Under the pieces are notes generated by a model, which saw only the letters and a program-made list of their open reading frames with translations, had not been told where the DNA came from and searched no databases. Below, one piece after another: positions 1 to 64,000 of a stretch of DNA of 64,000 bases. Both the position numbers and the translations under genes were made by a program. Origin of the DNA: an uncultured Planctomycetaceae bacterium (GTDB lineage Bacteria > Planctomycetota > Planctomycetia > Isosphaerales > Isosphaeraceae); NCBI GenBank assembly GCA_963833985.1, contig CAWIAD010000001.1:960001-1024000 (forward strand). Direction: 5' to 3'. Each line of letters opens with the position of its first letter. Within the stretch, counting starts at the first letter, position 1.

Positions 1-252
1 GAAGATCTCCTGCACGACGAGCACGGTGGGGAACGGCCCCCCCGTAGCGGGCATGGCGCGGTAGGCGGGAACCTGTCCGTCCGCGACGGGGATCTTCACC
101 TCGCCAGCCTCCAGTCCGGCCGTATCCGTGGCGATGGTCTGGGCCGAGACGGGGACTGTGGCCGCGGCAAACCCGGTCGCCAGCGATGTGACCACGAAGC
201 CCCGTCGCGAGAGCTCGCCAGCAGCAAGCACGCTCTGTCGATCGTCATTCAT
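1..252 (-). CDS. Dienelactone hydrolase family protein, N-terminal part (runs off window), twin-arginine-like leader
   Basis: Not in ORF track. Manual translation from ATG at 252: [38 protein letters not shown]...[33 protein letters not shown]. The 'P.VLVVQEIF' motif is typical of DLH/YghX proteins. Confidence 0.85.
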
Positions 253-395
253 CGAGTGTCACCCGTGTTTGTTGAAACAATGAGAGATCCCTGGCTCGAG
301 TTGCCCCTGCGGGCAACGCCATGATACTGCCGGCCGCCAGTCGAGGCGACTGGCCCGCCGGCTCTCTGAAGAAATCTCAATGTCGCTCTCGGGGC

Positions 396-1817
396 TCAGC
401 GCCGCCCGCGTGCCGCCTGTTCGCGCACCACGTTGCGGTAATGCTGTTTCGCCAGGATCTCGAACAGGTCGTCCTTCGCACCGGGCTGCGTCAGGTCCTG
501 GCCTTTCTTCACGACGCCTATGTAGCCCACGCACATCTCGTCGGTCACTTCAGGTCCGGCCGTGACGAGCTTCGGGGGGTTGTGCGGGTTGCGTGCGTGC
601 GCGGAGTTGTCGTAGTGTGCAACGATCTTGACGATCGACCCCTTGGGGAGCTGGACCCGCTTCTCGAAATAGTAAGTGTTCTGCCAGTTCGGGTCCCAGT
701 CGTCGATGTGCAAAAGGTCCTGGCTGCCTCCGCCGGGGTAGCGTACCGTCATCCGAAAGTCGCGGCCAAGCTGATGCATGTGCGGCGTCACGGCCAGGGC
801 CTCAAGGTCCGCCGGCACGTTCCATGTGGCCTTCACCTCGATGTTCGACTCGCCCGGAGGCAGCCGGAACCTGTCATTGGTGGCGTTCGCCCAGTGCAGC
901 GTCTGCTGCACCGGCTGCTTGCAGAAGTAGATGCCCAGCCGCGTGCGGTCGACCTCCGGCTTGCCGCTGGGATGGTAGTGAACCTGCAAGAGGACGTCGG
1001 AACGAGCGGGAACCTGGCGCCCGACGCCTTGAGGCAACAGATGCGGGACATTGCCCGCCGCCCAGCCGCCCAGGTCACCCTCGACCTCGACCCCCGCGCC
1101 GGCATATGAGGTGTACCCGGGCCCCGGCTCGGCGTCATCGCGCTCCCGGCCCGCGCCACTGGTGTCCAGGAAAGCCATGATGTGGTGCACCACGCGGCGA
1201 TTGCCCGGCAGGTACTCGACGGCCGAGATGGACGCGTCGCGGCGGAGCTTCGTGGGAATCACGAAGCAGCGGTACAGATCCGGCCCACTCGCCGGAACCT
1301 GAAAGTCCTCGGTCATCTCGAGCACCAGGTCCGGCGTGCCCAGGGTCCATCCCTCGCGAAAGACAACCGGTGCGGGGCTGTCCTTCTCTTCGCCCCGCGG
1401 CGCGCCCGCCTCGGCCCACGCATGGAACTGGGCCAGCGCTTCCTTGGTCAGGGTCGGATCATGCTTCAGCTTCGGGCCGCCGCCGGCCACCGGCTTCCAG
1501 GGAGGCATCGAGCGGTCGCCCGCCACCGCTGCAATGTCGAAGGCCCGTTTCCGTGCCTGCTCGTACGAATCCAGCGCGAACGGCCCGACGTGATCGCGCC
1601 GGTGGCAATTCTGGCAGCTTCTCTGGAGGATCGGCAGAATATCCCTGGTGTACGTGGGCCGCGTGCTCTTTTGCGGGGGCTCCGCGCCCCGAACGACCGC
1701 CCCGAGAATCATCGAGAGGACCAGCGCATCACGAACAGTCCAGGCGGGCCACCGGGCCCCCTGGGTGGGTCGAAGCCTCATGCGTGTTGTGTCCTTTTTG
1801 GGAAGAATGCGCTGCAA
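396..1817 (-). CDS. Secreted copper type II ascorbate-dependent monooxygenase-like (PHM/DBH fold) protein with N-terminal c-type haem motif
   Basis: CxxCH (SCQNCH) plus MPPW; Cu-ligand-like motifs VVHH, HYH, PHMH and EMC; hydrophobic signal-like segment. Exact start uncertain. Confidence 0.8.
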   Translation of the reverse strand: MQRILPKKDTTRMRLRPTQGARWPAWTVRDALVLSMILGAVVRGAEPPQKSTRPTYTRDILPILQRSCQNCHRRDHVGPFALDSYEQARKRAFDIAAVAGDRSMPPWKPVAGGGPKLKHDPTLTKEALAQFHAWAEAGAPRGEEKDSPAPVVFREGWTLGTPDLVLEMTEDFQVPASGPDLYRCFVIPTKLRRDASISAVEYLPGNRRVVHHIMAFLDTSGAGRERDDAEPGPGYTSYAGAGVEVEGDLGGWAAGNVPHLLPQGVGRQVPARSDVLLQVHYHPSGKPEVDRTRLGIYFCKQPVQQTLHWANATNDRFRLPPGESNIEVKATWNVPADLEALAVTPHMHQLGRDFRMTVRYPGGGSQDLLHIDDWDPNWQNTYYFEKRVQLPKGSIVKIVAHYDNSAHARNPHNPPKLVTAGPEVTDEMCVGYIGVVKKGQDLTQPGAKDDLFEILAKQHYRNVVREQAARGRR

Positions 1818-2208
1818 ATCAAGGCGGGTGAATCAAGGCACTTCCGGAATGGCGGAGCACTCCGGAGCTTCCAGAATTCCTGACAACATGACCCCCACGA
1901 CAGGCCTGGCACGCGAGAACGGTGCGATCAAAGCACGCCCGCATGGGGACACTACCCAGAAGGTCGCGGCCCGCGGCGCAGAATGCGGCCCGAGTACAGA
2001 TCGAACGAATGTCGTGAGATCGTTGAGAGAAACCTATGGAATGAACAGAATGTATCAACAGGTCAATGCGGAAACAAGCCCTGACCCGAGTTTTTTCGTT
2101 TTTTTCATTGTACCGACGGCCGCTCACTCGGGATCATGAATGCAGGGCGAGCCCTGCGATCATGGGCGCACTCGCCTCGACCGCTGAACCTTCCATACGC
2201 CAAGGACC

Positions 2209-3231
2209 TTGCTGATGCCCCTCAGCCTGGAAACGGCCGAGTATGAGTTCCTCGTGAGCCCGCTATCGTCCCGCCAGGAGATCCCCGCCGAACCGCCCTC
2301 GAGTGCGGTCAAGGTGCACTTCGGAGCCGTCTCCGACCCCGGCCGGGTCCGGTCGCGAAACGAGGATCACTACATGGTGGCCCGGGTGCGCCGGACCCTG
2401 AACGTGCTGGCCCATAACTTGCCCAAGGAAGAAATGCCCGATTTCCTGGGAGAGGACGGCTACGCCATGGTGGTCGCCGACGGCATGGGAGGCATGAACG
2501 CTGGCGACGTCGCCAGCATGCTGGCCATCAGCACCGGGGTCAAGCTCGCCGACAAGTCGGTGAAGTGGGGCTTCAAGATCAACGAGAAGGAAGCCCGTGA
2601 GCTGCTCGCGCGCATGGGTGCGTACTTCAAGGAGATCGATCGGCGGATCACCCGCAAGAGCGAGAGCGACCGCAGGCTCTTCGGCATGGGGACGACCTTG
2701 ACGCTTGCCTACAGCGTCGGCATCCACCTGTTCCTCATCCACGTCGGGGACTCGCGCGCCTACCTCTTTCGCCAGGGCCAGCTCGAGCAGTTGACTCGCG
2801 ACCATACCGTTGCCCAGGCTCTGGCCGACGCGGGCGACATCAAGCAGCAGGACGTGCGCAAACACCAGCGGCGGAATACCCTGACCAATTACCTGGGCGG
2901 CCACTCCGGCAAGGTCAAGGCCGACGTGCGCTGGCTCCAGCTCGAGGACGGCGACCGGGTCATTCTGTGCAGCGACGGCCTCAGCGACATGGTCGAGGAT
3001 CCGGACATCACCGCATGCCTCCGCGTCCATCCCGAGGCCGATGCCGCCTCCCTGGCCTTGACCCGGCGTGCCCTGGAAAACGGCGGCAAGGACAACGTCA
3101 CGGTGGTGGTGGCCAATTACTCGATCCCGGAACCGTCCCTGTCGCCTCCCCCGGCCTCGGAAACCGCCGAGTACTCAGATCAAAGGCGGATCGACTCCAC
3201 CACCGACTTCCCACGACCCGAGGGGCTGTAG
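2209..3231 (+). CDS. PP2C/PPM-family Ser/Thr protein phosphatase
   Basis: RSRNED, VADGMGG, HVGDSRAY, LCSDGL and GGKDNVTV motifs. Confidence 0.93.
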   Translation: MLMPLSLETAEYEFLVSPLSSRQEIPAEPPSSAVKVHFGAVSDPGRVRSRNEDHYMVARVRRTLNVLAHNLPKEEMPDFLGEDGYAMVVADGMGGMNAGDVASMLAISTGVKLADKSVKWGFKINEKEARELLARMGAYFKEIDRRITRKSESDRRLFGMGTTLTLAYSVGIHLFLIHVGDSRAYLFRQGQLEQLTRDHTVAQALADAGDIKQQDVRKHQRRNTLTNYLGGHSGKVKADVRWLQLEDGDRVILCSDGLSDMVEDPDITACLRVHPEADAASLALTRRALENGGKDNVTVVVANYSIPEPSLSPPPASETAEYSDQRRIDSTTDFPRPEGL

Positions 3232-3721
3232 GAGCCCCTACGCGTCCTCGAGGACGAAGCAGACCGGATATCTCGGTTCCAGTTGGTGCTGTGCATGCGG
3301 ATTCGTCTGGGAAGACAGGGGCCACGAGCAGGGCCAGGTGACCCGGCCAGGGCTTCTCGCAGGAGTCGCGAGTAATCCCTTGCAATGGCAGCGATGTCTG
3401 CTTAGTCTCGGATAGCATCCAGTACTGGTGTCGCTGTTCGGCTCGGTCCCTGGGTGTGATCGGGGACGGTAGAGGCCAGTTGGCTGTTGCGGTCTGGCTC
3501 CCGAGGGCAATTCGCTGATGACGACAGAACGAGTTCTGCGCAGCACGGCAATGAAATGCTCTGCATCCCCATTTCACGGTTTTTCTGGTCATGGTTCGAG
3601 TGCGCAGCGGATTGAGTGCCGGACGCCGGAGCAGTGGGGTGCCGGTTGGACTTCAGAGTTCGCACCGGTCCACGAACGAATTCATTACGGCCCGCAAGTG
3701 ACCACTTCCGGAGGCACGACA

Positions 3722-3970
3722 GTGGCCATCGACAAGGAAAAACTGAACCAGATTCGGCGCGAGGCAGAGAAGATCAAGGAGGCAGGATCGGCCGTGGCCC
3801 AGAACATGTTGACGCTCTGGGCCGCGCAGCTCGATATAGCCCTTGCCATTGAGGACGAAGAAACGATCAAGCGAATCATCTCGCAGCCGACACTGAGTCC
3901 TGCTTTCTATGACAACCACGGCTGCGACTGCCGTCCACTCCCAAACGGAGCGGGTTCGCAGTGTTGGTGA
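3722..3970 (+). CDS. Putative RiPP precursor peptide (82 aa)
   Basis: GGAGG RBS 7 nt before GTG at 3722, in frame with ORF 3518..3970. Charged helical leader followed by C-terminal PAFYDNHGCDCRPLPNGAGSQCW. Lies directly upstream of a radical SAM/SPASM gene. Confidence 0.7.
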   Translation: MAIDKEKLNQIRREAEKIKEAGSAVAQNMLTLWAAQLDIALAIEDEETIKRIISQPTLSPAFYDNHGCDCRPLPNGAGSQCW

Positions 3971-4221
3971 GAAGGCTTGCCCGCTGAATGCCCTTTTTCG
4001 ATGTTTGACATCCCTCACCCGTTGTGTCAACTCTTCGGGGCGCAGCGGGATGCGGAACGAACCAAGGATTCCTCCAGCGGCCAGCATCTCCACTCACATC
4101 AAGTCGACCATTCACCTGGCCCGAGGATGCGCGCTCCCACATTCTCCACGGTGGGCCTTCTCGCTTTCGGTACTGGGACCCGATTCGATCTCTCAGGAAT
4201 GAGTCGTCGGAGGATCGCGTC

Positions 4222-5580
4222 ATGGGCTCGCAAGAAGGTTGGGTGCTTTCGCGCTTTAACTTGTGGACGAGCGCGACGGATGGAGGGCTGTTGATCTACA
4301 ACAGTCTTACCGGTGCTCTGCTGCAATTACGGAATGCCGAGGCTGAGATTGTCGCCGATTTGAAGGAACACAATGGCCTTGTCGTCGAGCCAAGCGGTGT
4401 TCTCGCTGTCTTGATAACGCAGGGAATTCTTGTCCCAAGCACGTGCGACGAACTTCGCCGCGCCAGGTTGCTGCACGAATCGCGCTTCCACCAGCGCGAT
4501 CAGCTCCACCTGATCCTCATGCCAACGGAGCAGTGCAATTTCCGTTGCGTGTACTGTTATGAAGACTTCAAGCTAGGCCGTATGTCACCGGGAGTCATTG
4601 ATTCGATTGTCAATCTCGTGCGAAGGAGAGCCGTCGATCTTCGTTGCTTTTCGGTGAGTTGGTTTGGCGGCGAACCGCTCATTGCCGCCGACATTGTCGA
4701 GAGCTTGTCAAACCGCCTGATCGCGATTTGCTCCGAGGCAGGCGTCGAATACTCGGCGAGCATGACCACGAACGGGTACCTGTTGAATCCTGAGCGGGCA
4801 GAGATGTGTCGCTCCGCGCGGATCTCCAAGTTCCAGATCACGCTCGACGGCGTTCCGGAATCGCACAACCGGCAGAGGCTGCTTGCAGGCGGCGGAGACA
4901 CTTTTGACACCATCCTTTCCAACCTTCGCCTGCTCCGTGATCGCACTGATGAATTTCGCGTCAGAGTCCGAGTCAACTTCGCTCCGAATGGGATACGGCA
5001 TATGCCCACGTTCTTGAGCTCGCTTGCCGACGACTTCGGTGGGGACCCCCGTTTCCACGTCTTTTTTCGGCCGGTTGGTCGATGGGGGGGTGAACATGAC
5101 CACAATCTTTCGATCTGCGACCGATCATCGGGCGAGAACCACGAGATCGAGTTTACCGAGCTTGCAGCGAACGCCGGCTTCCCTCTGGAAGCCCTGCGCG
5201 AGGCGATGAAGCCGTTCGGCAGCACCTGCTATGCCGCCAACCCGAATTCTTTCGTCATCGGATCAGATGGGAGCGTCTACAAGTGCACGGTCGCTTTCCG
5301 GGACCCTCGCAACCGCATCGGTCAGATTGCGCTCGATGGATCGCTCAATATTGACGAGAGCCTTCATTCTCTCTGGATCTCGTCGGGTGAAGAGGTCGAT
5401 CAGGGCTGCCAGCAATGCGCTTTCAGGCCTGCCTGTCAAGGCAACCACTGTCCCCTGAACAGGCTCATCAGCAACGGTGAGAAGACCTGCCCCAGCATCA
5501 AGACACACATTGACGCTTACCTTCCTGTCGTGGCCTCCGCCACCCTCCGGTCCCTTCCTATCGTCAGCGTGGGTGGCTAG
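4222..5580 (+). CDS. Radical SAM/SPASM domain protein, probable peptide maturase (452 aa)
   Basis: GGAGGA RBS before ATG 4222. CNFRCVYC (CxxxCxxC), WFGGEP, TTNGYLL, QITLDG. Seven-Cys SPASM region (C-x18-C...CQQC-x5-C-x4-C-x12-C). The ~90-aa N-terminal extension (SRFN...IYNSLTG) is RRE/PqqD-like in position. Confidence 0.92.
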   Translation: MGSQEGWVLSRFNLWTSATDGGLLIYNSLTGALLQLRNAEAEIVADLKEHNGLVVEPSGVLAVLITQGILVPSTCDELRRARLLHESRFHQRDQLHLILMPTEQCNFRCVYCYEDFKLGRMSPGVIDSIVNLVRRRAVDLRCFSVSWFGGEPLIAADIVESLSNRLIAICSEAGVEYSASMTTNGYLLNPERAEMCRSARISKFQITLDGVPESHNRQRLLAGGGDTFDTILSNLRLLRDRTDEFRVRVRVNFAPNGIRHMPTFLSSLADDFGGDPRFHVFFRPVGRWGGEHDHNLSICDRSSGENHEIEFTELAANAGFPLEALREAMKPFGSTCYAANPNSFVIGSDGSVYKCTVAFRDPRNRIGQIALDGSLNIDESLHSLWISSGEEVDQGCQQCAFRPACQGNHCPLNRLISNGEKTCPSIKTHIDAYLPVVASATLRSLPIVSVGG

Positions 5581-5863
5581 ATTCCACAGATGCATCCCGA
5601 AGGTCGGCAACGCGGCTCATGGCGTTTCTGTCTGGAGGACCTCGCCTGACAAGCTGCTTCACTCAGGCCTTCCCCTCGCCCGCGGAACTACACATTCGGC
5701 CCAAATCAGCAGCTCCATCGAAGACAGGCCTTCGGAAGAAACGACCACGCTCTTGCCCGGCCAACGCGCGGTGCCGAAACGCCTCGCTTCAATGCATGTT
5801 ACAAGTCTGCCGCAACCTACCTGACCCCTGCTTCCAAGCCAGTCCACCATCGAGGCTCGACCT

Positions 5864-7929
5864 ATGCTCGCAAGACGGCTCGCAGAGGCCCTGGGAGACG
5901 TGGCGGAAGCGGCCGGGATCCGGGACGACGGAACGGAGGTGGCATACGAGTCGGAGCAACTGTTGAGCGAACCGCTCGCCTGGTTTCTCTGCCATCCGAA
6001 CTGGCCATCGGGCTTGGCATCCGAAAATGTCCCCATCGAACTATCGATATCCATGGGAGGCGACGGTACGCCCTGGCTCAGGTATTCGGTCGACTGTGCT
6101 GATCATCGCATGGGCCTCGGCGGCAACTGGCCGCGGTACCTGCGTGAAGCCACTCGTCTTGCGTCTGGGGTTGGTGTCCCACCTTCCGTTGTATGGCAGC
6201 TTCTGGCAAGTGTCCTGGACGGTTCGCCGCCGCTCGATCGATCGCGGCTCTACCATGGAGTCGGGTACGCCGGAGGTGGCGCGAAGAGAGTCTCACTTTA
6301 CTTCAGTACGGCGTGGCTCACATATCCCAACTTCAGAGAGCGATTTCCAGACCTCGTCGAACCTGTAGGTCAGGCAATTGACCGCTGGGGTAGTCCCAGG
6401 CCCCTTTGTTTCGATGGCCTCGCCTATGACCTCACGGGTCAAGAGCCGGCTCATCGAACCAAGTTGTACCAGTGGCTTGGTTGTGATGTGCCTTCGCCTC
6501 TGAATGAACTTGCCGGACGACATCCCGACCTGGTGGCTGCTGGTGTTCTATTCAACCATTATTTCTCATCGAACCCGCCTCATACCCTCAGCAGATCCCT
6601 CCTGCTGCAATGGAGTCTCCTGCCGCCCCGTATGTCCTGCAACCAAAAACTCTTCTTTGAATGCACTCGATGGGGCTGGGGCAATCCGCGGGCATACCGC
6701 GAACTACTTTCGTTACTGAACAACCGCTTCGGAATGAATCTCGGACCTCTCTACGCGATGATCGCGGTCTTCGCGAATTATAAGATCTTGATCAGACCAA
6801 CTTTCCTCGCCATCGGCCCTGGACCAGCCCATCCCTCAATCACTTTCTACTTCCGTCCCGTTCTTGCAGAACCGCTTCGGTCGGCTTCGACGTCGATGGT
6901 CATGGGTCCCATGCCAGACTCTTTCGCCAGGAATCCCGTCGGGTTGCTCGAACACATGACAAGGACCGCCACTGATTTCTTGCTCAGGGAGAAAAGAAGC
7001 GATGACTACTGGATGGATTTCGCACTACCTATTGGCCCATCGGATGCGTGGGTGACTGCATACATAACTGCCATCCTGTCCAGGATGAGCGGCCTGCACG
7101 TCGAACTCGATCGACCCGCCCGGATTCTGAGAACCTGGTTTCGACCCAATCTCGGTTGGGGTGAAAACGGCAACGCTCCCACTGACGCGGACTCGACGGC
7201 ACTCGCCCTGCTGACATTGAAACGGCTGGACCGGCCAATTCCCGATGGGGCTAGTGACATTCTCATGCGATACCGTCTGCACAAAGGAGGTTATTGTCAT
7301 GATTTAAATTCGGATGTGGACGATGAGCACGGGACTGGCGCGCCCGAAATCACCGGCATCGCTCTGCTCGCCATGCTTGAAATCGGCCTGGCAGACTCGG
7401 CTGTCATCAATGGCTGTGTCGAAAATGTGCTCGCTTTACAGCACCGGAGGGCGGGTGGAACGCATTCTGGTGGAAGGATGACCTCTTCGCAACTTGCCGG
7501 ATCTTGCATGCGCTGAATGCCTATTTGCGGTCCCACCAAGCACGAAGTGCGTGGCTTGAAACGCCGGAATACTCTCTTCTGCAATCCGCGAGCCGCGCAG
7601 TGGAAACGGCTCGCCTCGCTTGTATCTCCGCACAGGCCGTGTCTGATGAACCGCTGAGTCTCGGTCTCTGGCTCAGCAGTTGGGTGGCCGCCGGCGGGAG
7701 CCCTCATTACCACAGCATCGGTCGAATGCTCAGTCGTTTGAACTCAGAACAGCAAACCGACGGACGTTGGCTTGCGTCACCAAGTCGGCGAATCGCGGGA
7801 ACTATGCTCAACCGTCCCTGGGCAAGGTCGGACTCAGGCCGATTGTATCTCGATACGCGCTGTCTTGTGACGACAGCGACAGTGCTGGACGGCCTGTGGT
7901 CGCTTCTTCTGGCCCTGAAAGAGGCATGA
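5864..7929 (+). CDS. Fusion of DMATS/ABBA-type aromatic prenyltransferase-like domain and class II terpene cyclase-like (prenyltransferase/squalene oxidase repeat) domain; 1-nt frameshift at ~7444
   Basis: N-domain WPSGLASENVPIELS...PWLRYSVD resembles the DMATS 'S...PxExS...RY' motif. C-domain has YWMDF...SDAWVTAY, GWG...DADSTA and QW-like repeats. Adding one C at ~7444 gives LQHPEGGWNAFWWKDDLFAT and joins ORFs 5864..7516 and 7504..7929 into ~688 aa. Confidence 0.72.
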
Positions 7930-8568
7930 GCCAATCAATCAAGTATAGGATTCGGCCAAGCTCGCATACCCAATCCCCGGCGATTCTCTTAAGTTCGCGC
8001 GGCAGCCTGGTCGAGCCCACTGCCCGATTTGTTCGTCGCTGAATGCGGGCGGCCGATCCGGCCATTTCGCGAAGTGCGAAAGTGACAGCCGTTGTCATCC
8101 GTCACGGGGGCGTTCCTGGCTGCCGGCTTTGCAAGCGGGTCGTCGCCGATTACCTCGCTGCCGCAGAAGTCATGTCCCGGCTGCATCGCTTCGCGTGAAC
8201 CGAGTCCGATTCCTTCAGCCAACCTTGCCCCGTGCGCTCCGCGCTGGTCAAGCCTCTTGGTGCTGCGGCTCGGCAAGCTCCTTACACGCCATCGATGGCG
8301 TTTTGGCAGCGAATCTCATGAAGAGATGAGCCAGAGGCGTGCGCAGCAGCACCAGGAGCTGGGCCGTCGGCGGGAACGGTGGCGTGAGCCTGGAAGGATT
8401 GCCGCGGTGCCTGTCTCCGCCAGCCGGAAAATGAAACGGCCCTGCTGCTCCTGGTATTATTCTTGCGGCGCTGATCCGCCTTGTGCGAGGTTCTGGGGGC
8501 ACAGGGCCGGCGTCCTGGAGCCGGTTCCCGCCTCGCTCGAAACCACATCCCTTCTGGAGAGGCCGATC

Positions 8569-9045
8569 ATGCAACCCGATATCGCCGAAACTCTCGTTGA
8601 GGACTTCGAACGCGGCCGTCTGACGCGCCGTCAGCTTGCGTCAAGGCTCATGGGCCTGGGAGCAGCCCTGGCTGCACTGCCTGACGAGGTCCGGGCCGAG
8701 CCGATTGAAGGCACCATGTTCGAGGCGACCGGACTGAACCACGTCGCCCTGAACGTCCGCAGCGTGTCCCGCTCTCGCGAGTTCTACATCAAGCACCTCG
8801 GGTTGAAGGTCATCCGCGACGGTGGCGAGGACAACTGTTTTCTGGGCGCTGGGAGTGACTTCTGCTTGACGCTCTTCAAGGGCGACCAGCCAGGTTTGAA
8901 CCATTACTGCTACACCATCAAGAGCTACAGCGTCGATCAGGCCGAGGAGAAGCTGAAGGCGGCCGGACTGAAGCCGCGACGCGAAGGAAATCGAATCTAC
9001 TTCCCGGACCCTGACGGCATCGAGGTCCAGGTCGCCGGAGCGTGA
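8569..9045 (+). CDS. VOC/glyoxalase family protein with twin-arginine-like leader
   Basis: GGAGAGG RBS before ATG 8569; LTRRQL leader; LNHVALNV...SREFY...LGL, LNHYC and IYFPDPDGIEVQV motifs. Confidence 0.85.
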   Translation: MQPDIAETLVEDFERGRLTRRQLASRLMGLGAALAALPDEVRAEPIEGTMFEATGLNHVALNVRSVSRSREFYIKHLGLKVIRDGGEDNCFLGAGSDFCLTLFKGDQPGLNHYCYTIKSYSVDQAEEKLKAAGLKPRREGNRIYFPDPDGIEVQVAGA

Positions 9046-9378
9046 ACGCAATCGCGCAAGCGGTGGCCCTGTGCGTCCGGATCCGGCCCCAGGCGCTTTC
9101 TCTGAACAAAACGCGGCGTTTGCCCGGGACGAGTTGTATCGGCGCGGTTCTGAAGCCGAGGAGCGGAAGCTTCTGGGCAAGACCCGCGCCAGCTTGTTTC
9201 TTTAGCCACCCTGGACCGGTTCCGTTCGCAACCGCACTGTAACCGCGCGTATCGCTTTTCTTCTCTCATGCCTGGCGGGTGCGAGCGGGCCGTACAGGTT
9301 AGCAACGCGGGCCCGTTCGACCGGCAAGGTTGCGATCGAAACGCCCATTCACGTCCACGAATTCAAAGGATCATACCC

Positions 9379-9867
9379 ATGCTGGGCGAACCCAGTTCGC
9401 TTGCGATCTCCGCGCCTCGCCATGTGCCCAGCGGTGCACGCAAAGCCTCGAAGGCAGCGCCTCGCCTGGAGCCTCTGGAGCACAGGGAGCTGCTTGCCGG
9501 CGGCGGTCTGAATGACGTTTCCATGGCGCTGAGCACCGACAGGCCTGAGTACCATCGGGGACAGTCCATCGTGATGACGCTGACCGAGACGAACACCAGC
9601 CAGCACGACATGACGGTGTACCTCGGCCCCAGCAATGACGGCTTCATCGCGACGGTGGGCGGGCGCGAGGTCTGGACCTCCAACCCTGGTCCTCAGCCGA
9701 TGTGGCTCGTCCCGAAGACGATCCGGCCGGGCAAATCCATCACGATCACGGTCCGCTGGAACGGCCAGGCGAACTTCAATGGCTCGGGCCCGGTGACCGG
9801 TCATATCGTGATCCGCTCGGAACTGGCGGGCTCCCCCCGCACCAGCATCCAGCTCCTCAGCTCCTGA
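9379..9867 (+). CDS. Small planctomycete extracellular protein (LEPLEHRELL motif plus BsuPI/Ig-like domain)
   Basis: AAGGA RBS; LEPLEHRELLA; LSTDRPEY..G..I.MTLT..N...VW...PGKS.....W resembles BsuPI-like beta-sandwich domains. Confidence 0.65.
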   Translation: MLGEPSSLAISAPRHVPSGARKASKAAPRLEPLEHRELLAGGGLNDVSMALSTDRPEYHRGQSIVMTLTETNTSQHDMTVYLGPSNDGFIATVGGREVWTSNPGPQPMWLVPKTIRPGKSITITVRWNGQANFNGSGPVTGHIVIRSELAGSPRTSIQLLSS

Positions 9868-10021
9868 CCGTCAGCCCTCCCGGCTTGTCCTCTCTGAGCA
9901 AGTCGTCTCTCCTCACCACAGTCCGGCGGCGGTTCGCCAGTGCGGGCGGACCGCCGCCGGCCCGCGCAGGGTGCCGAGCCTCGGCCGTCCGTCGCGTCGG
10001 ACCCAATCGCCGACTATTTTC

Positions 10022-10050
10022 TTGACTCGCCCCTGCCGTGCCGTTAGGGT
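10022..10050 (+). promoter_or_regulatory. Candidate sigma-70 promoter for ppdK
   Basis: TTGACT-17 nt-TAGGGT about 235 nt upstream of the start codon. Confidence 0.4.
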
Positions 10051-10284
10051 GAGTTCTAATAAGGAATCACCAATTGAAGCGTTGCCGGCGGACAGTCTGC
10101 GCACTTGTGCTGCCAGTGTCTGGCCGCCGTTTTTCTTCAACGACCGAAGAGAACGTCATGACCGGGGGACTGCGGAAGGAACCGCTCCCACCGAGATCGC
10201 CGGTGCGAGCTGGCGAGCTTCCGGCCCTGCCATACCTGAGCTGTCGTTGAATTTCTTGACTCGTTTCGGGAGTCTTCCAGTCCG

Positions 10285-12960
<2,676 letters not shown>

Positions 12961-13151
12961 GCTGACTGACACCCGCTGGAACCATCCATCATGCGGAATG
13001 GGGACGACCGTCCTCATTCCGCATTTTCATTTCGCCACCCTTCATGAGCCAGCCGCGGCTCACAACCGGCCGCCGGCCCACTTGAGCCACTGGGGATTGT
13101 CCGTCGCGTAGAATGCGCGTGTCGGGATTCCGGAATTCGCGAGCCGAGGTG

Positions 13152-14465
13152 ATGATGACGAGCAATGATGGAAACGCGGCTGCACGGCCGCAGCGTGTTG
13201 ATCCGCTTGGCAGGCGGGAGCTGATCCTGTTACTGGTTCTGGCCTCCGTCCAGTTCTTCAGCATCGTCGATTTCATGGTGGTCATGCCGCTGGGGCCGCA
13301 GCTCAATCGAACGCTGGGCATCAATACCCGCCAGTTCGGTCTGGTGGTCGCCTCGTACACCGTCGCCGCGGGCATCGCCGGACTGCTGGGCTCGGCGGTG
13401 CTCGACCGATTCGGCCGCAGGCGTGCGTACCTGGGGCTGTTCACCGGCTTTCTGCTCGGCACGCTGCTCTGCGGATTATCCGTCAACTACGCAACCTTGT
13501 TGCTGGCCCGGGTCGTCACCGGGGTGTTCGGAGGGATCCTTGGCGGCATGGCCTTGGCGATCGTCGGCGACGTGTTTCCCGAAGAGCGGCGCGGCCGGGC
13601 CACGGGCGTCCTGATGTCTGCCTTCGCGCTGGCGTCGGTGCTCGGCGTGCCCATCTGCATTGCCCTGGGCGACCGGTTCGGCTGGCATGTGCCGTTCGTC
13701 TTGCTGGCGGCCGTCGGCCTGCCGTTTCTGTTCCTCGGGTCCTGGGTGCTTCCTCCCTTGCGCGATCACCTCACCGGCGCGGTGCACGCCCACCCGCTGG
13801 CCCAGCTGCGCGACACGTTCCGCCACCCCAATAACCTCCGTGCCTTCGCGCTCACGTTCATGATCATGTTCGGCGGTTTCTCGATCATCCCCTACATCAG
13901 CCTGTACCTGGTGGGCAATGTGGGCGTCAGCGAGACCGACCTGACCTGGGTCTACATGACCGGCGGGCTGCTCACGCTCGTGGGCGCGCCGCTGATCGGC
14001 CGGCTGGCCGACCGCTTCGGCAAGGTGTTCATCTACCGGATCGTCGCGTTGGTCGCGGCCGGATTCATGCTGGTGATGACGAACCTGCCGCCCGTTCCTC
14101 TGGCCGTGGCGATGGTGGTCTTCGGGGCGCTCATGCTCTGCAATGCCGGGCGGATGGTGGCCGGCATGGCGATCGTGACCGGATCGGTCGTCGCTCGCCA
14201 GCGGGGCAGCGCGATGAGCGCGAATTCCGCCGTGCAGCACCTCGCCTCCGGCCTGGGAGCCCTGGTGGCTGGCCAGATCATCGTCCCCAGCACCGTCCTT
14301 GTGCATTTTGAATGGGTTGGACTGATGGGTGCGGCAGCGACCTTGCTGTCGATCTGGCTGGCCGGCTGGGTCCGGACGGACGTGCGTTCCGTGACGCCAC
14401 AGTGGGAATCCCCTGGTCTGGCGCAGCCCGAGTACCAGGCGTTTCCCGCCAGCGAATCCCTTTGA
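13152..14465 (+). CDS. MFS transporter
   Basis: About 12 hydrophobic segments; motif A copies LDRFGRRR and LADRFGK; EERRGRATG. Start could be 13113. Confidence 0.9.
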   Translation: MMTSNDGNAAARPQRVDPLGRRELILLLVLASVQFFSIVDFMVVMPLGPQLNRTLGINTRQFGLVVASYTVAAGIAGLLGSAVLDRFGRRRAYLGLFTGFLLGTLLCGLSVNYATLLLARVVTGVFGGILGGMALAIVGDVFPEERRGRATGVLMSAFALASVLGVPICIALGDRFGWHVPFVLLAAVGLPFLFLGSWVLPPLRDHLTGAVHAHPLAQLRDTFRHPNNLRAFALTFMIMFGGFSIIPYISLYLVGNVGVSETDLTWVYMTGGLLTLVGAPLIGRLADRFGKVFIYRIVALVAAGFMLVMTNLPPVPLAVAMVVFGALMLCNAGRMVAGMAIVTGSVVARQRGSAMSANSAVQHLASGLGALVAGQIIVPSTVLVHFEWVGLMGAAATLLSIWLAGWVRTDVRSVTPQWESPGLAQPEYQAFPASESL

Positions 14466-14483
14466 AGCTCGCCGCAAGAATGC

Positions 14484-15997
14484 TCACGCGTGCGGGCGTT
14501 CCTTGTGGTAATGGCCAATGACTGTCTCGACAGCCCGGCGCCATCGTTCCATGGCGCGCGACCGCCACGCGTAATCACGGGCGGGCGCGAATGTTTGCTC
14601 GCCCGATTCCAGCAGTTCGAGCACCCTGGCCCGACCGCTCCAGAGCCCCACACCAAGCCCGGCCAGCACCGCAGCCCCCAGAGCGGTCGACTCGCTTTGC
14701 GGGCTGCGCCGGATCGGCCGGCCGAGGACGTCGGCCTGGAATTGCAGGAAGGCGTCCGACCGGGCCATCCCGCCGTCCACCCGCAGTTCGGCGAGCACGC
14801 CGCCGAGGTCGTCCTGCACGGCCTCGATCAGGTCGGCGATCTGGAAGGCGACTCCTTCCAGTGTGGCCCGCGCGATATCGGCCACGGTGCTGCCCCGGGT
14901 GAGCCCGAAGAGGGTTCCGCGCGCCTCGGGCTTCCAGTGCGGGGCCCCCAGGCCAGTCAGGGCCGGCACGAAGGTGACCTCGCAATCGGGGTGGCCTTCC
15001 AGGGCCAGCGCGCCGATCTCGGGCGCCGCGCCGATCGCCTTGAGCCCGTCACGAAACCACTGCACCGCCGCGCCGGCAATGAACACACTTCCTTCCAGGG
15101 CGAACTGCGCCGGCTCGCCCACCAGCGAGGCGGCACGCGTGGAGATGAGCCCGCTGCTGGAACGGGCGACGTGAGCGCCTGTATGGGCCAGCAGGAACGC
15201 ACCGGTGCCATACGTGCACTTGGCCTGCCCCGGGTCCAGGCAGCCCTGGCCCACAAGGGAAGCCTGCTGGTCGCCGGCCACCCCGGTGATGGGAATGCCA
15301 TCGGGAAGATAATCCAGGCCGGAGGTCACGCCAAAATCCCCCGCGCTGGGGCGGATCGCCGCCAATATTCCGCGTGGCACCTCGAATAGGTCACAGAGTG
15401 ATTCAGCGTACTGGCCGGTTTCCAGCTCCATCAGAAGGGTGCGTGACGCGTTCGTGACATCGGTCAGGTGCTGCCGGCCGCCGGTGAGATGCCAGATGAT
15501 CAGGGTATCAACGGTCCCCGCGGCCAGTTCGCCCGCGTCCGCGCACGGCGCGCCCCGGGTACGTGATCGAGAATCCAGGCCATCTTGGTCGCCGAGAAAT
15601 AAGGGTCGAGGACCAGGCCGGTGGTCTGGGAGATCCATGCCGCCTGGCCGTGCAGGCGACCGCAGGCGGCTGCCGTTCTGCGATCTTGCCAGACCAGCGC
15701 GGGTGCGATTGGACGGCCGGTCGCACGCTCCCAGAGGATGGTCGTTTCACGCTGATTGGTCAGTCCGATGGCTGCAATCCGGTCCGCTCTCACACCCGCG
15801 TCAAGCAAGGCGAGCGTCACCTGAGACCCGACCGATGCAATCAGGGCGTCGGCGTCATGTTCGACCCAGCCGGATCGCGGGTAAGAGGGCAAGACCTCCG
15901 CCTGCCCTTGACCGGCCACCTGGAGTCTTGCATCGTACACAACCGCCCGCGTGCTGGTGGTTCCCTGGTCGATCACCAGGAGATGGTCGCGTGCCAT
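14484..15997 (-). CDS. glpK: Glycerol kinase, 1-nt frameshift at ~15548
   Basis: N-part (in ORF 15500..16429): MARDHLLVIDQGTTSTRA, GWVEHD, TNQRET, WQDRR, DPYFSATK. C-part (ORF 14484..15638): GTVDT, TDVTNASRT, AGDQQA, KCTYGTG, ALEG, LRVDGG. One missing base joins them. Confidence 0.93.
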
Positions 15998-16066
15998 GTG
16001 CTTGCTGATCCCTCTGCTTGAGACTGGCAGATCCGTCGAGGATACTCCTTCCCACTGAGGCAAACC

Positions 16067-16519
16067 ATGGACAAGACGACGATCTACGAATGCCTGGGCT
16101 TCGTGCTCGGGTTCCTGGGCATCGGCATCGCCTATTACGCCATCCACCTGGGCATCAGGCTGGAGCGCACGAAGCGCGAGCTCGAGCACAAGGAGCGAAT
16201 GCGGGCGCTGGAGCTCGGCCGCAAGATGCCCGGCGAGGGACCCTGGCTCTCGCCCTTGAAGGCGGGGGTGCTGGTTGCGGCCGTCGTACCGATTGGCGTT
16301 TCGGCCATGGCCTACCTGTCCAGCCTTGCGGTCGGCTTCCAGGATGGCATCTGGCAGGTCGCGGGGATCGTGAGTTGTTTCGCGGTCGTCTGCGGCACCG
16401 TGCTCACGGGCCACGCCTTCTCGCGGCAATCGGAGAGTTTATTCACAAACCAGGTTCCCGTGCACAAGGAGCCGGTCGAGGAAGATCTCTACGACGTCGT
16501 CTCGGCGCGGCAGAACTGA
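16067..16519 (+). CDS. Small membrane protein, DUF6249-like
   Basis: N-terminal TM segment, RELEHKERMRALELG, two further TM segments. Confidence 0.7.
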   Translation: MDKTTIYECLGFVLGFLGIGIAYYAIHLGIRLERTKRELEHKERMRALELGRKMPGEGPWLSPLKAGVLVAAVVPIGVSAMAYLSSLAVGFQDGIWQVAGIVSCFAVVCGTVLTGHAFSRQSESLFTNQVPVHKEPVEEDLYDVVSARQN

Positions 16520-16561
16520 GCACTCGCTGGAGTAGGTATAGCAAGCAGAGAGGGTGAACCC

Positions 16562-17023
16562 ATGATCGAACCCGTGATTATTCCCATTTTTGGCATCATG
16601 CTGCCGCTTGTGCTGGTGCCCAGCATCATCACGCTCGTTCACCGGCACAAACGCCGCGAGTGGCAGCACCAGGAGCGGCTCCGCGCCATCGAAATGGGCT
16701 TGCCCGTGGCGCCGGGCCGGCCGTGGCTGGGAGGTGCCGCCGTGACGGCCATCGCTGCCGGCGTGCCCGCGGCCTCGGTGCTCGGTGCGATCGTCGCGAC
16801 GCTGAACATTCCGCTCTCGCAGCCCGATTACCTTGCGATCATTGCCGTCATCTGGGTCTGCGCATCCCTCATCAGCGCCGTCGCCCTGCTGACCGGTCTG
16901 ATCCTCGGGGTCCTGCTGCTGCGGTCAAAGCCGCACAGTCTCACCGTGGACCAGTTCCCGGCGAACACCAAGCCGGCCTTTGAGCCCGACGCCTACGACG
17001 TGGTCTCCAGCCGCGGAGCCTGA
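16562..17023 (+). CDS. Small membrane protein, DUF6249-like (paralogue of upstream gene)
   Basis: N-terminal TM segment, REWQHQERLRAIEMG, two TM segments, C-terminal YDVVS shared with the upstream gene. Confidence 0.7.
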   Translation: MIEPVIIPIFGIMLPLVLVPSIITLVHRHKRREWQHQERLRAIEMGLPVAPGRPWLGGAAVTAIAAGVPAASVLGAIVATLNIPLSQPDYLAIIAVIWVCASLISAVALLTGLILGVLLLRSKPHSLTVDQFPANTKPAFEPDAYDVVSSRGA

Positions 17024-18352
17024 GCCGGTGTCTTGACCGCTCCATCGCGACAGGCCTGCTCCAGCCCAGACCGCCATGAGCGGCTCGATGGGGATGTGGA
17101 ACCGCGCCGAGACGATCGTCAGCGCGTGAAACGCGGAGATCACCAGTGCCGTCGCCACCAGGGGCCAGAGCCTCCGCCGGACCCCCGAAGCGGCAAGTGC
17201 GAGCCCTGCGATCGCTCCCGATAATAGCGCGAGGTGGCTGGCCCGGTACACCCACACCCGGGTCTTGGGATTCGTCTCGTCGAAGATCCAGAAGTAGCGC
17301 AGCCGGCGCAGGCAAAGGCCAGGATAGCGTCCCGGGCGCTCGCTCAACTCGGCGATCGCACGCCGCCAGAGGATCCGCGACCGCTCCGGCTCGGAGACCG
17401 CCGCCAGCTCTTCGATGTCGGCACGCGAAAGTGCGATGTCGTCGATGTAGCCGGCCTCGTGACGCGCCGCCCAGAGACGGCGATTCAGGCCGGCCAGCCC
17501 GGGGTCCCCGGCACCGCCGTCGAGCACGCGCTGCACGCTCTGGCGGACCACCTTGTCCGTCCCCTCGCTGAGCGCACAGTTTCCCTGCCAGAACGCATAG
17601 CCAAACGTACTCTTGATGGCCACGAACTCGCCGTGCACCCGCGCATTGCGCACCATCCAGGGTGCAATGCCCACGCCGGCGGTGAGCAGGACCAGGCTCG
17701 CCAGGCGGGCCGCCTGCCCGAGCGTGCAGCCGCGTTGCACGGTCGCTCGCCCCAGCATCCAGAGCGCGCCGGGTGCTACTAGAGCAAGGATCGGGTCGCA
17801 GAGCACCAGCAAGGCGAGCAGCAACCCGGTGAGAAGGGCCGTCGCCGCCCGCTGATCGGCACCCGCCTTATGAGCCCATGCCAGCACCCAGACCACGAGC
17901 GTCGCCGCCAGTCCCGAGACCTGCACGTGCGTGGCTGCGTAAACCAGAGTAGGGTGCACGGCGGCAATGAATCCGGCTCCCAGGCTTACCGCCGGACAGT
18001 TCGGCGCCACCGCACGCGCCAGACGGATTGTCCCCAGCACCAGCAGACCGCCCAGCGCCGCCTGGCACAGCTCCAGGATCAGCAGGGCCCGCGGGGTTTC
18101 CACGCCTCCCGCGGCATACGCCAGCGCCACCAGGGCCGGATAGACGGGTGCCTGCTGCGATGTTGGGCCCGTCGCTCCCAGGAAGCGAACCGTGAACCCC
18201 CGTCCGGCTAAGAGGTTGGCGGCGATCTCGCCATGCTCATACGTGCTGCGCGGCACGTGGTGGCTTTGAAGCACCAGCACGGCCCCCGCACGAAGCAGTA
18301 CGGCCAGCGCCACCAGGACAGCGTGGAATCGAGTCCCGCGTCGTACGCACAT
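16925..18352 (-). CDS. GT-C / glycosyltransferase family 39 (ArnT/PMT-like) membrane protein
   Basis: YEHGEIAANLLAGRGF...PVYPAL, multiple TM segments, PWMVRN...G.F...S.FG..FWQGN, C-terminal RFHIP.EP. Confidence 0.75.
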   Translation of the reverse strand: MCVRRGTRFHAVLVALAVLLRAGAVLVLQSHHVPRSTYEHGEIAANLLAGRGFTVRFLGATGPTSQQAPVYPALVALAYAAGGVETPRALLILELCQAALGGLLVLGTIRLARAVAPNCPAVSLGAGFIAAVHPTLVYAATHVQVSGLAATLVVWVLAWAHKAGADQRAATALLTGLLLALLVLCDPILALVAPGALWMLGRATVQRGCTLGQAARLASLVLLTAGVGIAPWMVRNARVHGEFVAIKSTFGYAFWQGNCALSEGTDKVVRQSVQRVLDGGAGDPGLAGLNRRLWAARHEAGYIDDIALSRADIEELAAVSEPERSRILWRRAIAELSERPGRYPGLCLRRLRYFWIFDETNPKTRVWVYRASHLALLSGAIAGLALAASGVRRRLWPLVATALVISAFHALTIVSARFHIPIEPLMAVWAGAGLSRWSGQDTGSGSAAGDHVVGVGLKGRLGVRRELVHGETVRL

Positions 18353-19566
18353 TCATCAATTCTCCGGTCGCTGCGAACCCCGAGTTGCCGGCGCGGACGC
18401 TTTCTCCGGGGCCGCCTCCTGGATGACGCCGGGATTCTGCGATAAGGCGTCGTGAGGGTCAACCCGGATCAACGAACCTCCTGCGCAGTCTCTGCGTTGC
18501 CGGGGAGCAGCGACGCACCGGCGCGGGGGCGGGATCGTACGGCACGGTCCTGATGTGTCTTGAACAAGCGACTTTCATGTTTATCAAATGTGAACCAAGA
18601 AAACGCCCAGTGTCCGGGGCAGGTTCTCACTCAAAGCCGCGTACAATGTGGTCTGCCGGCTGGTCGCTGGCGCGTCGGGGCCATCAGGTCCGTTTGCGAT
18701 GCGCCGGCCTGGGGCATGGTTCGGGCCATGGCCGGTCCCGGACTTCTCGTTCTTTCCCGTCGTGCAAGAAACGAAGTCGTGCGGGACAACGGCACGCTTT
18801 TTTTCCTTTTTCTGACGTTAGTCGCTGGATTCGACAAGATCGCATCGTTATGATCGTCGCCGGCACCATGGAATTCGCACTGGATCGGCGAGATCAACTC
18901 TCGGGATGCATTATTCATCATCCCGGACCCGGCTCGGAGGCTCCCCCAGCGCAGGCACGATTCGATTCCGCCTGATGGATCGGTTCCCCAAACTTGCTCA
19001 GTCCGCCTGTTCTGACCGCCCCATGGTCCGAGGCCTCCTGCCGCCATACGGAACCGTGCATTTGTGTTATTTCCACGCACTTGCCAACATCTTCCGCCGA
19101 AAAAAAAACGGATGATTCGAGAATTTGTTTGACTGTTCCGGGATGCCTATGGTTAGCTTCTTCCATGAATGAACGGCAAGGTGTTAGGGATGGGTGCTCC
19201 GATCCGTGAATCCATACCGCTGACAACGCTCGATGTTGTTTCTGTGTGCAAAGGTGCTCCATTCGTGGTGTGCGGCCCGCCCTGATCCAGGGCCGGAGGA
19301 AGCTGGTCCTTCCTGCTCCTGGTCATGGGCTGCACGAAAAAACGCGGGGTGTTAACCGAGCCAGGGTTGGCTCGAGGCGGAGTCCTCATCGTCTGGTCGC
19401 TGCTCTGGCAGCGACGTCTGCACCAGCAGCCCGGTTGGTTTTTTGAAGTTGCGACGGACGCTCTCGCGACGGATCTGTTCGCCGGATCGTTGTGCGCTAA
19501 CTCATTGCAATATATCTCCCCGTCATTTTCCATTCGCGGAAGTTTTCTTCACTGAGGGGCAACTCG

Positions 19567-22500
19567 ATGAAGCGATCGAAGACGTACAGCCAGGTGGTTC
19601 GCAAGGCCGATCGTCGTTTCTCCGCTCGGACTTCGACCCATGCGCGGCGCCGCGCTGCGGATATGAAGCTCGAGTCGCTCGAGGAGCGAACGCTGCTTTC
19701 GACCACCAAGCCCCTGCTTCCGTCCGGACCGGTGGGCCTTGGCCCCACCTACACCGCGCTTTCTGAGCAGGCCCACGGCGTGACCCTGTCGTCGTCGCCC
19801 ACAAACACGTTCGCCCCCGGCAGCACGGGCGGTCCCGGCGGCTCGACCACCGTGTCGATGACCGAGCTGGAGGCGTACCTGAAGCAGCTCACGGCCAGCT
19901 TGAACAAGGTCAACGGCCAGGGCCCGGGTGCAACCAAGGCCCAGGCGCCAGCGCCCGGACCAGGGAATTATTACGCGAACAATCAAGATAACCCGCAGCA
20001 GGAAAGCCAGCCCGTCTACAGCGTGAATGATCCGGCCGCACAGTTGACCAGGCTGCGGATCGACCCCAGCTTGACGGGCATCTCCACACCCGCGGTCGAT
20101 CCGTCGGTCATCGCCGGCTTCAACGGCATGAACTTCCTGGACTCGGTCAACGGTTACATCCCCCCTGACACCAGCATCGCCGTGGGCAGCCAGTACGTCG
20201 TCGAGACGGTGAACGCCCAGATCCAGTTCTACAACAAGGCGACCGGCCAGGCGATGCTGCCGAACACGCCCTTGTACAACTTCTTCGGCCAGCCCTTCGA
20301 GTCGCCTTATGAAGCCGTCGTCACCTATGACGACATTGCCAAACGCTTCGTCGTCGCCTCCAATACCGGCTCAGGCGACATGCTGCTGGCTGTCTCCAAG
20401 GACAGCAACCCGATGGACGGGTTCAGCACGTACGACCTGCCGGTGAGCCAGTCTGGCTGGTTCAACGCAACCACCCGCATGGGCTGGAACGCGGACGAGC
20501 TGGTCGTCACGTTCGACCAGTATTCCTATTACGGGTACGCTCCGCAGGTCGAGGTGATCTCGCTCGCCGCCAGCTCGCTCTTCGCGAGCTCGCCGCCTAC
20601 CTCCCTGAGCCAGGGAACCGATTACTTCGTCAACAATCGCACCAGCAACGATTTCGGCCTGGCCCCCGCGACGATGCACGGCGCAGCGCCCGGAACGCCG
20701 ATGTACTTCGTCGAAGAGAACTCGATCGGCAACGGCGGCGCGCTGCGCGTGGTGGCAGGCAGCAACCTTCTGAGCAGCAGCCCTTCGTACACTGACACCG
20801 TCGTGTCCGTCGATTCTTACACCGAGCCTCCCGCCGCCACCCAGCCCTCCGGCAGCATCAGCACCAACAATTCCGAGATCCTCACCGCGGACTACCGCGA
20901 CGGCCTGCTGGTTGCGGGTCAGAATGTGGGCCTGACCACCGACAGCGACGTCCATGCCCGCTGGTACGAGGTGAGCACCAGCGGCACGCCGTCGCTCGTC
21001 CAGGACGGGACCATTTCCCCCGCTCCCGGAACAGACACGTATTTCCCGGCGCTCGCCATCGCGCCTGGCGACGTCATCGGCATGACCTACAACGAGTCAT
21101 CCCTCACCGAGTATCCCTCGGTCTACGTCACCGGCCGGACCACGAGCACGCCCACTGGCACCATGCAGACGCCGATGCTGGCCGTGTCCGGCACGGCTAC
21201 TTATTCCGACTTCGCCGGCAACGTGTGGGGCAGCTTCAGCGGGCTGGCCGTCGACCCGACCGACGGCAGCTTGTGGAGCGGCGCCGAGTACTCGACCTCG
21301 ACTCTTTCCGGCTACCCGGCCAACTGGGCCACCTGGATCTCGCATTTCTCGGTGGCACTCTCCGTGGTCTCCAGCAGCCCGGCGGGCGGCTCGATCGTCT
21401 CTGGCACGGCCCCGACCAGCTTCTCGCTCAAGTTCTCCGAGCCGGTCGACCCCAGCTCCATCACGGCCGCGAACTTCACGGTCGACGGCACGGCCGCGAG
21501 CGCCGATTCGGTGAGCGCTGATGGTCTCACCGTCACCTACACGTTCGCCAAGACGCCCCTGGTCACCCAGGGCACCGAGACGATGAGCCTGCCGGCCGGC
21601 GCGCTGAAGGCGGCCAGCGACGAGAGCGGCAATGTCGCCTTCGATGCCACGTTCCAGTACGTCAAGGCACAGCTCTCCGTCACCGCCACCAGCCCGGCCG
21701 TAGGGTCGATCCTGAACGCCCCGGTCACGGACCTGATCGTCCAGTTCAACACGGCGTTCAACCCCTACACCGTCAGCGCCAGCGATTTCCAGGTCAGCCA
21801 GGGAAGCGTCCTGAAAGCCGTTCCGGTCACCAACCAGGCGGTGGACCTGACGCTCTCGGGCGTCACCCAGGACGGCAGCCTGACCCTCACCATCCCCGCA
21901 GGCGCCATCCTCGACCCCTTCGGCGTGGGCAACGTCGCCTTCAGCGGCAGCTACATCATCCAGGTCAATTCCCAACCGTTTCCGACCACCTTCTCCCAGG
22001 TGCCTCCAGCCGGCAGCCTGATCTATGATCCCTCGGTCACCGGGGCCATCAACTTCACCGGCGACACGGATACCTACACGCTTTCCCTGGCCGCGAACCA
22101 GAACATCACACTGGTCCTGGCCACCGATCCCAGCCTCATTGGCGCTGTCCAGCTTGTGAATTCCAGCGGGCACATCGTCGCCTCGGCCGTGGCCTCGTCA
22201 GCCGGTGCCACGGTGGTCCTCCAGACCGGTCAAGTGGCCACGGCCGGTACCTACTCGCTGGTCGTCGCCGGTGCCCAGGCCAGCCAGGGCAATTACACGC
22301 TCTCGGCCATCCTCAACGCCGCCTACAAGCAGTCGAGCGACAACATCAGCTCGATCGGCCAGGCGTATGACCTGACGGGCGCCTTCGCCAGTCTGGGAAC
22401 GACTCCCACGTCCGATCGCGCCGGGGTGGTCGGCACCTTCGGTACCGAGGGCGACTACTACAGCTTCTTCTTGAACGCGGGACAAAGCGCCACCATCGCC

Positions 22501-25500
22501 TTCAGTGGAACGGGCGACTCGAACGCGGACATCATCCTGGAAGATTCCTCCGGGAATGAGCTCGCCCTGCCGACGACCGGCACGGGCCTCAGCGCCGTGA
22601 TCCACAATTTCGTGGCTCCCAGCAGCGGCACGTACTACGTTGCCGTCTTCGGCGCGCCGTCTTCTACGTACAGCCTGGTCATCACCCGCGGAGCCGACTT
22701 CAGCGTTCATGGCAGTAGCTTCGCCAACGCTCAGCCGCTTGACGGCGTGAACAGCGTGCTCGGCGCCATCACCAAGGGGGGCGGCGCCCTCCAGGCGCTC
22801 GACCTCCAGGCGTTCGCGTACTCGAACATCTACCAGACCAATCCGGTCACGGGTGCGTTCGGCAGCCACATCACCAGCCCGAACAATGACGGCTTTTACC
22901 TGTTCGGCCAGAACATGGCCTCCGATGGCACCTATACCTATTATAACGATGGCTACGGCGGCGCCGGCACGATCTACAAGCTCGACTCCACCGGAGCGAT
23001 CGTCGCCCAGACCACCGGGCCCAACAGCAACCTGTACGGCGGCCTGGCATACCTGAACGGCAAGCTCTACGCCGACGCTCCGTTCGACTCGAACATCTAC
23101 ATCTACGATGCCAGCACGCTGGCCTTCGAGGGAACCATCAACACCGGTGACGCCCTGGCCTGGGTCGGCCTCGCCGGCGACCCTGATCGTGGCGTGCTCT
23201 GGGCCGTGGCGCAAGGGTTCCCGGGCACCCTGGCCGAGATCGACCCCACCAGCGGGACCATACTCAAGCAAGGCCCGGACAATAACCAGTATTCGTACGA
23301 GCAAGATATCGCCTATTCCAACGGCGAGCTGATCGTTTCCGAGGTTGCTGGCACGATTGCCGGTGCTGGCGCACTGGACGAGTACAACCCGGATACCCTG
23401 GGCTTCCTCCAGCGCGTCTTCCCGCCCTACCAGTACAGCGCCTCCGGCCTGGCCGGCGACGGCCTGGGCGGCCAGAGCACCGACTGGTACCAGTTCAATG
23501 TCAATGCCGGCGACAACCTGGTGATCAGCACCACCACGCCCGGCGGCACCAGCGCAAGCGGTTATCAGTTCACGAATGACCTGATGCCGACCATCAACCT
23601 GTACGACGCCAACAACAACCTGGTGGCCACCGCGACGGGCAATGCCTCGGACGGCCGCAATGACGTGATCGACTGGACGGCGCTCAGCTCCGGCAGCTAT
23701 CGCGTGCAGATCGTGGGCGCCAGCAAGGATAACCTGGGAGAGTACACGATCAGCGTCCAGGGCGCGACGGGCGGGGTGGGGCCGTTCACGGTCACCTCGA
23801 CGAGCCCGGCGGCTGGCTCGGACCTGGGCTTCCAGGTCTCGACGATGACCGTCGCGGTGAGCGGCAGCATCTACCTGCCTTCAGTGAGCCCCAGCGACTT
23901 CACGATCGACGGTCAGAGCGCCACCAGCGTGGCGGTGCTCGACGACCACGACCTGAGCTTCAGCTTCCCCACCACCGCCAACGGCGTGCACAACGTCACG
24001 ATCAGCGGGCTGACAAACCTCCAGGGCGTGGCCCTCACGCCGGACAGCTTCAGCTTCGCCACCGACGACGTACCGCCGGTCGTCGTCTCCAGCTCGATCC
24101 CCGACGGCGCAGTGCTCACGCCGGGGAATCTGACAGAAGTCATCACCTTCAGCAAGCCGATCCAGCCGAGCTCGGTGAGCACCTCCGACATCCAGCTCTA
24201 CGGCGAGCTTCGTAATGTCTTCTATAACCCGTCGAGCATCAGCTTCGACCCCACCGACACCATTCTCACCATCAGCTACAGCAGCCTGCCGTCGGACGCC
24301 TACCAGTTCACTCTCATCGCCGGGCCGGGGAACTTCCTGAGCAACGCGGGCGTCCCCTTGCAGAACAACTTCGTGGTCAACTTCACGATGCCCGTGGGCA
24401 CCGCCAGCATCACCGGATTGATGTCCGTGAGCCCGGCGGGGAGCCTCGTCTACCAGAAGACGATCGACAACGTGCTGTTGACCCCCAGCGACGTCGACAA
24501 CTACACCCTGGCGATCGACCCGCAACAGACGCTCGCGGTGGTGGCCACGCCGGTGACCTCCGGAATGACCCTCACCGTGACCCTGATCTCCCCCACCGGC
24601 CACGTCCTGGGCACGGCCACCTCGCCCACACCGGGCGCCCCGGCGGTCCTGAAGGGCGTGCAGAGCTCCAAGGGCGGCGCATACACCATCCAGATCACCG
24701 CCAATATCGCCGGCGAATACCACCTCACCCCCACCCTGAATGCACTCATCGATCCGGCCGCTTACGGTGGTACGCCCGATAACTCGATCGCCAACGCCCA
24801 GCCGCTGGACCCCTACGCCAACTCGTTCATCGCCGGCGCCGACCGGACCGCCGTACTGGGCGCGATCACTGGCACGCCTGTCACCTTCGGCGACGCAATC
24901 GTTGTCGAGGCGAGCGACGTGATCCTGGTCGACAAGTCGACCGGCAAGATCGTCGAGCGGATCAACAGTCCGGACTTCGCCGGCCTCTATCTCTTCGACG
25001 TCGCGCTGGCGCCGGACAACACCTTCTACGTGCTGGGCGATCAGAACTTCTACACCGGCGTGGTCATCCACCTGAACCTCCAGGGACAGACGCTGGGCGA
25101 GTTCACCGTCCCGATCAGCGACAATCCCGGGTATCTCTCGCCCGAGGGATTCGGGCTCAATCCGACCGACGGCAGCTTCTGGTTTGGCCTCATCAACAGC
25201 GGCCAGGTGGTGCACACCGACGCCAGCGGCAACCTGCTGGGCGACTACTACGTTGGGGGCAGCCCGAACGACGTTGCGGTCGGGCCCAATGGGCAGGTTT
25301 ATATTACCCAGATCTTCTCGGGCTACGTCCAGACGCTCGACCCGTCCACCGGCAACACGTCGTACTTTGCCTCCGCAAGCTTCCCCATCGACCTGACCTG
25401 GAGTGCCGCGGGCGACCTCTGGGTGGGCGACATCAATGGCGGCGCTGTCGAATACGACAGCTCGGGTAACGAGATCTTCTCGATCCCCGACTCCGGGGCG

Positions 25501-28500
25501 ACGGCGGCCGAGCCGGCCCTTTCCGGCAACATCTGGGACACGAACGTCTTCACGGGAAAGGTGAACCAGTTCAGCCCCAGCGGCGGCCTGCTCACGACAA
25601 CCAGCGCCTCGCTGTTCCAGCCCGGCCTGGCGGTCCTGGGCGACGTGCCGGGCGAGGCACCTCTGCCGCCCCCGCAGAACCCGGTCTACTCGATCAACCT
25701 CACTCAGGGCGAGAGCGCCTCGTTCATCATCCAGAGCCTGAACAGCTCGAACGTGTCGCTCACGCTCTATGATGACAGCGGCGACACGCTGGCCCTGAGC
25801 AAAGCCGGCGCCACCAACTACGCCCAGGGCATCAACAACTTCGTGGCATCGGCCACCGGCACGTACTACGTGCAAGTCACCGGCGATCCGGCGCGCAGTT
25901 CAACCTGGTGGTCACCCGCAATTCCGATTTCATGACCCAGAAGAACAACAGCCTCGCGCTGGCCCAGCAGCTTCTCGGCACCGGAGCCGTTCTGGGGGCG
26001 ATCACACCGACGAGCGCCGCGATCTACACGCTGGATAACAACCTCTACAGCCCGCCGTTCCCGATCTGGCAAACCAACCCGGACACTGGTGCGTTCATCC
26101 CCCCGTCGATCCCGGCGCCCTCGACCACGCCGAACAACCCGTTCGGCCTGAACATGGCCTATGACGGTACATATATCTATTACAACAACGGTTCCGGAGT
26201 TGGCACCAACACGATCTACAAGATCGACGCCGCGACCGGGCAGGTTGTCGCCCAGGCGACACCGCCCAGCACGGTGCCACTTCTCGGCGGCATCGCCTAC
26301 CTGAATGGTGAGCTCTACGGCATCGCGGCGTTCAACTCGGACCTTTACCTCTTCGATCCGAGCACGCTCGCATTCCAGAGCACGATCACGACGGGCATCG
26401 GCTCGGGTTATGCGGTCGAGGGCCTGGCCGGCAATTCCGACAACGGCATGCTTTATGCCATCGCCCAGGGCGCGCCAGGCACGTTCTTCGAGCTCAACCC
26501 CTCCACAGGCGCGGTGGTCGCCACGGCGCCGGACAACAACCAGGGGCTGAACGAGCAGGACATGGCCTACCAGAATGGCCAGCTCTTCGTGTCCGACACC
26601 AACGGCCTGGGATCCTCCGGCGGCACGAACGTGATCGACGTCTACGACGCCACCACGTTCGCGTTCCTGCGGCGAATGCCCGTGGCAACGCAGGGCTTCG
26701 TTTCGGGCCTGGCGGGCGACGGCCTGGGCGTGGCACCTTCACCGGTATCTTACTACAGCGTGAACGCCAACGCCGGCGACAACCTGCACTTCGCGACCTC
26801 GACGCCGGCGGGTGGCCCGAACGAGTTCGTGAATAACCTCTACCCCGAGCTGCTGCTCTATGACCCCAACGGTAACCTGGTCGCCGTCGCTGCGGGCAAT
26901 GGGTCCGACGGCCGGAACTCGGTGATCGACTTCACCGTGCCTCAGGGCGACGCCGGCCAGTGGATCATCGAGGTTGCCCAGTCCCCGAACACATCCGCAC
27001 CGACCTTTGGCGAGTACGGCCTGACGGCCACGGGCGCCACCGGCACCCTGGCTCCGTTCACCGTCACAGCCGCGACTCCGGCCCCGGGCGCCCTCATCCA
27101 GCCGCCGTCGACGGTCACCATCAGCTTCAATCAGTCGGTCTTCATCCCCTCACTCACCGCCGGCGAGCTGGAAGTCAACGGCGTGGCGGCGACCGGCTTC
27201 ACCGTGGACAACGCCACGACAGTGACCTGGGCCATTCCCTCCAGCGCCTACGGCACGGGCGTGGACCTGGCCAACGTCGTGACGCTGGGTGCCGATGCCT
27301 CGGGCAATCAGGTCACGGACATCAGCGGCCAGACGCTCATCCCGTTCAGCTATACCTTCTTCACGACGAACGTCGCGCCCACGGTCGTGAGCTCGTCGGT
27401 TGACGGCCAGGTCTTCTCGCCGGCCCCGGCCAATATCACCGACGTCGTCACCTTCAGCCAGCCGATGAACACGACGTTCACGACCGACGCCAGCTTCCAG
27501 CTCTATGGCCAGTACCGCAACCAGGTGATCGCGGCCGCCTCCTTCAGCTGGGACCCGACTGGCACCATCCTGACGATCAATTTCGCCAAGGTTCCCGACG
27601 ATGTCTACACGCTGACCCTCTTCGCCAGCGGCTTCGAGAACGTGGTTGGAATTCCCCTGGCCAGCAACTACGTGTCCAACTTCACCGTCACGCTGGGCAC
27701 CGCGGCGTTCCCGACGCCGCTCACGTCCATCCCGCCGCTTGGCGACCTGATCTACACCGGCAGTGACAGCCACGTCCTGGCCACGTCCACCGACGTGAAC
27801 AGCCTGACGCTGGCCCTGAACGCGGGCGAGTCGCTCACCCTGATCGGTACGCCCTCGGCGGCGAACCAGCAACTGGTGATCACGGTCCTCAATCCAGGCG
27901 GCACGACAGTCGCCACCGCGACGGCCCTGGCCCCGGGTCAGAACGTCGTCATCGAGAACGCGCCGGCCGCAACCACTGGCACCTACACGATCCAGATCAG
28001 CGATTCTAGCGGTAACCTGGGCCTCTACTCGATCCAGGCCTACCTCAATAGCTACGTCAAGCAGGGCACGTCGAACGACACGATCGGCACGGCCCAGAAC
28101 ATCAACCCCAGCTCCTATACGCTGAGCTCCGGCTCGAACCGGCTCGGCCTGGTCGGCAGCCTCCCGGCAGGAACCCTGCAACCGGGCGATGCCTTCGTGG
28201 TCTCGCAGGGGACCTATTTCACCGGCACGTCGAATATCCTCGTGATCAACGAAGCCGGACAGGTGATCAACACCATCCCGATCAACCTGAACTACTCGTA
28301 CACGGTCGGCGAGGTGAAGCTCAGCCCGTACAACAACGAGCTCTACGTGGGACTGACCACCAGCAATCCGTTCGTCGTGCCGACGCAGGAGATCACCGGC
28401 GAGCTGCTCGAGCTCGACCCGGTCACCGGCAAGCTGCTGAACACCATCAACCTCCCCGCTGACCCGTGGATCAACGGGAATCCCAACTTCTACTACTTCT

Positions 28501-31500
28501 ATCCCTTCGCGTTCGACGCCGCTACCGACGGCACGTTCTGGATCTCCCAGCCCGACAGCAACAACATCATCCATGTGGACGGCTCGGGCAACGTGCTCGC
28601 GAGCTACTCGACGGGGAGCATCCTGCCGTACAGTCCCACGGTCCGGCCTGACGGCGAAGTCTACTTCACGAGCAACACCCCCAACGCGATCTTCCTCCTT
28701 GATCCGAACACGGGCAACATTTCCCAGTTCGCCAGCCAGCCGAACCCGCAGTTCAGTAACCTGGCCGGCACCGGCGGGCTCTGGTCGGCCGACTTCTACA
28801 ACGGTGCTCAGCGGTTCGACAGCTCGGGCAACCTGCTCCAGTCCGTCGGCTATTACGGCTCGACGCAGGCCCAGAACGATCCATCAGGAAACGTCTGGGT
28901 CTCCAACGACTACTACCAGGCCGCGTTCCTGTTTGACAGCAATGGCAACCAGCTCCAGTCCGTGACGGTCCCGAACGCGGAGGGCCTCGCGGTCTGGGGT
29001 GTCGATAACCCCAACCCGCCGGCGCAGGACACCCAGGACTACTACAGCTTCTCGCTGACCGCCGGCCAGAGCGCGACCCTGGTGGCCAAGAGCCTGAACA
29101 GCCTGGGTGTCCAGATCAGCCTGGTCGACGGCAACGGCAACGTGCTGGCCACTGGCGTCAGTGGGGCGAGCAACGTCGACTCGTCGATCTCCAACTTCGT
29201 GGCACCGACGACGGGGACTTACTACGTCAAGGTCACCGGGGCTCCGGGCGTTCAGTACAGCGTGGCGGTTACCCGCGGCGCCACGTTCGAGCTCAAGCCC
29301 AATGGCACGCAGCAGACGGCCCAGCCGATCACCGGCAACGGAGTACTGGGCGCGGCCACGCCAGGCGGCACTCTGGTGATCGGCAACACCTTCCAGGGCA
29401 TCGACTTCGCGTCGCCGAACAATCCCTGCGGCTGCTTGCCGCCGGACACCAACGCGGCCGTCGGGCCCACGCAGGTGATCGAAACGGTCAACGAGGAGAT
29501 CCGTGTCTGGGACAAGACAACCGGTGCCACCGTGCTGGACGAGTCGCTGGCCTCGTTCTTTGGCCAGGGAAGCTTCGGCGACGTGTACGTCTTGTACGAC
29601 AACACGGCCGACCGCTTCTACGTCACGGCCTTCGACGGATCGGCCACGGGATTGCTGCTGGCCATCTCGAAGGACTCCAACGCCCTGGACGGCTGGCTGC
29701 CCACCTACAACCTGAATGTCAATGGCGGAGCCGGCACTCCCGACTATCCCAAGCCGGGCTTCAACAAGGACGCCATCTTCGTTGACTACAACGACTTCAG
29801 CGGCTCTGGCGATGCCAAGATCGCGACCATCAACAAGGCCGCGGCTTTCGCCGGCACGCTCCAGATGTACATCTCGACGCCGGCACCCGAGTTCCGGGCG
29901 ATGACCCCGGCGCAGATGAATGGCGACACGACCGGCGGCACGGAGTGGTTCTTCTCGACCGACGGGAACGACGTCAGCGGCAACACGATGCGTGTCACCG
30001 CCATGACCAACTACTTCAGCACCACCCCGACCTACACTTACTACTCGATCCCGGTCACTCCGTACCAGGCCCCGGCGGTTGCTGACCAGCCCGGCGGCTC
30101 CTGGACCACGTTCCCCAACACCACGACCTACAGCGTTCAGTACCTCAACGGCATGCTGGTGACGGCCATGGCGTCGGGCACGGCCGCCGATGGATACACC
30201 TATCCCAAGGGCCTCTACTACGAGGTGAACGTCGCCAGCGGCACGCCGGTGCTGGTGAACCAGGGTGTGATCGATCCCGGGCCCGGCGTGTCGGTCCAGA
30301 TGCCATCGGTTGCAATGGACCGCAACGGCAACCTGGGCTTTACCTGGATGGAAGCCTCGAGCACCGAATACCTCTCGATGTGGATCGGCAGCCTCGACAA
30401 CCAGGGCCACTTCAGCTCCTACGACGTCTCGCCGGGCGGAGGGTTCTTCTACCAGAACTCCCGCATCGGCGATTACAGCACAGTCGCTCTCGACCCCACC
30501 AGCAACACCTTCTGGGCGGCCAACGAGTACATCGGATCCGATGGCGCCAGCGATATCTGGCGGACCTACATCGCCTCGTTCTCACTCCCGCCGGCGGTGG
30601 ACAACAACTGGTACTCGGTCGACGTTCAGTCCGGCCAGGCGCTGTCGCTCCAGACCTCGACCCCATCCGATCAGGGCGGTCAGTTCATCAACACCGCCTC
30701 GCTCGAGATCGAGCTCTACGACACCTTCGGCAACCTGGTCGCCGTCGGTACCAAGCTGGCCGACGGCCGCAACGAGGCGCTCTTCTACAACGCCCCGGTC
30801 ACCGGCCAGTACTTTGTGCACCTGTACAACGACCCGGGCACCTCGGGCGAGTACTTCCTGTCGGCGACCACCAAGGCGTACGCCTCGGGTGGCATCTCCG
30901 GCCAGGTCTACAACGACCTGAGCGGCAGCGGATCCCAGACGCCTGCCGACCCCGGTCTGGATCACTGGGAGATCAACGTCTACACCGCGAGTAACCAGTA
31001 CGTCGCCTCGCAGCTCACGTACGGCGGAGGCTACTTCGACATCGCGGGCCTGGCGCCTGGAAGGTACAAGGTCAGCGAGGTGCTCATGAACGGCTGGACC
31101 GAAACCCAGCCGAGCACGCTGAACAAGACCTACACCGTCACGGTGGCGGCGAATCAGACCACCAGTGGTCTGCTCTTCGGCAACTTCCAGAACGTGACGA
31201 TCGCCGGCACGGTCTTCAACGACCTGACGGGCATCGGCAGCTTCCTGCCCGGCGACCCCGGCCTCTCCGGCTGGACCGTCAAGCTGATCAGCAGCGCCGG
31301 CAAGACCGTGGCCACCACGACCTCCGACGCGAACGGCAACTACACGTTCGCCAACGTCGGTCCGGCGCGTTCACGGTCGCGGAAACGCTCAAGAATGGCT
31401 GGATTCAGACCGTGCCGGCAGCGCCGGGCACGTACAGCGTCACCACCTCGAGCGGCACGAACACCAGCGGCCTGCTGTTCGGCAACTTCCAGCTCGTGAC

Positions 31501-33238
31501 CTTCGCCGGCACGGTGTACAACGACCTCAACGGCAACGGAGTACTCGATTCAGGTGAGAAGGGACTGGGTGGCTGGAAGATCAACCTCATCAACGATGTG
31601 ACGGGTGCCACGGTCGCGACCAAGACCAGCAACGCCAGCGGGGCCTTCTCGTTCACCGGTATCCTCCCTGGTCTGTACTCGGTGCAGGAGATCAACCAGA
31701 GCGGCTGGTACCAGACCCAGCCAGTCAATCCTCCGGGTACCTACACACTCCAGGCCATCAGCAGCGCAACCCAGAGCTCGCTCAACTTCGGTAACTTCAA
31801 GCTGGTGACCGTGAGCGGCGAGGTGTACAACGACCTGAACGGCAACGGCAACCTCAATCCGGGCGAGCCTGGCCTGTCGGGCTGGACGGTGATGCTGCTT
31901 GATGCCTCCGGCAACACGGTGGCCACCACCACCAGCGACGCCAAGGGTGACTACACCTTCGCCAGCCTTTTCCCGGGCGCGTTCACCATCGAGGAAGTAC
32001 TGCAAACCGGCTGGACCCAGACGCAGCCGGTCAACCCTGGGTACTACCAGTTCTCCACGAAGAGTGGCACGAACCTCACGGGGCTGAACTTCGGTAACTA
32101 TCTTGCCGCCTCGATCACCGTTTCCGGAAACGTCTACAACGACCTGAACGGCAACGGGATCTCGAATCCCGGCGAGCCCGGTCTCTCCGGCTGGACCGTC
32201 AACCTTGAGGATAGCAGTGGCAATGTGCTCGCTTCGAGCGTGACGGACGCCAACGGCAACTACACGTTCAGCGGACTGGGAATCGGCTCGTTCCAGGTGG
32301 CCGAGGTCGTGCAGACCAACTGGGTTCAGACCCAGCCCTCCTACCCGACCTCTTACTCGTTCACGACCAAGCCGGGGATGAACCTGAACGGGCTTACCTT
32401 CGGCGACTACTTCGCGAACGCGTTTTCGCCCACGTCGGTCATCGACAATGGCCAGAGCGGCTATACCGAGACCGGCACCTGGAAGACCGCCACCGGCGGC
32501 TTCAACGGCAACAACCGGACCGCATCGGTCGTGCATTCCGGCAAGGGAACGGCCAAGGCCACCTGGGCCTTCACCGTCACGCCCGGCGCCACGTACGCGG
32601 TCTACCTGACCTTCGCGGGCAAGAGCAATTACGCTCAGTCCGCACCGTTTACGGTCTACGACGGCACCACGTCGCTGGGGACCATGTTCATAGACGAGTC
32701 CATCCTGGTCACCCAGGCCCAGGGCGGGTTCACTGAGGGCAGCTACGGCGGTGTGGGCTGGATCGACATCGGCAGCTACACTCCTAGCGGCAGCTCGCTG
32801 AACGTGGTCCTGAGCAACCTGATCGCCAGCGGCGGAGGCAGCCTGGTGGATGCCGACGGCGTGGCGATCGTTCAGACCAGCACCGGTGCCGGCCCCAACC
32901 TCGCGTCGCTGCCGCCAGGCTCCAGCAGCAGCAACGGTACCTCCGCCGGTCCCGTCGGCATGGCCGCACTCGACCTCAGCACGGGCTCGACGCCGACTGG
33001 CACCAGCGGCAAGAGCACCACTCCGGTCGTCATTCTCAGCGGTGTGTCGCAGGCAGCACCCTTGACTGTGGTCTACTCCCAGGGCACGCAGCCGGTCGTG
33101 AACCAGGCGGCTCCCACCGTGGTCGACGCGGTGCTCGGGCTGACAAACGGCGACGGCGGCACCAGCGGCTCGACGTCCACCGGCAACATCGCTGCACTGG
33201 CGAAGGCGCTCCTGTCCGGTAAGAAGGCCTCCGCGTGA
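19567..33238 (+). CDS. Giant (~4,560 aa) multidomain extracellular/adhesin-like protein; two 1-nt frameshifts (~25890, ~31364)
   Basis: Three consecutive ORFs (2122, 1863, 608 aa) join by adding one G each: GDPGAQFNLVVTRN and NVGPGAFTVAETLKNGW. Contains LESLEERTLLS motif, two PPDT...VETVN domains, Big_5-like Ig repeats, PPC-like domains (D.Y.F...AG), beta-propeller segments, SdrD B-like repeats (GxVYNDLNGNG...GEPGLSGWTV), a golvesin-like domain (VIDNG...ADGVAI) and a VDAVL tail. Confidence 0.88.
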
Positions 33239-33285
33239 TGCGGTTTCCGGCCAGGCTCGTCCAGGCCTGATCTCGAATGTGTTGC

Positions 33286-33324
33286 AACCCGGCCCATCCG
33301 CTGATCTGATGGGCCGGGTTTTTT
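33286..33324 (+). terminator. Rho-independent terminator
   Basis: 13-bp perfect stem AACCCGGCCCATC / GATGGGCCGGGTT followed by a T run. Confidence 0.85.
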
Positions 33325-33382
33325 CGTTTGCGCACCGGGCCGCCGACCGGGGCTGACTTCCTGCCGTGCGGGACATACCTCA

Positions 33383-34054
33383 ATGCAACCTCTGGCCGAG
33401 GACGTCGAGCTGCTGGACGGCTTTCCCCGCTACGCCTTCAACGTCTATGTGATGGGCGGCGTGCTGATCGACGCGGGAACACGGTTTGACCACTCACGGA
33501 TCTTGCGTCAGGTGCGCGGACGCAGGCTCAAGGCACACGCCCTGACGCATGCCCATCCCGACCACCAGGGGGCCAGTCACGCACTTTGCGACGAGCTCGG
33601 GCTGCCGCTCTGGTGCGGCGCGGCCGACGCGGATGCCATGGAGACCGCGGGCGAGATCATGGCGCGGCTGCCCCGCCACTGGCTGACCCGCGCCGTGGGC
33701 CCGCACTGGACGGGTCCTCCTCACCCGGTGGCGCGGCGGCTCCAGGAAGGTGACGAGGTTGGTGGTTTTCGCGTGCTTGAAACGCCCGGCCACACGATCG
33801 GCCATATTTCCTTCTGGCGCGAGACGGACCGCACCCTGGTACTGGGCGATGTCCTGGCAAACATCCACATCTACTCGGGCCTGCGGCAACTGCGCGAGCC
33901 GCAGAGCTTCTTCTCCGTCGACCCAGTCCGGAACAGGCGCTCGGCTGTGCGTCTGGCGGAGCTGGAGCCGCGGCTGGTCTGCTTCGGCCACGGTCCGCCA
34001 GTGCGTGACCCGCGACGGCTGCTCGATTTCGTGCGCCGGTTCCCGGCGGAATGA
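33383..34054 (+). CDS. MBL-fold metallo-hydrolase
   Basis: LIDAG, THAHPDHQG, TPGHT.GH, LGD and FGHG motifs. Confidence 0.92.
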   Translation: MQPLAEDVELLDGFPRYAFNVYVMGGVLIDAGTRFDHSRILRQVRGRRLKAHALTHAHPDHQGASHALCDELGLPLWCGAADADAMETAGEIMARLPRHWLTRAVGPHWTGPPHPVARRLQEGDEVGGFRVLETPGHTIGHISFWRETDRTLVLGDVLANIHIYSGLRQLREPQSFFSVDPVRNRRSAVRLAELEPRLVCFGHGPPVRDPRRLLDFVRRFPAE

Positions 34055-34141
34055 TCCCAGGTTTTCGACAAGGATCCACCAAACTCTTATGATGCGGGAG
34101 CTTTCTGGCTCACCCCGCACGAACTCTTGGAGACGGGATCG

Positions 34142-35059
34142 ATGACCCGGACGATGCAACATTTAGGTTCTCTTGTCATGCTTGCCGCGCTCCTGGCTCC
34201 GGTATCGGCGTTCGCCTGGAACCCCACGGGCCACCGGGTGATCGTGTCGATCGCCTATCGCCAGCTCGACGAATCGACATGGCAGAAACTGGGTGCACTT
34301 CTGCGGAACCATCCCGCAGCCGCGCAGCTCTGGACGAACCGCGCGTCGAACGGCCCGGACGAGGTCCTCAACCTGCTCTGGAACGCGTCGGTCTTCCCCG
34401 ACGAGGCCCGCCGCCCGCCCTGGGACAGGTACAATCATCCCAAGGCGCATTATGTGAACTACCGGATCCTGAGCGATCAGGGCAATACCGTCGCGCCGCC
34501 CCTGCCCGACGAGAACGTGCTCGACTCTTACGTCGACCATTGCAAGGCAATGGGGGGCACGCAGACGCCGGCTGCGGAGCAGGCGCTTCACCTCTCGTGG
34601 ATCCTGCACCAGGCGAGCGACATCCACCAGCCTTTGCACGCGGTGGCCCGATTCTCGAAGGCACTGCCGCATGGAGATCGCGGGGGCAACGAGGTGCACC
34701 TGCCGAATCCGCGAGGGTTGACCGAGCGGAGCAACAACCTGCACGCCTACTGGGACGACCTACTGGGCAACCACGAGGACCCCGCGGCGACGGCGAAGCT
34801 CGCGGACCAGATCATGGCCGAGAACCCGCGCACGGAGTTCTCCGACGACCTGAAGAAAAAAGGGATCCGCGACTGGGCCGAGGAGAGCGTGCAGACCTGC
34901 CTCGCGACCGTCTACCAGGGGCTCGACCCCGAGACGCCCCACCTGCCGGCCGCTCCCGCCGGATACGACGACGAGGCCGTGAAGGTCGGCCGCAAGCGGA
35001 TCGCGCTTGCCGGATATCGCCTGGCCGAGGAGCTGAAACGGCTGCTCGCCGACCGGTGA
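34142..35059 (+). CDS. S1/P1 nuclease, secreted
   Basis: Signal peptide then W...GH; H...DIHQPLH, GDRGGN, NLHAYWD, WAEES and AGYRLA motifs. Confidence 0.9.
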   Translation: MTRTMQHLGSLVMLAALLAPVSAFAWNPTGHRVIVSIAYRQLDESTWQKLGALLRNHPAAAQLWTNRASNGPDEVLNLLWNASVFPDEARRPPWDRYNHPKAHYVNYRILSDQGNTVAPPLPDENVLDSYVDHCKAMGGTQTPAAEQALHLSWILHQASDIHQPLHAVARFSKALPHGDRGGNEVHLPNPRGLTERSNNLHAYWDDLLGNHEDPAATAKLADQIMAENPRTEFSDDLKKKGIRDWAEESVQTCLATVYQGLDPETPHLPAAPAGYDDEAVKVGRKRIALAGYRLAEELKRLLADR

Positions 35060-35196
35060 TCGCCCGGCGCCCGAACCTCGCGCACGTGCAAACTCCCACG
35101 CTCAGACCGCCCTTGCGAACTCCTGTCGACGAGCGTAACATCGGCTTTTACATTTGTCGTCCATTCTCGGCTAAAGCACCAATTGCGGGGGAGATC

Positions 35197-36816
35197 ATGG
35201 TCCAGGCCGATTGGCGCAGGGCAAGAGCCTGCTGGATTCTGGCTTTGCTCGCGGCACTTTCGTGGACGGCACGGTTGCCGGGCGGCGAGGGCGAGCAGGC
35301 TGCGCCGCCGATCCTTCCCGGCGCGGTCACGGAGCCTCCGGACTGGATCGGCAAGGACGCGCCGATCGATGTCGCCGCGTTCTTCGCCGCGCCGCCGACC
35401 GATCAGAACGCCGCAGTGCTTTATCTCGATGCGCTCTTCGAGTTCAGCCCCAGGCTTGCGGTCTGCTTTCACGCGGGACCCGAGCGGGAGAAACGCCTCC
35501 GTGCCGTCCAGGAGCGCTGGCAGAAACTGAGCCCCATGCTCCAGGCGCTGCGAAAAGACCCGACGAGCGTGACCGGGGAGATGATCGATGCCGTGCTCGC
35601 CCCGTTCGATGAGGGATTCCGCAAGCTCGCCCAGGCGCAGGAGCCACCGCGCTGCGTCTTCCAGACGGGCCTGGGCGTCACCGCGCTCTACCCCCACCTG
35701 GATGGGATCTCTTCGTTTCGCACTGTTGCCGTCCTGCGGATTCGCCGCGAGCGGGAACAGGGAAACCTGAACCGCTGCCTGCACGAGCTGGGACGATTGC
35801 TGCGCGTGGGTCGTGACATTCTGCCTCGGGGCGGACAGTACGCCATACTGGCCTGGACCGCGGTGGTCCGCCCCGCCGTCGAGGAGGTGGTCGTTCCCTT
35901 GCTCGCGCATCCCGATTTCACGGTCGCCCATTGCGACCGCCTGCTGGCCCTGCTGGCCGAGCATGAGAGCCAGTGCCGCGACGTCGATGCCGGGCTCCTC
36001 CGCGCGGAGCACCTGTTCAGCCGGGCCACCCTGCGCGACCTGGTCCGGCACCAGGACCAGACCCGCGCGGTGCTCAAAGCTCGGGGATGGGACCTCAAGT
36101 CCTCGCTCACGGCCGCGGTCGCCGAGCCGCAGATGACCCTCCTTGCCGGAAATGGGCCGTTTCCGCAGCCGACCGCACTCGACCAGCTCAAGAACCTGGC
36201 CGCCCGGCTCACCTCGCTGCACCAGACGCAGGACCTCGACGCGCGGATGGCACGGATGACCCCCGAGGAGCTCGACGGCCAGGAGAGAAAGATCGATGCC
36301 TTCTACCGCCGCGAGCTCGAGCAGGCGGCGCTCTTCTCCAACGCACGGCTCCGGCGAACCGCGAAGCCCGATCCTGCCATCGATGCGCCTGACCTTTTTA
36401 CGCGCGTGACCAGAGGAATCATCGATGCACCCTCGCTGCGCAACAGCATGGAGATCATCGCCTGCGACAAGGCCATGCTCCGCGACGCCCTGGCGCTTGT
36501 GGCCATCCGACACTGGCAGTTGCGGCACGCCGATGCCTTGCCTTCCTCACTGGCGGAAGCCTGCCGCGATGCGGGCATGCCGGCCGTGCCCGCTGATCCC
36601 TACGACGGCAAGCCGCTCCGTATGACCTTGATCAATGGCCAGACCGTGGTCTACTGCCTGGGGAAGGACGGCCGGGACGATCGCGGGCAAAGAGCCGCCC
36701 TGCGCGCGCACAACGACGGCGACGTCCTGCTGCGCATGCCCGCGGTCGCCGTGCCGGTGCAGCCCGCCGTGCCGGGGCCCGCGGCGCAAGGCGACACGGC
36801 CGCTCACGGGAAGTAG
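35197..36816 (+). CDS. Exported hypothetical protein, planctomycete type, with C-terminal GspG-like 'DPY.GKP...Y..G.DG.DD.G' segment
   Basis: GGGGAG RBS before ATG 35197; signal-like N-terminus; mostly helical. The upstream part of ORF 34279 is an out-of-frame overlap with the nuclease gene. Confidence 0.7.
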   Translation: MVQADWRRARACWILALLAALSWTARLPGGEGEQAAPPILPGAVTEPPDWIGKDAPIDVAAFFAAPPTDQNAAVLYLDALFEFSPRLAVCFHAGPEREKRLRAVQERWQKLSPMLQALRKDPTSVTGEMIDAVLAPFDEGFRKLAQAQEPPRCVFQTGLGVTALYPHLDGISSFRTVAVLRIRREREQGNLNRCLHELGRLLRVGRDILPRGGQYAILAWTAVVRPAVEEVVVPLLAHPDFTVAHCDRLLALLAEHESQCRDVDAGLLRAEHLFSRATLRDLVRHQDQTRAVLKARGWDLKSSLTAAVAEPQMTLLAGNGPFPQPTALDQLKNLAARLTSLHQTQDLDARMARMTPEELDGQERKIDAFYRRELEQAALFSNARLRRTAKPDPAIDAPDLFTRVTRGIIDAPSLRNSMEIIACDKAMLRDALALVAIRHWQLRHADALPSSLAEACRDAGMPAVPADPYDGKPLRMTLINGQTVVYCLGKDGRDDRGQRAALRAHNDGDVLLRMPAVAVPVQPAVPGPAAQGDTAAHGK

Positions 36817-37480
36817 TGCGGAACCTCCTCGATCACATCATCAGGGCGGGCAAGCCGTCCCCTGGCGTTCGGCCAGGGGACGCCGCCTGCGCATGACGCT
36901 CCTCCGTCACATCGAATGAATTCAGAGATGGAGAGATTTCGAGTTTTTTCCTTGACTCAGCCCCACGCTTGCCCGATAACCCCAGTTGCAAGTGTAAGAG
37001 GCGGGGCATGGCGTCAGTTTTGTGAGTCACGTAATCATCGGTCCGGATGCAATTCTTCCACGGGCCTCCTGCTCATGACCTTGTCGTACCCTGCGTGGCT
37101 TCATGACCGTCACGCTCGGACGTCCTGGTTTCCGGATGATCAGGGCGGGTCTCGAAGGTAAGTCTGCATCGGGAGCTTGCACCAAGGCGCACGCGGAATT
37201 GATGGCCCGGCACTTCCAGGATGGGTCGTCACGTCATGGCCGTGATCCTGCTGCTGATGGTGCGCTGGCACGCTTCCGGTGAGCCATTACTTTCAAGTTC
37301 GCGTTTCTTGCGGCTTCGATTATTACGTCACAAATCAGGCTGCGATCTTGACCTGAACACAGCATGACTCTTGCCGCTCGCTTGCCTGGAGTTCCTGAGT
37401 TTTTCCCTTTGATTCGCAGGTACTTCACGCCAGCCGAGGGTTCCTTGCATCTTCATCGTTTTCCTCGAGGAGTGACAAGT

Positions 37481-38632
37481 ATGATTCGGAGAGTTCGGGG
37501 TTTTACCCTGATCGAGCTGCTCGTGGTGATTGCTATCATCGCCGTTCTTATCTCGCTGCTACTGCCGGCTGTTCAGTCCGCGCGTGAAGCAGCCCGGCGC
37601 GCGCAGTGCACCAACAACCTCAAGCAGGTCGGTCTGGCGATGCACAACTACGTGAGCGCCAACGATGCGTTGCCGCCGGTGTGCGTGGACCAGCAGTGGA
37701 ACAGCGCAAACACCGCGCTGCCGCAGCCGCACCAGAACTGGTCGCAGCATGCACGGCTCTTGCCGTACATGGAGCAGGTGGCCGTTTACAATTCGATCAA
37801 CTGGAATTTCGGTTCGCGTTGGAGCGACGGCGATACCGTCTACACGGTGTCGACAGCGCTGAACCCCACCAACGACAGCGGCAACGACAGCATGCCCCAG
37901 GCGACCGTGATCGTCACCCAGATCAGCTCGTTCCTGTGCCCGTCGGACACCAATCGCGGCTCGTCGTCGCAGTTTGCCCCCGGGGGCATCTCCAAGTTCT
38001 GCGGCAGCTTCAGCTACCCCGCAAACATCGGCCTGAATCGGCGGATCACCGGCAACACGCTGGGCATGACCCCGACCGATTCCAGCTGGAAGCTGAACGG
38101 CCCGAATTACGTGGCCAGTAGCTGGGATAACGCCGTGAACGGGACCACCAGCCTGACCACTTTCCAGGACGGCACCAGCAACACGGCCATCTTCAGCGAG
38201 TGGATCAACGGTACCGCGACCGGCAACCCGCCGCCCAAGCAGGGTCTGGCGATCTGTTACAATTTCGTCCCGTCGACGGCCTCCAACGGCTACCCATCGG
38301 ACCTTCAGTTCAAGCAGGTCTGCGACCAGACGCCGCTCCTGTCTGCAAACTACAACTGGGGCTGGAAGGGCGAATGGTGGGTCTCTGGCGGCACTTGCAT
38401 CTACTCGCACACCGAGACCCCGAACCGCACTTCCTGCGTCTATAGCGATATCGGACAGGATAGCCGCGGAACCATCACCGCCGTCTCCGCTAGCTCAAAC
38501 CATCCGGGCGGCGTGAACGTGCTGTTCATGGACGGCTCGGTGCGGTTCATCAAGAGCTCGGTGAGCTACCAGGCCTGGTACGCCATCGCCACTCCGAATT
38601 ACGGTGAAGTCGTCAGCGCCGACTCGTACTGA
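37481..38632 (+). CDS. DUF1559 prepilin-type N-terminal cleavage/methylation protein with H-X9-DG C-terminal motif
   Basis: [79 protein letters not shown]. Confidence 0.95.
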
Positions 38633-38656
38633 GCCGGCCCCATTTGCTCCGCCGAG

Positions 38657-38702
38657 GCAGCCGCCGGTCCCGGTTCTCCGGGTGTCGGCGGCTGCTTTTT
38701 TT
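38657..38702 (+). terminator. Rho-independent terminator
   Basis: GCAGCCGCCG...CGGCGGCTGC stem followed by T7. Confidence 0.8.
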
Positions 38703-38959
38703 GTCCGCCGAAGACGCGATGTGTCCAGGAAGCCCGACTGCGAGCGCTTGCTTGAGCGCGAATTGAAGCGTAAATTGCGCCTCCTGTCGCTTTTCAGACT
38801 CGCCATGTCGCAGTTTGTGAACAGGGATTGTTCCCCTGCGCACGCACTGCCAAGATGTGGCCATCCGTATAGAATTGACGACAGCACAGTAGCCGTGCCT
38901 GACCTGGCACGTGGAAATGTTCCTCTCAGGGCGCGAGCGACGGGCGAAGGAGTGCTTGG

Positions 38960-40096
38960 ATGGCGTACCCCATGAGTGGACTTCGGGTGGCTTGGTCGGC
39001 TCTATTGATTTTGCTGGCTACACGCGCGGTGGAGGCCGGTCCGCTGGACCCGAATGCTTTCGCGCTTTCCGGATTGGGGGTGCTGCCGGGTCTCGCGGGC
39101 ACGTACACGATCAACACCACGGGCATACCCACCATCACGGGTCCGGGCGGCACGCTCATTTTCGGACAGATCTACACCGACGCACCGGGACACCAGCTTG
39201 CCGTCTTCGATTTCAGCTCGATCCAGATTGGAGCGAACCAGGTCTTCGATGCCTCGGGCAACCTGCCGCTGGTCCTGCTGTCGCGGGGAGACGCAACCAT
39301 CGCGGGCACGGTGAACGCGAGCGCTCAGAGCTTTCAGGCCGGTCCCGGCGGTGGCTCTGCCGCCACGCCCGGTCCGGGAGCGGGGAATTACATCTTCGCG
39401 GGAGGAAGCGGAGGCGGCTTCGGCGGGGCAGGGGGATCGAGCGGAGTTTATCAACCCGTGGGCTTTGGTCCCGGAAGCCCGCCATTGCCTCCACCAATCC
39501 CCTCGCTCCCTGGAGGAAACGCCTATGGCGACCTTACGAAGGTCCTTCAAGGCGGAAGCGCCGGCGGCGGTGGCGCGGCCGCGGGGGGCGGTGCCGTCGA
39601 GATCGGCGCTGTGGGGACGCTCGACTTCTTGAACGGCGGTCGCATTCTGGCCAACGGTGGGGGCATCGCTAACTTCCTGGGTGGAGGAAGCGGGGGCGGC
39701 ATTTTCCTGCACGCCGGCATCCTCGATCTGGATGGCTTGCTGCAGGCCAACGGCGGAGAAGGTGGAGTGGGCGGTATCATCGGGGGCCCCGGCGGAGGGG
39801 CTGGCGGGGGCGGGGGCGGGGGCGGGGGCGGTCGAATCCTGCTGGAGTACGGTTCCACCCTCGCAGACTCCAGCGCCGGCATTCAGGCCTTCGGCGGTCG
39901 GGGAGGCGGTACCGAAGGGCTCTACAATAACGGCGCCGGGATCACGTCCGGCTACAACGGACTGCTCACCGTCGGGACGTTCGGCGGCCCATTCACCACG
40001 ACCGTGTTGCCTGAACCCCCGTCCTACCTTCTCGGCACAATCGCGGCCGCCGTCCTGCTGTGCGCGAAACGGATCGTTTATCGCAAGCGAAGGTAG
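38960..40096 (+). CDS. Glycine-rich PEP-CTERM-type surface protein
   Basis: Signal peptide; Gly-rich repeats (GGGSGGGI); C-terminal LPEP, TM segment and RKRR tail. Confidence 0.8.
   Translation: MAYPMSGLRVAWSALLILLATRAVEAGPLDPNAFALSGLGVLPGLAGTYTINTTGIPTITGPGGTLIFGQIYTDAPGHQLAVFDFSSIQIGANQVFDASGNLPLVLLSRGDATIAGTVNASAQSFQAGPGGGSAATPGPGAGNYIFAGGSGGGFGGAGGSSGVYQPVGFGPGSPPLPPPIPSLPGGNAYGDLTKVLQGGSAGGGGAAAGGGAVEIGAVGTLDFLNGGRILANGGGIANFLGGGSGGGIFLHAGILDLDGLLQANGGEGGVGGIIGGPGGGAGGGGGGGGGGRILLEYGSTLADSSAGIQAFGGRGGGTEGLYNNGAGITSGYNGLLTVGTFGGPFTTTVLPEPPSYLLGTIAAAVLLCAKRIVYRKRR
39806..39829 (+). repeat. (GGGGGC)x4 tandem repeat encoding poly-Gly
   Basis: Four perfect hexamer copies seen directly. Confidence 0.9.
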
Positions 40097-40135
40097 ATGC
40101 CCCTCACGCGTCGGACACGAGCCGCGACCGTTTCA

Positions 40136-40819
40136 TCAATACCCGAGGTGATAAACCACCTCGTGCGTTTCGGGGACAATGACGTCTGTGGAGAGGTAGC
40201 TGTAGACGTAGGCATACCCCGGCCCGCCGTCGATGTGATTTTGACCGCCAAACGAGAAGACCAGCGTCGCTCCCGTGCCGCCAGTCAGCTGATTGTGGCC
40301 CGCAAACGCGATCATCGTGTCGTAGCCGCTTCCGCCGTTCAGGATGTTCGTCCCCGTACCGCACGCCTCAAGGACCTCGGTGCCCGACCCCGCGTTGAGG
40401 ATCTCGGTTCCGCTCCCCGTGGCGATCAGGTAATCGAGGCTCGACCCGCCGTTGAGCACGTTGTTACCCGATCCGCCGTAAAGGTAACCAGTCAGCGCGG
40501 TGTTGTTGCTGAAGACGTTGCTGCCGCTTCCTCCCTGGTAAAAGACGGAGGAAACCTGGGAGAGAGGAAATGCCACGGTGTCGCTGCCCTGAGCATTGGC
40601 CATCTTCACAACGACCGACCCACTTTGAACGCTCACCGAACCGGTGTCGCCCAGGTTGGTCCCGAGGATCCGGATCATCCCGCTGGAGAGTGTGATGCTT
40701 GCCCCTGAACCGGTCAGCATCGACCTGGTCTCCAGCCTCTCAACGCTGGTGGGAAACTCACGACGGCCGCGAGCTGTCTCGCGGCAAGTGCGACGATAGT
40801 CCGTTCGAAGCCATGACAT
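40136..40819 (-). CDS. Planctomycete extracellular protein with RTX/hemolysin-type Ca-binding-like repeats
   Basis: AGGAGA RBS before ATG 40819; VERLETRSML motif; GGSGNNVLNGG / GGSGYD nonapeptide-like repeats. Confidence 0.75.
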   Translation of the reverse strand: MSWLRTDYRRTCRETARGRREFPTSVERLETRSMLTGSGASITLSSGMIRILGTNLGDTGSVSVQSGSVVVKMANAQGSDTVAFPLSQVSSVFYQGGSGSNVFSNNTALTGYLYGGSGNNVLNGGSSLDYLIATGSGTEILNAGSGTEVLEACGTGTNILNGGSGYDTMIAFAGHNQLTGGTGATLVFSFGGQNHIDGGPGYAYVYSYLSTDVIVPETHEVVYHLGY

Positions 40820-41061
40820 CGCTCTCTCCTCCTTCATTGATTCCGGCCATTGGAATCTGGCAACTATCGGCGTCGTCACGGGCGCCTTCACCCCTGGACG
40901 CGGCCCGACAACGCTCAGCGCGTGGCCCGCCGAGCCGTCCGATGCAAGCGTAGAACACAACCGGCGGCAAGTGGCCGGAACCGCGGATACGAGACAGGCA
41001 ACCACGAGAAGGGAAAAAAGCGCGTCGTGCCTCCCCGGTCGTTTTTGCTGTCCTGCGTGGC

Positions 41062-44000
41062 TCACCTCTCCCGAAGCAGCCGGATCGGCTTCGATCCCGC
41101 AGACGTGGGCGTGAGCTCGAGCGTGTCAGGATCCTGTAAACGGAACCGGATCTTCAGTTTGCTCTTGCGGCCGTCACGATCCGTGAGCTCGAGCTGCAAG
41201 ATGGCGTCCCCTTGCCTGGGGAAGTCCCAGCTGCCCTGGAACACTGTGCCATGAGCGTCGGCCCCGGTGTGGAAGACGTCGCCGGTTGTGGGATTCATTC
41301 CCACCAGGGAGACCGACTCGTTGGAGGGGTCCTTGCCAGCCACTTCCAGCACCTGACCCTTGATCTTCCAGGCGAAAGTTGTCTTGTATGCCGCTCCCTT
41401 CGAGCCGGCGTCGACCCAGGTTCCCAGGATCCGGTCCCAGCCGGTCTGGTGGAGCACGGCCAGGAGGTTCGGATGCGTCAAGCTACGGGCGCTCTTTTCA
41501 TCCTCGGCAACGTGGAAGATGAAATCGTTGCTGAACAGGCCGTCCGGGTTCTGGACCTGCAGGAAATGCATGCCGACGGCCGGCAAGCGCGTCAGCTCGA
41601 CCGTGACGGTCTCGCCCTCACGGCGGATCGTCCCGGCAGCGCGATGACCGTCCACGATCACGTTCGCTCCATCCTGAATGTGCCGGCCACTCAGGGTCAT
41701 CGCCGTCGTCTTGCCGTAGAGCACCGGAAACTCCTGCCGCCCGCGTTGCTGCTCGATGGGACCGAGTGTCCAGAGTGCGGGCTGGGGGTTTTCCACGTCG
41801 ACCTTCAAGCCCAGCCGGGCGGTGAACGTGCCCAGGAACCTTCCGTCGGCTGCCAGTGCGACGAGCGCCCTTCTGGTGAACGGCACGGGGTCGCCGTCTC
41901 GTCTCACGTAGGCACCGCCCTGGACGGACGGGTCGTACTGGAAGGCCACCGCTGTCGCTTTCCCCGGCTCCAGGAACACGCCCTCGCTCTGGAGCACGAC
42001 ACCGCCATCCCGGGCGGACCGCTCCAGGGCATCGAGCAGGTCAGCGGTGAGCGCAGAGCCGGCGGCCTGGCGGTTCAGAGTCACCTGCCGGGCGAATGCA
42101 CCCGAAAAGCCGGTGCTGCCCTCCAGGACCATGTTCCAGGCCGGGTCGAAGCGGCGCCGGCCCGCCCACGAGAATTGCCAGACGCTCCGCTCCGGCGTCC
42201 CCTGCTCGGCCACCCTGCGGAAGAAGTCGAAGTCGATGATGTTCAACCGGCCCTGCGGCAAAATGAGCCAACGATCATAGGCCCCGCGCCAGGTCGGCGC
42301 ATCCATCCCGGTGCCCGGCGTATTGGTGCTGGTCCAGAAGGGCATGCGATGGCAGTCGCCGCAGACATTGGGCTTCGTCTTCGTGGGGTCGTTATCGCCG
42401 TCCACGTGGAAGAGCCGGAACCCCCGTACGGCTGCGCTCGACATCACGTTGGTGTATGGACGCCGTTGCGCCGGGGGATAGGGAACGCCGAGCAGGAACT
42501 TCGCCATGTCGTCGCGCTCCGCCGCGGTGAGCTTTCCCGGTTTCCCCTCGTCATTAACCGTCCCGTCACCCACGGTGCTCATGGTACCGGCCAGGGCGCC
42601 GTCGACGAGGTTCCGCGCACTGCTTTCCGGCACGCTCACGCTGCTGTTGGGCGGCGAGCTGCCGTAGACGTTCGCGCTGTTGTTTCCCCCGTAGGGATCA
42701 CCCGGAATACCGTCCCAGTGGTACGGTTCAGTATCTCTCAGACCGCGCACCGGCATGGTGGACCGGGGCATGATCTGGTTGCCCCCGGTGACGATCGGAG
42801 TTTTCAAGACCCAGAGCAGCTGATCGGTGTGCCCGTCGGGATGGCAGCTCGCACAGGAGAACGTGCCGGTGGTGGACGCGGCTGCACTCTCGAAGGCGAT
42901 GCGTCCGCGCTTCACGGCTGGGTGCGTGGGGTCCTCCAGCGAAATCGTTTCCAGGACGCGCAGGCGCGCCGGTTCGGCAAGGTCAACAAGCGAAACGGTA
43001 TTGCTGCCCGCGCTCAGCACCCAGGCGTGGGAAAGCTTGCCGCGCTCGGCCGATTCCAGGGCGATCCCGCGCGGCACGGCTCCGACCTCGACACGCCCGA
43101 GCACGGCACCGGTCGCGGCATCAACGGTGAAGACCCTGTTCGACCCGGCCGCCGTCACAACCAGGGTCGCATCGTCATCGCTCACCTGGATTGCAAACGG
43201 CGTCGCCAGCGCCATCCCCCGGGCAGGATGGTTTGGCGGCACCGGCTCGAGGTCGAAGAACTTCGGAGACTCCGCGGATGCCCCATGGAAATCGACTCTC
43301 GTGATCCGGTTCAGGAAGGCGCGGTTCTCCAGCTCAGCCAGGCCATGCTTCTTCGTGCCTGCACGGCCGTTGGCATCATTGCGCGCATCGGTCTGAGTGA
43401 TGTAAACGCGTCCTTTCGTATCCACGGCCAGTCCGTATAGCAGCGTCCCCAGGCCGTCGACCACGGTGACCAGCTTGTCCGTCGCGGTGTCGAAAACAAA
43501 GAGGTCGCGGTCGGGAACCCGCGGATGCTTGACGATGTCCACGACCGCGCCCAGCGACAGCACGTTGTTATTCGCCACGGAATGTTTGTAGGCGTCGAAG
43601 GTGACCAGGTTGCCATCGATGCGCCCGGTTCCGCCCGAGAGCTGCGTCTGGTTGTGGGACTCGAAGGGCACCACGAAGAGCCGGCCAGCGCACACTGCGA
43701 TGGCGCGCGGGTCCTGGGCGGGGATCGTCAGCCGGTTGGTGATCTGGCGGGTGGCGACGTCCACGACCGCGATCGTATTTTCGGAAGAAAGGGCGACATA
43801 AGCCTTGGCATTGCTGGCGAAGGCGATGCCGACCGGCTCATCGAACCGGGTGGCCCGGGTGTCCGGATCGAAGTCCTGGATCGTCGCAAGCACCTGGAAC
43901 CGGGTCGGGCTGGCGGGATCGGCGTCGATGACGCTGACAGAGTCGGACACGTGATTGGAAACCCAGACCTCCTTGCCGTCCGGCCGGACCGCGATACTGG

Positions 44001-44283
44001 CCGGGTTGATACCGACGTTCACCCGCGTGATGACAGCCCTGGTGGTGGCGTCGATCACGTCGACGGTGTCGGCGGGGGTATTCGCCGCGTAAACAAGTCC
44101 TCCGCTCACGGCGATGGGCGCGGCGTGCGGGCTCATGAACTGTGGGTGGCCGACGGCCGTCGGCGGCCGCGGAGTAGCGGGCGCCGGGGTCCGGCTTGCC
44201 GGAACCCCCGGGGCCACGATCAGGCCGCCGTAGAGAATCGCCGACAGCCCCAGTGCGACACACCCCAGAAAGAGACGAGCCAT
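41062..44283 (-). CDS. Secreted YVTN/YncE beta-propeller fused to a dihaem cytochrome c region
   Basis: Signal peptide; repeats YAANT..DTVDVID...V.VG..P; two CxxCH motifs (CASCH, CGDCH); YHWDG. Confidence 0.8.
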   Translation of the reverse strand: MARLFLGCVALGLSAILYGGLIVAPGVPASRTPAPATPRPPTAVGHPQFMSPHAAPIAVSGGLVYAANTPADTVDVIDATTRAVITRVNVGINPASIAVRPDGKEVWVSNHVSDSVSVIDADPASPTRFQVLATIQDFDPDTRATRFDEPVGIAFASNAKAYVALSSENTIAVVDVATRQITNRLTIPAQDPRAIAVCAGRLFVVPFESHNQTQLSGGTGRIDGNLVTFDAYKHSVANNNVLSLGAVVDIVKHPRVPDRDLFVFDTATDKLVTVVDGLGTLLYGLAVDTKGRVYITQTDARNDANGRAGTKKHGLAELENRAFLNRITRVDFHGASAESPKFFDLEPVPPNHPARGMALATPFAIQVSDDDATLVVTAAGSNRVFTVDAATGAVLGRVEVGAVPRGIALESAERGKLSHAWVLSAGSNTVSLVDLAEPARLRVLETISLEDPTHPAVKRGRIAFESAAASTTGTFSCASCHPDGHTDQLLWVLKTPIVTGGNQIMPRSTMPVRGLRDTEPYHWDGIPGDPYGGNNSANVYGSSPPNSSVSVPESSARNLVDGALAGTMSTVGDGTVNDEGKPGKLTAAERDDMAKFLLGVPYPPAQRRPYTNVMSSAAVRGFRLFHVDGDNDPTKTKPNVCGDCHRMPFWTSTNTPGTGMDAPTWRGAYDRWLILPQGRLNIIDFDFFRRVAEQGTPERSVWQFSWAGRRRFDPAWNMVLEGSTGFSGAFARQVTLNRQAAGSALTADLLDALERSARDGGVVLQSEGVFLEPGKATAVAFQYDPSVQGGAYVRRDGDPVPFTRRALVALAADGRFLGTFTARLGLKVDVENPQPALWTLGPIEQQRGRQEFPVLYGKTTAMTLSGRHIQDGANVIVDGHRAAGTIRREGETVTVELTRLPAVGMHFLQVQNPDGLFSNDFIFHVAEDEKSARSLTHPNLLAVLHQTGWDRILGTWVDAGSKGAAYKTTFAWKIKGQVLEVAGKDPSNESVSLVGMNPTTGDVFHTGADAHGTVFQGSWDFPRQGDAILQLELTDRDGRKSKLKIRFRLQDPDTLELTPTSAGSKPIRLLRER

Positions 44284-44585
44284 CGTGGAGTCCTTGTGGT
44301 TACCTGTCTTGTAGCCGCGTGTGTAGCCGCGTTCAGAACGGCTCCGCGCCGACTATTGTCGCGCACTGCCCGGGTTGTGACAGCCGGGTACCCCTGGCTT
44401 ACATCGAAAAATGCCGGTAAGGTCACCGGGACACAGCCGCACGCGGAGAAGGCGTCGATAGCGTCTGGATTTGCAGTACGGACCGGAGGTATCGTCCAGG
44501 CAGGCGGCGGTAGGTCCAGGGCCGTTTTCCGTCGCAGGGGAGCTTCGCGATGCACAACAGGCTACCGGAAGTGGATACGCGACGG

Positions 44586-45641
44586 ATGCACCGCCGGGGT
44601 TTCCTGGAGGCCGGACTGACCGCCGGACTGGCCGCCGGTGCCCTCCGGCGCGGTGGCGCCGCCGGTGCCGATGAGCCGCAGCCCGTCATGGCCATGCAGA
44701 CACCGGCGCTCCCGTGCCGGAGCTTCGGCAGGCAAGGAATGCGGCTGCCGATCCTCGCATTCGGAGGGTCGGCCATGGTGACCCGGTGGCAATCGACGTA
44801 CGGCCCGCAGCTCTCATTCGATCGTCGCGTGGCGATGGTGCGCCATGCCTTCAACGCGGGAGTCCGCTACTTCGACACCTCGCCCAACTACACCGAGAGC
44901 GAGTCGATTATTGGCGCGGCGCTGCACGACGTTCGGGGCCGGATCTTCCTGGCGACGAAGGTTGGCGTACCTCCCAGCGACAACACGATCCTCGTACGTA
45001 GCCAGGTGCGCGAGAGCGTCGAGAACTCGCTCAAGCGGCTCCAGACCGACGCGGTGGACTGCATTCAGGTGCACGGTCCGGTCTTCGAGTACTGCGGATA
45101 CCAGCGCGCCCGGGAGCTTTACGAGGAGCTCGTCAAGCTTCGTGAGGAGAAGCTCTGCCGCCGGATCGGGCTGACGGGACACAACGCCTTCGACACGATG
45201 TTCCGGCTCATCGACACGGGCCAGTTCGACCAGCTTCTGCTCGCCTATGGGTACTTCCCCAAGGGCATGGACATGATCCTCTCGCCGGCGAGCCTCGCCT
45301 GGCGCGAGCGCTGCCTGGACCGGGCGCGGGAACTGAGCATGGGCGTCGTGGCGATGAAGGTGATGGGCTCGTTCCTCTTTGGACACCGGGCGCAGGCCAT
45401 CGTGCCGGGATTCCCGCCCGAGAAGCTCGCGCGGCTCCGCGCGGCCGCGCTCAAGTGGGTCCTGCACGACGACCGCATCACGCTGGCTGTGGTCGGAGTT
45501 TCGCGGCCTGAGGACATCGACGAGAACGTCGCAACGCTGGCCGGCGATTTCACGCTGCGCGACGATGACCGCAAGATTCTCTCCGAGTTCTCCACCCAGG
45601 CGTTCCAGAGCCCCATCATCCGGCAAATGAAGGTGGTGTGA
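44586..45641 (+). CDS. Aldo/keto reductase with twin-arginine leader
   Basis: RRGFL leader; GVRYFDTSPNY..SE..IG, FLATK, SLKRLQTD.VD..QVH, IGLTGH and AMKV motifs. Confidence 0.88.
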   Translation: MHRRGFLEAGLTAGLAAGALRRGGAAGADEPQPVMAMQTPALPCRSFGRQGMRLPILAFGGSAMVTRWQSTYGPQLSFDRRVAMVRHAFNAGVRYFDTSPNYTESESIIGAALHDVRGRIFLATKVGVPPSDNTILVRSQVRESVENSLKRLQTDAVDCIQVHGPVFEYCGYQRARELYEELVKLREEKLCRRIGLTGHNAFDTMFRLIDTGQFDQLLLAYGYFPKGMDMILSPASLAWRERCLDRARELSMGVVAMKVMGSFLFGHRAQAIVPGFPPEKLARLRAAALKWVLHDDRITLAVVGVSRPEDIDENVATLAGDFTLRDDDRKILSEFSTQAFQSPIIRQMKVV

Positions 45642-45698
45642 ACCCGGAGTATCCCCGGGCTCCATGACAGCCCTTTGCCACGACGGGAGGACGACCCC

Positions 45699-46709
45699 AT
45701 GAAACGACTTTTCCTCGGAGCGCGCACGGCTCTGGCAGCCGCGATCTTGTTACCGGCCGGCGCCAGAGCCGACGATCCACCGATCCCGACAGGCTCAGAC
45801 CCGGCGTTCCAGGCGCCCATGAGCCTGATCTTCTCGCACAGTCGCTTCAATATTACCGCCCTACACGAAGGGTCGCTGAAGGTCCTCACTCACTCCGAGC
45901 GGGACTTCAAGCCCGTCTCCAGCCCCGATGGCAAGCTCGCGGTCTTCTTCAGGGTGGCGTCTTATGGGGACGGCAGCTTCGAGACCTGGCGCACGGCCAT
46001 CTGCATCATCCACACTGACGGCACCGGCTTCCGCCAGCTCACCGACGGACGGTACGCCGACTACAATCCGACCTTCATGCGCGATGGCACGAACCGTATC
46101 CTCTTCAACAGGTACGCTCGCAAGGCGCGGGGCATCAGTGAAATCTATGTCACGACGCCGATGGCCGAGCCCGGCACGGAGCGGACGGTCTCGCACCCGA
46201 GCGTTCCCGCCTACGAATGGGTGTACAGCACACTCAAGGATGGGCGCCTGTTCGTGCACCGGATCGAGACGAGCGAGCGCGAGGTTTACCTGCTGACGCC
46301 GAACCCAGGCGGCCTGGGGAAGTACGAGCGTGTGCGGATGCCGTCGAACCAGTACATCCACAAGGTGTGTATCTCCCCGAGCGAAACGAAGATCACCTAC
46401 ATGCTGGACAACGACAACAACGGGGCCACCTACGCCGACGCAAGGATCGCCTGGGCCCGGCTCGACGTGCAGGGACCGCGGGTCTACGATGAGACGCTGA
46501 TCACGCCCGACAGCCCCACGACCATCGAGGAATACCCGAAGTGGAGCCACGACGAGTCGATGGTCCTGTACGATTCGAACAAGGCGAACCGCGGTGGTGC
46601 GCTCTACCAGATCTACGCATACCGGATCGCCGACGGCGTGGAGCGGAGCCTCTCACTCGACCCCAAGCAGAACGACCAGTTCGTGTGTGTCCTGGGTCTG
46701 CCGAAGTAG
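45699..46709 (+). CDS. Secreted TolB-like / PD40 beta-propeller protein
   Basis: GGGAGG RBS; signal peptide; P.SSPDGK, DGTG.RQLT and P.WS.D repeats. Confidence 0.75.
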   Translation: MKRLFLGARTALAAAILLPAGARADDPPIPTGSDPAFQAPMSLIFSHSRFNITALHEGSLKVLTHSERDFKPVSSPDGKLAVFFRVASYGDGSFETWRTAICIIHTDGTGFRQLTDGRYADYNPTFMRDGTNRILFNRYARKARGISEIYVTTPMAEPGTERTVSHPSVPAYEWVYSTLKDGRLFVHRIETSEREVYLLTPNPGGLGKYERVRMPSNQYIHKVCISPSETKITYMLDNDNNGATYADARIAWARLDVQGPRVYDETLITPDSPTTIEEYPKWSHDESMVLYDSNKANRGGALYQIYAYRIADGVERSLSLDPKQNDQFVCVLGLPK

Positions 46710-46905
46710 CCCCATCGGCCTGACGTACGCGGTGCCACGATCGGGAGACCGCCGCGGTGGACCGATTGACCTCGAATGTTGAGCGCATGGTTGTCCGCAT
46801 GGTGGAGGCGTTCTGATCACGCCTCCGGCGACATGGCGCGGGGTGAAGGAGGTCTCGACGGGTGCTGCACGCGGCCGGGCGGGCGCCGCCTGGGCCTACT
46901 TCCAA

Positions 46906-46933
46906 TTGTCTTCCCCGCCGATCCACTTATAAT
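46906..46933 (+). promoter_or_regulatory. Candidate sigma-70 promoter for rpsA
   Basis: TTGTCT-16 nt-TATAAT, about 160 nt upstream of the start codon. Confidence 0.6.
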
Positions 46934-47091
46934 GCAAGATTGCGGCGGTCTGCCCCTTGCGTGGAGGGGCGGGCGTTTCTTTCTCTTTCTGGCATTCACG
47001 GGCGATGGCCTGAGCGACCGCACCTGCGCCTTGCCCGTCCAATCCGCCTTGCCCTCGGGGGTCAAGGACGGAATCGAAACGAATCGAGAAC

Positions 47092-48873
<1,782 letters not shown>

Positions 48874-48996
48874 GGGGACCACGGCACAGGCCAGCTCCCT
48901 GACGTGTCACCAGTGTGTCGCCACAACGCAACTCGCTGATGCAAAACGGCGTGTATTCTGAGAGCAGGCTCGCTCGGAAATCGGTAGACACTCACG

Positions 48997-49034
48997 ACCG
49001 CCGCCTCGGCCAGAACCGGGGCGGCGGTTTTTTT
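48997..49034 (+). terminator. Rho-independent terminator after rpsA
   Basis: ACCGCCGCCTCGG / CCGGGGCGGCGGT stem (one G-U pair) followed by a T run. Confidence 0.85.
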
Positions 49035-49599
49035 GTGCTGCCCCGAAAGCCCCCGCCAGGCAGGCGCTTCCCCACTTCCGCACCGCAAGATCCTCCCACT
49101 CCCACGACCCGGCATGTCTTACCCGGATAGTCGGATTTACCAAATCGCTAATCCACGCATATTCCCAATACGCCCTAGATTTCCAGGTCGGTGTTAAGTT
49201 ATCAAAGAAGGTCGTCCGATATCTCGTAGTGTGGAAGCGTGAGCGGCAAAGGGGGATGGATAGACAAGGAGGGCGACGGCGGCGGGGGGACCATCTCTCG
49301 CGCCGGAGCCGGAGATCCCCAGCCTGTCGGGCGCGAGGCAGACGGCGTGAGCCGGCGCAAGTGCAGCCGCGGGGAGAGTCGGCGGGATGACCGAGGCTTT
49401 GCCGGGAGCGTCCGTGGTCCACGGGGAGTGACAGCGAGCGATGGTGCTCGGCCGCGGGCCGGTACCGCGGTCTCGTCCGGGGCGGTGCAGGGGGAAGACA
49501 CCCGGGTGCCGGTTCGACGTCTGGCCGGCTCCGCTCTTTCTCTCCCTGCGGTCGTTGAATTGAGCGGACCCAGTTTTGGCCGACACAACGAGGATCTTC

Positions 49600-50436
49600 A
49601 TGGCCCGTATTCGCCGACACCGACGTGATCCGGTTCAGAGCCCTCTGGAGACTTATCTCCGGGAAATCAACGAAATGGCGCTGCTGACCGCTGACGAGGA
49701 GAAGGACCTGGCGCACCGGATCGCCAGCGGCGACGACCTGGCACGCGATCGCATGGTTCGCGCCAATCTCCGGCTGGTGGTGAACATCGCCCGGGGATAT
49801 GCCGGCAAGGGACTCGCGCTCCAGGACCTCATCGAGGAAGGGAACCTCGGTCTGCTGCGTGCCGTGGAGGGGTTCGACCCCGAAGTCGGAACGCGGTTCA
49901 GCACCTACGCCAGCTACTGGATCAAGCAATCTATTAAACGCGCACTTGTAAATACGGCAAAGCCGATCCGGATTCCGGCGTACATGGTGGAGCTGCTCTT
50001 CAAATGGCGGCGCATGTCGGCCGACCTACAGGACGCCCTGGGGCGGCCGCCGACCATCGAGGAGATTGCCAAGGCACTCGAGCTTCCCAAGAAGAAGCTC
50101 GCCATCGTCAAGAAGGCCATCAAGGTCTATAACCTCGTCCCCCAGACCGATCAGCCGGAGAATGGCTGGAGCCTGGGTGAGATGCTCATGGACGAGCGCA
50201 CCCGCACGCCCGACGTCGAGATGGTCGAGGCCGATAACCTGCGCCTGGTGATGCACCGGCTGGAAGAGATGGACAAGCGCGAGGCCACCGTCCTGCGCAT
50301 GCGGTTCGGGCTCAACGATGCGCCTCCCAAGACGCTCAAGGAGATTGGCGAGTCCCTGGGGCTGACCCGCGAGCGCGTGCGCCAGATCGAGAACGAGGCA
50401 CTGGGCAAACTATCGGCGTCACTTCAGGCAGATTGA
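49600..50436 (+). CDS. RNA polymerase sigma-70 family factor (RpoD/SigA-like, lacking region 1.1)
   Basis: GAGGA RBS; YLREI..LL...EE, NLRLVV.IA, DLIEEGNLGL..AVE.FDP..G.RFSTYA.YWIKQ, TL.EIG..LGLTRERVRQIE. Confidence 0.93.
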   Translation: MARIRRHRRDPVQSPLETYLREINEMALLTADEEKDLAHRIASGDDLARDRMVRANLRLVVNIARGYAGKGLALQDLIEEGNLGLLRAVEGFDPEVGTRFSTYASYWIKQSIKRALVNTAKPIRIPAYMVELLFKWRRMSADLQDALGRPPTIEEIAKALELPKKKLAIVKKAIKVYNLVPQTDQPENGWSLGEMLMDERTRTPDVEMVEADNLRLVMHRLEEMDKREATVLRMRFGLNDAPPKTLKEIGESLGLTRERVRQIENEALGKLSASLQAD

Positions 50437-50457
50437 CCGGCAGCCCGCGCCTCGGTG

Positions 50458-51332
50458 TCACGTATTTTGCCGAGATCCGCCCGGCGCATGTGCTTCTTGC
50501 CGTGGCGGCCGGGCGGTTCGCCGGGAAGCGTAGCGTTTCAGCGTTCGGAGGCCCAGCCAGCCCGCACCGGCCGTCAAGAGGACCATCAGGGCAGTCGGTT
50601 CGGGGATCGGCGAGGGCAAACGACCCTGGAGCGCCCGCAGGTTGGTCAGCGGTTTGGCGCCGAGAAGCTGCTCGCAAAGCTTCCCTGGAACGTGCTGTTG
50701 GACTGCGGCACAACCCGGAAGTAGGCCTCGGGGCCGAACGCCTGCGCGAGCACGCCGCCGGTGATCTTGACGTTCAGGTCGAAGGTCTCCGTCCCGGCCA
50801 GCGACGTGCGAGACTCCGACTGCACGCCGAAGCTGGTGGGCGTCCCCTCCAGCAGCAGGCCGCGATAGACCTGATTGCCGATCACCACGCTGCCGTAAAG
50901 CTGGAAACGGTTCTCCGGGTTGTCCACCAGCTGGCCCTTCTGGTTGAGCATCAACTGGAGCGTCTGGCTGAGAGTCCCGTCCTGGTCGGGCTTCATGCTC
51001 AGCATGTCGCTGCCGGTCGGCCCCACCGCGATCAGCTGTGGAGAGTTCATCACCTGGAACAGGCCCGTGCCGGTCGCCGCATTGTAGGTGTAGGTCTGCG
51101 AGCCCACCAGGTCGCCGGCAATGTCAGGATAGGCGCGCGAGGCCTTCGGGCGGATGACGTCGCCACGTGCGGGCCAGGCAAGAGAAAGCAACATCACCAG
51201 CACCGGGGCCGCGGCCATCGCGAACCGCTGGGACAGGCTTCGGCAGCTCCTCGCCGCGCGGCGCCCTGGCGGGTCGCCGTGGCGAAAGCATTCTCCTGCA
51301 TCAATGAATTTCAACGCGCACGCACGTCGCAT
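50458..51332 (-). CDS. PEP-CTERM-type surface protein, 1-nt frameshift at ~50660
   Basis: ORF 50646..51332 has a signal peptide (AWPARG). Adding one G at ~50660 continues it as SGAKPLTNLRALQGRLPSPIPEPTALMVLLTAGAGWLGLRTLKR... to TGA at 50458. Confidence 0.75.
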
Positions 51333-52021
51333 GACAGCCCATCACCGAGCCGGCGGGGCCGGCTCTGCTGACCTCCCTGGAGTGGATCCGTGGCGGCCTG
51401 GCACCGGCGGGTCAACCCCGCGCAGGGATTGGCACGTCGCGCATGCCGGCCGTACGGGGCCGCGAAGCCGGATGCGCGTGCCCACTGCGGGCAAGCCGCG
51501 CGAATCAGGCGTCAGGGCCTGGTGCCGATTTGAAAGCGAAGGGGTCGCAACCGGGAGGGAATCAGTGGTGGTCGGAGATCAATGATGGGGCCCGGGGCAG
51601 CAACCAGTTCCTTCAACCGCCAGGAGTCCTTTCCTCGATTGGGTGCTGGAAATCATTTCCATTCGAGCGGTCAATCGGTCGGGGATAGGGAAAGACGGCA
51701 CGCGGCGGAAACCAGAGTGCGGCGCGGACCCTTTGCCCGACCGGCGGATTAGACCGCGGAACGCCCTGCCTGTCAATGTGAACGAGGGCCTTCGTTGCGG
51801 AATTTCACCACGGGACAGTTGCGAGACGGCTTTTTGGACGGTCTTCGATTTTTTTGTCGGAAGCTCGTGCGAACTCGCAATGTACGTGGCAGCCAGACCG
51901 GCATCTCGACGGGGTGTCGAGGGGGCAGGCCAGGTCTATACTCAGTCGGGATTTGCAATCCTGGCAGCAAAGCTGACAGACCGAAATTCCGCCCAAGAGC
52001 CAACCATGGAGTCAAGGATTC

Positions 52022-53095
52022 ATGAGACCGCAACTGCACTGCCGCTTCGCCGTGGCATTGATGACGACCGCCTGTCTGGGGACGGCGGCTCGAGCCGACA
52101 ACATCACGATTCTCAACACGGTCGTATCGCACGGCTATGAGTTCATCAACTTCGACGGCCCCGGCGCAGGGACGAACGCGGGCGCCGGCACGAACATGAA
52201 CGGCATCTCGAACTCGGGAACCCTGGTCGGCGTGTCGATCGACAACGCCGGCGCCTTCCACAACTTCACCGTCAACCCGCTGGTCTCGACCACAGTGAAC
52301 CCGCTGAACATCAATGGCTCCACGGCCGCCATGGCCTTCGGCGTCAACTCGGCCGGCACAGTCGTCGGCACCGACGGCAATGGCAACGGCTTCTTCCTGC
52401 CTAATGGCGGTACTCCGACGACCTTCAATCCGAACAGCGGAACGAACGTCATGGCCTTCGGCATCAACGATCACGGGTCGATCGTGGGCCAGTACACGAC
52501 CGCCGGCGGCACCTCGCCCGGCTTCCTGCTGAACGGGACGAACGTGACCACGATCAATTCTCCTTCCGGGCCGGACGTTGTGAATGCCCAGGGCATCAAC
52601 AACAACGGCCTGATCGTGGGCTTCTACCAGGGCACCGATGGTAATGCCCACGGGTTCACGGCCAATGCGAGTTCGGCGGTGAACAACAGCCTCACCGGTA
52701 CCCCGGTCGCCGACCCGACGATTCCGCCAGTCGCAGGCGAGCCGGGCGCCACGTTCGTCTTCTCGCAGATCCTGGGAGTCAACGACCACGGCATGGCGGT
52801 CGGCTACTACGGCGACTCGACGACCAGCCAGCACGGCTACTTTTACAACACGATCACCGGCAAGTACACCTTCCTGGATGATCCCAACGCCGCGTTCTCC
52901 AACGGGGTGGTCGTCACCCAGATCACGGGCATCAACAACTCCGGCGAGATCTCGGGCTTCTACTCGGATGCCAGCGGTGTCTTCCACGGCTTCGTCGCCT
53001 TTGCCGTGCCCGAGCCCAGCTCCATGGCACTGCTGGGCATCGGTGTCAGTGGGGTGGTGTTCTGGGCGCGGCAGCGAAGGAGGACCAGGGTCTGA
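52022..53095 (+). CDS. PEP-CTERM protein with HAF-like extracellular repeats
   Basis: Signal peptide; repeats A.GIN..G.IVG.Y...HGF; C-terminal VPEPSS, TM segment and RRRTR. Confidence 0.9.
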   Translation: MRPQLHCRFAVALMTTACLGTAARADNITILNTVVSHGYEFINFDGPGAGTNAGAGTNMNGISNSGTLVGVSIDNAGAFHNFTVNPLVSTTVNPLNINGSTAAMAFGVNSAGTVVGTDGNGNGFFLPNGGTPTTFNPNSGTNVMAFGINDHGSIVGQYTTAGGTSPGFLLNGTNVTTINSPSGPDVVNAQGINNNGLIVGFYQGTDGNAHGFTANASSAVNNSLTGTPVADPTIPPVAGEPGATFVFSQILGVNDHGMAVGYYGDSTTSQHGYFYNTITGKYTFLDDPNAAFSNGVVVTQITGINNSGEISGFYSDASGVFHGFVAFAVPEPSSMALLGIGVSGVVFWARQRRRTRV

Positions 53096-53315
53096 GGGTC
53101 CACCCGACCACGCCGTAGGCCGTGATGCTGAGGCACTCGACAGAGCACCTTCGATGTTCGATCCGCTTGCCGTTATCCACACGATACCGGCAAGCGGATC
53201 TGGCTTACCGGCCCGGTGGACTTGACGGATCCGCCGGCGCCGGGTGATGCTCCAGGAGACGCGGAAAGCTGGGGCCGCAGTGTCGCCGGCCGTTCCGCGC
53301 TCTCAGGACCGCACG

Positions 53316-55084
53316 ATGGAAACCGCACGCATTGCCCAGATCCTCGACGAGATGGGCACGATCCTCGAGATCCAGGGCGAAAACCCGTTTCGCTGCCGGG
53401 CCTACCACAATGCGGCCCAGGTGCTCACCAACCTTCCTGCCGACCTCTCCGAGATGATCGCCGATGGCAGCCTGGCCGAGGTGCAGGGCATCGGCGAGAC
53501 GATGCACGCCAAGATCGTGCAACTCGCAACCACCGGCCATCTGCCAGCCTTCGACAAGCTTCGCGCCACGCTGCCGCCGGGGGTTCTCGCCCTACTGAAA
53601 GTGCCTGGCCTCGGTCCCAAGAAGATCAAGGCCCTGCATGAAGCGCTGAAGATCGAGAGCCTGGCCGACCTCCGTGCCGCCGCCGAGGCGGGGTCGATTG
53701 CCCGGATCAAGGGGTTCGGCGCCAGGACCGAGGCCAACATCCTGGAAGGAATCGCCTTTCTGGAAAAGACCGGCGGGCGCATCTTGCAGAACGAAGCGCT
53801 GATGCTGGTCGCACCGATCTTCGAAGCGGTGCGCCGCCACCCGCAGGTGATTCGCGCCGAGGTCTGCGGCAGCCTGCGGAGACGGGCCGAGACGATCGGC
53901 GATCTCGACATCCTCTTCAGCGCCGGCGACCCTGCGCCGGTGCTGAAGGAGTTCGTCTCTCTGCCCCAGGTGGCGCGTGTGCTGGCGCACGGCCCGACCA
54001 AGGCCAGCGTCCTCTTGCCCGCGTTCCAGTCCGATCAATACGTGCAGTGCGACCTGCGGGGCGTGGAGGACCGGCAGTTTCCCTTCGCCCTGCATTACTT
54101 CACCGGATCGAAGGCGCACAATATCGCCATCCGCAAGCGGGCCCTGGCCCGGGGGCTGTCGCTCAACGAGTACGCTCTGAGCGGCAACGGCACCGAGGTG
54201 TCCTGCCTGACCGAAGCCGACCTGTTCCGGGCACTCGGCCTGGCCGAGATTCCGCCGGAGCTCCGTGAGGACGCAGGCGAGATCGAGGCCGCGGAACACG
54301 GCAAGCTTCCCAGGCTCGTCGCCGCGGATGACCTGACCGGGACCTTCCATTGCCACACGGACTGGAGCGACGGTGACGCGACCCTGGAGCAGATGGCCGC
54401 AGGCGCCGCGCAGCCGGGCTCACTTACCTGGGCATCGCCGATCACTCCCGCTCGCTGCGCATGGCCGGCGGGCTGTCCGTCGAGCGGGTGCGCGAGCAGT
54501 GGTCCCGCATCGACGCGCTGAACGCGCAGTTCGGCGAATCTTTCCGGCTCTTCAAGGGAACCGAGTGCGACATCCTGGCCGACGGCTCGCTGGATTTTCC
54601 GGACGACCTCCTTGACGGCTTCGACTACGTCGTCGCGAGTATCCACTCCCACTTCCGGATGTCGCGCGAGGAGATGACCGCGCGGGTGATCCGCGCGGTC
54701 TCACACCCGCGCGTCACCATGCTCGGCCATCCCACCGGCCGGCTCCTGCTCTCACGCGCCAGCTACGCGGTCGATCTTGACGCCGTGATCGAAGCGGCCG
54801 CCCGAGCCGGCACGATGATTGAAATCAACGCGAATCCCCATCGCCTGGACCTCGACGCCGTGCACTGCCGCCGTGCCTGCCAGAAGGGCGTGCCCCTGGT
54901 CATCAATCCCGACGCGCATTCGGTTTCCGGATTGCATGACCTGACATACGGCGTGAGCGTGGCGCGGCGTGCCTGGCTAGAGGCAGGCAATTTGCTGAAC
55001 ACCGCAGCATTACCGGAAGTGGCGAGGCGGTTGGAGCAAATGCGGCGCCGCGGGGAGCCTGCACACGACCCTGTGCACCGCTGA
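53316..55084 (+). CDS. polX: DNA polymerase X / PHP 3'-5' exonuclease, 1-nt frameshift at ~54406
   Basis: GENPFR..AY, GSLRR..ETIGDLDIL, YFTGSKAHN, IPPELRE; PHP motifs HCHT.WSDG, then (after adding one C) GLTYLGIADHS, GTECDI, HPTGRLL, EINANP.RLD, INPDAH. Confidence 0.93.
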
Positions 55085-55157
55085 GCCAGCGCCGGTCCGG
55101 TGCGCATCCGTCCGTGAGATACATGCACAACCCGAAAGGCGATCGATGGCTCGGGAC

Positions 55158-55185
55158 TTGCTGGGTTCTGAAGCTACCCTATAAT
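55158..55185 (+). promoter_or_regulatory. Candidate sigma-70 promoter for the DUF2203-cmk-plsC genes
   Basis: TTGCTG-16 nt-TATAAT. Confidence 0.5.
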
Positions 55186-55350
55186 GCTTATTGAGCGGTC
55201 AGGACGCATACCAGTTTCGGCCACCCGGGCAGGCTCACGATTGCGCCCGGCCGGGGAAGGTGCGTTGGGATCGGTCGCTCCTGATCACGTAATCATCTGC
55301 TTGCCGATAGATTCCTCGCCGTTCATCGCTCTCATCCAGAGGACATCCCC

Positions 55351-55815
55351 ATGGCCCCAGCCAGACCGCTTGCTCCGAAGAAGCCGAAGTTTTTCAGCGT
55401 CGAGGAGGCCAACAAGTCATTGCCGCTGGTCAAGGCAATTGTCGAGGACATCGTTCGCCAGTCGCGTCTGGTCGACAATCTTCAGCAGCGGATCGCCCGG
55501 GTGGCCCGCGAGAGCCGGCGGCCCAGCGACGATCCGTACTCCGAGGAGATCGCCCAGACCCAGAACGAGCTGGAGGTCGAAGGCGAACGGTTGCAAGGTT
55601 ATGTCGACGAGCTCAAGAGCCTGGGGGTGGAGCTGAAGAGCGATGAGATCGGACTGTGCGATTTCCGGAGCCTGATGAATGGCCACGAGGTCTACCTTTG
55701 CTGGCGGCTGGGCGAGGCGTCGGTGATGTTCTGGCACGAGCTCGACGCCGGCTTCTCCGGTCGCCAGAAGCTCAAGCTGCACGCGGAATCCAAGGCCGGC
55801 GATGACCGCCGCTAG
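55351..55815 (+). CDS. DUF2203 domain protein
   Basis: FSVEEAN..LPLV...LGVELK...GL.DF...VYLCWRLGE....WHELDAGF.GRQ. Confidence 0.88.
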   Translation: MAPARPLAPKKPKFFSVEEANKSLPLVKAIVEDIVRQSRLVDNLQQRIARVARESRRPSDDPYSEEIAQTQNELEVEGERLQGYVDELKSLGVELKSDEIGLCDFRSLMNGHEVYLCWRLGEASVMFWHELDAGFSGRQKLKLHAESKAGDDRR

Positions 55816-55891
55816 TTCAGATGGAGTGCCCCGTCCGGGGCCAGGCGCGGCGATTCTGCCCCGGCCCCAGCACATCAATCGGGCCTGACCC

Positions 55892-56560
55892 ATGCCGCGC
55901 GTGGTGACGATCGATGGGCCCGCCGGGGCCGGCAAGAGCACCGTGGCGCGCCGCCTGGCAGCCCGGCTGGGCTGGCAGTTCCTTGACACCGGCGCAATGT
56001 ACCGCGCCGTCACGCTGGCTGCCCTGCGGTCGCGGACCGACCTCTCCAGCGACCGGCATCTGGGCGACCTGATCGCCGGACTGAACGTGAGCTGGCACGA
56101 GGGTGAGATTCGCCTCGATGGCGAGGATGTGGCCAGGTTGATCCGCACGGTCGAGGTGACGCATGCCTCCCGTTTCGTGGCCGACAGCCCCAGCGTCCGC
56201 CGCAAGCTCGTGGAATGGCAGCGCGCCTTCGCCGCCCAGGCTGACACGGTCACCGAGGGCCGCGATCAGGGGACTGTCGTGTTCCCGCACGCGTTTCTCA
56301 AGTTCTTCTTGACCGCGCCCGCCGAGGAACGAGCCCGCCGCCGGCTTGCCGATCTCGTGGCCGCCGGCCAGACGCAGAGCCTTGAAGCGGTCCTCGACGA
56401 TCTCCGCCAGCGCGATGCACGCGACGCGGCCCGGGCCATCGCACCGCTCAAGCCCGCCCCCGACGCCGAATTGATCGACACCGGCGGTCTGACAATCGAC
56501 CAGGTCGTCGATCGGCTCTGCCAGCGCATCCTCGCACACCGGAGCGATCCGTCCCCATGA
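55892..56560 (+). CDS. cmk: Cytidylate kinase
   Basis: TIDGPAGAGKST, LDTGAMYRA, EGRDQGTVVFP.A..KFFLTA and RD..D..R...PL motifs. Confidence 0.97.
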   Translation: MPRVVTIDGPAGAGKSTVARRLAARLGWQFLDTGAMYRAVTLAALRSRTDLSSDRHLGDLIAGLNVSWHEGEIRLDGEDVARLIRTVEVTHASRFVADSPSVRRKLVEWQRAFAAQADTVTEGRDQGTVVFPHAFLKFFLTAPAEERARRRLADLVAAGQTQSLEAVLDDLRQRDARDAARAIAPLKPAPDAELIDTGGLTIDQVVDRLCQRILAHRSDPSP

Positions 56561-57285
56561 GTGAACCTGCCGCTGAGTCCTCCACAACACCCCTATCCGG
56601 TCCCGAGGGAACCGGCTGGAGTGCCGGATCCGATGGCACCACCACAACTCTTGCGGGCCTGCTCTGGTACCGGCTCGTTCAATACTCCCTCGGCATCTTT
56701 CTGGCTGCTGCGGGAGGCTGGCGCGCCACCGGCCGACAGCACATGCCCCGGCACGGGGCCGCGCTGCTGGTCTCCAACCACCTCAGCTTCCTGGACGTTT
56801 TCCTGATCGGCGTGCCGCTCCAGCGCCGGCTCAACTTCATGGCCCGTTCCACGCTCTTCGTGCCCGTGCTCGGGTTCCTGATCCGCTCGGTGGGAGGCTT
56901 TCCCATCCAGCGCGAGGGAATGGGGGCCTCGGGTCTGAAGGAGACGCTTCGGCGGCTGCGGAAGGGCGGAATCGTGACGCTCTTCCCGGAAGGGACGCGC
57001 AGTCCCGATGGCAAGCTCGCCCCCCTCAAACCGGGCATCGCGACCCTGATCGCACGGACCGGAGTGCCCGTGGTGCCCGCCGGCATCTGCGGCACGTACG
57101 AGGCCTGGCCGCGATCGCGGCTGTTGCCGCGTCCCTACCCGCTTCGCATCCACTTCGGGCCGCCGATCCAGCCGCAGGACCTCGTGGGGATGGCCCCAGA
57201 GGCCGTCACAGCGCTGATCCGCGAGCGGCTGGAAGAGTGCATCCGGCATGCGCGAGAAGGCCTCTGCCACGACCTGGGCGCATGA
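56557..57285 (+). CDS. plsC: 1-acyl-sn-glycerol-3-phosphate acyltransferase (lysophospholipid acyltransferase)
   Basis: NHLSFLD, FPEGTRS and PVVP motifs; ATGA overlap with cmk. Confidence 0.9.
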   Translation: MSEPAAESSTTPLSGPEGTGWSAGSDGTTTTLAGLLWYRLVQYSLGIFLAAAGGWRATGRQHMPRHGAALLVSNHLSFLDVFLIGVPLQRRLNFMARSTLFVPVLGFLIRSVGGFPIQREGMGASGLKETLRRLRKGGIVTLFPEGTRSPDGKLAPLKPGIATLIARTGVPVVPAGICGTYEAWPRSRLLPRPYPLRIHFGPPIQPQDLVGMAPEAVTALIRERLEECIRHAREGLCHDLGA

Positions 57286-57454
57286 TTGGCCGGACATCTT
57301 CTCCGGGTCCGCCCGGGGCTGGCATGTTCCGACATTTGCCGCCATACTGGCGTGCAATTCATGGAGATCGACACACCAGACCGAGGCGACGGCAATGGGC
57401 GATTCAGCGACCGGATTCTCTCTTACGGACACCGCTTGCGACCCGTCCACGCCC

Positions 57455-58408
57455 ATGCTCTCGCGCCGGGCGTTCTGCGCCGGCAGCGTCACGGCCTGCG
57501 CGACTGCCGCGGGCGGGCGTGCGCCGGCGGGCGAGGCCGCGCTTGCACGGCCCATGCCATTGTCCCGGTGTTTCTTGCTGGGCCTGAACACCAGCACCAT
57601 CCGGGGCCAGAAGCTGCCGGTCGTCGACCAGATCGCCGTCGCCTCGAAAGCGGGGTTCGAGGGGATGGAGCCCTGGTTGGAGGAGCTCCGCCACTACGCC
57701 GAGTCAGGGGGCTCACTGCCAGACCTTGGCAAGCGATTCCGTGACGCGGGAATCCACGTGGAGAGCGCCATCGATTTCTTCGAGTGGGCCGTGGATGACG
57801 ACGCGCGCCGTGCCCGCGGTCTCGAGGCCGCCAGAAGAAGCATGGACATCCTTAAGAAAATCGGCGGCAAGCGGATCGCTGCGCCGCCGGCGGGCGCGAC
57901 CGATCACGCCGTCGATCCGCTCCGGGTGGCCGAGCGCTATCGCAGGCTGCTGGAGCTGGGCGACCAGATGGGTATCGTTCCCCAGGTCGAGGTCTGGGGG
58001 AGCTCGCGCACCCTCGGCCGGCTGGGTGAGGCGGCGCAGGTCGCCATCGAGTCGGGGCACCCCAGGGCCTGCATCCTTCCCGACGTGTTCCACCTCTACA
58101 AGGGCGGCTCCGCACTCCAGGGCGTCAACCTGCTTGGGCCACGAGCCATACATGTCTTCCACGTCAACGACTACCCCGCGGAACCCGAGCGGCAGAAGCT
58201 TACCGACGCCGACCGCGTTTACCCGGGAGACGGCGTCGCTCCCTACAAGACCCTGCTCGCCGACCTGCGTGACGCGGGCTTCCAGGTCATGCTTTCGCTC
58301 GAGCTGTTCAACCGTGACTACTGGAAGCAAGACCCATACCAGGTCGCCCGCACCGGCTTCGACAAGCTCAAGCGGCTGGTTCTCGCCAGCGAGCAAAAGC
58401 CCTCGTGA
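57455..58408 (+). CDS. Sugar phosphate isomerase/epimerase (xylose isomerase-like TIM barrel) with twin-arginine leader
   Basis: SRRAF leader; AGFEGMEPW, EVWG, DVFH, HVND, RVYPGDG and SLELF motifs. Start may be 57395. Confidence 0.85.
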   Translation: MLSRRAFCAGSVTACATAAGGRAPAGEAALARPMPLSRCFLLGLNTSTIRGQKLPVVDQIAVASKAGFEGMEPWLEELRHYAESGGSLPDLGKRFRDAGIHVESAIDFFEWAVDDDARRARGLEAARRSMDILKKIGGKRIAAPPAGATDHAVDPLRVAERYRRLLELGDQMGIVPQVEVWGSSRTLGRLGEAAQVAIESGHPRACILPDVFHLYKGGSALQGVNLLGPRAIHVFHVNDYPAEPERQKLTDADRVYPGDGVAPYKTLLADLRDAGFQVMLSLELFNRDYWKQDPYQVARTGFDKLKRLVLASEQKPS

Positions 58409-58427
58409 GTCTCCGGCGGCTTCCGGG

Positions 58428-59042
58428 GTGCTGACAGTCGTGCTCTTTGAATCGATCCTCGCACAGGCACGCGCGCTGGTCCGCCGGGCCGTGAAGCCCG
58501 GAGACACGGTCGTGGATGCCACGGTGGGCAACGGGCACGACACCCTTTTTCTCGCGCATCACGTAGGGCCGGAGGGACGCGTCATTGGCTTCGATATCCA
58601 GCCCCGGGCGCTCGACGCCACGCGCCTGCGGTTGCACGAGGCCGGGTTGGAAGCAAGGGTTCGGCTCGTGCTGCGCGGCCACCAGGAGCTGGCGGCATGG
58701 TTCGCGGACTCCACGGATCCCTTGCGGCCAAGCGCGGTGATGTTCAACCTCGGCTACCTTCCGAAGGGAGACCACTCGGTGATCACGCGCGCGGATACTA
58801 CCGTCGCTGCGCTCGGGGCATCGCTGCAATTGCTTGCTCCCGGCGGAGTCATCACCATTGCGGTCTACCCGGGTCACGAGGGCGGGTCCGACGAGGCCGA
58901 AGCCGTACCGGACTGGGCGCGACGCGTGCCGCCGGCGCTCGCCCAGACGGTCTGCCGGCAGGTGCTGAACACACGCAGGACAGGTCCGTTCCTGGTGGCG
59001 GTGGCCGCCAGATCCAGACGCCGCTCGCCGGACCCGTTTTGA
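58428..59042 (+). CDS. Class I SAM-dependent methyltransferase, YtqB/MnmM-like
   Basis: VVDATVGNGHDTLFLA, FDIQ..A, FNLGYLP.GD and YPGH.GG..E motifs. Real start is a GTG near 58428/58440, not 57726. Confidence 0.85.
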   Translation: MLTVVLFESILAQARALVRRAVKPGDTVVDATVGNGHDTLFLAHHVGPEGRVIGFDIQPRALDATRLRLHEAGLEARVRLVLRGHQELAAWFADSTDPLRPSAVMFNLGYLPKGDHSVITRADTTVAALGASLQLLAPGGVITIAVYPGHEGGSDEAEAVPDWARRVPPALAQTVCRQVLNTRRTGPFLVAVAARSRRRSPDPF

Positions 59043-59424
59043 ACGCCGCATGGGCCGGACGAACAATGCAAGGAACACGCCCCTTTCGGAAATGCGAATC
59101 GGGCGCACGAATCACTCTTGAAACCGTCTCAGCTCGAAGCTACCCTCTTTGAGACTTGTCTTGCCCGCTCAAAATCAACATCGGGATATTCCGGTCTTTT
59201 AAGTTCGTTCACCACAATTCCTGAATCTTTCTATGGTTCTGTAAACGAAGATGAATTCCCTGGGTGGTTTGTCACTGACTGACCCTATGTTGCGTGAGTG
59301 AGTGGCATACGCGTGCGTTGATTGACTGGCGATGGCCGTGGCCCATGGGGCAGATCTGTCCGATCATCGCTCGATGCAATTTGAGAGAGCGTGGAACGCA
59401 GGACCGGCTGCGGCCGGGGAAGGC

Positions 59425-59670
59425 ATGCCCATGTCAGCAGTTCGAGCACCGATCTGTCTCTGTCGAATCTTCGTGAGCTTGAGTTTCACCGCGGGGCTGG
59501 CCGTGGTGGGCTGCTCTTCGAACACGGCTGCGCCGCCCGCCTCCGCCGGGTCAGAGCCGGCACCGGCCCCCGTCGCCGCCGTGACTTCCAGGAGCAAGGG
59601 CAAGATACACGGCTCGTCGCGCCGCGATCTCTACCGGCAGAAGGCACAATCGTCCGTGGGTTCTCCGTGA
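59425..59670 (+). CDS. Small putative lipoprotein
   Basis: Hydrophobic stretch ending in lipobox-like AVVG-C, then a Pro/Ala-rich linker and basic tail; precedes a DUF1559 gene. Confidence 0.55.
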   Translation: MPMSAVRAPICLCRIFVSLSFTAGLAVVGCSSNTAAPPASAGSEPAPAPVAAVTSRSKGKIHGSSRRDLYRQKAQSSVGSP

Positions 59671-59742
59671 GTCGTTCCCATTTCCTGATCGATCGCGTCA
59701 TTCTCTTATCGTGGCCTCTGGTTCTTCCGAGGGGATCATTCC

Positions 59743-60860
59743 ATGCCGATTCGCGCACGCGCACCGGAGCGTATCGCGGCTTCACGCTCATCGAGCTTCT
59801 GGTCGTCATCGCCATCATCGCCGTGCTCATCAGCCTGCTCTTGCCGGCGGTGCAATCCGCCCGCGAGGCCGCCCGCCGCGCCCAGTGCATCAACAACCTG
59901 AAGCAACTGGCGCTGGCCTGCCATAACTACGAGAGCGCCAACGGCTCTTTCCCCATGGGCCGGAGCGTCCAGCAGTACATCTCGCAGGCGGGTTCGTTCC
60001 AGACCTACGCCGACGGCTGGGGCGCCATGGCCGAGCTGCTCCAGTACACCGAGCAGAATTCGCTGTACAACGCGATCAACCAGAACCTGGGCCCTTACCA
60101 GATTCGCAATTACACCGTCATCAACACCGGCATTAACCTGCTCTGGTGCCCCAGCGACGGCGACATCCTCGGTCTCCGGTTCTTCGAAGCTTCCGCTGGA
60201 TGGGACGGCGCCACCCTGCCGATCACCTACACGAGCTATCGTGGCGTGATCGGCACCTTCACGGCCAACCCGATGGACCCGGCGAGCGGTGGGACCGACA
60301 GCTCCACCACCCAGCTTGGCGCCTACGAGGGAATCCTCCGCGAAACCGGTGGTCCGTCGTGGCTGGGGTGGGCATCCCAGGGCCCGGTGCGGATCGCGGC
60401 CATCACCGACGGAACCAGCAACACTTTCCTGTTCGGCGAGACCGCGCAGAGCAAGCTGCTGAAGTTCAAGGTCGGCACCAGCACTCCGTGCGATAACACC
60501 GGCAACTGCCCGTTCGAGGGCCAGGGCTGGTGGGCTGATTCCGACTTCGGCGACTCGTCGATGTCCACCTTCTACCCGATCAACGTCAAGGGCGCGGAGG
60601 TCACCACTCTGGCCGGCTCGTGCGAGCCAGCCAACGTCGGCGGTACCACGGCCACCAGCATGCACCCCGGGGGAGCCAACTTCGCATTCGCCGACGGCTC
60701 GGTGAAGTTCATCAAGGAATCCATCAATAGCTGGAATTACCTGCTCATCAGCCGCGATGCCAATTGCCTGCCAGTCTACCCCGTCGGTTTCATGCGAGGC
60801 GTTTACCAGGCACTCTCCACCCGCAACGGTGGAGAAGTCATCAGCGCCGATCAGTACTGA
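59743..60860 (+). CDS. DUF1559 prepilin-type protein with H-X9-DG motif (start uncertain)
   Basis: [15 protein letters not shown]...[43 protein letters not shown] 59743 has a GAGGGG RBS but needs one added C at ~59764; an alternative in-frame GTG lies at 59667. Confidence 0.92.
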
Positions 60861-60919
60861 CGAGAGTTGGTGAGTTGCCACTCCTCCAGCATAGCGCGAG
60901 ACGGTCAAGGCGGCTGAGC

Positions 60920-63804
60920 ATGGCCCTCGTGCTCGCCGCCCTCGCGCTGGTGCTCTGGACCGGCTGGAACCATTACGAACAGAAGCAAGGCGCCAAGAAC
61001 TGGCCCTTGCCACGCAGGACATGGCGGCAGGACACTACGCGCTGGCACGGGGCCGCCTGCTGCGGCTCACCACAGGGTGGGCAGGCCGCGACGAGGCGTG
61101 CTTCCGCCTTGGCCTCTGCGAGGAGGCCCGCGGCCGGCTGGATGCAGCGCTGGCTGCCTGGCGGCAGGTTTCTCCGCGCTCGGCCTTCGCCTTCGAGGCG
61201 GCACTTGCCGGTGCTCGCGCCCTCACAAACCAGGGCCGTTTCGCCGCCGCCGAGGAGCGATTGCGGACGCTCGCCCGGCCTGCCGGACCGAAAGGGTCGC
61301 CCGTGCGCCAGGCACTGGAGCTGCTCTATCGCATCGAGGGCCGCAATAACGAGGTACTTCCCCTGCTGGTAGAGGCCTGGCAGGGAGCAGTGGACCCAGC
61401 GGTCGTGCTGCGGCGGATTTATCTGCTGGACAACGCGGCATTTCCGCTCGAGTACGTGCGCTCCACGCTGGAGCGTGCCGACCCGGAGGATGACCGCGTC
61501 TGGTTAGGGAAGGCGAATCTGGCCGCCTGGAGCGGGCAGTTCGAGGACGCGGCACGCTGGCTCGACCGCTGCGCGGCTGCCCGGCCGGACGACCCACCCG
61601 TCTGGAGGGCCCACCTGGAACTGGCCGTTGCGGCCCTCGACCTCGACCGATTCGACCGGGCCTGCGCGCACCTGCACGCCGGGGACTTCTCGGCCGTGGA
61701 CCTGCTTCGCCTCCGCGCCTGGTTGGCGGCCCGCCTCGGCGACCCGGTGCATGAGCACGCCGCGCTGGCGGCGCTCGCTGGCGAAGATTCCGGCAACATG
61801 GGGGCCTGGGACCGTCTGGCCGAGCTGGCCGTTGCGGCCGGCCGCGGCCGGGAGGCCGAGGAATACCGCCGGCGAAAAGCGGCGCTCAACGCGGACCGCA
61901 AGCGCTACAAGAACCTGATCGACCGCGACGACCGCGTCGCACATGCGAAGGAACTGGAGCGTCTGGCCGTAAACCTTGGCCGCCGGCTGGAAGCCCGCGG
62001 CTGGTCGCTCCTGCGCCAGGGGAAGGGGACGGCGGAGCCGCTCGATCCCGAATCCGGACTGTCCGCAGAAGCGGCTCGATCCGACGCGACGCTGGCCGTC
62101 GCCCTCGCCGGCCTCCGCTCCAGCGCAGGTCTCTCGCAAGCTTCCGGCCGCAAGGCCGCGTCATCGGTCGGCCCACGCGCGGCGTTCGCGCAGCCTTCCT
62201 TCACCGACGACGCCGAGACCGCGGGCCTCCGATTCGTGCACAGCAAGGGCCACAGCGGTAAGCGGAACCCGCCTCCGCCCGAGACCATGTGCGGGGGCGT
62301 CGGATTGCTGGATTACGATCGGGACGGCTGGCTGGACGTCTACCTGGTCCAGGGAGGGCCGTTCCCGTCCGGGGATGTCAGCGAGCATGGCGGTGACCGG
62401 CTCTTCCGCAATCGCCGCGATGGCACGTTCGAGGACGTTTCCGAGCAGTCGGGAATCGCGGCGATGCCCCGTGGCTACGGGCACGGCGTGGCCGCGGCCG
62501 ATTACGACAACGACGGCCGTCCCGATCTGTTCGTCACACGGTGGGGCCACTACGCTCTCTATCGCAACCGGGGCGACGGCACCTTTCAGGATGTGACCGA
62601 GCAGGCAGGACTCGGCGGCGACCGCGACTGGCCCACCTCGGCGGCGTTCGCCGACCTTGATGGCGACGGCGACCTGGACCTCTACGTCTGCCATTACCTC
62701 CGCTACGACCCCGTCAGACCGAAGCGGTGCGAGCACCCCGACTCGGCAGCCCGCCACGAGTGCAACCCGCTCGACTTCCCCGCCCTGGGCGATCACGTCT
62801 TTCGCAATGACTCCGGCCGGTTCGTTGACGTGACCTCCGCGGCGGGCTTCCTTGATGCCGACGGCCGCGGGCTGGGTGTTGCGGCCGCCGACCTCGACGG
62901 CGACGGCAAGATCGACATCTATGTCGCCAACGATATGTCGGCGAATTACTTCTTTCACAACCTGGGCGGTCTCCAGTTCGAGGAGATCGGCGGAAGTTCC
63001 GGCGCGGCCGCCAGCGCCGAGGGGGGCTACAAGGCAGGTATGGGCATCGCGTGCGGCGACCTCGACGGCGACGGCTGGCCTGACCTGGCGGTCACGAACT
63101 ACTTCGGCGAGTCCACCACCTTCTACCACAACCTTGGCCGCGGCATCTTCGCCGATCACACCACGGCGGTGGGCATGGCCGCCCCGACGCGCCGGCTGCT
63201 CGGCTTTGGCCTCGCGTTCCTGGATACGAACAACGACGGCTGCCTCGACATGATCAGCGCCAACGGCCACGTCCTCGACGGCCGGCCCACCTACCCCTAC
63301 GCCATGCCCCTGCTGCTCATGCTTGGCACCCCGGCCGGTCGCTTGACCGACGTCTCGAGGACCTCGGGAACACCGTTTACCCCGTTGCACCTGGGACGTG
63401 GACTGGCGGCGGGCGACCTGGATAACGACGGCCGCATGGATGCGCTGGTGGTGGTGCAGAACGAGCCTGTCGTGTTCCTGCACAATCGCACCGAGCCGCG
63501 CGGGCACTTCATCCGCTTTTGCCTGGAGGGCACGCGCTCGAATCGCGACGCCGTGGGCGCGAGGGTGACGGTCTCCTGCGGCGGTCGCGACCGCTACACT
63601 TTTCGCGTGGGCGGGTCAAGCTTCCAGTCGAGCCCGGATCCGCGGATCCATTTCGGCCTGGGCACAGCGACGGCCGTGGATGCCGTCGAGATCCGCTGGC
63701 CATCGGGACGGGTCGACCGCCACGCGGGCCTGGCCGCCGATCGGGAGTATCTCATCCGCGAGGGTGATCCGCCTGTGGACTCTCCCGGCCGCCCCGGAAG
63801 CTGA
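60920..63804 (+). CDS. TPR + FG-GAP/VCBS repeat + ASPIC/UnbV (CRTAC1-like) protein; probable 1-nt frameshift at ~60990
   Basis: TPR-like Ala/Arg-rich helices; repeats DYDRDGWLD, DYDNDGRPD, DLDGDGDLD; C-terminal SNRDAVGARV...HFGLG...IRWPSG. The N-terminal TM segment MALVLAALALVLWTGW lies in the adjacent frame and joins by adding one base. Confidence 0.88.
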
Positions 63805-63884
63805 TTGGCTCATCATTTCAGAGCCGCGACGCGGCGACGTCTCGTGGCGCGCAACCTCTACCTATCGAAATCCGCGGCAGCCTA

Positions 63885-63912
63885 TTGACACCTACTGTTT
63901 GTCTAGTACGAT
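63885..63912 (+). promoter_or_regulatory. Sigma-70 promoter with overlapping short palindrome (candidate operator)
   Basis: TTGACA-16 nt-TACGAT; TACT-N8-AGTA at 63893-63908. Confidence 0.55.
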
Positions 63913-63954
63913 TGAGTCAGTTGATACGGCTGCTCCCGTAGGAGAGTGATCGAC

Positions 63955-64000
63955 ATGGCCGAGATTATGCCCACCGGCCGCGAGCTTGAAGCCTTGAAGG
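63955..64000 (+). CDS. Probable BlaI/MecI/CopY family transcriptional regulator, N-terminus only
   Basis: AGGAGA RBS; MAEIMPTGRELEALK resembles the 'PT.RELE.LK.LW' start of BlaI-family proteins. Only 15 codons are visible. Confidence 0.55.
   Translation, partial: MAEIMPTGRELEALK

Follow-up and report, generated by a model that had tools for sequence, protein, structure and literature searches.

A candidate radical SAM-modified peptide family encoded beside a prenyltransferase-cyclase gene in a planctomycete genome

Known peptide maturation systems and the locus

In Methanococcus voltae, CrpC, a ranthisynthase of the TIGR04463 family, installs ranthionine links in CrpA, a large Cys-rich repeat protein. 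The enzyme combines an RRE (residues 1-92), a radical SAM domain and a seven-Cys SPASM domain, and its cluster Cys are C104/108/111, C333/352/403 and C390/393/399/422 (PMC13692751). Streptococcal NxxcB provides a precedent for a β-thioether on the Asn of an N-x-x-C motif, in the peptide NxxcA (PMC9389541). What defines triceptides, represented by the systems of ChlB, YhhB and HtkB, is an aromatic-x-x motif (PMC11499958). For the prenylation of Trp in an already macrocyclised peptide there are two precedents: NctPC, which adds a geranylgeranyl chain to Trp and cyclises it there (PMC13290415), and MppC, which geranylates one Trp of a lanthipeptide and requires its Nif11-like leader (PMC12715784). 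Finally, the substrates that DMATS-type enzymes take include Trp, Tyr and indoles (PMC7973389).

The window, a stretch of 64,000 nucleotides from the genome of an uncultured Planctomycetaceae bacterium, contains three co-oriented genes, encoding in order a putative precursor peptide, a radical SAM/SPASM maturase and an aromatic prenyltransferase followed by a terpene cyclase domain. Like CrpC, the window radical SAM enzyme appears to combine RRE, radical SAM and seven-Cys SPASM parts with near-identical Cys spacing, but it falls below the TIGR04463 cut-off. In place of a large repeat protein, its substrate would be a precursor of 82 aa whose core has two Cys and, unlike in CrpA, the acceptor would precede the Cys in the chain. 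The N-x-x-C register of NxxcA is also the most constant feature of the window family, whereas leader and gene context differ; the likeness is one of register. With the triceptides, the family shares an aromatic-x-Asp/Asn triad, yet its universal core residue is Cys rather than an aromatic one, and the window enzyme is set apart from triceptide maturases by its HMM scores, its residues near the catalytic site and an N-terminal extension of about 90 residues.

The comparison extends to the third gene. The substrate of NctPC is a proteusin, and the bacterial DMATS-type indole prenyltransferases (4yl7, PriB, 6-DMATS and CymD) act on small molecules. The latter are related to the window prenyltransferase by profile homology and share its P-x-E-x-S motif; unlike them, the window enzyme is encoded in a ribosomal-peptide cluster. 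NctPC, as far as its published description goes, has the same two-domain architecture as the window gene and its orthologue in locus L025. MppC acts on a lanthipeptide, whereas in the window the ring-former is a radical SAM enzyme and the leader is unrelated.

By the criteria that we applied, namely profile and motif comparisons, the window system appears to lie outside TIGR04463, the triceptides, and the Nif11, NHLP and double-Gly precursors. The precursor family and its radical SAM subclade are covered by no Pfam or NCBIfam model, and the family was not found described in the literature covered; Hubrich et al. 2024 and a 2026 review, both outside that coverage, may list such clusters. With confidence that is evenly balanced, we read the locus as encoding a ranthipeptide-like precursor with NctPC-like prenyl/cyclase tailoring.

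The precursor, its leader and its family

The putative precursor gene is an 82-codon open frame that runs from GTG to TGA at positions 3722..3970 (+), with a Shine-Dalgarno-like GGAGG (3710..3714, +) 7 nt 5' of the GTG. In the alignment, the start codon of the orthologous precursor P0004 is the equivalent of this GTG; a longer frame starting at 3518 was rejected because homology begins at 3722. The translation contains every stretch that an earlier note on this DNA had quoted, namely the leader segments, F62-Y63-D64-N65, C68-D69-C70, C81 and W82. Homology searches placed the peptide in a family of 48 members in which a conserved leader is joined to a variable core and encoded beside a maturase. 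On this comparative evidence, we regard the frame as a real gene and a RiPP precursor.

The leader probably spans residues 1 to about 60 (3722..3901, +). In an AlphaFold2 model (36-row alignment, mean pLDDT 71), a long helix (residues 5-42) is followed by a short one (46-54). Its conserved positions are A21, L32-W33, D38 and A40, with the pattern L-W-x4-D-x-A; W33 is kept in 47/48 members and is replaced by Thr in L080. The leader had been described as amphipathic, which held for residues 4-21 (hydrophobic moment 1.41 vs 0.70 when shuffled, p = 0.028) but not for residues 24-42 (p = 0.68) or 43-54 (p = 0.28). The reported lack of a double-Gly site was borne out: Gly-Gly is absent, GA/GS pairs occur only at residues 22, 76 and 78, so that no GG, GA or GS lies between residues 24 and 75, and none of the 40 window ORFs scanned matched a C39 transporter. 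Similarly, the leader had been said to resemble neither Nif11 nor NHLP precursors, and 0/36 aligned members matched these or other RiPP leader models in Pfam and NCBIfam (E <= 0.1). Foldseek returned no match to the leader model at E <= 0.001. A word-index search with the single window peptide found only the peptide itself, the precursor had no usable match in the ESM Atlas, and neither a precursor nor the fusion enzyme matched anything in the plasmids searched.

The family was assembled by phmmer, a profile search, locus scans and genome searches. Against 1.84 billion representatives, phmmer returned 16 proteins at E <= 0.001, 15 of them genuine; a 495-aa repeat protein (P0007) was a spurious match and was dropped. 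The profile search found 21 proteins, of which 16 were new. Core counts given below refer to 47 sequences, which fall into 24 clusters when grouped at 60% identity, with P0033 excluded (family leader but unrelated tail) and the 48th member, in L080, which was found later, reported apart; because members were gathered with profiles that include the core, the collection itself may affect these counts.

A related RRE-type radical SAM/SPASM gene adjoins the precursor in 13 of the 14 loci, and in the 14th (L010) the contig stops about 130 nt past the precursor. L008 and L009 carry an identical precursor and hence are not independent. Where measured, the adjacent enzymes are 40-77% identical to that of the window. 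As a control, 0/50 loci around more distant radical SAM enzymes had a precursor or prenyltransferase match (best E 0.37 and 0.86). Judged by gene neighbourhood, the family is shown to be fixedly paired with one subclade of radical SAM/SPASM enzymes. With its leader unmatched by known models and this gene adjoining, the earlier proposal of a RiPP precursor with an uncatalogued leader stands.

The closest orthologous cluster is L025 (genome G831, same family), with precursor P0004 and a 77% identical radical SAM enzyme. The pairing of P0004 with P0069 in L025 was confirmed, and that of P0135 with P0032 is contradicted by the tree; other such pairings are not relied on here. The family is rare and patchy, at one or two genomes per 120-400 sampled. 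Within the phylum of the window genome, 1/401 genomes matched (the window genome itself), as did 2/121 in its order and 0/13 others of its genus. Elsewhere, matches were found in 2/401 genomes of the order and 1/251 of the genus of G402, in 2/251 of the family of G401 and in 1/151 of the family of G765.

Tandem precursor pairs are present at L005:9562-10336, L007:801-1556, L012, L013 and L006:9974-10585. In these pairs, the first precursor is short and lacks a terminal Trp, and the second has a Gly-rich tail (hydrophobic in L006) that ends in Trp. In the divergent locus L024 (6162-8101, -), two precursors lie downstream of the radical SAM gene; their cores contain three Cys but lack aromatic residues, and no prenyltransferase of this type was found in the genome. 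Elsewhere in the window genome lies another and larger cluster of this family (L001, G000:C2:1244045-1260000, from G000:C2:1249138 onward), which encodes a 108-aa precursor ending in Cys-Trp, a 48% identical radical SAM enzyme, a stand-alone prenyltransferase, a second radical SAM/SPASM enzyme, a B12-binding radical SAM enzyme, a PhyH dioxygenase, a UDP-sugar dehydrogenase-like fusion and other tailoring enzymes; it may be a richer pathway than the window cluster. A protein of 620-655 aa, alike by eye, recurs near L001:5459-7330(-), L006:12943-14817(+) and L005:16511-18478(-), and Pfam gave no match for the two of the three that were scanned.

Precursors that share a leader and differ in their cores, as they do in tandem in L005, L006, L007, L012, L013 and L024, are typical of RiPPs. 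Together with the varied tailoring genes, and with an S51 peptidase encoded next after the radical SAM enzyme in L006, they speak against an improbable alternative in which the peptide remains uncleaved and is not an exported natural product; it would be a small helical protein that, like QhpC or CrpA, uses its cross-linked Asp/Asn/Cys tail to bind a metal or a partner. Such a role would suit the unusually conserved leader and the lack of a double-Gly site; it would also suit the Pfam scan, which found no protease or exporter beside the three window genes. Moreover, CrpA, the substrate of a TIGR04463 enzyme, is a protein (PMC13692751).

Core motifs and the radical SAM enzyme

The core contains two widely conserved motifs. 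The first, F62-Y63-D64 (3905..3913, +), is an aromatic-x-Asp triad that may be a recognition element or a cyclophane site. The triad is present in 41/47 sequences and 22/24 clusters (in shuffled sequences, 4.5 on average and 12 at most). Its aromatic position can be Phe, Tyr or Trp, and the triad stands 1-5 residues from the first Cys. It is missing in 6/47 precursors, two of which have no aromatic residue there at all. The second motif, N65-H66-G67-C68-D69-C70 (3914..3931, +), combines [N/D]-x-x-C with C-x-C and is the likely thioether site. All 47 sequences have at least two core Cys, and C-x-C occurs in 21/24 clusters. Asn or Asp stands at -3 from one of the first two Cys in 47/47 sequences and 24/24 clusters, whereas shuffled sequences averaged 14.0 and reached 24 in 1/5000. 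The -1 position relative to a Cys is likewise Asn or Asp in 24/24 clusters; the spacing statistics being equal, we prefer the i+3 register because of its chemical precedent. The window gene is atypical in that His-Gly between Asn and Cys breaks N-C-x-C and preserves N-x-x-C. Members with F-Y-D-N-C-x-C have Asn or Asp at -3 from just one of their two Cys.

At its end, the window peptide carries C81-W82 (3962..3967, +), a terminal Cys-Trp on a Gly-rich tether, with W82 the only core Trp. A terminal Trp recurs in 24/47 sequences and 8/24 clusters and is missing in L025 and L080. The earlier note had proposed a core that unites an aromatic-x-acid triad with Cys, and this the family does conserve. 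It had framed the triad as Y-D-N, a sequence found in 26/47 members but in only 5/24 clusters (aromatic-x-Asn, 6/24), so that F-Y-D is the conserved frame instead. Among the features expected to recur in homologues, the F-Y-D type triad and two Cys did so; Y-D-N, the third Cys (10/24 clusters) and the terminal Trp did not. Within the window genome, aromatic-x-D-x(0-4)-C-x-C near a C-terminus was found at 16/58,107 short-ORF ends, and the same pattern with a terminal Trp at 3/58,107, two of these being the window gene and its paralogue.

The radical SAM/SPASM maturase (452 aa; 4222..5580, +) was recognised by Pfam Radical_SAM. A longer start at 4024 was rejected because homology begins at 4222. 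The enzyme has CxxxCxxC at 105/109/112, seven SPASM Cys (336, 355, 396, 399, 405, 410 and 423) and an extra C299. The ten cluster Cys are invariant in 80/80 homologues, and C299 is kept in 78/80; as a possible fourth ligand, it might close the open iron site of the auxiliary cluster. TIGR04463 is the best NCBIfam match (222 bits vs a cut-off of 525), five related radical SAM enzymes score 163-221 bits against it, and 6/6 family enzymes miss the cut-off. PapB follows at 111 bits, and the cyclophane models YhhB, AmcB and DynA give 52-65 bits, with YhhB at 54 against a cut-off of 445 and AmcB at 52 against 425.

Comparison with CrpC (PMC13692751) suggests an RRE-like region at the N-terminus of the window enzyme. 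The seven SPASM Cys follow the layout of CrpC, although the conserved C299 might add a fourth ligand to the auxiliary cluster, and when the supplementary sequence was compared by eye, the two enzymes shared WFGGEP, QITLDG and an extra upstream Cys. At six positions in catalytic-site proximity, taken from PMC10288494, the window enzyme reads Y/F/T/T/T/V, CteB F/F/T/S/H/Q and ChlB Y/H/Q/S (positions 1-4). Together with the HMM scores, these residues favour thioether over triceptide chemistry, short of proving it. F and T also occupy those positions in PDB 8vpo, which we take to be the cyclopropane-forming TigE. Predicted complexes of the radical SAM enzyme with the precursor scored 0.08, 0.40 and 0.31 against a mark of 0.32.

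Since the enzyme resembles CrpC and CteB and not the triceptide synthases, a Cys-to-Asn/Asp thioether is likelier than a cyclophane. Of the two chemistries named in the earlier note, the cyclophane is the weaker option, given 222 bits for TIGR04463 vs 52-65 and F/T where ChlB has H/Q. We propose that the helical leader would be bound by the RRE-like domain of the enzyme. The radical SAM centre would then probably abstract a β-H from Asn or Asp and join that residue to the Cys three residues on, while the three-Cys auxiliary cluster binds this Cys. The product would be a ranthionine, linking the N65 β-carbon to C68 in the window peptide and forming two interlocked rings in D-x-N-C-x-C members; F-Y-D would then be chiefly a recognition or register element. 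That a thioether is the main reaction is probable, because [N/D]-x-x-C is kept where indels break N-C-x-C, as in the window, and because the best-matching family includes the ranthionine-installing CrpC. Counting against our best reading of the locus are the shortfall from the TIGR04463 cut-off, proximity positions 5-6 (T and V vs H and Q in CteB), the equally constant -1 spacing, C299, and the terminal Trp in L006, which lacks the prenyltransferase.

A pure thioether model has most difficulty with the strong conservation of aromatic-x-Asp. Instead of the thioether, or besides it, the radical SAM enzyme might cross-link the F62 ring to the D64 β-carbon in a three-residue cyclophane, in which case C-x-C would form a disulfide, bind a metal or serve as a second substrate. 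We consider such a cyclophane, alone or added, unlikely but worth weighing. The triad exceeds its shuffle maximum, tolerates any of three aromatic residues, behaves as its own unit at a variable distance from the Cys, and corresponds to the aromatic-x-x by which triceptides are defined (PMC11499958); the near-universal C299 points the same way. By comparison, two Cys are found in every sequence when six lack the triad, the cyclophane-synthase models score far below TIGR04463, and the proximity residues are not those of ChlB. Furthermore, the L024 precursors have N-C-x-C and no aromatic residue, which a pure cyclophane model cannot explain. It is improbable, though conceivable, that one radical SAM enzyme reads both units, making an aromatic-to-Asp cyclophane and, next to it, an Asn/Asp-Cys thioether before a DMATS-derived prenyltransferase-cyclase builds a polycyclic terpenoid on a core Tyr or Trp, depending on the locus. 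If true, the product would combine cyclophane, ranthionine and meroterpenoid in one hybrid peptide, made from a precursor with a new type of leader.

The prenyltransferase-cyclase gene and its acceptor

The aromatic prenyltransferase that the earlier note had placed in the cluster is upheld by profile hits and alignment, which define a DMATS-type (ABBA) domain at 5864..6880 (+). All profile hits at E <= 0.05 are DMATS-type, with 4yl7 best (E 1.5e-8) and PriB, 6-DMATS and CymD also matched; Pfam Trp_DMAT scores 14-21 bits, under its cut-off of 25. P57-x-E59-x-S61, R73, R126, Y146, Y188, Y202 and Y329 are kept in 6/6 homologues. Behind it lies an MstE-like class II terpene cyclase domain with a DADST motif (6881..7929, +), which matches a prenylcyclase (E 4e-14) and MstE (E 3e-7). 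A one-base frameshift near 7443 splits the cyclase, giving ORFs 5864-7516 and 7504-7929. In a DNA alignment, the window has one base fewer there than L025, whose single intact ORF of 686 aa (L025:10698-12758) is 66% and 75% identical to the two pieces and 70% identical across the prenyltransferase domain. The fusion of ABBA prenyltransferase and MstE-like cyclase is therefore intact in L025 and frameshifted in the window. A single-sequence fold of the intact fusion (pLDDT 38) was not used.

The frameshift is probably an assembly indel rather than true decay, because a glycerol kinase gene in the window is split likewise and because both parts of the cyclase retain 66-75% identity to the unbroken gene of L025. 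A genuine break would leave a product with linear prenylation at most. The glycerol kinase-like FGGY gene (14484-16429, -) lies in two frames that cover profile positions 3-148 and 153-245, and a PolX-like gene (53244-55084) and SdrD-repeat genes (25908-33238) seem to be broken too, a pattern that points to indel errors in the assembly.

Alternatively, the cluster could be a decaying acquired island in which the frameshift is real and the radical SAM product alone, or nothing, is made. Besides the one-base deletion, this account draws on the spacers, which measure 251 and 283 nt against 48 and 68 nt in L025, on a GC content of 54-62% in 500-nt windows vs 65% genome-wide, and on the scarcity of the family in the order (2/121) and among others of the genus (0/13). 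We think it rather doubtful, since the precursor, radical SAM and prenyltransferase frames are open with conserved catalytic residues, the part behind the break remains 75% identical to the orthologue, and the window contains an unrelated housekeeping gene with a similar split. The spacers (3971-4221 and 5581-5863) are about four to five times longer than those of the orthologue and contain no significant repeat; repeat and promoter/terminator scans gave results at chance level, and Rfam had no match across 3200-8700. The flanks encode a PP2C phosphatase and a glyoxalase-fold protein, neither of which was seen beside the cluster in related loci.

A prenyltransferase gene stands behind the radical SAM gene in 8 loci (window, L001, L005, L007, L008, L011, L025 and L080), seven of them recognised by profile hit and L008 by eye from a short contig-end fragment. 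Only the window and L025 show the cyclase. No prenyltransferase match was found in the genomes of L006 and L024, and none lies adjacent in L012. On these comparisons, prenylation would be an optional tailoring step, because not every locus has the enzyme and the cyclase is missing from most. In our proposal, the DMATS-type domain would put a prenyl chain on W82, the single core Trp, and the MstE-like domain would cyclise it, a step to which we give an even chance and which is modelled on NctPC acting on a lanthipeptide (PMC13290415).

The acceptor itself may differ among loci. That the terminal Trp is the acceptor, as the earlier note proposed, is plausible for the window gene, where no other core Trp exists; as a family rule it fails, the residue being missing in 2/8 prenyltransferase loci, including the closest orthologue. 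Terminal Trp is found in 6/8 prenyltransferase loci vs 2/3 without an adjacent enzyme (Fisher p 1.0), the latter being L006 and L012. L025 and L080, which belong to different clades, lack it and have a Trp next to Asp; all 8 prenyltransferase loci thus have a core Trp, at a position that differs among them. W82 is the likeliest acceptor because both of these losses carry Trp beside Asp, and for the window peptide we put it at roughly half of the probability.

Tyr63 is a more tentative candidate. The prenyltransferase may target the Tyr (or Trp) beside the invariant Asp, with cyclisation onto the phenol and another role for the terminal Trp. Tyr or Trp within two residues of Asp separates the loci more sharply (8/8 with prenyltransferase vs 0/3 without, Fisher p 0.006), although the loci were counted by hand and the three loci without an adjacent enzyme are related early branches of one clade, so that this p overstates the case. 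The closest orthologue, with its 70% identical domain, has the Tyr and not the terminal Trp, and DMATS-type enzymes accept Trp, Tyr and indoles alike (PMC7973389). Under a Tyr model, however, the Trp near Asp that accompanies loss of the terminal Trp would be superfluous in L025, and the characterised prenyltransferase-cyclase peptide maturases in the literature examined act on Trp. Another acceptor, or none, is about as doubtful as Tyr63.

Natural variants with and without the terminal Trp, the prenyltransferase and the cyclase separate the open chemical questions. The system could reveal which cross-links a TIGR04463-like enzyme forms (Asn/Asp-Cys thioethers, cyclophanes or both) and whether a ribosomal peptide can be the substrate of a DMATS-type prenyltransferase. 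Pairing a radical SAM enzyme with a prenyl-cyclase would extend terpene-decorated RiPPs beyond the lanthipeptide examples in the literature examined.

Other observations concern the surroundings of these genes. DUF1559 and ASPIC/UnbV are among the gene content of the window and suggest a planctomycete host. Just upstream of the cluster in L025 (L025:748-8688), ORFs in several frames match Tc toxin complex TcA domains in Pfam. More distant radical SAM relatives (L014, L015 and L016; 38-42% identity) include two on Deinococcus plasmids beside an LLM-class oxidoreductase, with annotated lantibiotic dehydratases in L015, and one from Nostoc that lies between lanthipeptide precursors and an NHLP exporter.
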